Of a DNA stretch of 64,000 bases, positions 1-64,000 are shown piece by piece (position 1 is the first letter of the stretch; each line of letters begins with the position of its first letter). The stretch spans positions 438,448,287 through 438,512,286 of the forward strand of contig NC_058133.1 in the NCBI RefSeq assembly GCF_016433145.1, in the 5' to 3' direction. The notes beneath the pieces are model-generated. The model did not search any database. It was not told the origin of the DNA and worked only from the letters and a program-made list of their open reading frames with translations. The position numbers and the translations under genes were made by a program. Origin of the DNA: Gracilinanus agilis. Taxonomy: Eukaryota.

Positions 1-94
1 GTGCTGGGTGGCGGGGGGTGGGGTCGGCGGGGGCTGGGGGGGTCAGTAGCGACCCCTCTCCGGGACCCCACCCCCTCCCCTCCCCCAGGCTGAG

Positions 95-209
95 ATGGGG
101 AACTTGTTGGGCCTGGCTCCACTGGGAGCTCTGCCCCGCCGAAGCGCCCGTCGGGAGGAGCCGCTGCCCAACCCGGGGAGTTTCGATGAGTTGCACCGGC
201 TCTGCAAAG
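95..209 (+). CDS. TOMM40L: TOMM40L first coding exon (acceptor AG at 87-88; any non-coding exon 1 lies outside the window)
   Basis: ATG at 95; MGNLLG...ELHRLCK; donor aaag|gtggg. Confidence 0.95.
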
Positions 210-3200
210 GTGGGGAATACTAGCCAAATACCCGAGGCTCGTAACTCTATTCGTCATTGACTGAGCACCGATTGTTTGCAAAGCCCTGTACTTTTGGCCC
301 GGAGGGATATCAGTAATTGGTCTATTTTGGGGATAAGGAACATACAGAGGTAACTTATTAAGCCCATGTATAAGCCAATATTGGAGGCGCTGGGCGAAGT
401 GCTGAACATTCAGAGGAAAGCAGTATCTGTCTTCTGTGAGGTGACATTCTAATTGTTCGAACAACTATGTTACATACAATGTATACAATGTAAACGAAAA
501 GTACTCTCGGAGGGAAGTTGGAAGGAGCGGGTGTTGTGGGGGGCTCCTACTGGTAACCATCTGCAGTAGGTGGGAATTGAGCTGAATGTTAGAGGGAGCC
601 AGCAAGTAAGCAGGTTAAGTGGGGAGAGCATTCTAGGCATGGGGACAGGCAGGAAAGATGGAGTATCTTGGACAAGAGAAAGCAAATAGACCCCCATAAC
701 TAGATTGTAGAGTTCCTAGAGAGGCAAAAAGGGTAAGAAGACTACTATAAGGTATGCCTATTTGAAATCTGGAGACCCGAAGTCTGCCCTGGTCCCAGAG
801 AACTCCCGGGTGGGAAGTACCAGACTCGCCCAATTCTGACAGAACAATAGACCTTTAGGTAGACCTAATCAGATGTTAAATGCCCTTCTGTCCCAGTAGT
901 TTCTACCTAGGTATCAAAGTCCTCTCCCTGGTAGCCCAGCCCTTGGCTGGACCCTTTCCTTTTGTAACCATTGAAAACCATCTGCCTCTCCCCCATAATC
1001 CTGCCTTGGGCTTTCCATTTCCTTGTAATTATGGTAATGCCAATCAATCTTACTTCCCTATCCTAAATTCCCCAAAAAGTATATAAGTCCCCCAAGCTCT
1101 GGAGAAATCATCTATCTGTGGTTCAATCTCCCTGGTATAAGTCCCAGGAGCCCCAGGGTGTAGACCCTGTGAAGTTTTTTTTTTTGGCACTGGGCTCCAT
1201 GATAGTGGCTAATTATTGGACCTGTCTATCCTGATTAAAGACTTGGGTTTTTCTGACTACTTTAGTAGTTCTGTGTTATTTCCAAATTAACAGGTACAAT
1301 ATCACTTGTTAAGTACACCAGAGTATATGAGGTCTAAAAGGGAAAGAATAACTGGAGGAAATCAGAAACAGCTTCCTAGAGGAAGTGGCACTTGTGTTAG
1401 ACATTTAAGGTTAAAGAAAGGGGAGACATTTCAGATATACCAAATAGCATGACCGTAGCCATGGAAGTAGGGAGAACAGGGTATATATTTTGGGGCCAGA
1501 GTAGTCCAGTTTGGTGAGAGTCTAGAATACATAAGGGAGATTGGCATGAGATAAGATGGCACTAGATTGTGGAGGGCTTTAAATGCCAGGCATTTATTCA
1601 GTTCTTTATTCTGGCAATAGAAGTCACTGAAAGAATTTAGAAGAGGAGCATATGGAAGAATATTCTGTTTGTGGCATGAAGGATATCTTGGAATGGAATA
1701 GAGAATAGGAGTGGGAAACATCTGTTAGGAAGCTATGATGATAGTGGTGATGAATCATAATGAGAAACCCCTATGAGGATGGTGGCAGCAGAAACAGAGA
1801 AGTGGACAGATGTGAAATATACCAAAGAAGTAGAGCTGATAAGATAATTCCCAAGAACTGGGTGAATAACCCTGGAAGCAGTAGATCCCATTTGGTGAAG
1901 AGTCAGTAATTCCTTTCCGGAATCAATCCTTTCTCTTGGGGTGAGGTTTCCTTGTGATTGGAGGGTGCCTGTCTAGACTTATTATTTTTTTTTTTTTATT
2001 CCTCTACTTCAGATGTGTTCCCGGTACAGATGGAGGGAGTCAAGTTCATTGTCAACAAAGTTCTAAGCAGCCACTTCCAGGTGTTCTCATTTTCCTGTAG
2101 AGATCCCCTGGGCCTAATTTCTTCTACCCAGACCACCACTCCCTTATTCCAACCTATTCCTGAACCCTTCCATCCTGCCATCTATTGTTTCCAGCCTCTA
2201 GTTAGGCTGGATGACTCAAAATGGGAGGAAGAAAACCTGTAACTCCTGTATCCTTTTACCTCTCTTCTCTATGGGAAATGGTGCTGGTGTCAGCCCAGTG
2301 GGGTGGGAGGAAAGGAAAGAGGGATGGAAAATGACTAGGATGAAGCTCAGAGTGACCCTCATATATGTATGATGTTAAGGGTTCCCTTGAGTGGCAAGAA
2401 AGAATTATCTTGGTAATTTACCTTCCTATAACTCTTCTTCCTTAGGTGACCCACACTGTGCACATGAGTGCCCTGGGCCTGTCAGGTTATCACCTCCATG
2501 CCGCTTTTGTTGGTGACCAGCAGCTCAATTCCACTGAGGTAAGGGAACTAGACACTTGGTTTGTCTCTCCAGAAACCCAAGTGAATAGCTGAGTCTGGGA
2601 AGGTATGATGATGAAGGCTATAGAGTGCTCCTTAGGGAATAACCATTCTGTCTCTTCTCACTAACTTCTTCCACCCAAGTTTTTGATTATTCAATCAATA
2701 AACATTTATTAAATGCCTACTATGTGCCAAACTCTATCCTAAATACTTACCAAAAAGAGGCATAAGACAGTCTTTGCCCTCAAGGAACTTTCAATTTAAT
2801 TAATATAGAACATTCATTTTTTTCTGTCAGTTTACATTGTTGCCATTATTGTATGTATTATTTTACAGATTCTGCTTACTTCACCCTGCCACAGTTCATC
2901 TAAGTTTTTTTTCATACTTTTCTGAATTCTTCATATTTATCATTTCTTACAGTATATTAGTATATCATTATATCTGTATATCTTAATTTGTTTAATTGTA
3001 CCCTAGTGGATAGATACCTGTTTTGTTTTCAGTTTCTTGTTATCAAAAGAATATTTTGTGAATTTGTGAATACACAAGAATATCACATGAATATTTTGGA
3101 ATATATGAGACCTTTCTGACTTTGACCTTCTTGGGGTGGAAGCCTAGCTGGGAGATCTGTAAAAGGGTCTGGTTGTCTTAAGTCACTTTTTAACATAATC

Positions 3201-4977
3201 TCAAACTGCCGAACAGAATGGTCCATCCAATTCACAGTTCCATCAACAGTGGCTTTGCATGCTTGACTTCATAGATACGGTTCTTCGGTGAAATTTCTAG
3301 GATCCCTCAGAACTTAATATATCTGGGTAGTGTGGTTTGTGTACATCCTTATGGTTCCACCAGAGGGCACTGGATACAATTGTGAAAGTCCCTCCATTGG
3401 CTTTTGGAATGGGGATGCTGTTGCCCCACAGACCTCTCACCAGGCTACCTTCTCCAACAGGTGTTCCCCACTGTGGTAGGGGATATGGACAGCAGTGGTA
3501 GCCTCAATGCCCAGGTCCTGCTTCTTGTGGCAGAGCGACTCCGAGCCAAGGCAGTGTTCCAGGTGATCCCCATAGCACCCTTTTAAGGAGATGGAGAGGA
3601 GTAGGATCTGGGGTGGTGGGTTACCAAGGTCCGAAGATGTGGAAGGGATTGTGTACTTGTTGGGGTGGGGTTGGCGCTGGGTTAGAAGAGATAGAGGCTA
3701 ACTTCTTTTCCATCTAGACCCAACAAGCCAAGTTCCTGACATGGCAGTTTGATGGGGAGTATCGGGGGGATGACTATACCGCCACTCTGACACTGGGGAA
3801 CCCTGACCTGATTGGGGAATCAGGTGAGGGACCTGGATGGGGAGACACAAAGGGAGAGGGCAGAAACCTTGGGTGCCCAATGTTGACTGCATCTCCTTTT
3901 TTCTCCCTTTTTTGTCTATATGGTTTAAGGGTGGAGTTAAGAGGGAGGCTTCCTTCCTATAATGATACTACTTCAAGGGTTGTGTAGTTGGGAAAACTCC
4001 TGGTGGAGTCCTGGGCAAAGGGGGCTCCTGGATTATTCCCTGACCCCATGTTTCCCCACCTCCCACCTCCCCCCCACAGTGATCATGGTCGCTCACTTCC
4101 TGCAGAGCCTTACTCAACGTCTGGTGCTGGGGGGAGAGCTGGTCTATCACCGGCGCCCAGGAGAGGAGGGGGCTATCCTGACACTGGCCGGGAAGTACTC
4201 TGGTATGAAGTCAGACAGAATATGGGGATGAGGTTGGGGTGATTCTGATCTGCTCTGGGATCTGTGACCTATGTTCCATTAATGACCATCAGTGACCAGC
4301 ACCCCCTTTTGGTCCTTGCAGCTCTTCACTGGGTGGCTACACTGAATGTGGGGTCAGGCGGGGCCCACGCAAGTTATTACCACCGGGCAAATGAGCAGGT
4401 GAGGCCCCCTCCTCTCAAGCTAGGCTCATTGACTCTTTCCACCACTTCTGCTGGCCCTGCCATGTCAGATCCCACCTCTGAGCCCGGCTGGCCCTTTGGT
4501 GTTCTTCCCGAGGCATCTCATGGACTCTGTTTATCCTTCCATCCCTGCCCGTGGGGGCTCAGGTTCAAGTTGGAGTGGAGTTTGAGGCAAACACGAGGCT
4601 GCAGGACACCACCTTCTCCTTTGGCTACCACTTGACACTGCCCCAGGCCAACATGGCATTCAGGGGTGAGTATTGGGTCAGGGCAGAGGATCCTGCAGTC
4701 TTGGCTACAAGGACATCACTTAGCACAGTACCTGGCACATAGCAAACACTTAGTATTTATTGGCCAAGAGAAGGATGCCTGATCTGTCAGTGTGACGTTG
4801 GCTCCCTGACCCTGATGGTTTGTGCTCTTTTTTCCAGGCCTGGTGGATAGTAACTGGTGTGTTGCCGCTGTGCTAGAGAAGAAGATGCCCCCTCTGCCTG
4901 TCACCCTGGCACTTGGAGCCTTCCTGAATCACTGGCGAAATAGATTTCACTGTGGCTTCAGCATCACTGTGGGATGA
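95..4977 (+). CDS. TOMM40L: Mitochondrial import receptor subunit TOM40B, spliced gene (coding exons 95-209, 2013-2080, 2446-2538, 3461-3562, 3718-3823, 4080-4202, 4322-4398, 4563-4665, 4838-4977)
   Basis: The exons join in frame through GT-AG introns to 927 nt = 308 aa + TGA: [50 protein letters not shown]...[17 protein letters not shown]. This matches TOMM40L as I recall it. Confidence 0.97.
1270..1850 (-). mobile_element. Ancient L2 LINE fragment(s)
   Basis: Typical L2 relic text (gagggctttaaatgccagg...gaagtcactgaaagaatttagaagagg...); boundaries approximate. Confidence 0.55.
2013..2080 (+). CDS. TOMM40L: TOMM40L coding exon 2
   Basis: ttcag|AT...; (D)[22 protein letters not shown]; donor cag|gtgttc. 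Confidence 0.95.
2446..2538 (+). CDS. TOMM40L: TOMM40L coding exon 3
   Basis: cttag|[31 protein letters not shown]|gtaagg. Confidence 0.95.
2835..3260 (-). mobile_element. Old L1 3' ORF2/UTR fragment
   Basis: Degenerate antisense L1 ORF2 C-terminal sequence; boundaries approximate. Confidence 0.5.
3357..3370 (+). promoter_or_regulatory. CTCF-binding motif in a TOMM40L intron
   Basis: CCACCAGAGGGCAC is a full match to the CTCF core CCASYAGRKGGCRS. TGTACATCC lies 8 nt upstream, at the spacing of the CTCF upstream motif. Confidence 0.6.
3461..3562 (+). CDS. TOMM40L: TOMM40L coding exon 4
   Basis: aacag|[34 protein letters not shown]|gtgatc. Confidence 0.95.
3718..3823 (+). CDS. TOMM40L: TOMM40L coding exon 5
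   Basis: tctag|[35 protein letters not shown]|gtgagg. Confidence 0.95.
4080..4202 (+). CDS. TOMM40L: TOMM40L coding exon 6
   Basis: cacag|(V)[40 protein letters not shown]|gtatga. Confidence 0.95.
4322..4398 (+). CDS. TOMM40L: TOMM40L coding exon 7
   Basis: tgcag|(A)[25 protein letters not shown]|gtgagg. Confidence 0.95.
4563..4665 (+). CDS. TOMM40L: TOMM40L coding exon 8
   Basis: ctcag|[34 protein letters not shown]|gtgagt. Confidence 0.95.
4838..4977 (+). CDS. TOMM40L: TOMM40L last coding exon
   Basis: tccag|(G)[45 protein letters not shown] (TGA 4975-4977). Confidence 0.95.
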
Positions 4978-5271
4978 GAAAGCTGGAGGTGGTGCATCTG
5001 AGCACTTGAAGTCATCAGAGAGAGAGAGGGTCAGGGTCTGGGACCCTCCCCAGAGGCCAATTTACTCAGTATGACTCCACTGGACAAGTGAAGGCCTGGA
5101 CAGAACCCCCTGCCCACTGGAGCTGTCACTATGGGCAGGATGGGAGTCTCTCTTGTCTTCACCCAGGACTCCAAGCTGACTGCTTTCCTCTCCAAGCCCT
5201 TGAGTCTGGCAGGCTCTGGACTGAGGGGGAGGGCTATGATTATGTCTGATTGCTTTCTTCCATCCCTGTGT

Positions 5272-5277
5272 ATTAAA
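5272..5277 (+). terminator. Candidate proximal polyadenylation signal of TOMM40L (ATTAAA)
   Basis: ATTAAA ~295 nt after the stop; the next canonical AATAAA on + is at 6941-6946. Confidence 0.4.
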
Positions 5278-5537
5278 GCTGGTCCTGCTCCTCACTGACC
5301 CTCATTGGAGCCTAGAGACCAAGGTGGGTGCAAATCCCATCCTGCTCATCGGCTCTGGGCTAGTACTTGAGTTGGGAACAGGGTCGTGGCTGCTTCAGCC
5401 TGTTCCCAAAGAGCACCACTTCACTTGTGAAACCAGCTCTGACCCCTTCCCTGTGCAGACTAGAGAATGAATGAATGAATGAATGAATATATGGCCCTTC
5501 CTCGAAGCAGCATGAAGACATGGTGTTGCCTTAGTCC

Positions 5538-5543
5538 TTCATT
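5538..5543 (-). terminator. Candidate non-canonical polyadenylation signal of NR1I3 (AATGAA)
   Basis: The minus strand reads ggttacAATGAAggactaaggca ~245 nt after the CAR stop. I saw no AATAAA/ATTAAA on minus between the two stop codons. It resembles my recollection of the human NR1I3 mRNA end. Confidence 0.4.
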
Positions 5544-5788
5544 GTAACCTTCTGGTGGGCTGTGTGGTCCCTGGACCTGTTTTTCTTACTACAGTCTGGA
5601 CGTGAATCCCACCATGACCCTGTAAGAACCATATAGAGTGGAAGGGCAGGGCAGGCTGCTGTGATTGCCTAGGAAAGCCACAGCAGCAGTGTGGGGAATG
5701 TGCCAGGTGGGTAGGCAGGGACAGGTTGTTAGCTAAGGATGCTCTAGGCAGGGGGAATGGGGTTTGGGGTGGGTGGGTGGGCAGGGTT

Positions 5789-5918
5789 TCAGCTGTAGAT
5801 TTCCTGGAGCAGAGGCATCAGGGCCGACAACTCCTGGATGTGCTGCAGCTGGCGTCCGTACTCAGTGCTGAGACTTCGAAGTTCTGCCAGCAGCCCAAGC
5901 ATCTTTGCGTACAAGAAC
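5789..5918 (-). CDS. NR1I3: NR1I3 last coding exon (helices 10-12/AF-2)
   Basis: ctgcag|[42 protein letters not shown]. Confidence 0.95.
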
Positions 5919-8900
5919 CTGCAGGGTTGAAAATTACTGGCTGGGTCACCTATTCAGAACTTCTTGAGCCTCCCCCTCCTCCTCCCAAGGGAAGAGAAAG
6001 CAAAGAAAAATAGGCCAAAGTTTCGTAGATTTGAAGGTTTAGCCCTGGGCCCCTGAGTCTTCTCCACTGAGCAGCTATGAAAGTAAAGCTTAGGCGTAAA
6101 AACTAAAGAAAACCAAACATGCGTTCTAAAAGAATCAGCCAGCAGGCCCAAAATACATTGACTTAGTGGCCTGTCAGGGTCTGACTCCCTCTCTGGCATA
6201 AACACACACAGTGTGTGCTGTTGACAGGGACAGGGAGTCTAAACAGGGTCCTGTGAAGGCTGGAGGCAGGACTGTGTTAAGGTGATGGCAGATCTTTTAA
6301 GAGAAGCTGGGCTGAAAATTGGTTCCAAAGGGCAGCTAAGTGGCTTGGTAGATTGAGAGTCAGGCCTAGAGACAGGAGATCCTGAGTTCAAATTTGGCCT
6401 CAGATACTTTCTAGTTGATAGGCCCTTGTATGGGCATGTCACTTAACCCCAATTGCCTAGGCACTCTTTTGCTTTGGAACTTATATTTAGTATTGATTCC
6501 AAGACAGAAGTAAGGATTTTTTGTTTTGTTTTTAAATCAAGAAAATGGGTTCTAAGAGTTCATGCTCTTTGTAGGACAAGGGAAGCAAGTTATGGCGAGT
6601 TTTAACCTTTTCTTGAGGTGGTTCTACAAAGAACAGAGAAAACAAGGAGGGAACACCCAAGATTGAGGAAGAAAAAAATCAAGAATGCTTTGACATTTGG
6701 TCACATAAGGGTCTTGGGGTTAGTTTTCACTCTTAAGTCCAAAGGGAAAGGAAAATCAGAGAAAGTTAACAAATACAGAAAAGGACAGCTGAGAAAAGAA
6801 AATCGAGAGAAAAAGTGAGAGGGGTTAGGATTCTTTAAAGAAACAGGATTGGGATTGTTGAATAGTTGGGTTGGTTATTTTAAGAATTAGAAGAATGGTA
6901 ATATAGAACACAGGATTTGGCTATTTTTCTCTCACTAATGAATAAAGGACTAGAAAAAATAGATTTCAATTACAGAAGGAGGGATTTATCTATGAGGCAT
7001 GTGAGATACAAGGACTACCTTTGTCCAAGGAGAAAGACTAAATGACCCTTGGAGAACCTAGTCCACAAAAGGTAAGGGATACTTGGAACCAACATTGGGT
7101 CTCAGTTAAGTCAATGAACTTAGGCTCTTGCTATGTGGAAGGTGCAATGCTAGACCTTGAGAGGCAGATGTTTTACTAAAGACAAACAGGCTTAGAACAA
7201 CCCCGTGAAGAGGTGTGATCCCTTTTATTCAGATGGGAAACAAGTTCAGAAAGGATGTTATTCCCCTCTGGTAGCACAGCAAATAAGTGTTCAAGGCAAG
7301 ATTTGAATTTGTGTTTTATTGATTCCAAACTCAGTCACTGCTCTATTTGTTACCCCATACTTCCACTTGGGGCTAGGGACTCTAAGGGAAGTAAGGAGGG
7401 AATGTATTCCAGGCCTGAGGGAAAAGCCTGTGTGAAGCTCTGGAAATGGGAGGGTGGGATGCATTGTTTCAGTCAAGTCACCATTTGGGCTTTTTTTTTT
7501 AGCAAAGATAATGGAATAGTTCACCATTTCCTTCTCAGGCTCCAGAGGCCAACTAAGTTAAATGATTTGCCCAGGGTCATACAATTAGTGTCTGAGGTCG
7601 GATTTGCATTCAGGTCTTCCTGACTCCAGGTTCTAGTATATATATACTTCATGGCAGCTAGATGGCAAAGATGTATATATATATATATATGACATATGGA
7701 AGGCTAAGGAGTTTAGATTTTTTTTCTAGAAGTAACAAGATATCACTGAAGAGTTTTTAGCAGAGGAATGATGTCAGACCTCTGGAGTAATGATTTGGAT
7801 GAAAGGGAAAAGGTGGAAAGAGATTAGAAATAAGAAAGCCAACTAGGAATCCATTGTAAGGATCCAGGTTAGAAGTGATGAGGACCTGAACTGGGGTTTG
7901 AGGGTAGGGGGACAGGAATGTTAACTGGTCAGTCAAGCATGGACCTACTATGTGCTGCCAGGCATGTGCTAGTTGCTAGGGATACTAATACAGAGAATAG
8001 TAGATGCAAAAGATAATAGTGAAGACAAGATTAACATGAGTTGGTCTATGGAAGGTGAAGGAGAGAGGAGTCTAGGTTGACTGCAAACCTAAGTGACTGG
8101 GAAAGATGGTGGTCCTATCAGCAGAAATAGGGAAATTCAAAGGAGATATGGGCTGGGGAGGGGTGGGAATGAATTCTGTGTGGACCATTTTGAGTTTGAA
8201 ATGCTAATGGGACATTCATGCTGAGACATCTGGCAGGCATTTGACAATGTAGGCCTAGAGCTCTCAGGAGAGTTTAGAACTAAATATATAGATTTAGTAG
8301 TCCTGTGGAAAAGTGATCTTTGACCTCAGGAGAGCTCATATCTCAAGAGAGTGAAAAAGCCCATAACATAACCCAGGACAACATCCATACTAGAGAGGCA
8401 AGAAATAAAGAGAGAAACTGAGGGGTGTTCAGAAGTGCTAGGAGAAAGCTTTGTGTAAGCCAAGGGAGGAAAAAGTATCTAGGGAGGGGGTGGTTGACCA
8501 TATTGAAGGTTGTAGAGATCAGAATGCAGATTGAGAAAAGGCCAATTGGATTTGGTAGTTGACATCCTTATTAACTTTGTGCAAAGTATTTTTTGTTGAT
8601 TGGTGGAGTGGGGAGCCAAATTATAAGTGAATGGAAGGTGAGGACATGGAGATAGAGTGTAGGTGATTTTTTCGTGGAAATTGGCTGGGAAAGGGAGGAG
8701 AATTCTAGGAGGAAGAACTAGACAGCCCTTTAGGTCCCACCCAACTTTGCAAATCTGATTCTGGATGGTGGAGGTGATGGCAGGATCTACCAAAACTTTT
8801 CCAAGCATGTTCCAAAAAGTCAGGGAAGGAATTAGTGGATGAGAAGTTGAAGATGAAAGAGGGATTTATTGATTGGTGAAAAGAAGACTGGGATGAACAG

Positions 8901-11900
8901 TGCAAATAGAAGGGTGGACCTTGACATCTCTGCAAGAGACTGGGGCTGAGAAATGAATGGGACATGATATAAGGTTGTTTTGGAGTAGAACAGAAGAGGA
9001 AGTTCATTGACACACTCCTACTCTTGGGGGGTCACAATCCCGCCCTTGTGTGGTTCTGCCCTTGTGTGAGCTTTGTGTAAGCTGGCTCCCTCATGGCCAC
9101 CAAACTGGACATATGCTACAGCCCTGAGCCCCCAGAGTAGACTAGAGTCCAGTGAAGAAGTGAGGACCATGGGGAAAAGGGTGGCAATAGAAGGGAAAAA
9201 GATTGTTCTACTTGCTATTTTTTTTTGTGACCATCTCCAATGATGCCTCAGGTTCTGACAGGAAAAAAAAAATGCAAAGCAGGAGTGGGGAATCCCTTGC
9301 TGAGATAATATAGGTTGGAGACTTGTTCCTACCGGCCTTGGGGCCGAGCTTGCTGGCTTCTGATGTAGTTCTGTAGTGTCAGTGCCATCTCTTCTTGGAA
9401 CTGATCGATTTGCTCCCGTTGTGTCACACCAGGTCGGTCTGGGGGACAAGAACAGGGAAGTAGAGATGGTAGAGTTGTCTCGGGTCTACCTGAGGGGTAG
9501 GAGACAGAGGGATGGGACTCAAGGGGCTTTATTGAAGAAGTGATGGGGATAGAGCTTTGGGCATTTAGGGATTTCTCACCAGGAGAGAAGAGGGCCAAGG
9601 CAGCCATAAGCACATATTCAGGCTCCTGTAGCTTCAGTCGCCTCAGTGTCATGTGGAAACGAAGCATTAACTCCAAAAAATGCTCCTGAAACCCCACTAA
9701 AATACACAACGAACTCAAGGGCAAGACCATAGCTTCCCAATCTGCCTCCCAAGCCTTCCCCTGCCACCTTCTATAAGGGAGAGTGCATGGGCAGCTGTGC
9801 CCCCTTACCATGAGCTCCATCTTGGAAGGTATATCGGAGAGGTCCACATAGGAAAGCTTGGCTTTGAGTACAGAAAATGGTGTTGAGTTCGATGTGACAG
9901 ATTTCCAGGGCTGCACCCTTCAATAGGGATATCTGGTCTTCTATGGGCAGACACCTAGAGGGTGGAGGAACAACAAAGGAAGCCACCAAGTGGGACTGCA
10001 GGGAGACTCACTGTTGAAGATTCAAGGGGCCAAGTCAAGGTAGGGAGCAACAAGGTTGAGAGTGGAAGAATTGGTCATGGAAACATTAGAGAGGGGTAGG
10101 GAAGAAGCATTTCCCAGATTGCTTGAGGGTGGAAACACTGACCGGAAATGAGGCAGGTCTTTGGTGAACTTGATCACTTGTTCTACCATGAAAGTGCTGA
10201 TGTCTGCTAGGTGTATAAGCAATGGTAACACAGGTGGCAGAAAGGGTACAGGCTGGTGTTGGATGAACAGATGGGCTGGGGGCTAGAAGAAACAAAAGAC
10301 TAACTCAGAGGTCTTGGCTCAAGGATGTACTTGATGCTTTTAGCTCTCCCAAAGAGAGGACCTAGGCTAAAGGGGCCAGTGGCCATTAAGAAGTTATAGA
10401 ACCAAAACTGGAGATGGGAATCTCTGGCCTTAGATACATCCTAGATGTGTGACCCTGGGAAAGTCATTTAACTAATCCTTACTGCTCTTCTGCCTTAGTT
10501 CTTTGTATCAGTTCTAAGAGAGAAGGTAAGGGTTTAAAATTTTTTTAAAGTTATGTCAAGGTGGCTCATTGGATAGAGATCCAGATTTGAAGAAAGGAGG
10601 TCCTGGGTTCAAATTTGTTGGGAAAGTCTCTACCCTGATTGCCTGGCCCTTACCTCTATTCTACCTTGGTACAGATACTTAATATCATTTCTAAGACAGA
10701 AAGTAAGGATTTTAAAAAGAAGTTATGTCTTCAAGAGCTGGCATCCCATTTGTTATCTTTCCAACCTCTTCCATGGGTCAGCCTTCCCTAGTGTTCTGGC
10801 TCCACTCTCCCCCGACCCCTTCCTCTGGGCTCTTCACACCTTTATTCCAGCAGGTACTCACCCGGAACTGTACAAATTGGTCAAACATGGTGCTCACATG
10901 GCGGGCATGAGCCCCCAGGAACACCTGGACTAATGTCTCCTGCTTCTCACTCAGCTGCACAGTTTTCTGCTCTGCCTGCCTCTGGGCCTTCCTTGCCCGC
11001 CTCTGTGCCAGGACTTCTGCTGACAGGATCACTGTGCTCCAGAAGAGGCATAAAAGAGATGCAGAAACTGAGAGAGATGGAGTCTGCCTTCTCTAAACCC
11101 CCAAACTAGAAGCTCCTTGGGGCCAAAAACCAAGGCCTACCGTGGCTATAAAGTTGCCCATAATTTCCCTCAATGGCTACCAGGGTCTGGAAGACTTTTA
11201 AAGTTCCTTAGAGAAAAGGTTGTTTGTGGGGAGTCTCTAGTCTATTTTCACAAAATATGCCAGCTTGCTGCAATAGGGAATAGCCTGGGATGGGGAGAGT
11301 GCCGGAAAGATCTGTGATGTCAGGGCCTCTCACACATGCTGTAGTAGAAGAAACTGGGTTTGCCCACTCTGGTAAAAGGAGAAAGACTGTTCTATGGGTG
11401 CGGAAGTGATGTGAGAGGGTGGGGACCACAGGTGTAGAGGTGACAATCCTGACCTCAGGTTCTTAGTGCCTGGAGAAGGAGAAAGTGGAAGGTTGGGCCA
11501 GGGGGCAATAAGATGACCCTTAGAGTTAGATGGCCAGTATGAAGTAGTGGCAGGATTTGAACCCAGGCCTACCGAGCCTAGTGCTCTCTCCACAGCACAC
11601 CTCACTTCCCAGGGGATAGGTTGGGGTGGACTCACTGTCTTTCCTCATGCCCGCATCGAGGCATTTCTGTAGCCTGCAGGCTGGGCAATGGCGCCTCTGG
11701 TTTTTGCTGACCTCACAACATTGATCAAAAGGACAGGTGAGTCCCATACCTTTGTTGATAGTTCTCCTGTGAGAAACAGAGAAGTGGCTGGAGGCAAATG
11801 AGGCACAGGAAAGAGCCAAAGAGAAATGGAAGTTATGGGTAGCTTGGCATGAGGATGGTCTTGAGGGAAATGCATGTAGGGTAGAAGGTGTGAGCTGATC

Positions 11901-12525
11901 TGAAGCATACAAGGAGATTGTGGCTATGTGGAAAAACTTGAGTAATTCAGTGATTTGCAGATAGTGACTTCTCATAGCCAATTAGGAACAAATTATGTCC
12001 AAGCCCCCTTGAGAGAGGCCTGTGTGAGCCTCTGGATCTTGATCCCAATTTTTCTAAAGATTTTCTATAGGACTCTACATTTTACAATCGAGTTGTGATA
12101 TTCTATATCATAACGACTTTAGTTATTTTCATAACAAGTCTAGTAACATAGTAAATGTCTGGCACACGGTAAATGTTTACTGCTGGGAGTAGACAAGTTG
12201 GCAGTGAGTCTGAGGCAAAAGTTCAGGGTTCTGTCTTTTGCTTTCTACTTGTTTGTATAATGTTGGGGCTGGCAGGACTATGAGTGCTAGCTGTGGGGTC
12301 ATTAGGCTCCAGGATATGGACAGATATGATAAGAGGTGAGCCTCTGTTATTTTGGGACCTAAGGGCAGAGCAATAAATCGTTTGAAGGCTAATATCTAAC
12401 TGCGGAAATGGACCTCACCTGAAAAACCCTTTGCAGCCTTCACAGGTCAGGACATGGAAGTGATAGCCTGTAGCCCTGTCCCCACACACAGCACAGCTCC
12501 TCAGTTCATCTTCTCTGCTTGCCAT
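5789..12525 (-). CDS. NR1I3: Constitutive androstane receptor (CAR), spliced gene (coding exons 12525-12419, 11766-11636, 11031-10862, 10282-10143, 9954-9809, 9696-9580, 9438-9333, 5918-5789)
   Basis: The exons sum to 1047 nt = 348 aa + TGA with GT-AG introns. C4 zinc-finger [40 protein letters not shown]...[17 protein letters not shown], and an LBD ending [14 protein letters not shown]. Confidence 0.97.
6330..6520 (+). mobile_element. SINE1_Mdo-type tRNA-derived SINE
   Basis: ggcagctaagtggct...gagttcaaatttggcctcaga...aaccccaattgcctag...gtattgattccaagacagaag. Confidence 0.75.
7700..8950 (-). mobile_element. Ancient L2 LINE fragment in the last NR1I3 intron
   Basis: Long purine-rich L2 antisense relic (gagtttgaaatgct...agaatgcagattgagaaaaggccaattggatttgg); boundaries approximate. 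Confidence 0.6.
9333..9438 (-). CDS. NR1I3: NR1I3 coding exon 7
   Basis: (D)[34 protein letters not shown](R)|gtagga. Confidence 0.95.
9580..9696 (-). CDS. NR1I3: NR1I3 coding exon 6
   Basis: (V)[38 protein letters not shown]|gtgaga. Confidence 0.95.
9809..9954 (-). CDS. NR1I3: NR1I3 coding exon 5
   Basis: [48 protein letters not shown]|gtaagg. Confidence 0.95.
10143..10282 (-). CDS. NR1I3: NR1I3 coding exon 4 (helix 3)
   Basis: [46 protein letters not shown](R)|gtcagt. Confidence 0.95.
10556..10715 (+). mobile_element. SINE1_Mdo-type SINE (internally deleted)
   Basis: ggtggctcattggatagag...ggtcctgggttcaaat...ctaagacagaaagtaagg. Confidence 0.7.
10862..11031 (-). CDS. NR1I3: NR1I3 coding exon 3 (hinge/helix 1)
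   Basis: (M)[56 protein letters not shown]|gtgagt. Confidence 0.95.
11636..11766 (-). CDS. NR1I3: NR1I3 coding exon 2 (second zinc finger)
   Basis: [43 protein letters not shown]|gtgagt. Confidence 0.95.
12419..12525 (-). CDS. NR1I3: NR1I3 first coding exon (exon begins at 12557)
   Basis: ctcag| acceptor 12559-12558; ATG 12525; [35 protein letters not shown](R)|gtgagg. Confidence 0.95.
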
Positions 12526-13017
12526 TGTTCTTGGGGCTTCAGATGGGTCCTGACAGCCTGAGAAAGAGGAAGGGTGAGCATTTTGTCCTCTGCAGCCTTT
12601 GAGCCTTCCCAGTTCCTCTCTCCTACAGGACCCACATCCCTAAGCTTTGTCTCGGGCTCACCTTTTTGTAGTTTAGCCTTCTTTTTTTTCCAGTTGCCTA
12701 TGTCCCCAGTTTCTCAAATATTCTACTCCCTATGGTCTGGGGTGATCCATACTTTCCCACCTCTCCTCAAAATTCTTGACTTCTCTCTCACCAGTTCAGC
12801 CCACATAAGCCGTCGCTCTTGCTGCACTTACATGTATGCCCCTCAGTTTCCTTTGGGAGTCATTGGGCTCCCTCCCCTCCCCAACTTGACATTTAGTTCC
12901 TGTCCCACTCAGGATTCTTAGTATTAAGTTTAGATTGTGGACCTCAGTACCTGAAAGGGGGCAATGGAGCCCAGTGGTGTGAAGCCTCCAGCTCTTCTCA
13001 GTGCTCAGGTGTAAGGG

Positions 13018-13030
13018 AGACTTTGGACCT
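13018..13030 (-). promoter_or_regulatory. DR1/HNF4A-type element upstream of the NR1I3 first coding exon
   Basis: The minus strand reads AGGTCC-A-AAGTCT, with the CAAAGTC core typical of HNF4A sites; ~460 nt upstream of the exon acceptor. Confidence 0.45.
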
Positions 13031-13719
13031 AGGATGGAGGCTAGGATGGGTGGTTTTCCCAGCATGCCCAAGAAGTTGGCATTGGCAGCATGGAGGAGGA
13101 GCTTAGTAGAAGGGAGAACCTAGGGACTGACTAACAGTGGTTTCTGTTCCCTCTCACACATTTTGCAATTCGGGTCAACAGGCTGTTGTTAAAGTAAAGG
13201 TATCTGTGGCAAACTTTAAATATGTCCAATGCATAATTCCAGTTTGTGACAGGATGAAGTCATCTGGCTTTATTCAAGGAATTCCTCCCGTTAGAAGGAG
13301 AAATTGGATAGACAGGACAAAGTGGAGGAATCTGACACATTAATAACTATGTATATTAATAGAGTAGGTGTAGGAGGGTTGAGATTACTCTGGTATTAAC
13401 ATGCCACTGCTGTGTTCTCTGAGCCCCAAGATAAAGGAACCAATGTTCCTGATCATGAATTTTAAGATTCTACCAGAGTCAACTTGGGTCCTCTCTCTCC
13501 CCCATACACACACACATAGCTCTCCATAGGGAAATGGTGGACTTTAAGTGGGGAATGAGGCAGATGTTTTCAGATGGGATCAATGTGTCCATATATCTTT
13601 CTTGGCTGAACTTATTTTGTTATAAGGAAGGGTTTTATGTTAGGGGCAGGGAGTCATTGGGGAAGTGGTGTGGTTGTTCAGTTGTTTCTGTCTTAATCAA
13701 CTCTTTGTAATCTCATTTG

Positions 13720-13908
13720 TGGTTTTCTTGGCAAAGATCCTGGAGCAGTTTTCCATTTCCTTTTCCAGCTCATTTTACAGATGGGGAAACCGAGGCAAAT
13801 AGGCTGAAGTGTCTTGTCCAGGGTCACACAGCTAGTTAGTGTCTGAGGCCAGATTGGAACTCAGGAAGACTCATCTTCCTGACTCCAGGCCAGATGCCAC
13901 CTAGCTGC
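13720..13908 (-). mobile_element. MAR1-type CORE-SINE
   Basis: ggttttcttggcaaagat...cattttacagatggggaaaccgaggc...gggtcacacagctag. Confidence 0.75.
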
Positions 13909-13969
13909 CACCAATATGAGAGGAAATAACAGTGATATAGATATATCTATGTGTATATATACACACACT

Positions 13970-14250
13970 TACACATATCCTTTTCACATCACTGGGGTTA
14001 GGGGCATGGCAACCCCCACCCCATGATCTGGAAAATCTGTGTAAAATTTTTTGGTACCAGAGAAGTCTAAATTTTTTTCTTTGTATGGTATTAAAAGATA
14101 AAATATGCTGATATTATATAATACTATTCATATATTTTATGCATTTCTGAGTTTCTAAACTTTCCACGTTATCTTCTGGCCTTCATGTGTTATCTGTGAC
14201 TTCTGTAAAACTCCTCTGAAATTCCTACTTAATTTTTTATGCCAATTTGA
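13970..14250. mobile_element. Tigger-like (Tc1/mariner) non-autonomous relic
   Basis: ggggttaggggcatggcaacccc...gatctggaaaatctgtgtaaaatttttt resembles CpG-decayed Tigger MITE ends. Confidence 0.4.
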
Positions 14251-16019
14251 AATATATTGAGACCACAATGGGGAAAGTTGTGATGTAGAAGGGATATACA
14301 GAGAGAGAGAGAAAGGGAGAGAGAGAGAGAGAAAAATTAATAAAACATGTAAAAAGAAACAAAAAATCAAGAAACTATAATCTTCAGGATAATTCTTCAG
14401 TGTACTCTTCCACACAATATAGTTGTTTTTAATGAATTTCTGGGGCTAAAAAATGCATTACTTAGTGATGAATTTAGCTAAGCTGGTCTTTGGACAACAG
14501 TCAGCTGCTGAGTGTCATACTCTCAAAGCCTTTCCAACTTAGTAGGACTCACCAGAGCTTGAGAATTCAGGGCCATCTCCATGTGTGTTGATCCATCAAA
14601 GTAAGCCTGAGTGGAGGCAATGTCCAATAATCTTTGTTAACATGCCTAAGAGGCCTCGCTTGTCCTTGTCTTCCATGAAATCCTCCATTGAAGAGCTGCC
14701 CAGTACATTGGAGACCTTCTTCTGGTTCTTTGAATATTTTATGCAAACTAATGCAACACTCTGGCTGTCCATCTGTTATCCCTTGCCCTGACTGAGTGAT
14801 AGACATGCCTCCTTTTCTGTGTCATAGGTGCCCTTGAGAAGTGACAAAAGACATCAGCAAGGGCAAGCCATTTTTGGCAATATGGCGTAGGCAACTTATA
14901 CCCACGCTTTGTGCCTTTCCGTTGCTTTAGGTCACCTGTTATTCTCAAGTGTCTGTGATGGCTTTTCATGATTCATAGTCACGTAGCATTTCTGGAAGAA
15001 TCTGGATGTCAGGAAGATGGGGCTTTTGGAATAGCTTGGGATCATTGAAAGTGTTCTTACTGCTGCCCAATTCCCCAAATGTGATTTAATCCAATTGAGA
15101 AGCAGCATGAAATAAAAGAAAGAATGCTGGACTTGGCAGGAGGAGTCCCCGGAGAGGGACCCAGTGACCTTTATATCTTCGATCCTATAATCATTTCTCA
15201 ACCAGCTAGACTCCTCTGGGCTTCTCCATCATTACTCCTTGCTGTGCTGGTACCTTCCAGTCTTTCCCACACCACTGCAACCCTTTAGTTTCCCTCTCTG
15301 TGTTATCTTCCCCATTTGAATGAAGCTCCTGGAAAACAGGAGCATCTTTTGCCATTGTATCCCAAGTGCTTAGCATAGTGCCTGGCACTTAGTAGGTGTT
15401 CAATGTTTATTAGGGGATAGTATACATATATATATATATATACACAATATAATAGGAGCATGTGCATGCAGTCTACAAAATTATCTGTCCAGTGCATGGC
15501 TAGCTCGAATGCTTCCTAAATTGTATTTTCCTCATATCTGTTCTTCAGGGTAGCCTGATTACTCATGGCCATTGGTAACATTCTTAAAACTCTGAAACTA
15601 ATTTTGAATATTCATGTGCCTTTCTTCCTGGGCCTCAGAAAGATGGTGACTATATTACCCAGGATGCTTGAAAAAGGACTTTGGCTAATAACTTCTCAAT
15701 TATGACACTGATTTTTTTGAAGCACTTAATCAACAAGACTTTATTATCAACTATTCTGTGGCAGGCACCGTGCTGGGGCATGAAGATAGAAATGAAACAA
15801 CCCCTGATCTCAAAAAGCTTTAATTCTATTGAGAGAGACAACACCCATATTTATGAGTCTGGATAATTTGGGGGGAGAAAGCACTAGCAGCTAGGGGCTT
15901 TAGAAAAAGCTTTCTGTAGAAGGGAGGAGTACTTGAGCTTAAGGAAAGCTAAGGATTCAAAAAAGTGGGAGATGATGAAGGCATGGGGGACCCCAAACTT
16001 TTCTTCATTTGTCCTTATT

Positions 16020-16272
16020 AAATTTTTGTTGTTTAGCCATTTTTCAGTCATGCCCAACTCTTTGTGACCCCATTTGAGGTTTTCTTGGTGAAGATACTAG
16101 AGTAGTTTCCCTTTTCCTTCTCTATCTCATTTTACAGATGAGGAAAATGAGGCAAACATGATGAAGTTACTTGCCTAGGGTCATGCAGCTAATCTGAGGC
16201 CAGATTTGAACTTGGATGGATGAGTCTTCCTGACTTTAGGCCCAGCACTTTATCCACTGTGCCACCTAGTCA
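16020..16272 (-). mobile_element. MAR1-type CORE-SINE
   Basis: ttcagtcatgcccaactctttgtgaccccatttgagg...tttacagatgaggaaaatgaggc. Confidence 0.75.
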
Positions 16273-16289
16273 CCCTTACTAAATTTTAT

Positions 16290-17230
16290 CTTTTTAGATT
16301 TGGCCCCATGTTCCAGCGTCTCAAGACATTTTTGTCTCAAGACTATTATCTAATGTGTTATCTTTCTTTCCCAGTTTCATGTCACTTGCAAATTTGAAAG
16401 GCATGCCATCCATATTTTTATCTAATTAACTGAAAAAATAAAAAATTAAACCTCACAGGTCTAAGAACAAATCTGTGTAGCCTTTTACTGGAGACCTTCT
16501 TACAAGGTGACACTGAACGACTTGCTCTTTGGGTCTTGCCACTCAATCAATTCTGAATCTACCCAGCTGCATTAACGTCACCCTCCCACCCCCACCCCAC
16601 TGCTCCATTTTATCCACCATAGCATGAAAGGCTAGATAAACTAAATCTCTAGTTCTCCCCCTAATCTCTTAGTCTAGNGAGTCTCAAAAAGAGAAAGTGA
16701 CTGAATGACACAGNNNNNNNNNNNNNNNNNNNNNNNNNNNNNNNNNNNNNNNNNNNNNNNNNNNNNNNNNNNNNNNNNNNNNNNNNNNNNNNNNNNNNNN
16801 NNNNNNNNNNNNNNNNNNNNNNNNNNNNNNNNNNNNNNNNNNNNNNNNNNNNNNNNNNNNNNNNNNNNNNNNNNNNNNNNNNNNNTGAGTGTGGCTTATT
16901 CTTGACAAAGTCAATGCCTTACAACTCCTTTTCTAGATGTTTATTTTTACTAACAGTCCCTTTCATAATAGTGTCTAGAATTTTGCCAGGAATCAAGATA
17001 AAATAGCCCATATTTTGCAGAAACCATTCTCTTCCTATTTTTTTGGAAACTGGAACACCATGTGTGCCTCTCTCTATTCCTGCAGAGGCTCTCCCATTTG
17101 CTGTAGTTTCCCCAAGATTGCCTTATCCTTTGACAGGTATCTCCTCCTTTTGACAACCTCTGAATCTCAAAAATCGAATCCTCAACATCCTCTGTGGACC
17201 TCGATCCTTCCTAATACCTCTTTCATTTCC
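16290..17230 (-). mobile_element. L3/CR1 LINE reverse-transcriptase relic (interrupted by an assembly gap)
   Basis: Antisense CR1-like text (cccagtttcatgtcacttgcaaatttg...; tctagaattttgccaggaatcaag). Confidence 0.55.
16714..16885. other. Assembly gap (N run)
   Basis: 172 N. Confidence 1.
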
Positions 17231-18278
17231 TATAGTCATTACCTCCCTCTGTAACATCACCGGCTTTTCTTCAGCTGGCTCCTTCTTTTTTACTCAATTC
17301 TTCTTACCCTTGAAAACCCTTCATCTGATGCTACAGCTCCCTTCTGGCTGCCATCCCATTTTCTGTTTCTTTGGGGCCTTTCTCTAACTAGTTATGACCA
17401 TTTGCCACCACTTGGGGGCTTGGACTTGCTTATATTCAGACACTTATTCTGGCCAAGGGCAGAAAAGCATTCATCCATTTACTCATCTACTCATTCAATG
17501 CACATCAATTGAGTGCCTTTGAGACACAGGAGGCACTCAGCTCTAAGTATGTAAGGAGCCGTTTTGCTTCAGGAGGGCTTTAACTCAGCTGGTCAAAGCT
17601 CCCCGCTTGGTTTTTGTTCCTTCTCCCTCTAGCTGCCTTGGGAAGGGAACCTTTTGTTTACTGGCTTACTAGCCTGAGTTCTTTATCCCTGCTTAGACCT
17701 GTGGTATTTGATGGTTTCTTTTTATCTGGTGATTTCTTTGAATCTGCTTCCTAATCTGCCTAATTTAGACTAACTTGCCTGCTCCTCCTCCTTTGGGGCC
17801 AAACTCCAGGTCCTCTTCGCCAGCCCTGTCCTGTTGCGCCGCCCAAGCCTTAGTGTGACTTTTGGAAAGAAGGGTTCATCAATCAATACCTGCCACTTTT
17901 GGGGAGACCTCTTACTGTCAGGCTTTCATCCTATGTTCAGTTACTTTAGGTCAAATAGAGTGAATTTCTCTCTTTCTGCTCTCTCCTCCCCTTTTCAACC
18001 ATTCTGCTGCATAGAACACTCTCCATAATCTACTTTTTCATGAGAGTTGATGTGGCCTTGGCTTCTGCCACCATGAGCTTGTGATTTTCCTCAGACCTGG
18101 AGAGAGGAATTCTGGGGCAAAAATCCAGACCAAGGGGATCACCGGTGGCAGCAGCAACACAAAGAACAGTCTGAGAGGGAGGCAGAAGGGGAAACAGAAG
18201 AGTCAACCCAACTTTGGGTGCAATCACACCAGGAAAGGGAGTGACCAGTCTCCCAGGATCCGGCCCTCATTATATTCT

Positions 18279-18414
18279 TTTTTTTTTCTTTTTTCTTTCT
18301 TTCTTTTTTTTTTTTTTTTTTTAACCCTTGTACTTTGGTGTATTGTCTCATAGGTGGAAGAGTGGTAAGGGTGGGCAATGGGGGTCAAGTGACTTGCCCA
18401 GGGTCACACAGCTG
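18279..18414 (-). mobile_element. 5'-truncated young SINE1_Mdo with poly(A) tail and 17-bp target-site duplication
   Basis: TSD ggccctcattatattct at 18262-18278 and 18415-18431; T-rich tail 18279-18320. Confidence 0.85.
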
Positions 18415-18967
18415 GGCCCTCATTATATTCTATAGAAGACTAGGAAGGAGGGGAGGCCCTAGCAGAGGGGCCCCACAATGAAAGAACTCTGGGAGTGGGG
18501 CTGAATGTAAAATGCAGGTCAGTGGAAGATTTGAAGATGTTCTTAGGGAGGAATTGAGTCCCTCTCTACCCATTGGAGCAAAGCCCCCAAAGCCCTATTT
18601 ATTGCTCTGCTCCTCCTTTCTTAGGCCCATCTTGCTTTCTTCCTGTTGGATATCCCTCTTTTTTCTCCTCAAATCACCATCTCCTGGCTTTGTTCAACTT
18701 CCATCTAAAACCCTGCTCTCATCCCAAAGCCTTTTCCTGTCCTCCTTAATACTAGTACCTTCTGAGATTATCTCAGATGTAGCCTGCATGTATCATGTTT
18801 GCTTGCTGTCTTTCCCATTAGACTGTGGACTCTTTAAGGACAGGGACTTAATAAATGCATAACTAACTCTTTTTTTGTCCCAACAATTGTGAGTATTGTC
18901 ACAAGACAGGCTTAATTAGCCCCTTAGCTATTTTCTTGAATCGATGCCCCTTTAAAATAGAGACCAG

Positions 18968-19150
18968 AGGGCAGCTGGTAGCTCAGTGGATTGAGAGCCA
19001 GGCCTAGAGATGGGAGGTCCTAGGCTCAAATCTGGCCTCAGACACTTCCCAGCTGTGTGACCCTGGGCAAGTCACTTGACCCCCATTGCCTACCCTTACC
19101 ACTCTTCTGCCTTGGAGCCAATACAAAATGGAAGGTAAGGGTTTTAAGAA
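18968..19150 (+). mobile_element. SINE1_Mdo, near full length
   Basis: gggcagctggtagctcagtggattgagagccaggcc...gaaggtaagggtttt. Confidence 0.85.
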
Positions 19151-19203
19151 GGAAAAAAAGATAGAAACTATTTCTTCATATAGCACAAATTAACAACTAC
19201 ATG

Positions 19204-19726
19204 TGAAACACTGTAATGAGCAAAAGATGAAATGACTGAGGAAACAAAGGTTCGATCTTCAGAGTGTATCAATTTATTAAGCAATGCATGGCAATTGCCC
19301 AATAAATTGGGACCAAGATCCTTCCTTGGCTTAGGGCTGGACTCCAAATATGGGAAAAGACATACTTTTATACCTTAAAAACAATTAATCCAGTAAGGCC
19401 AATCAAAAAGGAAACAATACAACATTCATTAATCTGATTTCTAATTGGATAAAGATTAGGGACTTTCCAAGTTGGGAGGGGAAGAGTGAACAGGTGCAAT
19501 TTCTTGAATTCAAGAAGAGATGTTCCATTCCTCCCCAAGTATCTGTAAACAATCTCGGAACATGGGAATCATCACTGGCTGGTCAGTATGGGGCCAGTTT
19601 TTAGATAAGACTTGAAGGGTTTCCAGTTATAACGAATTATGAAGATACTAAAGATGTATTCAATAGCTGACTCTACTAAGCAAAGTGTTCATGGACCTGA
19701 TTTATGGATATGTTTATAATATTTCA
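19204..19726 (-). mobile_element. Solo LTR (ERV1-like)
   Basis: TGAAA...TTTCA termini, 4-bp TSD CATG (19200-19203 and 19727-19730); TATA-like and AATAAA motifs on the minus strand. Confidence 0.6.
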
Positions 19727-19857
19727 CATGATTGATTTCTGAATATTTAAATTGGATGGGATTTAAATTTTATGGAACTTAAAAATTAAGCCTTCTTTAT
19801 TATCTGCAGTCTGGAAGCTACCTATTTGTAAAGGTCCTTTGAAATGTCAAAGACATA

Positions 19858-20060
19858 CTCTTTTTTTTTTTTTTTAACCCTTACCTTCCATCTTGGAGTC
19901 AATACTGTGTATTGGTTCTAAGGCAGAAGAGCAGTAAGGGCTAGGCAATGGAGTTAAGTGACTTGCTCAGGGTCACATAGCTAGGAAATGTCTGCAGCCA
20001 AGACCTCCCATCTCTCATCTTTGGGCCTGGCTCTCAATCCACTGAGCCACCTAGCTGCCC
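19858..20060 (-). mobile_element. SINE1_Mdo
   Basis: poly-T then aacccttaccttccatctt...ccactgagccacctagctgccc. Confidence 0.85.
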
Positions 20061-20974
20061 TCTCAAAGACATATTCTTAATTTCTGAATGAGGTTGGGCC
20101 AGTATTCCAGTCAGGAAGGACTTTCAAATGAGCTACTATTATCTTGTTCTTAATTTTCATCCATTACTTTCCAGCTTTCAGCTTCCCTCCTCAGATGATT
20201 AAACCCACACGAGAATTGTATGTAGGGGCTGGTCCTCTAAAAGATGTATGGGTTGCTGGAGATGTACAATTATAAGAAAATGCAAAACATCAATCTTAGG
20301 CTCTGACTACATTTCTGGGCAATGTGACCTAGATCTCTAAACATCAGCTACAGGTAGTCCAGTTTCCCCAGAGTCACGCAGGGCTGAGATCAAACAATGC
20401 AATAAGGTTTTCTCCAAGTTCCCACAATCAAATAAACGTCTCTCAGAAGACAGAATTTGAATTATGCCCATAATTGAATAGAAAGGTAACTAAACTAGCT
20501 CCAAAATTGAGTTACAAGATGGAGTTGGTGTGGCTTGCTCAATTTCCACAATTTACTTGCTATACGAATCCCCTCGATTTTTTCTCAACACCATCATTTA
20601 TAACTTCATTCTTGTATCTTTTGTTGTTTATATTTCATCCAATGGTACCTTCATTCTCAATTATTAATCCATAAGCATTGGAGTTATCTTTCATTCATTC
20701 CCTATACCAATTAGTCAACAAGCCCCATCAACAATTACTTCCTAGTGCCTTTTTTATTTGTCTGTTCACTTTAAAGGGAAAAAAAATCATGTTTGCCTTT
20801 ATGTTACAACCAAATAATTTTGGAGAAAAATTTAAAAAGCCTTCGCTTTCAAATGAATCATCTTCTTTGACAAAATAACGAAAGAACAACATCCAACTCA
20901 GTGACTGTACCTGGCGATTTCAACAACTAGTAGAACTCTATCTCCCTCCTACCACTTTTGGGGAAAGAGGTGTG

Positions 20975-21475
20975 TTCTCTGGATGTGGATAGCTTTCTTT
21001 CTCAAAAGTCCCTCAGAATTGTCCTGGATTCTTGCATTGCTGCTAGTAGAGAAGTCTTTTACATTCCATTGTGCCACAGTGAATCAGTCTCTGGTTCTGC
21101 TCCTTTTGCTCTGCATCAATTCCTGGATGTTGTTCCAGTTCACATGGAATTCCTCCAGTTCATTATTCCTTTCAGCACAATAATATCCCATCACTATCAG
21201 ATACCATAGTTTGTTCAGCCATTCCTCAATCGAAGGGCATCCCTTCATTTTCAAATTTTTTGCCACCACAAAGAGCATGGCTATAAATATTTTTGTACAA
21301 GTGTTTTTCCTTACTATCTTTTTGGGATACTAACCCAGCAGTGGTATGGCTGGATCAAAGGGCAGGCAATCTTTTAAAGCCCTTTGTGCATAATTCCAAA
21401 TTGCCTTCCAGAATGACTGGATCAATTCACAACTCCACTAGCAATGCATTAGTGTCCCAATTTTGCCTCATCCTG
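20975..21475 (-). mobile_element. Marsupial L1 3' fragment (ORF2 C-terminus)
   Basis: Translates to LFVVAKNLKMKGCPSIEEWLNKLWY...EEFHVNWNNIQELMQS, typical of the L1 ORF2 end. Confidence 0.85.
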
Positions 21476-22530
21476 GGAAGTATATTTTATCATCTCTTGG
21501 CTCCTGGCATTTTTTCTAACTGTCTCCCATGCCTGAAATACTCTCCTTCTTCATCTCTGCCTCCTGGCTTCCTTAGTCCCAACTAAAATCTTACCTTCTA
21601 TGGAAAGCCTTTCCCAAACACTCTGAACTCTAATGTCACCCTTCTCTTATTTATTATCTAGCCTGTGTATAGTTTATTTGTACATATTTGTTTGCTTGGT
21701 GTCTCCATACTTATCAGGTTGGTGATCCAGAGGATAGAGCACTAGGCCTGGAATCAGAAAGACCTGAGTTCAAATTTGACCTCAGATGCTTATTATTTAT
21801 TTACTCTGGGCAAGTAATTTAACCTCACTTTCTTCAACTATAAAATGGAATAATCACATCTACTTCACAGGGTTGTCGTAAGGATCAAATGAAATAATAT
21901 TTGTGCTTGGCACATAGTAGGTACTATAGAAATGCTTATTCCCTTCCCCATGAGCTTCTCCTTTTTGTATCTAAGTGCTTAGCACAGTGCCTGACTAGGC
22001 AGTAGGTTATTAAGGACTTTGAATGCCAGAGGACTTTGTATTTGATCCTGAAGACAATTAAGGAGCCTCCAGTTTGAGTGGAGGTGGGAAGGTGACTTGG
22101 TCAGATCTACATTTTAAGAGAATCACTTCAGTATCTGAAATTTAGGATGGAGTAGGGAGTCTGACTTGAGGCAGACAGACCCACCAGCAGTTATTTCAAT
22201 AGTCCAGACAGTGAGGTGATGAGGACCTTCACTAGATGACTAGTGGTGTCAGAGGACAGAAGGAAGCCAATTGCTGAGATATTGCGAAGGGGTCAATTTT
22301 CTATATATCTTGGATGCCATGTTTTTATTGGTAATATTTCATGCAACTATTTTTTCACTTAAAGTTTCTCTTATTTTATTTTCCTTGACCTCTTCTTTCT
22401 TGTGGTCATTAATGTATGTCTGGCTGTATTATTATCTTAGCATTTGTAATATTTATGGTAAGCATGTCAAATGCTGCTTTCCTTAAGCCTACAAAAAGGT
22501 AGTGAGTTTCCCTATTAATTATCCATCGAG

Positions 22531-22738
22531 GGGACAGCTGGGTGGATCAGTGGGTTGAGAGCCAGGCCTAAAGGCAGGAGTTCCTGGGTTCAAATTTGAC
22601 CTCAGATACTTCCTAGCTGGGTGACCCTGGGCAAGTCACTTAACCCCCATTGCCTAGTCCTTACCATTCTTCTCCCTTGGAACCAATACACAGTATTGAT
22701 TCTAAGATGGAAGGTCAGGGTTCAAAAGGAAAAAAATT
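22531..22738 (+). mobile_element. SINE1_Mdo
   Basis: gggacagctgggtggatcagtgg...gtattgattctaagatggaagg. Confidence 0.85.
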
Positions 22739-22855
22739 ATCTAGCAAGGGAGAACTGTATATGAATTGATCATCAAGTGGTATTCTCCTAGAGAAACCCT
22801 ACCAGTGGCCTCTTTAAGTCTCTGATTTATGTAGTCCATCATTTCCCTAAGAGGT

Positions 22856-22886
22856 TGCAGTTCCCGCACTCTCCACTAGAGGATGC
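22856..22886 (+). promoter_or_regulatory. CTCF-like motif with upstream module, between NR1I3 and PCP4L1
   Basis: TGCAGTTCC-8 nt-CCACTAGAGGATGC; 2 mismatches in the core. Confidence 0.4.
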
Positions 22887-23149
22887 TCAGCCTGCATATA
22901 CCTACAACAGATCTCTCCACCCCTCTCCTGCCCCTGAGGCTAAGATTCCAAGAAGCAGGTGCAGAATTTAATTCAGTGGATGATATGGAATATTACTCAA
23001 AATATTAAAATATGCAATCTACAATCATTACCCGAACTCTAGAGCCCATAGATATGGGTTTCTAGGTCAGAACTTTTTCCCTTCTGGTCATAATTCCATC
23101 CACAGCCATGGAACTCATACACAACATATTGTAATCTCATAGTTTTTTT

Positions 23150-23534
23150 TAATATAAAACAACAACAAAAAAAGTGGGAGTGGTGGAGTAATTGGTTATG
23201 TCCTCTTTTTTCTTTTAACTCTACTTTCTGTCTTAGTAACAACTCTAAGACAAAAGGGCAAGGACTAGGACTAGACAAACAGGGTAAATTGACTTGCCCA
23301 GGGTCACCCAGCTAGGAAGTGTCTGGGGTCAAATTTGAACTCAGGACCTCCCATTTCTAGGACTGGTGCTTTATTCACTGTCCCACCCAGCTGCCCCTAT
23401 GTACTCTTATATGGAACTATCTACTTCCAACCCTCTCACAAATCTCTTCCCTTTTGCTTTTTCAGATCTTTGGGGGAAATTTTTTTTGGAACCTTTGACT
23501 CCTATAATTCATAGAAAAGAGTGAAACAAAAGGG

Positions 23535-23579
<45 letters not shown>

Positions 23580-23980
23580 CTCACACAGCCTTTTCCTCCT
23601 TATTCATCATCTGATGGAATTCTCAATGGCTGTCATTGGTCCAGGAGCTAGATTTACTCTACACTACAGCCTGGTCTCTGGCAATCTTATCCCATCTTAG
23701 TCTCAGGCCATAGCCAAAATGGTGGTGGCATCAGTCACTGTAGCTGTGGTCTTGCAACATAATAATCTTTTTTTAAAAATAAAGCCTTTACATTCTGTCT
23801 TACAGTTGATACTAAATTTTGGTTCCAAAGCAGAAGAGCAGTAAGGGCTGGGTAACTGGAGTTAAGTGACTTGTCCAGGGTCACACAGGTATAAAGGGTC
23901 TGAGGCCAAATTTGAACCCAGGATCTCTTGTCTCTAGGTCTGGCTCACTATCCATTGAGCTATCTACTTGCCTTACAACT
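23150..23980 (-). mobile_element. Two SINE1_Mdo-type SINEs (~23150-23395 and ~23770-23980)
   Basis: Antisense gacttgcccagggtcac...tttgaactcaggacctc motifs. Confidence 0.7.
23536..23577. repeat. (TG)n microsatellite
   Basis: ~21 TG units. Confidence 0.95.
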
Positions 23981-24169
23981 TAGAAGTTGTAAAGAGAGTT
24001 AACTGGGTTACCGAGAGGTTGTGACTTGTTCTGCATCACTCAGCCAGTGTGTGGCAAAACCAGAATTTGAACCTTTGAGCTAATATTGCTGCAGCAAAAG
24101 CTGGAATTCAGTGGAGATGCCAGCAGAGACTAATGCTAATTGATGTTTATATAATTTTTATATACCTCT

Positions 24170-24388
24170 ATCATCTAAGTATCTACCAATCTTTGTATCT
24201 ATGTATTTATCTATGTAGCTCTGTGTATATTTGTATGTATCTATATGTGTATCTATCTACCTATCTTATCTATCTATCCATGTATCTATCTGTCTATTGG
24301 TGTGTGTATCTATCTATATGTATCTCTGCATGTGTCTGTCTATCTATCCATCTATTTATGTGTATCTGTGTTCATCTCTCTCTCTATT
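24170..24388. repeat. Compound (TATC/TGTA)n low-complexity repeat abutting the gap
   Basis: Degenerate tatc/tatg/tgtc tetranucleotide units. Confidence 0.85.
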
Positions 24389-24638
24389 NNNNNNNNNNNN
24401 NNNNNNNNNNNNNNNNNNNNNNNNNNNNNNNNNNNNNNNNNNNNNNNNNNNNNNNNNNNNNNNNNNNNNNNNNNNNNNNNNNNNNNNNNNNNNNNNNNNN
24501 NNNNNNNNNNNNNNNNNNNNNNNNNNNNNNNNNNNNNNNNNNNNNNNNNNNNNNNNNNNNNNNNNNNNNNNNNNNNNNNNNNNNNNNNNNNNNNNNNNNN
24601 NNNNNNNNNNNNNNNNNNNNNNNNNNNNNNNNNNNNNN
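24389..24638. other. Assembly gap (N run)
   Basis: 250 N. Confidence 1.
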
Positions 24639-25322
24639 GCTAAAGTAGAAAAGCATCCTTGAGTTAGTGATAGTTTGTCTTGTGCTTGATGGGTCAAACC
24701 TTTGCCATCTCTCACTTTTTTCACGGAAGGGCCATTGGAATAGCAACGCCACTCCCACCCCCCTGACCACAAGGCCTGTGTCTATGGCCCTCATGTGTAG
24801 ATGAAACCTAACAACCCTTGCAGCAGGTGCTGAGGCCCCCACAATCTCAAAAGCTACAACTCCCAAAGGCCCAGAATAGAAAGTCTTTACCACCAGATTC
24901 CTTGGCAGATGGTTGATCAGATAAAGTTTTATCCACGGAAATGACATTAAAGAGAAGCATCATCATCTGCTTTGCCATTGACCCTAAGAACTTTTCTTTC
25001 CATCTGACTTGTAGCCAAAACATCTATGTGTTACATCCTTCTATTAGAATGTGAACTCCTTGAGAAGAACTATATTGCTTTTCTATTTGTATCCTCAACA
25101 TTTAGTATGCAATAGGTGCTTAATACATTTTTTTTCATTCATTCATATGGTGCCAAGGCAGCACAATAAAGAACAACTCACTGGAGAACCCAGCAGAGAG
25201 AAGATCATCAGAGGACCTCAGTTTAGCAGAGAAAGTGGGTCACGGCCCACTAACACCAGTGGATACAGGTAAATTGGCAAGTATGCAAGCTTCAACTGCA
25301 GCAGCAGCAACAACAGAGGCAG

Positions 25323-25468
25323 AGGGGCAGCCTAGGTGGTTATGCATCTTAGCCGTGTGACCTTGGGCAAGTCACTTAACCCCAATTGCCTAGCCCCTTA
25401 CAACTTAATCTGCCTTGGAACAGATACTTAGTATTGATTCTAAGACAGAAGGTGAAGGTTTAAAAAAG
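25323..25468 (+). mobile_element. SINE1_Mdo (5' part deleted)
   Basis: gggcagcctaggtgg...gtgtgaccttgggcaagtcacttaaccccaattgcc. Confidence 0.75.
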
Positions 25469-25839
25469 AGGCAGAGAAGATTTCAACAGGAACTGACTCT
25501 CCCTTAAGACCTAGCCATGCGTATTCCCTAACCACATATGTTCCCTGGCTACATGGGCATATAAGTGCCCCCATGTGTCCATTCCTCAGCCACACATGTT
25601 CCAAGTAGGTAACCTGTTTCCACTGGTGGTGTGGTGGTCATCTGTGAGTGTACAGCCCTGTGTGTATTGGGGTGGGAGGAGCTATTTTGTGATTTCTTTT
25701 CTTTCTTTTAAAACATTTCTATTTATTTCTTTATTTTTACTTATTATTTAATTAAATGTTCTGTGCTTTGAATTAATATCCTTCTAGCTGATGTAGTAAA
25801 AGAAACACATGGTAGATGGCTCAAATGTTGTGGTTTTTC

Positions 25840-25948
25840 CCAGTGGAATTGCTTGTTGGCTACAGGAGTGGGGTGGGAGGAGGAGAGAGAAAGAATATGA
25901 ATCATGTAAAATTTTCTTTATTAATCAATTAAATAAAATTTTTAAAAA
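25840..25948 (+). mobile_element. Very short 5'-truncated L1 3' end with 13-bp TSD
   Basis: TSD gttgtggtttttc at 25827-25839 and 25949-25961, flanking cccagtggaattgcttgttggctacaggag...A-rich tail. Confidence 0.75.
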
Positions 25949-26674
25949 GTTGTGGTTTTTCAGAATAGACTGAAGCACAAGATGTTTTGAATTTAGAATA
26001 ACTTTTTAGGGTCCCATCTGTGAAGGGGAGGGGGGAGTTGTTAGATGAGAAAAGCTGAGAAGGTAAAGAAGGCTGATATCTAAGGGAACCAGAAAAAAAC
26101 TTTAAGGGAAGGACTAGGGAGGTGGGATGGGGTTCATCTGGGTAAAGTCCTGAAGGAAGCTAGTGATTCTAAGAAGCAGAGGAGAAGGAGTACACGGCAT
26201 CTTCCCGGTAGGACAGATTTAGAACGGGAAGACTCTTCAAGAAAGAATCTAGTCCAGCCCCCTCATTTGACAAATAAAGGGAGGCCCAGAGAGCTTCAGT
26301 GCCTTGCCCAAGGGCATACAGGTAGTAAAGCTTTCCCACTCAGATCTTGAGCTCTTCCGAGCCTCCTAGCCTAAATGTGTAAGTGGAGGGAAGGGGATGG
26401 GTGCTAGGGAGGTAGAACTGACAAGACTTGGCAGCTGATCATATATGAGGGAGTGAGGAGAGGGAAGAGTCAGAGATGACACATGGTAAACCTGGGGCTC
26501 CCAACATAAATTGGGAAGTTTATTGGAGGAGGAATGAATGATTGTATGAATAAAACTTTTAAGTGCTTCCTGTGTGCAAAGCATTGTGCTAAGTATTAGG
26601 GATTCATAGGGAGGAGTGATTGTCCCTGCTCTCAAGGAGCTCACATTCTAACAATACACATAGCAGAAGGCATC

Positions 26675-26868
26675 GAGGTAGCTCTATGGATGGAGAGCCA
26701 GTCCTAGGGATAGGAGGTCCTGGGTTCAAATCTGCTCTCAGACACTTCCTAGCTGTGTGACCCTGGGCAAGTCACTTAACCCCCATTGCCTAGCTCTTAC
26801 TGCTCTTCTGCCTTGGAACCAATAGGCAGACTTGATTCTAAGAGGGAAAGTTAGGGTTTAAAAACAAA
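26675..26868 (+). mobile_element. SINE1_Mdo
   Basis: ggtagctctatggatggagagcc...gattctaagagggaaag. Confidence 0.8.
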
Positions 26869-27629
26869 AATAACACATGTGGGAGGTTTCAGCTGTAAGT
26901 CAGAAAGAAAGACTCAGGGGTCTTTAGAAAGCAACAGGGAGACAGTAGATCTTGCTCTTGAGTGTTATTTTCATAGCTAAAAGCATATTTGTTTCTGACT
27001 TGACAGTGTCAACGACACTGGTGGCAAGACCATTCTTTTTTGGGTCTTCAGAAGGTTTGGTTTCTGGGGGAGGGTAAGGACCTACAGCTCTGGCAGAGGA
27101 AATAGCAAAGTCATATCTTCATGATGCTTTGGGGGTCGAGCTAGAAGCAGGGCCAGGGGGACTGGTAGATGGAGAAAGGACCAGAAAGGGGTAGGAAATG
27201 GCACTGCTGTTTCCAGGGCTCCTGAGATTACTTCCCCATTCCTAGCAGTTGGTGTTGGTGGAGGGGAAGGGTAACAAATTGTGTTTTGGACAAGTTGAAT
27301 TTGGGATACTCAGGAGAGAGAAAAGGAACAACTAGGTTGTATGCTGAATTGTGTTTTCTGTTGGACAAGTAACCTAATGTTGCAAAACAAACTATTCAGA
27401 AAATATGAGATGGCCATTTATGTAGAGAGAGTGAGGGAGAGCCACCATGGCATGATGGAATGGAGAGATGTGCCCCTTTTAGACTTTGGTCCATTTGTAC
27501 TTCTGAAACATGGAGCCCTGGCATCTCACTGTTTCTGTTACCTTCATGAATGAATGAATATCTGAATGAATTGGGGAGACAACTGATCAAGGAATCCCAT
27601 GGACCAACCCCTACTCATGGAATGCTTTA

Positions 27630-27838
27630 CATTTTTAAAAATTCATTTATTTAAAACTCCTTACCTTCTGGCTTAGAACTAATTAGTTCTAAGCAGGAAG
27701 AGTGGTAAGGGCTAGGCAATGGGGGTCAAGTTTCTTGCCCAGGGTCAGACAGCTGGGAAGTGTCTGAGGCCACATCTGAACTCAGGACCTCTCATCTCTG
27801 GGCTTGGCTTTCAATCCACTGAGCCACCTAGCTGCCCC
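27630..27838 (-). mobile_element. SINE1_Mdo
   Basis: ccttaccttctggcttag...ccactgagccacctagctgcccc. Confidence 0.8.
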
Positions 27839-28679
27839 TAGATTTTATGTACACCTGGAATGTTAAGAGAATTAAAGAAATCTTCTGGTAGCCTCTATGG
27901 AGAATCTAAGGGATGATACCAACAGGGACAAAAGGCAAAAAAAGAAAATATGGCCAAGTTTGGATTTGAATATGCCAGGGAAAGAGTGTGCTCACTGATG
28001 GGATCATGAATCCTTTGAAATGTAGAACTGAAATATTAAGATAGCCATTATGTAACTATTTTAAAACTGCTGGAAGGCTTCCTTTAATAAAGAAAAAAAA
28101 ATTTCAATGCTAATTAGCCACTCATTAAAAAAGGAAAAAGGAAAGAGGAAAGGACGTAGCAAAATAGAAAAAAGTTAAAACTGCCCTAGTTAGCAACTTA
28201 GTAACCCAGGCTACTATATCCTTGTTGAAAGGTGAGTCATGGAATCTTGGATATGATGGGGACATAGGGAGTACAGAGATCTATTACTGGGGGTGGGTGG
28301 AGGGTGGAAAGAAGGACTAAAGTTTCCATCCTTACAGTGCAGAGATTTGGTTAGAGGGAGCAGGATGGAGTGGACTGGGAGGGAAGTAGGGAAAAGGTCA
28401 CCAGTTCCAGTCACCAGACCCTTTTAGTGTTATTCCAGAGGTCATTTCCATATAGACTTTCAGGCTGTCCATCAGTAACATGGTAGAGGTTAAAATTAAA
28501 CTCCTCACCACAGTTCCATATCTTTTCAGTCCTCTCCTGGGACAATCCTTAGGGACCCAGGCTAGGACCAATGGTGCTGTGGTAGTTAAAAGATGTTTTC
28601 TGGCCTTGACTCAATAAAAAGTTTAGACACAGAGCCAAAGTGTTGGCAAAGGAGTATAGTTCAAAAAGAAAGGCCCTAA

Positions 28680-28855
28680 GAGCTTCTTCATCTTAGAATT
28701 GATACTGGGTATAGGTTCTAAGGCAGAAGAGACATAAGGGATTGGCAATTGGGGTTAAGTGACTTATCCAGGGTCATAGAAGCTAGGACACATTTGAGAT
28801 TAGATATGATCCAGTCTTCAAAATCTGGTTCTCTATCCACTGAGCTACCTACCTG
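28680..28855 (-). mobile_element. SINE1_Mdo
   Basis: tcttagaattgatactgggtataggttctaaggcagaag...ccactgagctacc. Confidence 0.7.
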
Positions 28856-29979
28856 GCCTCTAAAGAACTTCTTCAGTTAGCTGGCTGTATACAGCTGTCT
28901 GGGGTCTGAAATTAAAAAAAAAGTTGAATTAGCCCCTGTGGCTATGCTAATGAAAGTCTTCCCCTTTGGGGAAAGATACTACACAACAAGTGAAAACCAA
29001 ACCAGAACAATTCAGTGGAAATGCTAGGAGAGAAAGAGTAGCCAATCATAGAGAATAACTCAGCAAAGGACTTCAGTTTAATGGAGAAAGCATCCTACAG
29101 ACTACCATCTTCAGCAGACATAAGGAATAGCCAGATAAGCAAAAGATTTTAGTGGGGATGCAATCTTAGGTGTTCAACCTGTTTGCTTCAGTTCCTCATC
29201 TGTAAAATGAGATGGAGAAGGAAAGGGCAAACTATTCCATTATCTTTGCCAAAAAAACATGACCCAAATGGAGTCATGGAGAGTTGGATACAACTTCAGT
29301 GACTGAACAACAAACCTTAAGTGTATGTGTGTACTTTCCAGAAGTGTTCCTGGGCTGGGTGTTTTCTGTACATGTTTCCTCTAGTGATAAGGTAACCTTG
29401 GGAGAGTGTATGCCTGGTGTTTATTGGGAGATCTTTTTTTGCTATTTATTTTGCTTTGAATTGTTTCCTCTGATTAGCCTGGTAAACAAAATACACAAGT
29501 GAGGGCCTTGTAAGCTATGATTCTGAATGGATAAAGATTCCCAAAGTGGAGCTAGGGGACCCACATATGATATCATGGGACCCACATGTGAGAGATGTTT
29601 GGGAAGAAAGAAGAGTGGCATGACCTTGGAAGAAAAAAGATCAAGTAATAGTGATTATAGGGGAAAAGTTGTCTGAGACCTTGCCTGAAAATAAATAGTT
29701 GTTTGAAGAAAGATAAACAGTCAGGGAGGTGAACCTTTGTCATCAATGACTTTCCGTTGCTGAGGATAATGGGGAAAAGCATCTAAATGCTTTTATTTTT
29801 AATGCTAAAACTGCAAATGGTTGTCATTACCTGTGGGTCTGGGATTTCCCCCCCCCCTAGAAAGTCTAAGAGTGTTTTAAGTGACAGGATTCAAAGAATA
29901 AATAGAAATGAAAGGCAGAGGTTCTGATGAGCAATGACTGAGAGTAGTTGAAGCTTAATTAAGATATATGACTTGTGAG

Positions 29980-30520
29980 AAACAGCAATGACATTGGGTG
30001 ATATTTTGATTATTCAGTGAATTAGATTTAAATGAAGCAGAGTTGCACAGAGTCATCAGTTTTGTTCTCTCTTCCAGATTTATGAAAGTCCGGTGGCAAG
30101 ACAAAAATTAGTTAACTGTCAGTGGCCTAGTATGTAATGGATGATCATGGCATCTTTGATGGCTTGACCAAGTTCTAGGTGTTCAACAGTGCCTGCTTCA
30201 GCTATCTTCATGGCCCTTGGTACAAATTATTCTCATTTGCCCATTCTCCTGGGGAAATTTTCACATGCTGGGCTAGGCACCACCTAAATCAGTGATGAGT
30301 TTGAAGTCTGTCAGTTAACTTCAACCTGGTTTAGCTGGTTTGCTGAGACAGTTTTACTGGGGTATGTCTACTATGCATGCTATGACTTCTTGGAGTCACA
30401 GTTGAGAATTGGATGACAAATAGATACCAAAGGTGGATGAGCAGCCCTGAAAAAGGCTTGGAAAGCCTGATCACCCCACAGGTGCTAGTCTTCCCTACAC
30501 ACCCCATACAATCCAAAGCC
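29980..30520 (-). mobile_element. RTE-associated marsupial SINE (WALLSI/RTESINE-like)
   Basis: gtgaattagatttaaatgaagcagagttgcacagagtc...aaaggtggatgagcagccctgaaaa; family name from recall. Confidence 0.5.
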
Positions 30521-30696
30521 TAGACCAATAACTAGAGGTTACACTTAAAGCCAGAAAGGCCAAGGATTTCTAAGTTTCACCTTGGATGCAAACTCACTAT
30601 GCGACTGTGGGCAAGTCATTTAACCTCTCAATAGTCTAAGTCTCTGGGTGAATATAAAAATGAAAGTCCTGACTTCCATTAAGAGAAGAAGTTTTC

Positions 30697-30900
30697 AGGG
30701 ACAGCTGGGTAGCTCAGTGGATTGAGAACCTGGTCTACAGATGGGAGGTGCTGGGTTCAAATTTGGCCTCAGACACTGCTTAACTGTGTGACCCTGGGCA
30801 AGTCGCTTTACCCCTCATTGCCTAGCCCTTACCACTCTTCTGCCTTAGAATCAATATAGAATTGATTCTAAGGCAGAAGGTAAGGGTTTAAAAAAAAAAG
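30697..30900 (+). mobile_element. SINE1_Mdo inserted in an older MIR-like element
   Basis: gggacagctgggtagctcagtgg...aaaaaaaaaa; aagttttc repeated on both flanks. Confidence 0.8.
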
Positions 30901-31377
30901 TTTTCTTACCCGAGAGTTCCCTATATCAATGAAATTATAGCTTTAGTCCCTATACTTACCTAAATGCTCTCTTTTAAATATTCAAAAAGTCAAAAATATT
31001 CATAATATTTAGAAAGGGGCATCATTGTGAACATAGTGGAAAGAGGCACCGGTTCAGAATTTAAGAGACCTGAATTCCAGTCCCGATTTACTGTTTAACA
31101 AGTCATACGTCATAGCCTTTTTTCAAGCTTTAGTTTCCTCTTCTGAAAAATGAGGAACCTGGACCTGAAGATCTCTAAAGGCTGGACAGACTTTCTCTTT
31201 GCATGTTGTTACCTTCAAAGAACTGTGGTATGTGTGTCTGTAGGTAAATGAGACGGATTGGATTGGGTCCATTTTCATCCATACCTCTCAGTCAGCTTCT
31301 GTATATAAAGGTATTACAGTTGATCAGTGATCAGTAACCAAATTCTTGGCACGGAGCTTGGGAGGAACTGACCAAAC

Positions 31378-31771
31378 CTTTTTTTTTTTTATCTTTAATT
31401 AATTAATTAATTAATTAAGAATATTTCCCCATGGTTACATGATTCATGTTCTTTCCCTCCCCCCCCCCAGCCTATGAGCAATTCCATTGGGTTTTACATG
31501 TATCATTGTTCAAGACCTATTTCCACATTATTAATATTTGCAATAGAGTGAGCGTTTAAAGTCTACATCCCCAATCATATCATCATGGAATCATATGATC
31601 AGGCAGTTGTTTTTCTTCTGTGTTTCTCCTCCTACAGTTCTTTCTCTGGATGTGGATAGTGTTCTTTCTCATAAGTCCCTCAGAATTGTCCTGGGTCATT
31701 GCATTGCTGCTAGTAGAGAAGTCCATCACTTTTGATTGTGCCACAGTGCATCCATCTGTGTCGTTCTCCTG
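31378..31771 (-). mobile_element. 5'-truncated marsupial L1 3' end with TSD
   Basis: poly-T at 31379, L1 3' UTR text; ctgaccaaac at 31368-31377 and 31772-31781. Confidence 0.8.
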
Positions 31772-32239
31772 CTGACCAAACTTTAGAGGGCATGCTTTGC
31801 CAAGCCAAACACCTTCAATCCACAAATGTGTCTTATGTGTTCAATCTCCATAGTGAGAATGTAGGCTCCTTAAGAGCAAAGAAGCAGGCTTTACATTTCT
31901 CTGGTGCCTCTACAGTGCCCAGGATGGTAGCAAATATTGCTGTTCTTGCAAGGGAGGGAGAGCATGGACAAGTTATTATCATAACAGAAAGACATTTGGT
32001 CTCAATTTTCTCCATTATTTTGCATGGAAACCCTTAGGAGTAATCATGGCTTCTCTTTCTCCTTTGCCCCCCTACCTGCATACATCAGCAAGATCCAGTG
32101 ACATCTGTTGGATCTTCCTTTTCCAATCCATGCTCTCTTTCTCGACTTCCCATCACCCTTTGCTATTTCCCTCCCAACTTTTCCCTCCTGGTTTATTTCT
32201 CAAACACGCACTCCTCGTCTTCATCCCCTCTCCCCACCC

Positions 32240-32411
32240 CCCGCCCCCCCATTTCCCCCTCCTTCTCTCTCGCTTGTCTATCTTACCCTAGTTTGGAAAT
32301 GCTGCAAACCACTAAGCCTTCTGCCATTGGCTGGGCCCTACTGTCAGTCTGCTGGCATAAAGCATCTCCATTGGCCAAGCCGGAGGTGGGTCCTGGGAGC
32401 TGGATATAAAA
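32240..32411 (+). promoter_or_regulatory. PCP4L1: PCP4L1 core promoter (GC box, two inverted CCAAT boxes, TATA box)
   Basis: CCGCCC ~32241, ATTGG 32326-32330 and 32370-32374, TATAAAA 32405-32411. It is followed by a CpG-enriched leader/exon 1 and an AP-1-like TGAGTCA at 32583. Confidence 0.7.
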
Positions 32412-32687
32412 CACGGGGCGGGCATCGCGGAGCCGCTTTGACAGGACAGCTCAGAAGGGGACAGCCGGCTGGGAACTAAAGGACTCCAAAACTGGGGTGC
32501 CAGGTACCCAAGAGCAAAGGTCCTTCTGCATTCTTTTCTCCTGTGTGCCCAGCACCACACGTCCCTCTCGCAGGCAGTTCCGTGAGTCAACCACCGACGG
32601 CCAACGGCTCCCTTAGACAAACACCGTCTCAGTTAGCCCCATTCACCTGCGGGTGCAGCTCCCCCAAGGCACCCCGTCCTGCCCGCC

Positions 32688-46273
<13,586 letters not shown>

Positions 46274-46604
46274 GCCACCAGCCTGGCCCTTTGTCCTAGT
46301 TTCCCTTTTCCCTTGCACCTTTTTCCATAGTCCCTGATTCTTCTGTATTCTTCTGTTCCTACTTTCTCCATCCTGTCCCTGAGGCAATATCAACCCTCAG
46401 AATTGCCCCTGCCTCAGCCATTAGGGTGGCATAGCTGTAAGGGACTTGTGGAAGTAAAGGATCCAGTTAGCGACCACTTACCTAAGAGTGAACCAATCTC
46501 TCCCTGAAGATAATGACCCTCCTACTTTGTGTCTAGGCAGTATGCCAGAGACTGGCTAGGAGTGGCTCTGGTGGGAAACAAGCAGCTCTGAGGCTGAGTA
46601 ATGG

Positions 46605-46902
46605 ACCCCCCTGTCCACAAGGAAAATTGATGCCCAACATGCCCTCCTTGTCCACCATGACTAACACCACCATGAAGTTAATGACAAAGAGATTGACATG
46701 GATATGACAGCACCTGAGACAGAAAGAGCTGCGATTGCCATCCAGGGCAGGTTTTGAGACTATCAGAAAAAAAAAAAAAGTTCCGCCTAAGCTGCCAGCC
46801 TTGTCATTTGCCTGTTACCACCTCCCCCTGCACAGATCCTGATCCCATGTATCTTGGTTTCTCTCTTCTACTAACCTGTGAGGCACAGCTGTAAACCCTT
46901 GT
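46605..46902 (+). pseudogene. Degenerate tandem duplicate of the PCP4L1 terminal IQ exon (pseudo-exon in the 3' UTR)
   Basis: 46689-46790 reads [32 protein letters not shown], with 55/66 nt identical to 46169-46234. The acceptor region and 3' UTR blocks also align. In-frame stops at 46662 and 46755. Confidence 0.85.
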
Positions 46903-47672
46903 AATATCCTCTGTCCCCATTACCATAGTAGCAAAGCTCTAAGGAGCCTGAGAAAGCCAATCTCTCCTGTGTGAATAGTACTCAGTAGCAAGGTCCCATG
47001 TCAGTGACTAGGGGCAGGGCAGGAGGTGATAGACCCTTGGGCAATTAAAGCAGAGCAAAGGCTTCAGAGAGTGTTTGGGGGCAGTTTCTATCACATGCTA
47101 AACTTAGAGGTTAGGTAACATTACCTTACAGATTTCTATGTCCCTCTTCCCAACTTCCTCTTATGAGCTGAGCCACAGCAAGTACTAGAGCCTTCCCTTT
47201 CCACATCCCCTTGTCAGATTAAACAGTTTATCACATTAGTGCATGCTGGGTAGATTAGAATTTCAGGGAAGGAAGATGGGGAGTAGTAAAGGCAAAAAAA
47301 GTTCTCTCATTTCTCCCTATACCTCCCACCCAACCACCATTCTCTAAAGACAGGGAAATGAGAACGTTAGAGAAGCTCAAAGATGAGGGGGAAGGCAGAA
47401 AGTGGAGGAATGGGATTAGGATAGATTAAGAGTGAAAGGATATTGAGAGGCAGGAATGAAAGAGCAGTGAGGGGTTTCTGAAGCCTTGAGATAATGCCCA
47501 GTTGAGTGCCCTCTATGAAAAATATCTTTGGGCTCCAACAAGCCTCCCCATCCATATGCCCTGCCTTTGGTCTCCTGAACCCAGTGTCTTCACCTTTCCT
47601 CCAATCTCCATCTGTCCCACTGGGAGGCAGGGAAGAAATAACTGATCCTCCTCCCAAGGTTTTAGCATGTTT

Positions 47673-47678
47673 AATAAA
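47673..47678 (+). terminator. PCP4L1: PCP4L1 polyadenylation signal
   Basis: AATAAA followed by a GT/T-rich downstream element (gagtgagtttgtttctgtctacttttt), ~1.4 kb after the stop. Confidence 0.7.
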
Positions 47679-49204
47679 AACCTCGAGTGAGTTTGTTTCT
47701 GTCTACTTTTTTGGGGGGGGAGCAGAGTTGTGGGATAAGGAAGTTGGGCTAAAATGGCCACACGGTGGCCTTGGATAGAGTGGTGTGGTCTCCTTGGAAT
47801 CCAGGTGAGTGGTTTTCCATTGTTCCAGGCCCCAAATAGGGACTCTTGACAGGAAAAATTGCTTCATTAGTTTTCAATAAGACCCTAATTCTCCCATAAA
47901 TCTCTCCCACCTCTACCTTCCCACCCACCAACCTTGCTCTCACCTTGATTAACCTCTTCAAGTTTCTTTGTCTGCTAGTGCCACCTCCCCCGCCAGGCAC
48001 CTGCACTGCTCTCCCATCACCCTTCCTCCTCCTCTGATCTTAGAAGTTAGTGCATACTCCTCTCTTGAGAACAAACCTCAAATGAATTGTCCCTCTCTTC
48101 CTTCTTTGTTATTTCAAATTGGGGTGGGGGTAATGACATTACCAGGGGGTCAGAAACAAGGGGAAATCATACTGTAAATGAGTTCTGTATATAACAAAAT
48201 GATAATAACCTTCAGTTCAGCTTACAGTTGCTGATTAATGATACATGGCATGAGAAATCCAAAGCCCTCTTTAGGGAACTCTGGTTCAGGGAAGCCAGGC
48301 TCCGAGAGCAGAATTACACATTCCATTCTCTTGATTGAGTGGCTCTGGCTACTGTGACTAACCTGAGTGTTAGAGACTGGCTTCTTTCCCCATACCAAGC
48401 CTGGTCCTCCAGGATCGAGTCCAATCAGCATCTTTTTAGGGGTCCCCAGACACTAGGAAAGCTCTACATCCCATCATGTAGAAATTGTAGGGATACGTGG
48501 CAAATAGGAATAGAGCGAGAGAGTTCCTATGGTCCATACCCAGAGGTTTATCTATCTGGCACTGTTCAGGGTAACAAGTCAGGATTCAGGACCACCAAAG
48601 GACAGGTACTGGCCATGGAAGAAAAGGAAGTATCAGTTCTAAGGAGGATGTGGCCAGTGGGAGCTCTGCTAGCTCCCTACGTGCCTTTGTAAAGTATTTG
48701 TTGTTGGCCCTGATATTCTTCTTGAGGATACAAGTGTGGCATCTGGAACCATATTTGATACTTAGAAGACACAGTCATAAACTAGTGCCATTTCCTCCTG
48801 GCATTTCAAATAGAAGAGGAAAAGGCATGTCCTTGCCATTTCTGACTCCATTTCTATTTGCATTATGGTCATCTCAGTACCCACTTTGATTATTCCCTAT
48901 CCTGTGTGAAGTATGGTAAAGCCTAATTGCTAGCACTTTAGGCAGAAGATAGACATTAATTGTTGATGTGACTTGTACTTCCTTTTAGGGATTTGAAGTG
49001 AAGATAGTATCCCTGTTTTGTTTTGTGTTTGTTTTTTTTGTCTCTGTGGTGTCTCCCGTTTCTGGGCCAGTTGATAGGAGATGGAAGTTAGTTATTGCAA
49101 TGCTTTTTATTTGGGCACTGAAGTAAAAGTGATGCTCCCTGTTTCCTGGAGGTTTCCTTTCACAGATACTATCGCTTGGAGGATGCTTCCTTGTGTGTGT
49201 GTGT

Positions 49205-49358
49205 TTTTTTAAACCCTTACATTCCATCTTTGGTAAGGCAATTGGAGCCAAGTGACTTGCCTAGGGTCACATAGCTAGGATGTGTCTGAGGCCAGACTTG
49301 AACCCAGGTCCTCCCAACTACAGGCCTGGCTCTCTTAACACTGGTCCACCTAGCTGCC
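49205..49358 (-). mobile_element. SINE1_Mdo
   Basis: aaacccttacattccatc...ccacctagctgcccc. Confidence 0.8.
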
Positions 49359-49689
49359 CCTTGCTTGTTTCTTTTTACCTTGTTGGTTAGGGACACCCTG
49401 CCAAAGGTATCTATCCTAAGGACCATTTTCAGCTGTTCTTGGAAGTCCCAACTAGTGGTCCTTACCTTGTTCCTCTTTGTCAAGAGGGCAAAATGGCTGC
49501 TGGGTTGTTGGGGTTTTTTGCATCTTCAGTGGTTACCAAGGAAGTTTTTTACCTTACCTTTAATCATTGGTAGCTCTCCAAAGGCTAAGACTCCTATCTC
49601 TGCCCCAGCAATAGTTTCTGTAGTGGCCTTGAGGATCATCCTCCAGATGCCAGGCTCAAGGTGGCAGGCTTATCAAGAACCATAAGATA

Positions 49690-50607
49690 TTTGACACATT
49701 GGTGCTCTCCCAAGTAGGAGGCTTGGCAGAAGAGGCAGGTCTGCCACACGTAGCAACAGCATTGGCAATAGTTTGAATTCTCGGATGAAGAAAACATCAC
49801 GTTGTCACAGAAAAACTGGCGCGACCTTTTCAGGTACTCTAAAGGTACATGGATGGTAGAGCCGCAGTTCCAGTCATAACATGTACAAGTCGAGGCTGAG
49901 GCACAAGCTTATGGGATATCCATGCATATGTCCAAAGTCTATTTTTGCTGGCAAAAATCTTGGAGCAAAGTTGGTGGTTGTGAAGGATAGTTTTACAAGC
50001 AGAGGTACAGGGTGAGGGCAGTGGAAACAGGCTTATGATTGTTTTCCTGAGGAAATGGGCTCTTCTTGGTAGATAGGAGGGAGTCAGTGAAACAGCATCC
50101 ACAGGTATAGCAAGCAGAAATGGTGTCCTGAGTGTGCAACCATTTGTGCCTTTGCATGTTGCTGTGGTTACTGAATTCATGGTTGCAGGGAGGACAAAGG
50201 AACACCTAGGGTGGCTTGCTGGCCCTCTGCTTTTCAAATTGATTCCTTCTTTCTAGAATCTGCTGCTGCTACTTAAGAAGCTTGTCTTTCTCTTGCTATA
50301 AATCTACCTTCTTTCACTTCTACTTCCTGTGTCTATATCTCTGCTGCTTTTGCCACTGGCGCCCAGTGCTTTTTGGGCATCCTCTATGGGGATAGCCACT
50401 TGAGCTTTGCAGTTTTTATTGGTCCTTCAAGCCTTTCTCTAATGCCCTTTCTTTCTGTTGCCTCTTCTAGGACTGCCCTCCGTGGAAAGAGACTTCCTTC
50501 CCACCATTATCCCCTTCCTTCTCTGACTAGTCTTGAGCTGATCCACTTTCTGACCAGCTGGCTTCATCCTCACCACCAGACCTGTAGCACGTAGGCTATT
50601 TCCTATT
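49690..50607 (-). pseudogene. Decayed C2H2 zinc-finger gene exon (3-5 degenerate fingers preceded by an acidic/Gln-Lys-rich segment)
   Basis: A perfect finger CPPCNHEFSNHSNMQRHKWLH (50196-50134), a 7-aa linker, then CYTCGCCF. A third finger CSKIFASKNRLWTYAWISH (49967-49911) has C-x3-F-x5-L-x2-[Y]-x4-H spacing. Many TAG/TAA/TGA stops and frameshifts. Confidence 0.65.
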
Positions 50608-51165
50608 CTAAAAATGACAGGATTGAGGGTAGTGGGGGCCAGGCTCCAGTTTTCTGAAGCAGGAAGAATCAGGCTTTGTTCAGGGAAGCCAGGGTAATGC
50701 ATTTGTTTGTCTTGTTGCTGGGATGTCGATAGAGGAAGAGGCTTAGTTCACATAGACAATGAAACAGAGCATTCCTCACTATAACCCTTGGCTCCAGATC
50801 TATGGATTCCTAGTTTGGTCCCTTACCTGGCCCTGAAGGCATTTTTATCATTCCCAAAGACCTGAAGCCTCTCCAATTCCGCTATGGTTTGAGGTAGGTA
50901 AACTGCCAACAAAGGCAGGGCCAGGGTTCCTAATCATCTGCTCCATCTATGCCCTCTAATACCATGACCTCACTAACCTCCCTTTCCTGCCCACTCTCTT
51001 TTGGTCCTTGGATCACATCAGAACGGATTCCACAAGTATTAGCTGAACCCAAGGTCTAACTGAGTCCTTAGCCTCTGCTTTCTTTTAAGGAGCTGGTATA
51101 GTCAGATGGGAGTCCAACCAGTTTGGCTCTCATTTATTCACTGAACAAGAATTAAGTTCCTAGTA

Positions 51166-51474
51166 TGAAAGTACAAGATATTCTACTAGTTCTATTAATA
51201 TGAAAAATGATAAAGGCTGGTATAAGTATATATAAATTAGTATTTTAATTAAAGCCATGTTGATAGATAAAGTTATCAGACCACGCGCTTGTAAGCATTC
51301 AAAACTGCCGCCTCCATTACTGTCTCCAGTCTGCTGGCCAAGAGACCACTCCCTCCCAACCCAGGAGATTTAAGCTCTTCCCTGGGTCAAGACGTAGGCC
51401 TTCCCAAGCCCAAAGACCCAGAAACGGAAACCAGTTGGACCATGTTGGATCACGGGAAATGTAGTTTTGCTACA
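51166..51474 (-). mobile_element. LTR (probable 3' LTR of a truncated ERV)
   Basis: The minus strand starts TGTAG directly after the purine tract AAGGGAAA and ends in CA; CpGs retained; AT-rich poly(A)-signal-like end. Confidence 0.5.
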
Positions 51475-51824
51475 TTTCCCTTGTCCATAGAAATATATAC
51501 ACTTTTAGATGGCATTCCCAAATTTCACTTTTACAATTCCCCGTGAGGTCCGGCAAAAAAAAAGGTTAGTCCTTTTTTCTTCGCTGGACCTGTAAAAATA
51601 ACAACTTCTAAATTTTTCAGGAATTTGGGGATAAAAGAAATAGATGAACAAATGGTTAAAATTAGCCGCATTGACAAAAACCCAATTTGGGGCTGTCCCC
51701 CACTGGCATAACAGTTCTAAGGATGTAAAGACAAAAACAATGTCCTTGCTCCTCTGGAATTTACAATGTAGAGCGGAAATATATCCTTTATACACTCAGC
51801 TTCTCTAGTTCTTTGGTTCTAGAA

Positions 51825-52174
51825 TGGTGATGGCAAACCTATGACATACATGTCAGCACTGACACACGTAGCCATTTTCGATGACATACTGCCTCATGCA
51901 GTTGCATACAGAGAAGTATGGGGCCACATGCCGAGGATGAAACATAGTGTAGTGCAGACACTCTGTGCCCAATAGATGACAATTCTACCTATATTAATTT
52001 ACCTTTTTTGGTTTATTAAATACAGTTATATATTACAATTATACATTTTTGCCATTTAAATTACAAATATTGTGAAATTATGGTGTTTTTTTCTCAAAGT
52101 GACACACCACCCAAGTTATGCTGGGTTTTTTGGTGAATTTTGACACACCAAGCTCAAAAGTTTGCCCATCACTG
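51825..52174. mobile_element. hAT non-autonomous DNA transposon (OposCharlie1/OC1-like MITE)
   Basis: TIRs tggtgatggcaaacct / aagtttgcccatcactg; 8-bp TSD TTCTAGAA at 51817-51824 and 52175-52182. Confidence 0.8.
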
Positions 52175-55100
52175 TTCTAGAATCATGATCAAACTGCCAT
52201 TGTGCCCAGGAAGAGTGACCTCTCTCCCAGACTAAAGTACCCTTCCTCAGACATCATTTTCCTATTAGAACATAAGCTTCTGGAGGACCAGATTGTCTTG
52301 GCTTTTGATTTGTATCCCTGGTACTTAGCAGTTCTTGGCACAAGGTAAACACTTAAGACAATGCTTTTTCATTAATTTATTTATCGCAGTTCCATACAAT
52401 GTATGTGCAGAAAATTTTCAAGAGGAAGAGACAAGGGCTAATAATTAGGGGATCCAGAAAGTTCTGTTGGTAGCCATTTGTAGGAGGCTATGTGGTAGGT
52501 TGTGGATCTGTCTGAAGCCCAACTGGGATCCCAGTTGAGGAAAGACTTATAGGCAGAATGTAAGGAAAACGAACCTGGGACAATGCTGAACTAAAGTCCT
52601 GGAATAAAGGATAGATAAGAGGTTGAAGCCCCTGCTATTAGGGGCTCATTCCAGCCCCCACCTCCCCAGAGCTTCTGCCTCTCTTGTGTTTTTGTACCCG
52701 TAACCTTTATAAAGTTTATCCCAGAATGGGGAAATGGATTCTAGGGATAAGAATCTCAGTCCCTGGTCTCCATGGTTCTGTAGGTGGGGGTGTGGGGTGT
52801 AGGGGTTGGGGTGAGGAGGGAGGCAGTTTACCGTAGAGCAGGGTGAGAAATAGGGCCATAAGCCAAAAGCTACTTAGATGCCAGCTGAGCTACAGAGAAA
52901 AAGGACAAAGGAATGGTGGGGGTGGTGAGGGGTTCAGAACAGATTATACTGGAGGAAATTAAGCGTCCTCCCTTTTCTAGATTTCCACAGCCTTCGTTTG
53001 TTCTTCTATTGCTTTCCTTACTATAGAATCTTCCCCTTGCCCCCACCCTTGCCTCCCTAAGCCTAGGTCTTTCAGGAGGTAAGAGTAGAGTTAGACCTGG
53101 AACCCTGCCATTTTAGGGGACTAACTCCTGGAGAAAAGGGGGTAAGCCTATTTACCTTTGGATGATCCATCCAAACCTGGTCAATTCTAGTCGAGGTGAG
53201 AGGTAGGGTCTCATTAGGTTGCTTGGCCTTACACCAAAATGAAAGTCTACCAAAAAGGAAGATTTTCCTAGTGTTTCTGGACATTCTTCTCAGTTGTCTT
53301 ATTAATTTCAGAAAGAAGAAGCTATCTGGTTACAATCAAGGGCAAGAATAACCCCAGTGAGAACAGGGAAATCAAGGCTCAGAGTTAGGAAAACAATTTC
53401 AGAAGCCCAAGGGAATGGCGAAAAGTATAAAACCCTCAGGGTTCAGTTTCCACTTCAGTCCCTGTCTCCATGACTGTCTTTCTAATGCAATCTTTATCCC
53501 CTATCACTATTTTCTTCACCAGTGTCCAGCCCCTAAGTCTTCTAGCTGTGCCCTAAGTCTCAAACGTGTGCCCCAGATAGCTGTCCTTCCTGCTAAGCAC
53601 AGAGGAGAGCTACCTCTAATTTACTTCTAGCTCTTTATGTAATGGGAAAAGAAGGAAGGAAGACTAAGTCAAAGAAAGAAAATGAACCAATCAGACGATG
53701 GGGGCCATTAGGAATGAAGCTAGAAAGCTTGGTGAAGAGGTCCAATGGCAAGGACTAGGGGGAGCTTAACTGGTACTCCTCTCACCAACACCCTTCCCCA
53801 TGTTGAAGACAGTTGAAGGCATCATGTGAAGCAAATTGAAATAGAAAGGGGCCACTGAATGGTACTTAAGGACCCCAGCAGGCCGCATTTTGACTTAGAA
53901 AACCACAAGTTAACATTATCTACATTCTACTGAATATTAACCCATTTTGTTAAAATTTTTTCCCAATTACATTTTAATTTGGTTAGGCTGGCTCTGGAAT
54001 GTTGGGGATCACAGACCCTTGTGATATAAAAAAACTTAATTTGCAGGGCCAGAGAAACCTACTCCTGTGGCTTTCTGTTCCTCAATTTTTCTTTCTATCC
54101 TGCAGGATTAAATATGAAGTCTTCTGTTTGGCATTGTGAGGTCCAAAGAAGGAAAAATTCTTTCCGGATTCAGAGGATCAGAGAAGGTTTTCTGGATGAG
54201 CTGAAATTCGAATTGGCTTCTTAAGGATTGGTAGAAATTCAAGAGAATTCCTTGAAGGAATAGGAATTCCGAGAATAGATAACAATATGAACAAAGACAT
54301 AGGGTGGAAGATATTGAGGTTCAAAATCTATTTCTCACGCTTAGAGCTGTGTGACTTTTGGTAAGTCACAACCTTTCTAATCCTTAGTTTCTTCATCTGT
54401 TAAATAGAAATTATAATAACAATTGAAGTACAAAACTGAAAATGGAATGCTATTTCGAAAATATCTAAGCATCCATAGAATGCAGTGTCTTCTCATTCAC
54501 CTCCTTTCCATTTGCCTAAAAGTGCAATGACAATGCCTAATATTTACATGGCACTTTAAAAATACCAAGTGCTATTGTTAATCCCATTTTACAGATAAGG
54601 AAACTGAAAAAAAACAAAACAAAACACCGAAATTAAGTGATTTAGGAGGAGTCACACAGTTAGTGTCTGGGGTTGAATCTGAACTCCAGTTTCTCTAACT
54701 TCAAGGCCAGCACTCTGCCTACCTCTGACATTTTAATTTCCTCCTCTTCTCATCTCTGAATCCCTCACTTCTTTTAAGATACAGCTCAAGTACTACCTTC
54801 CATAGGATCCTTCCTATATAATGCCTTTCTTGATTTCTGCAGCTGCTAGTGACCTTTCTCCTCTATTCTTCATGAATTTTTATTCTGTATATATTTTTAA
54901 TATACATCTTTGTACACATGTTATCTCTCATAGAAAGTAAGTTGTTTAAGAACAGGGATTGTTTCATTTTTTTTTTGTCTTCTTATCCTCAGTGCCTAGT
55001 ACATAGAAAATGCCTAATAAATGCTTATTGATTGTTTTGTTCGATTAAGGCAACATGTACATATATAAATGTAGGAGTAGGGTCGGAATATCCCTGGCAT

Positions 55101-55335
55101 GTGTGCCATAGGTTTGCCAACACAGGACTATAATCTGCTATTTTGTTCCCCAAATGTTTTCAGTAAACTGAATTGTATCTCAATCACAAAGAGGTCAGAG
55201 GTTAACAGGAAGGTATAAATGTAAAGTTAAGCAGAGAACCCATCCTTTCCCTAAGTGCTGGGAATTTTTTCCCTAACTAGGAACTCACAATGATTGTGAC
55301 TGAACTCAGAATTTTTCTATCTAAAATAAACTTCT

Positions 55336-55530
55336 GGGGGCATCTGGGTGGCTCAGTGGATTGAGAGCCAGGCCTAGAGATGGGAGGTCCTAAGCTTAAA
55401 TCTGGCCTCAGACACTTCCTAGCTGTGTGACCCTGGGCAAGTCACTCAATATCCATTGCCTAGCCCTTACCACTCTTCTGCCTTGGAACCAATATACAGT
55501 ATTGATTCTAAGGCGGAAGGTAAGGTATTA
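55336..55530 (+). mobile_element. SINE1_Mdo
   Basis: ggggcatctgggtggctcagtggattgagagcc...aaggcggaaggtaagg. Confidence 0.85.
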
Positions 55531-56119
55531 TTTTATTTAATAATAATTTAATGTAAAATAATAATAACAAAATAAAATAAACCTTTTATTCTCTTACAAT
55601 GTCCAAAATGGAAGTATATTTTGCATGACAATGTGTGTATAATCCATATCAGATTACTTACCATCTCCAAGAGGGGGAAGGGAGACAATTTGGATCTTAT
55701 AATTTTGGAAAATGTTTGTTGAAAATTGTTATTATATGTGATTGAGAAAATTAAATATCTTTGACTAAGATAAAATAAAATAAACTTCATAAAACTGAAG
55801 AGAAGGAAAGTAAGCAGACTGTTGCCTCAGTGTGAGGGATTCCAAGCAGATTAACACTAAAATCAAGTAGCAGCTTCTTTGGACGAGCAAACATGGGGTC
55901 TGGCAGGAGTTCAAGCTCCTTGACACTTGAGAAAGTGGCAAGAATACATTTATCAAGAGTATGTTCCATTTCCTCTTAGGCTTAAATTGAGCTAGTTATT
56001 AAAAGAGACTACACAAATATATTTGGAATATTTTAAAAGATGAATGCAAGGTGTTTTGGAAAGGAGGGCACTAGCAGGTGTGGTGGATCAGGGAAGGTTC
56101 CATGTAGAAGGAGACCTTG

Positions 56120-56325
56120 AGGGGATGGCTGGGTGGCTCAGTGGACTGAAAGCCAGGATTAGAGACTAGAGGTTCTGGGTTCAAATCTGGCCTTGGACAC
56201 TTCCTAGCTGTAGGACCTTGGGCGAGTCACTTAACTCCCATTGCCTGGCCCTTACCACTCTTCTGCCTTGGAACCAATACACAGTGTTGATTCTAAGATG
56301 GAAGGTAAAGGTTAGAAAAAAAGAA
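56120..56325 (+). mobile_element. SINE1_Mdo
   Basis: ggctgggtggctcagtggactg...gattctaagatggaaggtaaagg. Confidence 0.85.
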
Positions 56326-56344
56326 AAGGAGTCCTTGAGCTGGA

Positions 56345-56535
56345 GCTAATCCTTCTTCTACATGACAACCCTTCAAACACTTGAAGGCAGTTATCATGTC
56401 CCCCTCTTGCCAGCACTGCCTCACCCCAGCCCAGTCTTTTTTCAGATTAAACATCCCTAATTCCTTCAACTAATCCTCATATAACATGGATTTAAGATGC
56501 TTCAATATCCTGGTTAATCTCCTATGGATGCTTTC
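56345..56535 (-). mobile_element. L3/CR1 3' relic
   Basis: cttctacatgacaacccttcaaacacttgaaggcagttatcatgtcccc...ttccttcaactaatcctcat. Confidence 0.6.
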
Positions 56536-57099
56536 CAGTTTCACAACGTCCTTTAGTCAGTCAATAAATATTTATTAAGCACCTACTATAGTGTGTCCAA
56601 GTGGCTTGGTGGAGAGAGGGTCAGCCCTGGGGATGGGAGGATCTGGGTTCAAATATTATCTTGCATACTTCCTAACTGTGTGACCTTGGGCAAGTCACTT
56701 AACTCTAATTGCTCTTCTGTCTCAGAAAGGAGGAAGTCATGATGGGCTTTGAATGCCAAACTGAGGATTTTATATTCAATCCTGGAGGTATGAGGGAGTC
56801 CATGTGCTTTTTAATCTTTGGACAGCTGAGTGGAGGATGGATTGGAGTCAAGAGAGACTTGAGACAGGCTACTGCCACTGTCTAGGGGGAGATGTTGAAA
56901 GCCTGCACCTGCATGGTAGCAGTGTCACAGGAAAGAAGGGGTGGATTTAAGAGATGTTATGAAGGTAAAACTGACACACTTTAGCATTGGATTAGATACG
57001 GGGGAGTAAGAAAGAGTAGAGAGTAGATAATGACATCTAGATTTCAAGCCTGAGTGACTGGGAGTAGTGTGTGCAGTAGTCAGAGTGTGTGATCTGGGG

Positions 57100-57437
57100 T
57101 GAGGAAGACTCATCTTCCTGAGTTCAAATCTGGCCTCAGACACTTCCTAGCTGGGTGACCCTGGGCAAGTCACTTAACCTCCATTGCCTAGCCCTTACTG
57201 CTCTTCTGCCTTAGAACCAATGCACAGTATTGAGTCCAAGATAGAAGGTAAGGATTTAAAACAAAAACAAACAAACAAACAAAAGAATCAATACTAAGCA
57301 TTGGTTCTAAGGTGTGGTGAGGGATAGGAAATTGAGGGTAAGTGGCTTGCCCAGAGTAAAACAACTAAGTAGAGTCTGAGATCAAATTTGAACCCAAGAC
57401 CTCCCATCTCCAGGCCTGACTCTCCACTGAGCTGCCC
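57100..57437. mobile_element. Tail-to-tail SINE1_Mdo pair (+ 57100-57270, - ~57285-57437)
   Basis: Sense copy followed by an antisense copy across an (AAAC)n tail. Confidence 0.7.
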
Positions 57438-57779
57438 CAACCATAGAGATTTTAAGACATCAATTGAATATTCCGTTAAAGATGTCTAATAGGTAGTTGG
57501 AGCTGTCCCTCTGAATGGGAGATTAGGGCTGGATAAGTAGATTTAAGAATCATTAGTGTAGAAATAATTGAATCCATAACAGATGAGTGAAATATTACCG
57601 CAGAAGAGAAGAAGGCGCAGGACAGAGCCCTTTGGCATAACTACCTTTAGTGAGCATGATCTGGATGAAGCTCCAAAAGGAACCTGAGAAGGAGTACTCA
57701 GATAGGTAGGAGGAAAACCAGGAGGGAGCAACGTCCCAAAAGCCTACAGAGAAGAGTATTAAGAGGAAGAAGGCGAGTT

Positions 57780-57960
57780 CTTAAACACGCAAGAATGAAC
57801 AAAATACTCCAAATGAAATCTGACAAGAGCAAAGCACGGCAGAATGACCATTTGCTCAATCCTGGAAGCTCTGCCCAAATCACATGAACCACATCTCTCT
57901 GCTGATTCACATGGAGCCTGTAGTCCACTGAAAATCTTCTACCTTTTTCAGGGGAACTGC
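57780..57960 (-). mobile_element. L3/CR1 ORF2 relic
   Basis: A minus frame gives RIEQMVILPCFALVRFHLEYFVH, matching the CR1 motif [21 protein letters not shown]. Confidence 0.6.
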
Positions 57961-58671
57961 TGGCTAGCCACATCTCTCACATCTTAGACCTAGAAGGTTG
58001 ATTTAAATTTTTTTAATTTTAATACCAAATTTCTCCATGAGTTTTCCAAAGTTATATAATCCAGATTATCTCCCTCCCTTCTTCCCTCCCCTCTCCCAGA
58101 AGAAGTTGATTTTTGAACCCCTATAAGACTTTACTTTATTCTTATTGAATTACATATTTATTAGACTATCAAGATCTTTTTTTAATTCTTACTCTGCCAT
58201 TCAATGTGCTAACTCTCTCTTCCAACTTTGTATCATCTGTAGATTTGATAAGCATGACATCTATTCTCTTATGAATGAAATGAATGAATTGAAAAAACAT
58301 TCATTAAGTACTTACTATGTGTCAAGTCATAGGAATAGAAATACAAAACAAAACAAAACAAAACAAAACACCCTGAGCTTTTGTCTTAGGATGTAAATAT
58401 TAGTTCCATGGCAGAAGAGCAGTAAGGGCTAAGCAATTGGGATTAAGTGACCTGCCCAGGGTCACCCAGCTAGGAAGTATCTGAGACTAGATTTGAACCC
58501 AGAACCTCCCATCTTTAGGTCTGATTCTCTATCCACTTAGCCTACCTACCCCCAAAATACAAAATCAAAATGATCTTGGTCCTTAAGGAGTTTATGTTCT
58601 AACAAGGGAATATAACATATAAAAGCTAATAGAGGTCAGGGGTGAATTAGAAAGTCTCAGGAAAAAAGAAT

Positions 58672-60016
58672 GGGTAGGTAAGTGGCACAGTGGATACAGT
58701 TCCAGGCCTGAGATCAGGAAGACCTGAGTTCAAATCTGTCCTCGGACACTTCCTACCTATGTGACCCTTGGCAAGTCACCAAAAAACAAAACAAAACAAA
58801 AAAAAAAAAACCCTTTTTGCCTCAGTTTCTCCATCTGTAAAAATGAACTGGAGAAGGAAATGGCAAACTATTCTAGTATCTTTGTCAAGAAAACCCCAAA
58901 CTGGATCACAAAGAGGCACAGCTAACATTTGGAACTATGCCTAAAGGGCGTTAAAAGACTGCCTGCCTTCTGAGGGATTTATGGAAAGGAACACTACCCA
59001 CATTCAGAGGAAGAACTACAGGAGTAGAAACACAGAAGAAAAACAACTGCTTGGGCACTTGGGTTGATGAGGACATGATTGGGGATGTAGAACTGAAAAG
59101 ACCACACCCATGTAACTATCAATAATGTGTAAATAAGATTTGACTGACCACACATAATAAAACCAGTGGAAATGCAAATTAGCTACAGAGGAGGGGGGCA
59201 GGGGGTTGAGGAGGTGAAGGGGAAAGTAAAAACATGAGTTATGTAACCATGGAAAATTTTTCTAAAAATAAAAAATTATTAAAAAAAAAAAAAAAGACTG
59301 CCTGCCCTTTGATCCAGCCATACCACTGCTGGGTTTATACCCCAAAGAGATAATAAGGAAAAAGACTTGTACAAAAATATTTATAGCTGAGCTCTTTGTG
59401 ATGGTAAAAAATTGGAAAATGAGGGGATGCCCTTCAATTGGGGAATGGCTGAACAAATTGTGGTATCTGTTGGTCAAGGAATACTATTGTGCTCAAAGGA
59501 ATAATGAACTGGAGGAATTCCACGTGAACTGGAATGGCCTCCAGGAATTGATGCAGAGTGAAAGGAGCAGAACCAGGAGAATATTGTACACAGAGACGGA
59601 TACACTGTGGCACAATCGAATATAATAGGCTTCTCTACTAGCAGCAATGCAATGACCCAGGACAATTATGAGGGACTTATGAGAAAGAACGCTATCCACA
59701 TTCAGAGGAAGAACTACAGGAGAGGAAACACAGAAGAAAAACAACTGCTTGATCACATGGTTCAATAGAGATATGGTTGGGGATGTAGATTCTAAGTGAT
59801 CACCCTAATGCAAATACTAATAATATGGAAATAGGTCTTGATCAATGACACATGTAAAACGCAGTGGCATTGCTCATTGGCTACAGGAGTGGAGTGGGAG
59901 GAGGAGAGGGAAAGAACATGAATCATGTAACCATGGAAAAATAATCTAAATAAATAAATAAACTTAAATTCTTAAAAAAAAAAAGAGAGACACAGCTAAA
60001 ACAACTGAACAACAAT
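58672..60016 (+). mobile_element. Nested insertions: MAR1 SINE (58672-58925, resuming ~59991-60016) interrupted by an L1 (58926-59985), itself interrupted by a younger L1 3' end (58968-59291)
   Basis: Inner TSD aaaagactgcctgcc at 58953-58967 and 59292-59306; outer TSD cacagctaa at 58917-58925 and 59991-59999; L1 ORF2 translation MVKNWKMRGCPSIGEWLNKLWY. Confidence 0.8.
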
Positions 60017-60235
60017 AGACATATAGAATGGAGTTATAGTGAAAGAGATTGACATTCTCTTTCCACTGGAAGTGACAAAATCTATTAGCTTATGGTTCCT
60101 GATTTATAAGGAAGGGAGTTTGGGAAGGGAAGAAGGAGAATAAAAAGGAAGATGGTTTGACTGTGGTAGCAAGGGGTAGAGTGAAGCATGGCTAGGGTCG
60201 GCTAAATATAGTGGGCCATCAAGATGACAAAGCAG

Positions 60236-60420
60236 AGGGGCTGCTAGGTAGCTAAGTAGGAAGCACCAGTTGGAGCTGGGAGAATTTGGGTTCAAATATG
60301 ATCTCAGACACTTCCTAGCTGTGTGATCCTGGGCAAGTCACTTAACCCCAATTGCCTAGCCCTTACCACTCTTCTGTCTTAGAACTGATGTAAAGGCAGA
60401 AGGTATCATTTTTTTAAATT
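60236..60420 (+). mobile_element. SINE1_Mdo
   Basis: ggggctgctaggtagct...gtgtgatcctgggcaagtcacttaaccccaattgcctagcccttacc. Confidence 0.8.
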
Positions 60421-61989
60421 AAAAAAAAGTAAGGAAACTGCCACTCAGCTCTCCCTACCGCTATAAGACTTTCCCCATCACCACACAACTGATACAAAGT
60501 AAAATAAACTGGATCAGAACAACTTATATTAAAACCCCATAGTATAAAATTCTGAATTCTGATCAATTAAAAAATCAACTCTGATTACAGAGGACTGATA
60601 AAGACAAATTTTTCTCTCACAAGAAAAGAGATGGACTAATAAAAGAAATTAAAAATGAAATTTTTGATATGACCTACATAGGAATTCATTTTGTTGGTCT
60701 ATTCTTTATATGATATACGAGCATCATATAAACAGAATTCATTCTTTCCTTTTTTCTTTCTTTCTCTCACCAGAAGCATGGAGGGAAACCAGGGCTCACC
60801 TTCCTCTACATCACCTATCTTTTCCTGCCATGAAGACATCTTCTTCTGATCTGCAGGACTATAATTATTCCTGATAATGTCTGTGGCCCTTTGGTATCGT
60901 TCTTGGAGGATAAACAGCAGCTTTCAACTCTCTCCTCCTCAGAAAGAGCCTTGAATCTCTTTTTGAGTTCTAAGAGCAACGCTGCACTTTTCCTTTCTTT
61001 CTTCCTCTGTCTCTCCTGAAATTACTTGGTGGTTTTTCTCTATGCGTGTGTGTTTGTGAGCGTTCATTGTTTATTTATGTATGTTGTATGTGTATGTATA
61101 TTATATATATCATATGTAGTTATATTTTTATCTCTCTATCTCTCCATACATGCATACCCCACTACAGTTAAGCTCCTTGAGGAAAGGAACCGTTTCCCTT
61201 TTTTGACTTTGTATCCATATCTAGTTCTCCATACTATTCATGAAATGTAACTTCCTTACATAGAATACACGTGTAACAAACGTTTGTCAAAGTAGAAGGT
61301 GAACTTCTGTTCTAAAAGTCTATCCCAACAGAGTACAGGTTTGACAGATCCCTTGAAACTGAGACAGCTCCAAAGGGCAGGCTGGATATGAATTGTACGT
61401 CTGCCCTCGGAGGACGAGCCTAGCTAATTTCAGAGTAGTTCATCACCAGATGCTTGGTAATGAATATTTTTGGCTACAGAAACTACAGGCTTAGAGGGAT
61501 TTCAGTCCTCTGCATTGGCAGACTGCCCACCGCCGATGATATCGCATGTCATTTAGAGCAGGAGGAGATCTTGGAAATCATCTAATTCAACTCTCACATT
61601 TTACAAACGAGGAAACTGAGACTTAAAAAGATGCCTAAAGACATATCATTATTGAGTGGATGTAATTCCAATCCAGATCTTTGGTCAATATCATAGAAGC
61701 CTTTTTGACATAAGTGACTCCATTCTAAATTTCTCAACAAATAGGTGCACTTCAAGCTCCCAAGTATGAAAACAACTAAATTGAATAGACTGGATGACCA
61801 GATACTCGTAACCAAATACTGTCACCTTGAAACATGATGCCAATATGTTAGTATATTGGTTTAAAAAACCTTGGCCATCCATTGCATCAGCAAAAAACAA
61901 CTGACTGATTTATTGAATTAAAAGCAGGTCACAAAACTCCAGTTGTCACTCTTGATAGTATCAGAATGAACATAGGTTCATCATAGGTT

Positions 61990-62212
61990 CTGCAATGCAG
62001 AATGAACAACTTGGAGCAGGAAGACCTGAATTCAAACCCAGATACTTATTAGCTGTTCGATCCTGGTCAAGCCACTTGACCCTGTTTGCCTCTGTTTCCT
62101 CATCTGTACAAATGATCTGGAGAGGGGAATGGCAAGCCACTCCAGTATCTTTGCCAAGAAAACCCTACCCAAAGGGTATCAGCGAGTAGGATGTGACCAA
62201 AACAACTGAACA
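61990..62212 (+). mobile_element. MAR1-type CORE-SINE
   Basis: ggaagacctgaattcaaaccc...gagaggggaatggcaagccactccagtatctttgccaagaaaaccc...aacaactgaaca. Confidence 0.75.
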
Positions 62213-64000
62213 GTAAAGCATCTATATAATACTTTAAAGCTTTGCAAAGTTCTTTATAAGTGTTGTCACATCTGATCCTCACAACAGCCTTGAGAGGTAC
62301 GTGTTATCATTCCTACTTTGCAGATGAGGCAGGCAGAGGTTAAGCAAGGATCTGAGCCTAGATTTGAACTTGAATCTAAGCCTGAGCAAAGCAGATTCTG
62401 GAAATTCAATGCTGGTAAGGATCAAAGTTTTTAGATGAAACCACTTAGTGAACCTCCAACCTTCCTACCTCAATCTTACTAGAGACTCTTCTGGCACTCT
62501 TCTGGGTCTATCTCAGCCATCACTGCCCATAGCCATTATGACTGTCTGCCCAGTTCTAGCCTCCTGCACCTTTCATTCTAGATCTAGAACCTTGGACTAA
62601 AGATCATTGCATCTACAATCTAGGGCTGATCATTTCTGGTAGTTTGGATATAATTTTATGTGCATGCTAGAGCCAGCTTTGGCAGACTTGCCAAATTGTT
62701 GAATTTTTAGTATGAGCATCTATACCTCAGAAATGAACAATCAGATACAAATCAAAGCTTGATTTGCTGTTTTGCTGATCGTCTAGGATTAAGGAAGTAT
62801 TAACATTGCATATTAAAACCTTAAAGAATGTGTGCATACATTTCCCCAAAATGTGGTTCTACCCCTAGTTTTACCAACACACTTTGGAATAGCTCTATAA
62901 AACTTGTTTGAGCTCAGCAAGAGTGCAATAGAAGGCTCAGAGAATTATCATCATTGTACTGGAGGAGAATAATAATAATAATAACTGTCATTTACATAAT
63001 ATTTTAAGGTTTTCAAAGTGCTTTAATCCAGTACCTCATTTGAGCCTAGCAGCATCCCATTCCTCACCGTATTCCCCATTGCCCATTTCTGAGAATTGAG
63101 GTAATTTCCATTATATGGTTCGGAAATGAGAGTGGAGCTTTTCCACTCTCTACTAAGCAAATTGAATAAAATAACTGAGTTCATATATTAATTAAAGGAA
63201 ATAAAAGCAATTTGGTTGACTAAAAGTTTGAAAGTCTTGCCTTTGGAGGGTATGTTCTTCATTTTGGCCACCTGGTTTCATATAAAGTCTTTACTTGGGA
63301 GTGCTTGAGTATTCCCAAGAGTGACCCAAACTAAATGAAAATAGAATTGAAAAATATTTAAGAAAACAAATAAAAATATAATAAAATGCATCACAATGCA
63401 AAACTAAGTCAATATACAACTTTCAGGAATCCTTATGAACTGGTTAGTGGGCCTCCCCAGCACCATCCCCTCCCAAGAAATAAATGAAGGAACCCTGGGG
63501 AGTCTAACTAGAGATCAACTCCAAAAACAACACTCCTTCCATAGCGCCATGTTGTCAAGAGCCTGGCCTCTACCATATACCTTTGAATTATAGAAGCAAT
63601 TACTTTATAATGAGATACACAGCATTTTAACATAGGCCATCCATTGGAGCTTGGGAATATTTCACTGAAGCACATTTTTTGTTGTTGTAATGGGATCTGT
63701 CTTATATTAATAATACTAATAACGAGGGCTTATGTGTGTACAGGGAAAGGATGTGATGGGAGGATATTTCTCTTCTTGTTGTAAATTCATTCCATTATTT
63801 TCTTGTGAATTTAATTAGCCATCTCTGGAGGCATACCCTATTGCTAAACTATGCCAAGGAAGTCGACTGAGAAATTAAAAAAAAAACTAAACCTGGTTGA
63901 ATCATTTTTATTCTCTCAATTTCCAAACTTTTGACCCATCCCAAGCAAAGTCCATCTAACACAAGCATCTATTTACAGACGTAAACATTAATAAATGTTT

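What the first reader, a model, noticed from the sequence alone, without database searches (positions are those of the whole stretch)
46605..46902. Hidden second IQ-motif exon: a tandem duplicate of the PCP4L1 terminal exon inside its 3' UTR
About 490-520 nt downstream of exon 3 there is a paralogous copy. The acceptor region aligns at 19/24 nt (ctgtctacagagaaaacggatgcc vs ctgtccacaaggaaaattgatgcc). The IQ core reads [22 protein letters not shown] vs [22 protein letters not shown] (55/66 nt, 17/22 aa). The stop position and several 3' UTR blocks also align (gccaccagcct/gctgccagcct; ggcatagctgtaa/ggcacagctgtaa). This is a genomic duplication of acceptor, exon and UTR, not a retrocopy. It is now disabled: the acceptor AG became AA (46619-46620), TAA at 46662, and TGA at 46755 where the intact exon has Arg (plausibly CGA>TGA). 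It lies upstream of the AATAAA at 47673, so it is probably carried in the mature mRNA. Inference: this is the remnant of an alternative-terminal-exon system giving two calmodulin-regulating isoforms from one gene. I do not recall this being described.
Basis: partly seen in the sequence, partly recalled or inferred. Interest (0 to 1): 0.9.

Follow-up and report, generated by a model that had tools for sequence, protein, structure and literature searches.

The report
Decayed duplicate IQ exon of PCP4L1
A broken second copy of the last coding exon of the brain gene PCP4L1 sits in its 3' UTR in this opossum; in several Australian marsupials the same copy is open and splice-ready, and in the tammar wallaby it is annotated as an alternative protein ending, so the window holds the wreck of a marsupial-only second isoform.

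Summary
Exon 3 of PCP4L1 plus its proximal 3' UTR (about 46085-46505) is repeated in tandem at about 46565-46967. The local alignment scores 103, against 20.9 +/- 2.3 for shuffles. The AA at 46619-20, TAA at 46662 and TGA at 46755 are all there.

An RNA contig of the window's own species, very probably Gracilinanus agilis, splices exon 2 to exon 3. It then runs unspliced through the copy to the poly(A) site. Here the copy is therefore a dead pseudo-exon inside the mature 3' UTR.

- The copy is present in all 10 other marsupial assemblies fetched. It is absent downstream of PCP4L1 in echidna, narwhal and green turtle.
- In possum, a probable glider, tammar and four dasyurid assemblies it keeps a CAG acceptor and an open frame. 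Its IQ motif (IQDRFRSYQKKKK) evolves as slowly as the canonical exon.
- Four of six indels in it preserve the frame, against 10 of 69 in the UTR.
- RefSeq annotates a tammar isoform, XP_072500116.1, that uses it. The splice starts at a marsupial-specific GT donor 21 nt into exon 3, not at exon 2.
- Didelphids share the TGA. Koala and wombat share a 2-nt frameshift.

Caveats: pN/pS is about 1 outside the IQ motif, and I saw no junction reads directly.

The parts
32688..32696 (+). PCP4L1 canonical exon 1 coding part (ATGAGTGAG, then gt)
   Evidence: Pattern search. The loose end of RNA contig X19 before 45416 reads ...GCCATGAGTG.
45418..45472 (+). PCP4L1 exon 2 (55 nt, ends in phase 1, donor GT at 45473-74)
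   Evidence: tblastn, sequence, and the spliced RNA contig joint 45470/2 -> 46135/7.
46137..46273 (+). Canonical terminal coding exon 3 (acidic block, IQ motif, stop TGA at 46271-73)
   Evidence: Its translation is 100% identical to marsupial PCP4L1. The full protein equals Monodelphis/Gracilinanus PCP4L1.
46155..46163 (+). Internal 5' splice site AGG|GTGAGG inside exon 3. The exon part ends at G46157 and the intron would start at GT 46158-59. It is made by the marsupial-specific Gly codon GGT.
   Evidence: The motif is identical in all 11 marsupial sequences. Echidna has GCC and narwhal GCT there. It is used as the donor in tammar isoform XP_072500116.1.
46085..46505 (+). Duplication unit 1: about 50 nt of intron 2, exon 3 and the proximal 3' UTR
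   Evidence: Alignments. The boundaries are approximate.
46565..46967 (+). Duplication unit 2: the tandem copy inside the 3' UTR
   Evidence: Alignments. Present at the same place in 10 other marsupial assemblies.
46606..46620 (+). Dead acceptor: polypyrimidine tract and CAA. The ancestral CAG is kept in every other marsupial examined.
   Evidence: At 46620 there is A>G in relatives A/B and in Monodelphis. CAG|GG in all Australidelphians.
46621..46790 (+). Pseudo-exon: remnant reading frame from GG + AAA (46623) to the ancestral stop TAA at 46788-90
   Evidence: Translation and multi-species alignment.
46662..46664 (+). In-frame TAA, specific to the window's lineage (CAA in the two other didelphid lineages)
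46740..46766 (+). Remnant of the second IQ-basic motif (IQGRF*DYQ). The homologous segment in Australidelphians is IQDRFRSYQ, nearly invariant.
46755..46757 (+). In-frame TGA at the Arg of IQxxxR, shared by all three didelphid lineages seen
   Evidence: Monodelphis has TGA. A/B show no difference across 46745-46779; I inferred this by accounting for all 18 mismatches of that piece. Australidelphians have CGG. A paralogous contig has C at 46755.
47673..47678 (+). Poly(A) signal AATAAA of the PCP4L1 mRNA
   Evidence: RNA contigs end at 47663-47690. The segment is highly conserved.

Best explanation
In the marsupial stem lineage a tandem duplication of about 470 bp copied the last coding exon of PCP4L1. 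The copy included its acceptor and proximal 3' UTR, and it landed just downstream, inside the 3' UTR.

A Gly codon in exon 3 (GGT; Ala in monotreme and eutherian) provides a phase-1 donor, G|GTGAGG, 21 nt into exon 3. Splicing from that donor to the copy's CAG acceptor removes the canonical acidic/IQ segment, the stop and about 350 nt of UTR as an intron of about 460 nt. In their place it puts a variable linker and a second IQ motif, IQDRFRSYQKKKK. Exon 2's donor is also phase 1 and could in principle be used. The result is an alternative C-terminus from one gene.

The exon stays open and splice-ready in Dasyuromorphia and in non-vombatiform Diprotodontia. It has died at least twice:
- in didelphids, by CGN>TGA at the invariant Arg of the IQ motif, followed by lineage-specific damage;
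- in koala plus wombat, by a shared 2-nt insertion.

In the window (very probably Gracilinanus agilis) it is a pseudo-exon. The acceptor is AG>AA, and a TAA and the TGA interrupt the frame. It is transcribed only as part of the 3' UTR and drifts neutrally.

Shown here: the duplication, its distribution, its state in each genome, its presence in the mRNA, and the annotated tammar isoform.
Inferred: that the alternative isoform is made and functional in Australidelphians, and that it was once used in the didelphid ancestor.
For: Duplication and its state in the window.

mRNA structure in the window's species and in two coded relatives: exon 2 joins exon 3, and the copy is unspliced in the UTR.

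Neutral decay in didelphids:
- Window against Monodelphis shows 8% divergence in the copy and 2% in exon 3.
- By my count from the list, 2 differences are synonymous and about 9 are replacements.
- AA and TAA are window-specific. A +1 T is Monodelphis-specific. The TGA is shared.

Distribution:
- The copy is found in Monodelphis, Trichosurus, wombat, a koala-like assembly, GCA_028583685.1, Notamacropus, three dasyurid assemblies and Sminthopsis.
- Nothing is found within 6 kb downstream in echidna, narwhal or green turtle, by tblastn or by Smith-Waterman against shuffles.

Signs of a live exon in Australidelphia:
- Seven assemblies have CAG|GG and an open frame through ..IDM.APETE.AA..IQDRFRSYQKKKK.
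- The tammar isoform XP_072500116.1 (P0169) was rebuilt exactly from locus L007 as exon 1 + exon 2 + 21 nt of exon 3 + the copy exon, with a 461-nt GT..AG intron.
- The donor motif is present in all 11 marsupial sequences and absent in echidna and narwhal.
- The IQ-basic 27 nt show 1 parsimony change over seven species, 0.037 per site. The canonical CDS shows 0.036 and the UTR 0.26-0.41. Only 1.5% of 27-nt UTR windows are as conserved.
- 4 of 6 indel events in the copy's frame are multiples of three, against 10 of 69 in the flanking UTR. My binomial calculation from those counts gives p of about 0.005.
- The stop position is kept, including a TAA>TGA swap in dasyurids, and the A-run length is identical in six of the seven open copies.
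- Pfam IQ gives sub-threshold hits to the Australidelphian exons and none to the window's piece.
Against: - pN/pS is about 1 (0.7-2.0) in the linker and acidic three quarters of the exon. Amino-acid-level selection cannot be shown there.
- The IQ-basic segment is invariant at synonymous sites too, so an RNA-level constraint in a generally conserved 3' UTR is not excluded.
- Absence of stops is not significant by itself. My estimate is P of about 0.4 for the observed number of changes.
- Only one isoform of this type exists among 5.8 billion clustered proteins. No Logan RNA-derived ORF carries it, and the other annotated marsupials lack it.
- In tammar the A-run is 2 nt shorter, giving a frameshifted hydrophobic tail. 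That could be real or a homopolymer error.
- Only one eutherian, one monotreme and one reptile were checked for absence.
Confidence: 0.7

Rival explanations
1. Inert duplicate. The tandem copy never served as an exon. It rides in a strongly conserved 3' UTR, and its open frame and conserved IQ-like stretch in Australidelphians reflect slow marsupial UTR evolution or an RNA-level element. The tammar isoform is low-level splicing noise captured by an annotation pipeline.
For: - The whole UTR is conserved, at 0.8-0.95 pairwise identity among Australidelphians.
- pN/pS is about 1 in most of the exon.
- The IQ-basic segment is also conserved at synonymous sites and in wombat, where the frame is broken.
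- Only one annotated isoform exists, and there are no RNA-derived ORFs.
- Other UTR islands are equally conserved.
Against: - Frame-preserving indels are 4 of 6 against 10 of 69 in the UTR.
- The CAG acceptor is conserved in 10 of 11 sequences, even across a 38-nt upstream deletion in dasyurids.
- The most conserved 27 nt coincide exactly with the IQ consensus positions (I, Q, R6, K11).
- The same 27 nt show 7 of 27 differences between didelphids and Australidelphians. Didelphids are exactly where the frame is broken.
- The stop position and A-run length are kept in the open copies.
- The annotated intron uses the ancestral acceptor and a canonical GT..AG at non-homologous positions of the repeat, which argues against a repeat or template-switch artefact.
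Confidence: 0.22
2. The copy is a retrocopy or partial reinsertion of PCP4L1 mRNA into its own 3' UTR, rather than a genomic tandem duplication.
For: An A-rich run (46763-46775) lies near the end of the copy's coding-like part.
Against: - The A-run is homologous to the Lys-rich codons of exon 3.
- Homology continues upstream of the acceptor into intron-derived sequence, and downstream into the UTR past the stop.
- No exon 1 or exon 2 sequence precedes it.
Confidence: 0.02
3. Assembly artefact: a collapsed or expanded repeat.
For: None found. The only caveat is that the DNA run of the same species may be the sample the assembly was made from (note).
Against: - The two units are only 70-80% alike, far too diverged for a mis-assembly.
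- An RNA contig and a DNA contig of the species span both units.
- Ten other marsupial assemblies have the same layout.
Confidence: 0.01

Closest known systems
Tandem exon duplication giving alternatively used homologous exons. This is a known route to new isoforms (Kondrashov & Koonin 2001 and Letunic et al. 2002, recalled from my own knowledge and not read here).
   Same: Adjacent homologous exons, each with its own acceptor and in the same phase. The two are alternatives, since the annotated isoform carries only one IQ module. The copies have diverged.
   Different: - The duplicated exon is the terminal one and carries its stop and UTR.
- The alternative splice starts inside the first copy, like an exitron, rather than skipping it from the upstream exon.
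- The system has decayed independently in two marsupial clades, including the window's.
RefSeq model XP_072500116.1, Purkinje cell protein 4-like protein 1 isoform X1 of Notamacropus eugenii
   Same: It uses the orthologue of the window's pseudo-exon as its last coding exon. The acceptor is homologous to window 46619-20|46621.
   Different: It is an automatic model in a single species with no publication. In the window the orthologous exon has lost its AG and carries two stops. The tammar tail after KKKK is frameshifted relative to the other marsupials.
Canonical PCP4L1 and PCP4 (PEP-19): small acidic-block plus IQ-motif proteins
   Same: - The same module order: acidic stretch, ..APETE.AA.., IQxxxRxxxx[KR], Lys-rich tail.
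- The copy clearly derives from PCP4L1 exon 3 (79% nucleotide identity in the core).
- Its Arg variant of ETE(K/R) and its QKKK tail look PEP-19-like (recalled, not tested).
   Different: - The Glu-rich element next to the IQ motif is reported to block calmodulin binding by full-length Pcp4l1 (PMC5424795, citing Morgan & Morgan 2012).
- That element is shortened and variable in the alternative exon: 2-3 Glu against EEEE, and the Ile36-equivalent is often Ser or Ala.
- No annotated PCP4L1 from 163 retrieved vertebrate proteins has this C-terminus, apart from the tammar model.
Exitron (exonic intron) splicing. Recalled concept, Marquez et al. 2015, not read here.
   Same: The alternative intron lies wholly inside what is otherwise a single terminal exon, and it starts within coding sequence.
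   Different: It spans the stop codon and part of the UTR and ends at a duplicated acceptor, so it swaps the C-terminus rather than deleting an internal segment.

Membership tests
Tandemly duplicated, alternatively used exon pair | Two adjacent homologous exons, each with its own splice acceptor, from a genomic duplication | tested here: met
   Alignment score 103 against 20.9 +/- 2.3 for shuffles. Homology includes the polypyrimidine tract and acceptor. Syntenic in 11 marsupial sequences.
Tandemly duplicated, alternatively used exon pair | Compatible reading phase, so that either exon yields an open protein | tested here: met
   Exon 2's donor and the internal exon 3 donor are both phase 1. 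Both acceptors are followed by 2 nt and then codons. The frame is open in 7 Australidelphian assemblies but not in the window.
Tandemly duplicated, alternatively used exon pair | Transcripts that use the second exon | tested here: inconclusive
   In the window's species and two didelphid relatives, only the canonical splice appears in RNA contigs, and contigs drop rare forms. In tammar there is a RefSeq isoform model only. No junction reads were examined in Australidelphians.
Tandemly duplicated, alternatively used exon pair | Second exon under purifying selection | tested here: inconclusive
   The IQ-basic segment is as conserved as the canonical CDS, and indels preserve the frame. But pN/pS is about 1 in the rest of the exon. 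In didelphids there is no constraint.
IQ calmodulin-binding motif (Pfam PF00612; consensus [ILV]QxxxRxxxx[RK]) | Consensus residues I, Q, R at +5 and a basic residue at +10 | tested here: not met
   The window's copy reads IQGRF-stop-DYQKK. The Arg codon is TGA, and there is no Pfam hit. Australidelphian copies read IQDRFRSYQKK and keep all four positions. Their Pfam IQ E-values are 0.017-0.11, below the gathering score.
Pseudo-exon (decayed exon retained in a UTR) | Lost splice site, in-frame stops, neutral substitution pattern, orthologue intact elsewhere | tested here: met
   AA for AG, plus TAA and TGA. 8% divergence from Monodelphis against 2% for exon 3, with mostly replacement changes. 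Orthologues are open in Australidelphians.
Processed retrocopy | Intron-less copy of mRNA: no intron or acceptor homology, exon-exon joins, poly(A) tail, dispersed location | tested here: not met
   Intron-side homology is present, there is no exon 2 sequence, the position is tandem, and the A-run is homologous to Lys codons.

The most novel reading that the evidence does not exclude
Marsupials evolved, by exon duplication plus a single Ala>Gly codon change that created an internal donor, a second PCP4L1 isoform. In this isoform the Glu-rich auto-inhibitory element is weakened and the IQ motif is intact. That would make it a calmodulin-binding, PEP-19-like form of a protein whose canonical form does not bind calmodulin. 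The isoform is maintained in dasyurids, possums and macropods. It was lost independently in American opossums and in koala plus wombat. A paralogous contig in the window's species may be a retrocopy of the alternatively spliced mRNA made before the exon died: it joins exon 2 to copy-type sequence and has CGA instead of TGA.
Probability: 0.35. Interest if true: 0.65.

Novelty: new member of a known kind. Interest (0 to 1): 0.55.

Why it matters
This is a clean, datable case of isoform birth and death. One tandem exon duplication and one donor-creating substitution in the marsupial stem gave a tiny neuronal calmodulin-pathway gene a second C-terminus. The exon was then lost at least twice.

It offers a natural experiment on the published auto-inhibition of the Pcp4l1 IQ motif. 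The alternative exon keeps the IQ consensus but has a degraded Glu-rich element.

For annotation, the exon is missing from all marsupial gene models but one. In opossums, including the laboratory model Monodelphis, it should be marked as a pseudo-exon in the 3' UTR.

In the window itself, nothing functional is expected beyond possible UTR effects.

Tried and rejected
1. Live isoform in protein databases. Two searches with canonical sequences returned 163 PCP4L1 proteins, none with copy-type residues. A search with the tammar copy exon returned only XP_072500116.1.

2. Coded relatives A/B. I first read the A/B RNA contigs as Monodelphis. The fetched Monodelphis locus differs from them, so A/B is a third didelphid lineage. 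Where I state letters, I rely on the real Monodelphis sequence. A 1-nt gap of A/B inside 46619-46779 was never located.

3. dN/dS. Within didelphids and in the Australidelphian linker it is about 1. This does not support the earlier scan note that the substitution pattern shows coding constraint. Constraint shows only in the frame and in the IQ motif.

4. Stop-codon avoidance is not significant by my estimate.

5. Organism D runs (X33, X34) laid nothing.

6. DNA could not be fetched for Macrotis or Gracilinanus (file too large). Anolis isoform X2 is not on record.

7. Morgan & Morgan 2012 (PMC3371134) is not held. I cite it only through the review PMC5424795.

8. The depth-24 paralogous contig of run X22 could not be read letter by letter. 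The record position of its exon 2 piece was not shown, and no read calls were left.

9. Retrocopy and assembly-artefact readings were rejected (see rivals).

Full report
**1. The observation**

A local alignment of the exon 3 side against the downstream side scores 103 over 46167-46318 and 46687-46833. 200 shuffles give 20.9 +/- 2.3, maximum 30.

MAFFT shows weaker but continuous homology from about 50 nt upstream of the acceptor to about 230 nt past the stop. The units run about 46085-46505 and 46565-46967 and are nearly abutting, which is a tandem duplication.

In the frame set by AAA at 46623 the copy has TAA at 46662 and TGA at 46755. It ends at a TAA (46788) that aligns with the exon 3 stop. 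The acceptor AG of exon 3 (46135-36) corresponds to AA at 46619-20. An AG shifted by one base (46620-21) would be out of frame.

**2. The gene and the species**

Exon 3 translates to the marsupial PCP4L1 C-terminus at 100% identity. Exon 2 lies at 45418-45472 and the canonical start at 32688. The spliced 66-aa product is identical to the PCP4L1 of Monodelphis domestica and Gracilinanus agilis.

The Monodelphis genome locus is only 89% identical to the window. The distance from start to stop, 13,586 nt, equals the gene range recorded for the G. agilis assembly, and the N-terminus of that species' isoform X1 is encoded at 35872. The window is therefore very probably G. agilis.

**3. Transcripts**

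A 1799-nt RNA contig of the same species (run X19, 3 differences) carries exon 1 and joins 45472|46137 with GT..AG. It then runs unbroken from 46135 to 47663. RNA contigs of two coded relatives (A and B, a third didelphid lineage) do the same, out to about 47690.

The copy is therefore part of the mature 3' UTR, upstream of AATAAA at 47673. No contig splices into the copy, although contigs do not show rare forms. A genomic contig of the species spans both units and confirms AA and TAA.

**4. Decay in didelphids**

| Feature | Window | Monodelphis | A/B relatives |
|---|---|---|---|
| Acceptor at 46619-20 | AA | AG | AG |
| Codon at 46662 | TAA | CAA | CAA |
| Codon at 46755 | TGA | TGA | TGA (no difference across 46745-46779) |
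| Own damage | the AA and TAA | a +1 T frameshift | not resolved |

The TGA therefore predates the split of these lineages, and the other lesions are lineage-specific.

Window against Monodelphis, the copy differs at 8% and exon 3 at 2%. By my count from the list, two of the copy's differences are synonymous and about nine are replacements. That is neutral drift. I tested the earlier scan note claiming coding constraint from the substitution pattern (s1-153935), and this time span does not support it.

**5. Other marsupials**

I fetched PCP4L1 loci by exact protein look-up. Every marsupial has the copy 310-420 nt past the exon 3 stop.

- **Open copies.** Trichosurus, GCA_028583685.1 (probably Petaurus), Notamacropus eugenii, GCA_048593225.1, GCA_902635505.1 (probably Sarcophilus), GCA_016432865.2 (probably Antechinus) and Sminthopsis. 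Each has CAG|GG and an open frame reading ..IDM(T/A)APETE(K/R)AA..IQDRFRSYQKKKK.. to a stop at the ancestral position.
- **Broken copies.** Wombat and a koala-like assembly share a 2-nt insertion that shifts the frame before the IQ motif.
- **Outgroups.** Echidna, narwhal and green turtle have no second IQ-like exon within 6 kb downstream. tblastn finds nothing, and Smith-Waterman scores 28-34 are at shuffle level, against 106-116 in possum and devil.

The duplication therefore predates crown marsupials. On this small outgroup sample it is marsupial-specific.

**6. An annotated isoform**

Searching 5.8 billion clustered proteins with the tammar copy exon returned one protein, XP_072500116.1, PCP4L1 isoform X1 of N. 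eugenii, 99 aa. I rebuilt it exactly from locus L007 as exon 1 + exon 2 + the first 21 nt of exon 3 + the copy exon. The intron is 461 nt, from G|GTGAGG to CAG|.

The donor is made by the Gly codon GGT. That codon is present in all 11 marsupial sequences, where echidna has GCC and narwhal GCT. In the window the donor is intact (46157|46158), but its partner acceptor is dead. The donor and acceptor lie at non-homologous offsets of the two repeat units, and the intron is canonical. This argues against a repeat-induced alignment or template-switch artefact.

**7. Is the exon functional in Australidelphians?**

For:
- The 27 nt encoding IQDRFRSYQ show one parsimony change over seven species, 0.037 per site. 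This matches the canonical CDS (0.036) and is far below the UTR (0.26-0.41). Only 1.5% of 27-nt UTR windows do as well.
- The same 27 nt show 7 of 27 differences between didelphids and Australidelphians.
- Four of six indel events in the frame are multiples of three, against 10 of 69 in the UTR. My binomial calculation gives p of about 0.005.
- The acceptor survives a 38-nt upstream deletion in dasyurids. The stop is kept, with a TAA>TGA swap. The A-run length is identical in six of the seven open copies but varies in three of the four broken ones.

Against:
- pN/pS is 0.7-2.0 in the linker and acidic part.
- The IQ segment is invariant at silent sites too.
- The whole UTR is well conserved.
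- No other annotation or RNA-derived ORF carries the exon.
- I saw no junction reads.

I put the live-isoform reading at about 0.6-0.65. The overall account (duplication, alternative exon, two losses, pseudo-exon here) I put at 0.7.

**8. How it would work**

The alternative product shares residues 1-28 with the canonical protein. It then carries a fast-evolving linker, a short acidic stretch and an IQ motif that keeps I, Q, Arg+5 and Lys+10. Pfam's IQ model gives sub-threshold hits to these exons (E 0.017-0.11) and none at E up to 1 to the canonical protein or to the window's piece.

Published work reports that full-length Pcp4l1 does not bind calmodulin. A nine-residue Glu-rich element next to the IQ motif blocks binding, and binding is restored by deleting it, by swapping in the PEP-19 region, or by mutating Ile36 (PMC5424795, citing Morgan & Morgan 2012).

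In the alternative exon that element is reduced to 2-3 Glu, and the Ile36-equivalent is Ser or Ala in several species. A testable hypothesis follows: the alternative isoform is the calmodulin-binding form. This is inference only.

**9. A lead not resolved**

The DNA run of the window's species holds a 2125-nt contig at single-copy depth (24, against 26-29 for the locus). Its matches are:
- exon 2, up to 45470;
- then copy-type sequence from 46710, with A at 46750 and C at 46755, giving CGA rather than TGA;
- then patches of the UTR, collinear and at the same spacing, to 47680.

It does not lie on canonical exon 3 or on the proximal UTR. This looks like an old processed copy of a transcript that lacked 46158-46620, which would be the alternatively spliced form from before the TGA arose. 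I could not read the letters between the pieces, so this remains a lead.

**10. Comparison and novelty**

Tandem exon duplication as a source of alternative exons is a known mechanism (recalled literature). This is a new, lineage-specific instance in a two-member IQ-peptide family. It has an unusual exitron-like splice and repeated loss.

No paper in the library mentions PCP4L1 together with marsupials. The only trace is one automatic RefSeq model.

For the window itself the verdict is ordinary: a transcribed pseudo-exon. Its interpretation is supported, with the splice donor corrected. The scan had also noted this same stretch in another first-stage note (s1-153935).

Noticed in passing
not in the window; contig of run X22 laid on 45419-45470, 46710-46797, 46969-47010 ... 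47514-47680: A 2125-nt contig at single-copy depth joins exon 2 sequence to copy-type sequence, with CGA instead of TGA and AAG instead of AGG. It follows the 3' UTR collinearly and skips canonical exon 3 and the proximal UTR. It may be a retrocopy of the alternatively spliced mRNA.
   Followed up: partly
window 35872-35913: An alternative first coding exon ([14 protein letters not shown], then gt). It matches the N-terminus of Gracilinanus agilis PCP4L1 isoform X1 (77 aa), 3.2 kb downstream of the canonical start at 32688.
   Followed up: partly
window 47084-47108, 47254-47314, 47655-47689: 3' UTR islands that are as conserved across seven Australidelphians as coding sequence (0-1 change per 27 nt). 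The last one is the poly(A) signal region. The first two are unexplained and may be regulatory sites.
   Followed up: no
window 46158-46163 (and all marsupial loci): The Gly codon GGT in KKGEEEE is marsupial-specific (Ala in echidna, narwhal and other tetrapod proteins). It creates a near-consensus 5' splice site inside the coding exon.
   Followed up: yes
window 46636-46677: Didelphid copies carry a 42-nt in-frame, His-rich insertion (..[8 protein letters not shown].HHHE..) relative to Australidelphian copies, and 36 nt relative to exon 3.
   Followed up: partly
window 44160-44840 and 45000-45340: Interspersed repeats in intron 1. The DNA run of the species piles up to 600-870x there, against about 27x for unique sequence.
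   Followed up: no
window 46531-46570: The coded relatives A/B lack these 40 nt and have a single T instead. This is a lineage-specific deletion just upstream of the copy's acceptor region.
   Followed up: no
L007:20150-20253 (Notamacropus eugenii): The A-run of the tammar copy exon is 2 nt shorter than in six other Australidelphian assemblies. The annotated isoform therefore reads on for 32 extra, hydrophobic residues. This is either a real lineage change or a homopolymer error.
   Followed up: no
L004:20416-20523 (wombat): In wombat the shared +2 frameshift is followed by a +4 change in the A-run. The frame returns to the ancestral stop, but only after the IQ motif has been read out of frame.
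   Followed up: no

What the first reader, a model, noticed from the sequence alone, without database searches (positions are those of the whole stretch)
46689..46790. Substitution pattern says the duplicate IQ exon evolved under protein-coding constraint
Over the 22 aligned core codons there are 11 differences. Six are synonymous (E, T, P, A, I, F codons) and five are conservative replacements (I/M, L/M, K/R, L/I, K/R). Downstream, F/Y and R/K are also conservative. Neutral decay should give mostly, and often radical, non-synonymous changes. The [17 protein letters not shown] string converges on PEP-19/PCP4 as I recall it ([17 protein letters not shown]). This suggests long functional divergence followed by recent pseudogenisation in this lineage. 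The sample is small (66 nt).
Basis: partly seen in the sequence, partly recalled or inferred. Interest (0 to 1): 0.7.

Follow-up and report, generated by a model that had tools for sequence, protein, structure and literature searches.

The report
Neutral duplicate of PCP4L1 last exon
A second, broken copy of the last coding exon of the calmodulin-related gene PCP4L1 lies in that gene's 3' untranslated region in every marsupial examined; across species it changes like non-coding DNA, so the coding-like pattern seen in this one genome does not show a working exon.

Summary
Over 22 codons, copy A (46137-46273, the true PCP4L1 last exon) and copy B (core 46689-46769) differ at 11 codons: 6 synonymous and 5 conservative. 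The inference mostly fails.

- **Origin and age.** Copy B is a ~500-nt tandem genomic duplicate (acceptor tract, coding part and proximal 3'UTR). It is present in didelphids, dasyurids and diprotodonts. It was not found within 3 kb downstream in echidna, platypus or lynx.
- **The A lineage.** Copy A has omega near 0, and at least 2 of the 6 synonymous differences arose on it. Against the proper null (pairwise omega ~0.5, transition bias) the 6:5 split has P = 0.16-0.40.
- **Copy B across six marsupial sequences.** Omega is 1.3-1.7 and the substitution rate is at background. Changes are flat across codon positions (8:5:7, against 2:0:9 in A). Frameshifts arose independently in two lineages.
- **The window's copy.** It has lost its acceptor AG and carries two in-frame stops, one of them shared with another didelphid. 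RNA contigs read straight through it as 3'UTR.
- **The ancestral branch.** Only here is there a hint of constraint: omega 0.26-0.52 (not significant) with mostly conservative early replacements.
- **Other marsupials.** Dasyurids keep an open frame, and a tammar wallaby RefSeq model splices into copy B.

Overall this is an ordinary decaying exon duplicate, apparently undescribed.

The parts
45416..45472 (+). PCP4L1 exon 2 (coding)
   Evidence: tblastn of P0122 and blastn of the mRNA contig L005. RNA contigs join 45470 to 46135 across a GT..AG intron; the tool notes the cut fits 2 places further right, i.e. 45472|46137.
46113..46136 (+). Pyrimidine tract and CAG acceptor of exon 3; 5' edge of duplication unit A
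   Evidence: It aligns to the tract in front of copy B in all six marsupial sequences.
46137..46273 (+). Copy A: the true last coding exon of PCP4L1 (acidic linker, IQ motif, stop TGA at 46271-46273)
   Evidence: 100% identical to marsupial PCP4L1 proteins. Its 27-codon core is invariant at the protein level from monotremes to lynx to marsupials, omega about 0.
46155..46163 (+). Internal 5' splice-site-like GG|GTGAGG inside copy A (boundary 46157|46158), made by a marsupial-only Gly codon GGT
   Evidence: Echidna and platypus have GCC and lynx has GCT at this codon. The wallaby RefSeq isoform X1 (P0148) switches from copy A to copy B sequence exactly here.
46274..46596 (+). Proximal 3'UTR, the rest of duplication unit A
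   Evidence: It aligns to 46791-47013 with many substitutions and indels. It is transcribed.
46597..46620 (+). Acceptor-tract homologue of copy B; CAG has become CAA at 46618-46620
   Evidence: Five other marsupial sequences keep CAG here. Contigs of organisms A and B read G at 46620.
46621..46688 (+). Copy B linker, with a 42-nt didelphid-only insertion (about 46639-46680) and an in-frame TAA at 46662-46664
   Evidence: Alignments; translation. L005 has CAA where the window has TAA.
46689..46769 (+). Copy B core: 27 codons homologous to the IQ region, with in-frame TGA at 46755-46757
   Evidence: Codon alignment. PDB hit to PCP4, E=1.3e-05. The TGA is shared with L005.
46767..46779 (+). A-run (the Lys run of the former exon); its length is unstable
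   Evidence: 13 A in the window and 14 in the RNA contigs of the same species (table 4). The length differs in every species.
46780..47013 (+). Copy B tail, stop homologue (TAA at 46788-46790) and 3'UTR homologue; end of duplication unit B
   Evidence: Unit alignment. A and B ancestors differ at 69 of 219 aligned sites with 7 indel events.

Best explanation
Copy B is one half of an old tandem genomic duplication of about 500 nt. The duplicated unit held the last about 24 nt of intron 2, the whole last coding exon of PCP4L1 and about 300 nt of its 3'UTR. The duplication happened before the living marsupial orders split. The copy now lies inside the 3'UTR of the PCP4L1 mRNA. Throughout crown marsupials it has evolved as unconstrained sequence. 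In the window's didelphid it is a dead pseudo-exon: the acceptor AG is lost and it has two in-frame stops. It is transcribed only as untranslated 3'UTR. The coding-like 6:5 pattern has three sources. Synonymous-only change on the strongly constrained copy A adds to the count. Transition bias raises the synonymous share. A handful of old conservative replacements may be a remnant of a short early period when the new exon was still spliced and translated. Shown here: the tandem genomic origin, the marsupial-wide presence, neutrality in the crown group, the lesions, and transcription as 3'UTR. Inferred: the early functional phase, which I put at roughly even odds.
For: Tandem genomic origin: homology runs from the acceptor tract through the CDS into the 3'UTR. 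Copy B is present in a second didelphid mRNA (L005), a diprotodont (L004), Sarcophilus, Antechinus and Sminthopsis. The B copies form one clade with 100% bootstrap support on a long stem. No second copy was found within 3 kb downstream in echidna, platypus or lynx. Branch codon models give omega_A about 0, omega_B 1.26-1.31 (P about 0.6 against 1) and crown 1.36-1.39, with dasyurids alone at 2.9. IQ-TREE on B alone gives 1.69 (GY) and 1.03 (MG), and 0.001 on A alone. Parsimony rate is 0.278 per site in the B core against 0.353 background (P=0.16). Codon positions are 8:5:7 in B against 2:0:9 in A. Independent disabling events: +1 in L005, +2 in L004, the TGA shared by the didelphids, and TAA plus acceptor loss in the window. 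RNA contigs of the window's species splice exon 2 to exon 3 and then run unspliced through copy B to 47663.
Against: All five replacements in the window's 22 codons are conservative (P=0.003). Stem omega is 0.26-0.52. The core has no indel between the A and B ancestors, while the UTR homologue has seven. The core diverged less than the UTR homologue (JC 0.18 against 0.41; I expect about 0.28 if B was always neutral, rough P about 0.07). Three dasyurids keep the CAG acceptor, the phase and an open frame. A wallaby RefSeq model (P0148) is spliced into copy B in frame. The test has little power: 27 codons, six B sequences and four independent lineages.
Confidence: 0.7

Rival explanations
1. One reading: copy B was a working alternative IQ exon under purifying selection for most of its history and was pseudogenised only recently in this lineage.
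For: Pairwise dN/dS is 0.17 and all five replacements are conservative. Stem omega is below 1. Dasyurids keep an open frame and a wallaby model uses copy B.
Against: Crown omega is 1.3-1.7, the rate is at background and codon positions are flat. The TGA is shared by two didelphids, and there are separate frameshifts in L005 and L004. The intact dasyurid lineage itself has omega 2.9. Koala-type and wallaby B cores differ at 7 of 27 residues, while copy A differs at 0 of 27 across all mammals sampled.
Confidence: 0.08
2. Copy B is still a functional alternative terminal exon in Australidelphian marsupials. It would be spliced from the internal donor of exon 3 and give a PCP4L1 isoform with a divergent IQ motif. 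It would be dead only in didelphids and in the L004 lineage.
For: P0148 reads exons 1-2, the first 8 codons of exon 3 and then copy B in frame. The donor-making Gly codon is marsupial-specific. Three dasyurids keep the acceptor, the phase and the open frame.
Against: Dasyurid omega is 2.9 and is not below 1. The three dasyurids are close kin, so they count as one lineage. The diprotodont L004 has a +2 frameshift inside the IQ motif. No protein in the 5.8-billion collection shares three 5-residue words with the Sarcophilus B frame. P0148 is a computed model whose RNA support I could not inspect. In the wallaby the frame after the A-run runs on into UTR-like sequence.
Confidence: 0.12
3. Copy B is a retrocopy of PCP4L1 mRNA, or derives from the paralogue PCP4, which would explain its PCP4-like residues.
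For: It shares M6, R13 and K28 with PCP4.
Against: It carries the intronic pyrimidine tract and acceptor. It has no exon 1 or exon 2 sequence. It has 3'UTR homology to PCP4L1 and lies in tandem 520 nt downstream. M6 and R13 vary among the B copies. It is only 16 of 22 identical to PCP4, against 15 of 22 for copy A (my count).
Confidence: 0.01

Closest known systems
[quoted passage not shown]
   Same: Copy B is a direct duplicate of this exon and its flanks. It has 79% nucleotide identity over the core, and in Australidelphians the same intron phase.
   Different: It is not translated in the window's species (lost acceptor, TAA, TGA). It evolves at omega near 1, while the parent exon has omega near 0.
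PCP4 / PEP-19 (PDB 2n77 chain B)
   Same: It has the same IQ-region family. Copy B matches at E=1.3e-05, and three of its derived residues equal the PCP4 states.
   Different: The similarity is parallel single-base change, not descent. The flanks show origin from PCP4L1. The Glu-rich element that blocks calmodulin binding in PCP4L1 (Morgan and Morgan 2012, as summarised in PMC5424795) is altered in copy B, but no function follows from that here.
Tandemly duplicated, mutually exclusive or alternative terminal exons
   Same: It is an adjacent duplicate with its own acceptor and the same phase. One RefSeq model (wallaby P0148) uses it.
   Different: There is no sign of selection on the second copy in living lineages, no use in transcripts of the window's species, and it is disabled in at least three of the six sequences.

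Membership tests
Coding exon under purifying selection | dN/dS clearly below 1 across species | tested here: not met
   Omega for copy B is 1.26-1.39 and 1.03-1.69 in IQ-TREE. The stem alone gives 0.26-0.52, not significant.
Coding exon under purifying selection | Excess of third-position change and a slower rate than flanking non-coding DNA | tested here: not met
   Codon positions are 8:5:7. The rate is 0.278 against 0.353 per site, P=0.16.
Coding exon under purifying selection | Open frame and splice sites kept across lineages | tested here: not met
   It is broken in the window (CAA, TAA, TGA), in L005 (+1, TGA) and in L004 (+2). It is intact only in dasyurids and in the wallaby model.
Tandem exon duplication | Adjacent copies whose homology extends into intron and flank | tested here: met
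   The units are about 46113-46596 and 46597-47013 and align over the acceptor tract, CDS and 3'UTR.
Tandem exon duplication | Second copy used as an alternative exon in transcripts | tested here: not met
   Contigs of the window's species and of two related organisms run unspliced through copy B, as does L005. Contigs can miss rare isoforms. Only the wallaby model P0148 uses it.
Processed pseudogene (retrocopy) | Intron-less copy of the mRNA, including upstream exons, inserted elsewhere | tested here: not met
   It has the intronic acceptor tract, lacks exons 1-2 and lies in tandem.
PCP4/PCP4L1 IQ-motif family | Sequence homology of the IQ region | tested here: met
   phmmer against the PDB gives E=1.3e-05 for copy B, 5.7e-11 for copy A and 6.9e-09 for Sarcophilus B.
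PCP4/PCP4L1 IQ-motif family | Match to the Pfam IQ model | tested here: inconclusive
   No Pfam family at E up to 1 for either copy, including the real exon. The peptides are too short for this test to discriminate.
PCP4/PCP4L1 IQ-motif family | Calmodulin binding of the encoded peptide | not testable with these tools
   This needs a binding assay.

The most novel reading that the evidence does not exclude
On the marsupial stem two changes arose in the same gene: a tandem copy of the IQ exon, and an Ala-to-Gly codon change that makes a strong internal 5' splice site in exon 3. Together they would let Australidelphian marsupials make a second PCP4L1 isoform. In it, the Glu-rich auto-inhibitory element and the IQ motif are swapped for a divergent, more PCP4-like pair that can bind calmodulin. 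The wallaby model P0148 and the open dasyurid frames would then be living examples.
Probability: 0.1. Interest if true: 0.55.

Novelty: new member of a known kind. Interest (0 to 1): 0.25.

Why it matters
It matters mainly as a caution on method. A pairwise dN/dS between a pseudo-exon and its functional parent is pulled below 1 by the parent's constraint, so it cannot show that the duplicate was selected. Biologically, this is a marsupial-wide exon duplication in a small calmodulin-related brain gene. It appears undescribed: no paper in the searched library links PCP4L1 with marsupials or exon duplication. It gives a clean side-by-side contrast between a near-invariant exon and its drifting twin. 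There is a small chance that some marsupials still use the twin.

Tried and rejected
- Pfam scan of both copies: no hit, even for the true exon.
- Word search with the 63-aa Sarcophilus copy B frame: no candidate. So no annotated protein of 35-110 aa carries that sequence. The wallaby isoform was found only through the whole-protein query.
- DNA could not be fetched for Trichosurus, wombat, wallaby, Monodelphis, Macrotis and one more diprotodont assembly because the files were too large. The Anolis protein was not on record. No sauropsid locus was therefore checked for a second copy.
- My first local alignment used overlapping ranges and returned a self-match; it was redone.
- One model run hit the time limit after the F3x4 stem test, so the equal-frequency variant was not obtained.
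- Retrocopy or PCP4 origin was rejected on flank homology.
- Gene conversion between A and B was rejected, because the B copies form one well-supported clade.
- A regulatory 3'UTR role for copy B was rejected for lack of conservation above background.
- I did not build or search a joined spliced CDS of the window. Exon 3 and the pieces of copy B were searched by reference, and whole-protein queries used database proteins.
- The N runs (16678-16885 and 24389-24638) were left alone.

Full report
**What is there.** The window holds PCP4L1 on the + strand.
- Exon 1 lies at about 32538-32696, exon 2 at 45416-45472, and the last coding exon (copy A) at 46137-46273.
- Copy A is 100% identical to marsupial PCP4L1 proteins.
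- The exon 2 peptide is the form shared by Monodelphis and Gracilinanus. An alternative first exon at 35872-35919 matches a Gracilinanus isoform. The genome is therefore a didelphid opossum. My guess is Gracilinanus agilis; this is inference.
- Copy B is a direct repeat of copy A, 520 nt downstream and 79% identical over 92 nt.

**The observation.**
- There are 11 differing codons in 22: six synonymous and five conservative.
- Next come TGA (46755-46757), R/D, F/Y and R/K.
- Nei-Gojobori dN/dS is 0.17, with Fisher P=0.008 against omega=1.

**Origin.** Gapped and multiple alignments show that homology is not limited to the coding part.
- It starts about 24 nt upstream, in the pyrimidine tract and acceptor. 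It runs through the stop region and about 300 nt of 3'UTR.
- The units are about 46113-46596 and 46597-47013.
- Copy B is therefore a tandem genomic duplicate, not a retrocopy and not derived from PCP4.

**Distribution.** I fetched PCP4L1 loci by exact protein look-up.
- Copy B is present in a second didelphid (the spliced mRNA contig L005) and in a diprotodont assembly (L004). It is also in Sarcophilus (L002; L001 is identical to it in the region compared), Antechinus (L003) and Sminthopsis (L006).
- tblastn found no second copy within 3 kb downstream in echidna, platypus or lynx.
- In a nucleotide tree of the units, the B copies form one clade (100% support) on a long stem of 0.45 substitutions per site. 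This means a single old duplication and no gene conversion.

**State of copy B by lineage.**

| Lineage | State |
|---|---|
| Window | acceptor CAG changed to CAA (46618-46620); in-frame TAA (46662-46664) and TGA (46755-46757) |
| L005 (second didelphid) | keeps CAG, shares the TGA, has a +1 frameshift |
| L004 (diprotodont) | +2 frameshift inside the IQ motif |
| Three dasyurids | keep CAG, the same intron phase and an open frame to a stop after the Lys run |
| Tammar wallaby (protein only) | RefSeq isoform X1 (P0148, 99 aa) reads copy B in frame |

The wallaby model reads exons 1-2, then the first eight codons of exon 3, then copy B. The switch point is a GG|GTGAGG site at the equivalent of 46157|46158. 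The Gly codon that creates it is found only in marsupials.

**Is copy B constrained?** I aligned 27 codons for nine A copies and six B copies. Copy A has no amino-acid change at all.
- **Branch models.** My GY94 branch models give omega_A about 0 and omega_B 1.31 (2dlnL 0.29 against 1). The stem is 0.26 (2dlnL 1.27, P=0.26) and the crown 1.39 (P=0.48). Dasyurids alone give 2.9.
- **Other frequency model.** With F3x4 the values are 1.26 for B overall, 0.52 for the stem and 1.36 for the crown.
- **Independent check.** IQ-TREE gives 1.69 (GY) and 1.03 (MG) for B alone, and 0.001 for A alone.
- **Rate.** Parsimony change per site in the B core is 0.278 against 0.353 for intron 2 plus the distal UTR (P=0.16).
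- **Codon positions.** Changes fall 8:5:7 across codon positions in B, against 2:0:9 in copy A.
- **Identity.** Window-to-Sarcophilus identity is 0.81 in the B core, 0.77 in intron 2 and 0.95 in the A coding exon.
- **Replacement types.** Across all B copies, 8 of 22 distinct replacement states are conservative, which matches the 32% chance rate.

**Why the pairwise pattern misleads.**
- Of the six synonymous differences, at least two arose on the A lineage, where only synonymous change survives. These are GAA and ACT, judged from the outgroup states. Two more are ambiguous.
- All replacements lie on the B lineage.
- With one constrained and one neutral branch, the expected pairwise omega is about 0.5. 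Against that null, P(6 or more of 11) is 0.16, or 0.40 with transition bias.

- The old replacements shared among B copies are mostly conservative: L16I/V, K21R and F25Y, and probably K13R and L6M.
- All five replacements in the window's 22 codons are conservative (P=0.003).
- Stem omega is below 1.
- The core has no indel between the A and B ancestors, while the UTR homologue has seven. Core divergence is also lower (JC 0.18 against 0.41). My rough expectation under lifelong neutrality is about 0.28, giving P of about 0.07.
- Each of these signals is weak, but all point the same way. An early coding phase is therefore plausible but not shown.

**Expression.** Contigs from four runs of three organisms are spliced from exon 2 to exon 3, so they derive from RNA.
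- In the window's species they continue unspliced through copy B to 47300 and 47663.
- No joint from copy A into copy B was seen. Contigs can miss rare forms.
- The A-run has one more A in those contigs than in the window, so the frame after it carries no information.

**PCP4 likeness.**
- By my count from the printed alignments, copy B matches PCP4 at 16 of 22 core residues and copy A at 15 of 22.
- The PCP4-like states are single-base conservative changes, and M6 and R13 vary among the B copies. This is parallel change, not meaningful convergence.
- A review (PMC5424795) reports that a Glu-rich element next to the IQ motif stops PCP4L1 from binding calmodulin. That element is altered in copy B, which only matters if copy B is ever translated.

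**Verdict.** Copy B is an old, marsupial-wide tandem exon duplicate that has drifted neutrally throughout crown marsupials and is a dead, transcribed pseudo-exon here. I found no paper describing it.

**Limits.** The test rests on 27 codons and four independent B lineages. Six marsupial assemblies could not be read. The wallaby evidence is a computed protein model only.

Noticed in passing
window 46155-46163: All six marsupial copies of exon 3 have a Gly codon GGT that makes a consensus-like 5' splice site, GG|GTGAGG, inside the exon. Echidna and platypus have GCC and lynx has GCT. The wallaby RefSeq isoform X1 switches to copy B exactly at this point.
   Followed up: partly
window 35872-35919: An alternative first coding exon (a 14-residue N-terminus starting MGQSH) matches the Gracilinanus agilis PCP4L1 isoform X1 (P0124).
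   Followed up: partly
window 46639-46680: A 42-nt insertion in the copy B linker is found only in the two didelphid sequences. It looks like a partial re-duplication of the acceptor tract (CCTCCTTGTCCACC resembles CCCTGTCCACAA just upstream).
   Followed up: partly
window 46767-46779: The A-run has 13 A in the window but 14 in the RNA contigs of the same species. Its length differs in every marsupial, so the reading frame behind it shifts between lineages.
   Followed up: partly
window 46530-46571: The related didelphid organisms A and B lack about 40 nt of the proximal 3'UTR relative to the window. It appears as a non-canonical GT..TG 'joint' with one replaced letter, so it is a deletion and not an intron.
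   Followed up: no
window 44848-44905: A (CT)n microsatellite of about 55 nt lies in intron 1, about 500 nt upstream of exon 2.
   Followed up: no
L004 1-21954 (minus strand): The source annotation of the diprotodont assembly calls a 126-aa histone-fold product on the opposite strand, with a gene range covering the whole PCP4L1 locus. It is probably a long-intron or mis-joined model.
   Followed up: no
window 49690-50607: Another first-stage note reports a decayed C2H2 zinc-finger gene downstream of PCP4L1. I did not examine it.
   Followed up: no
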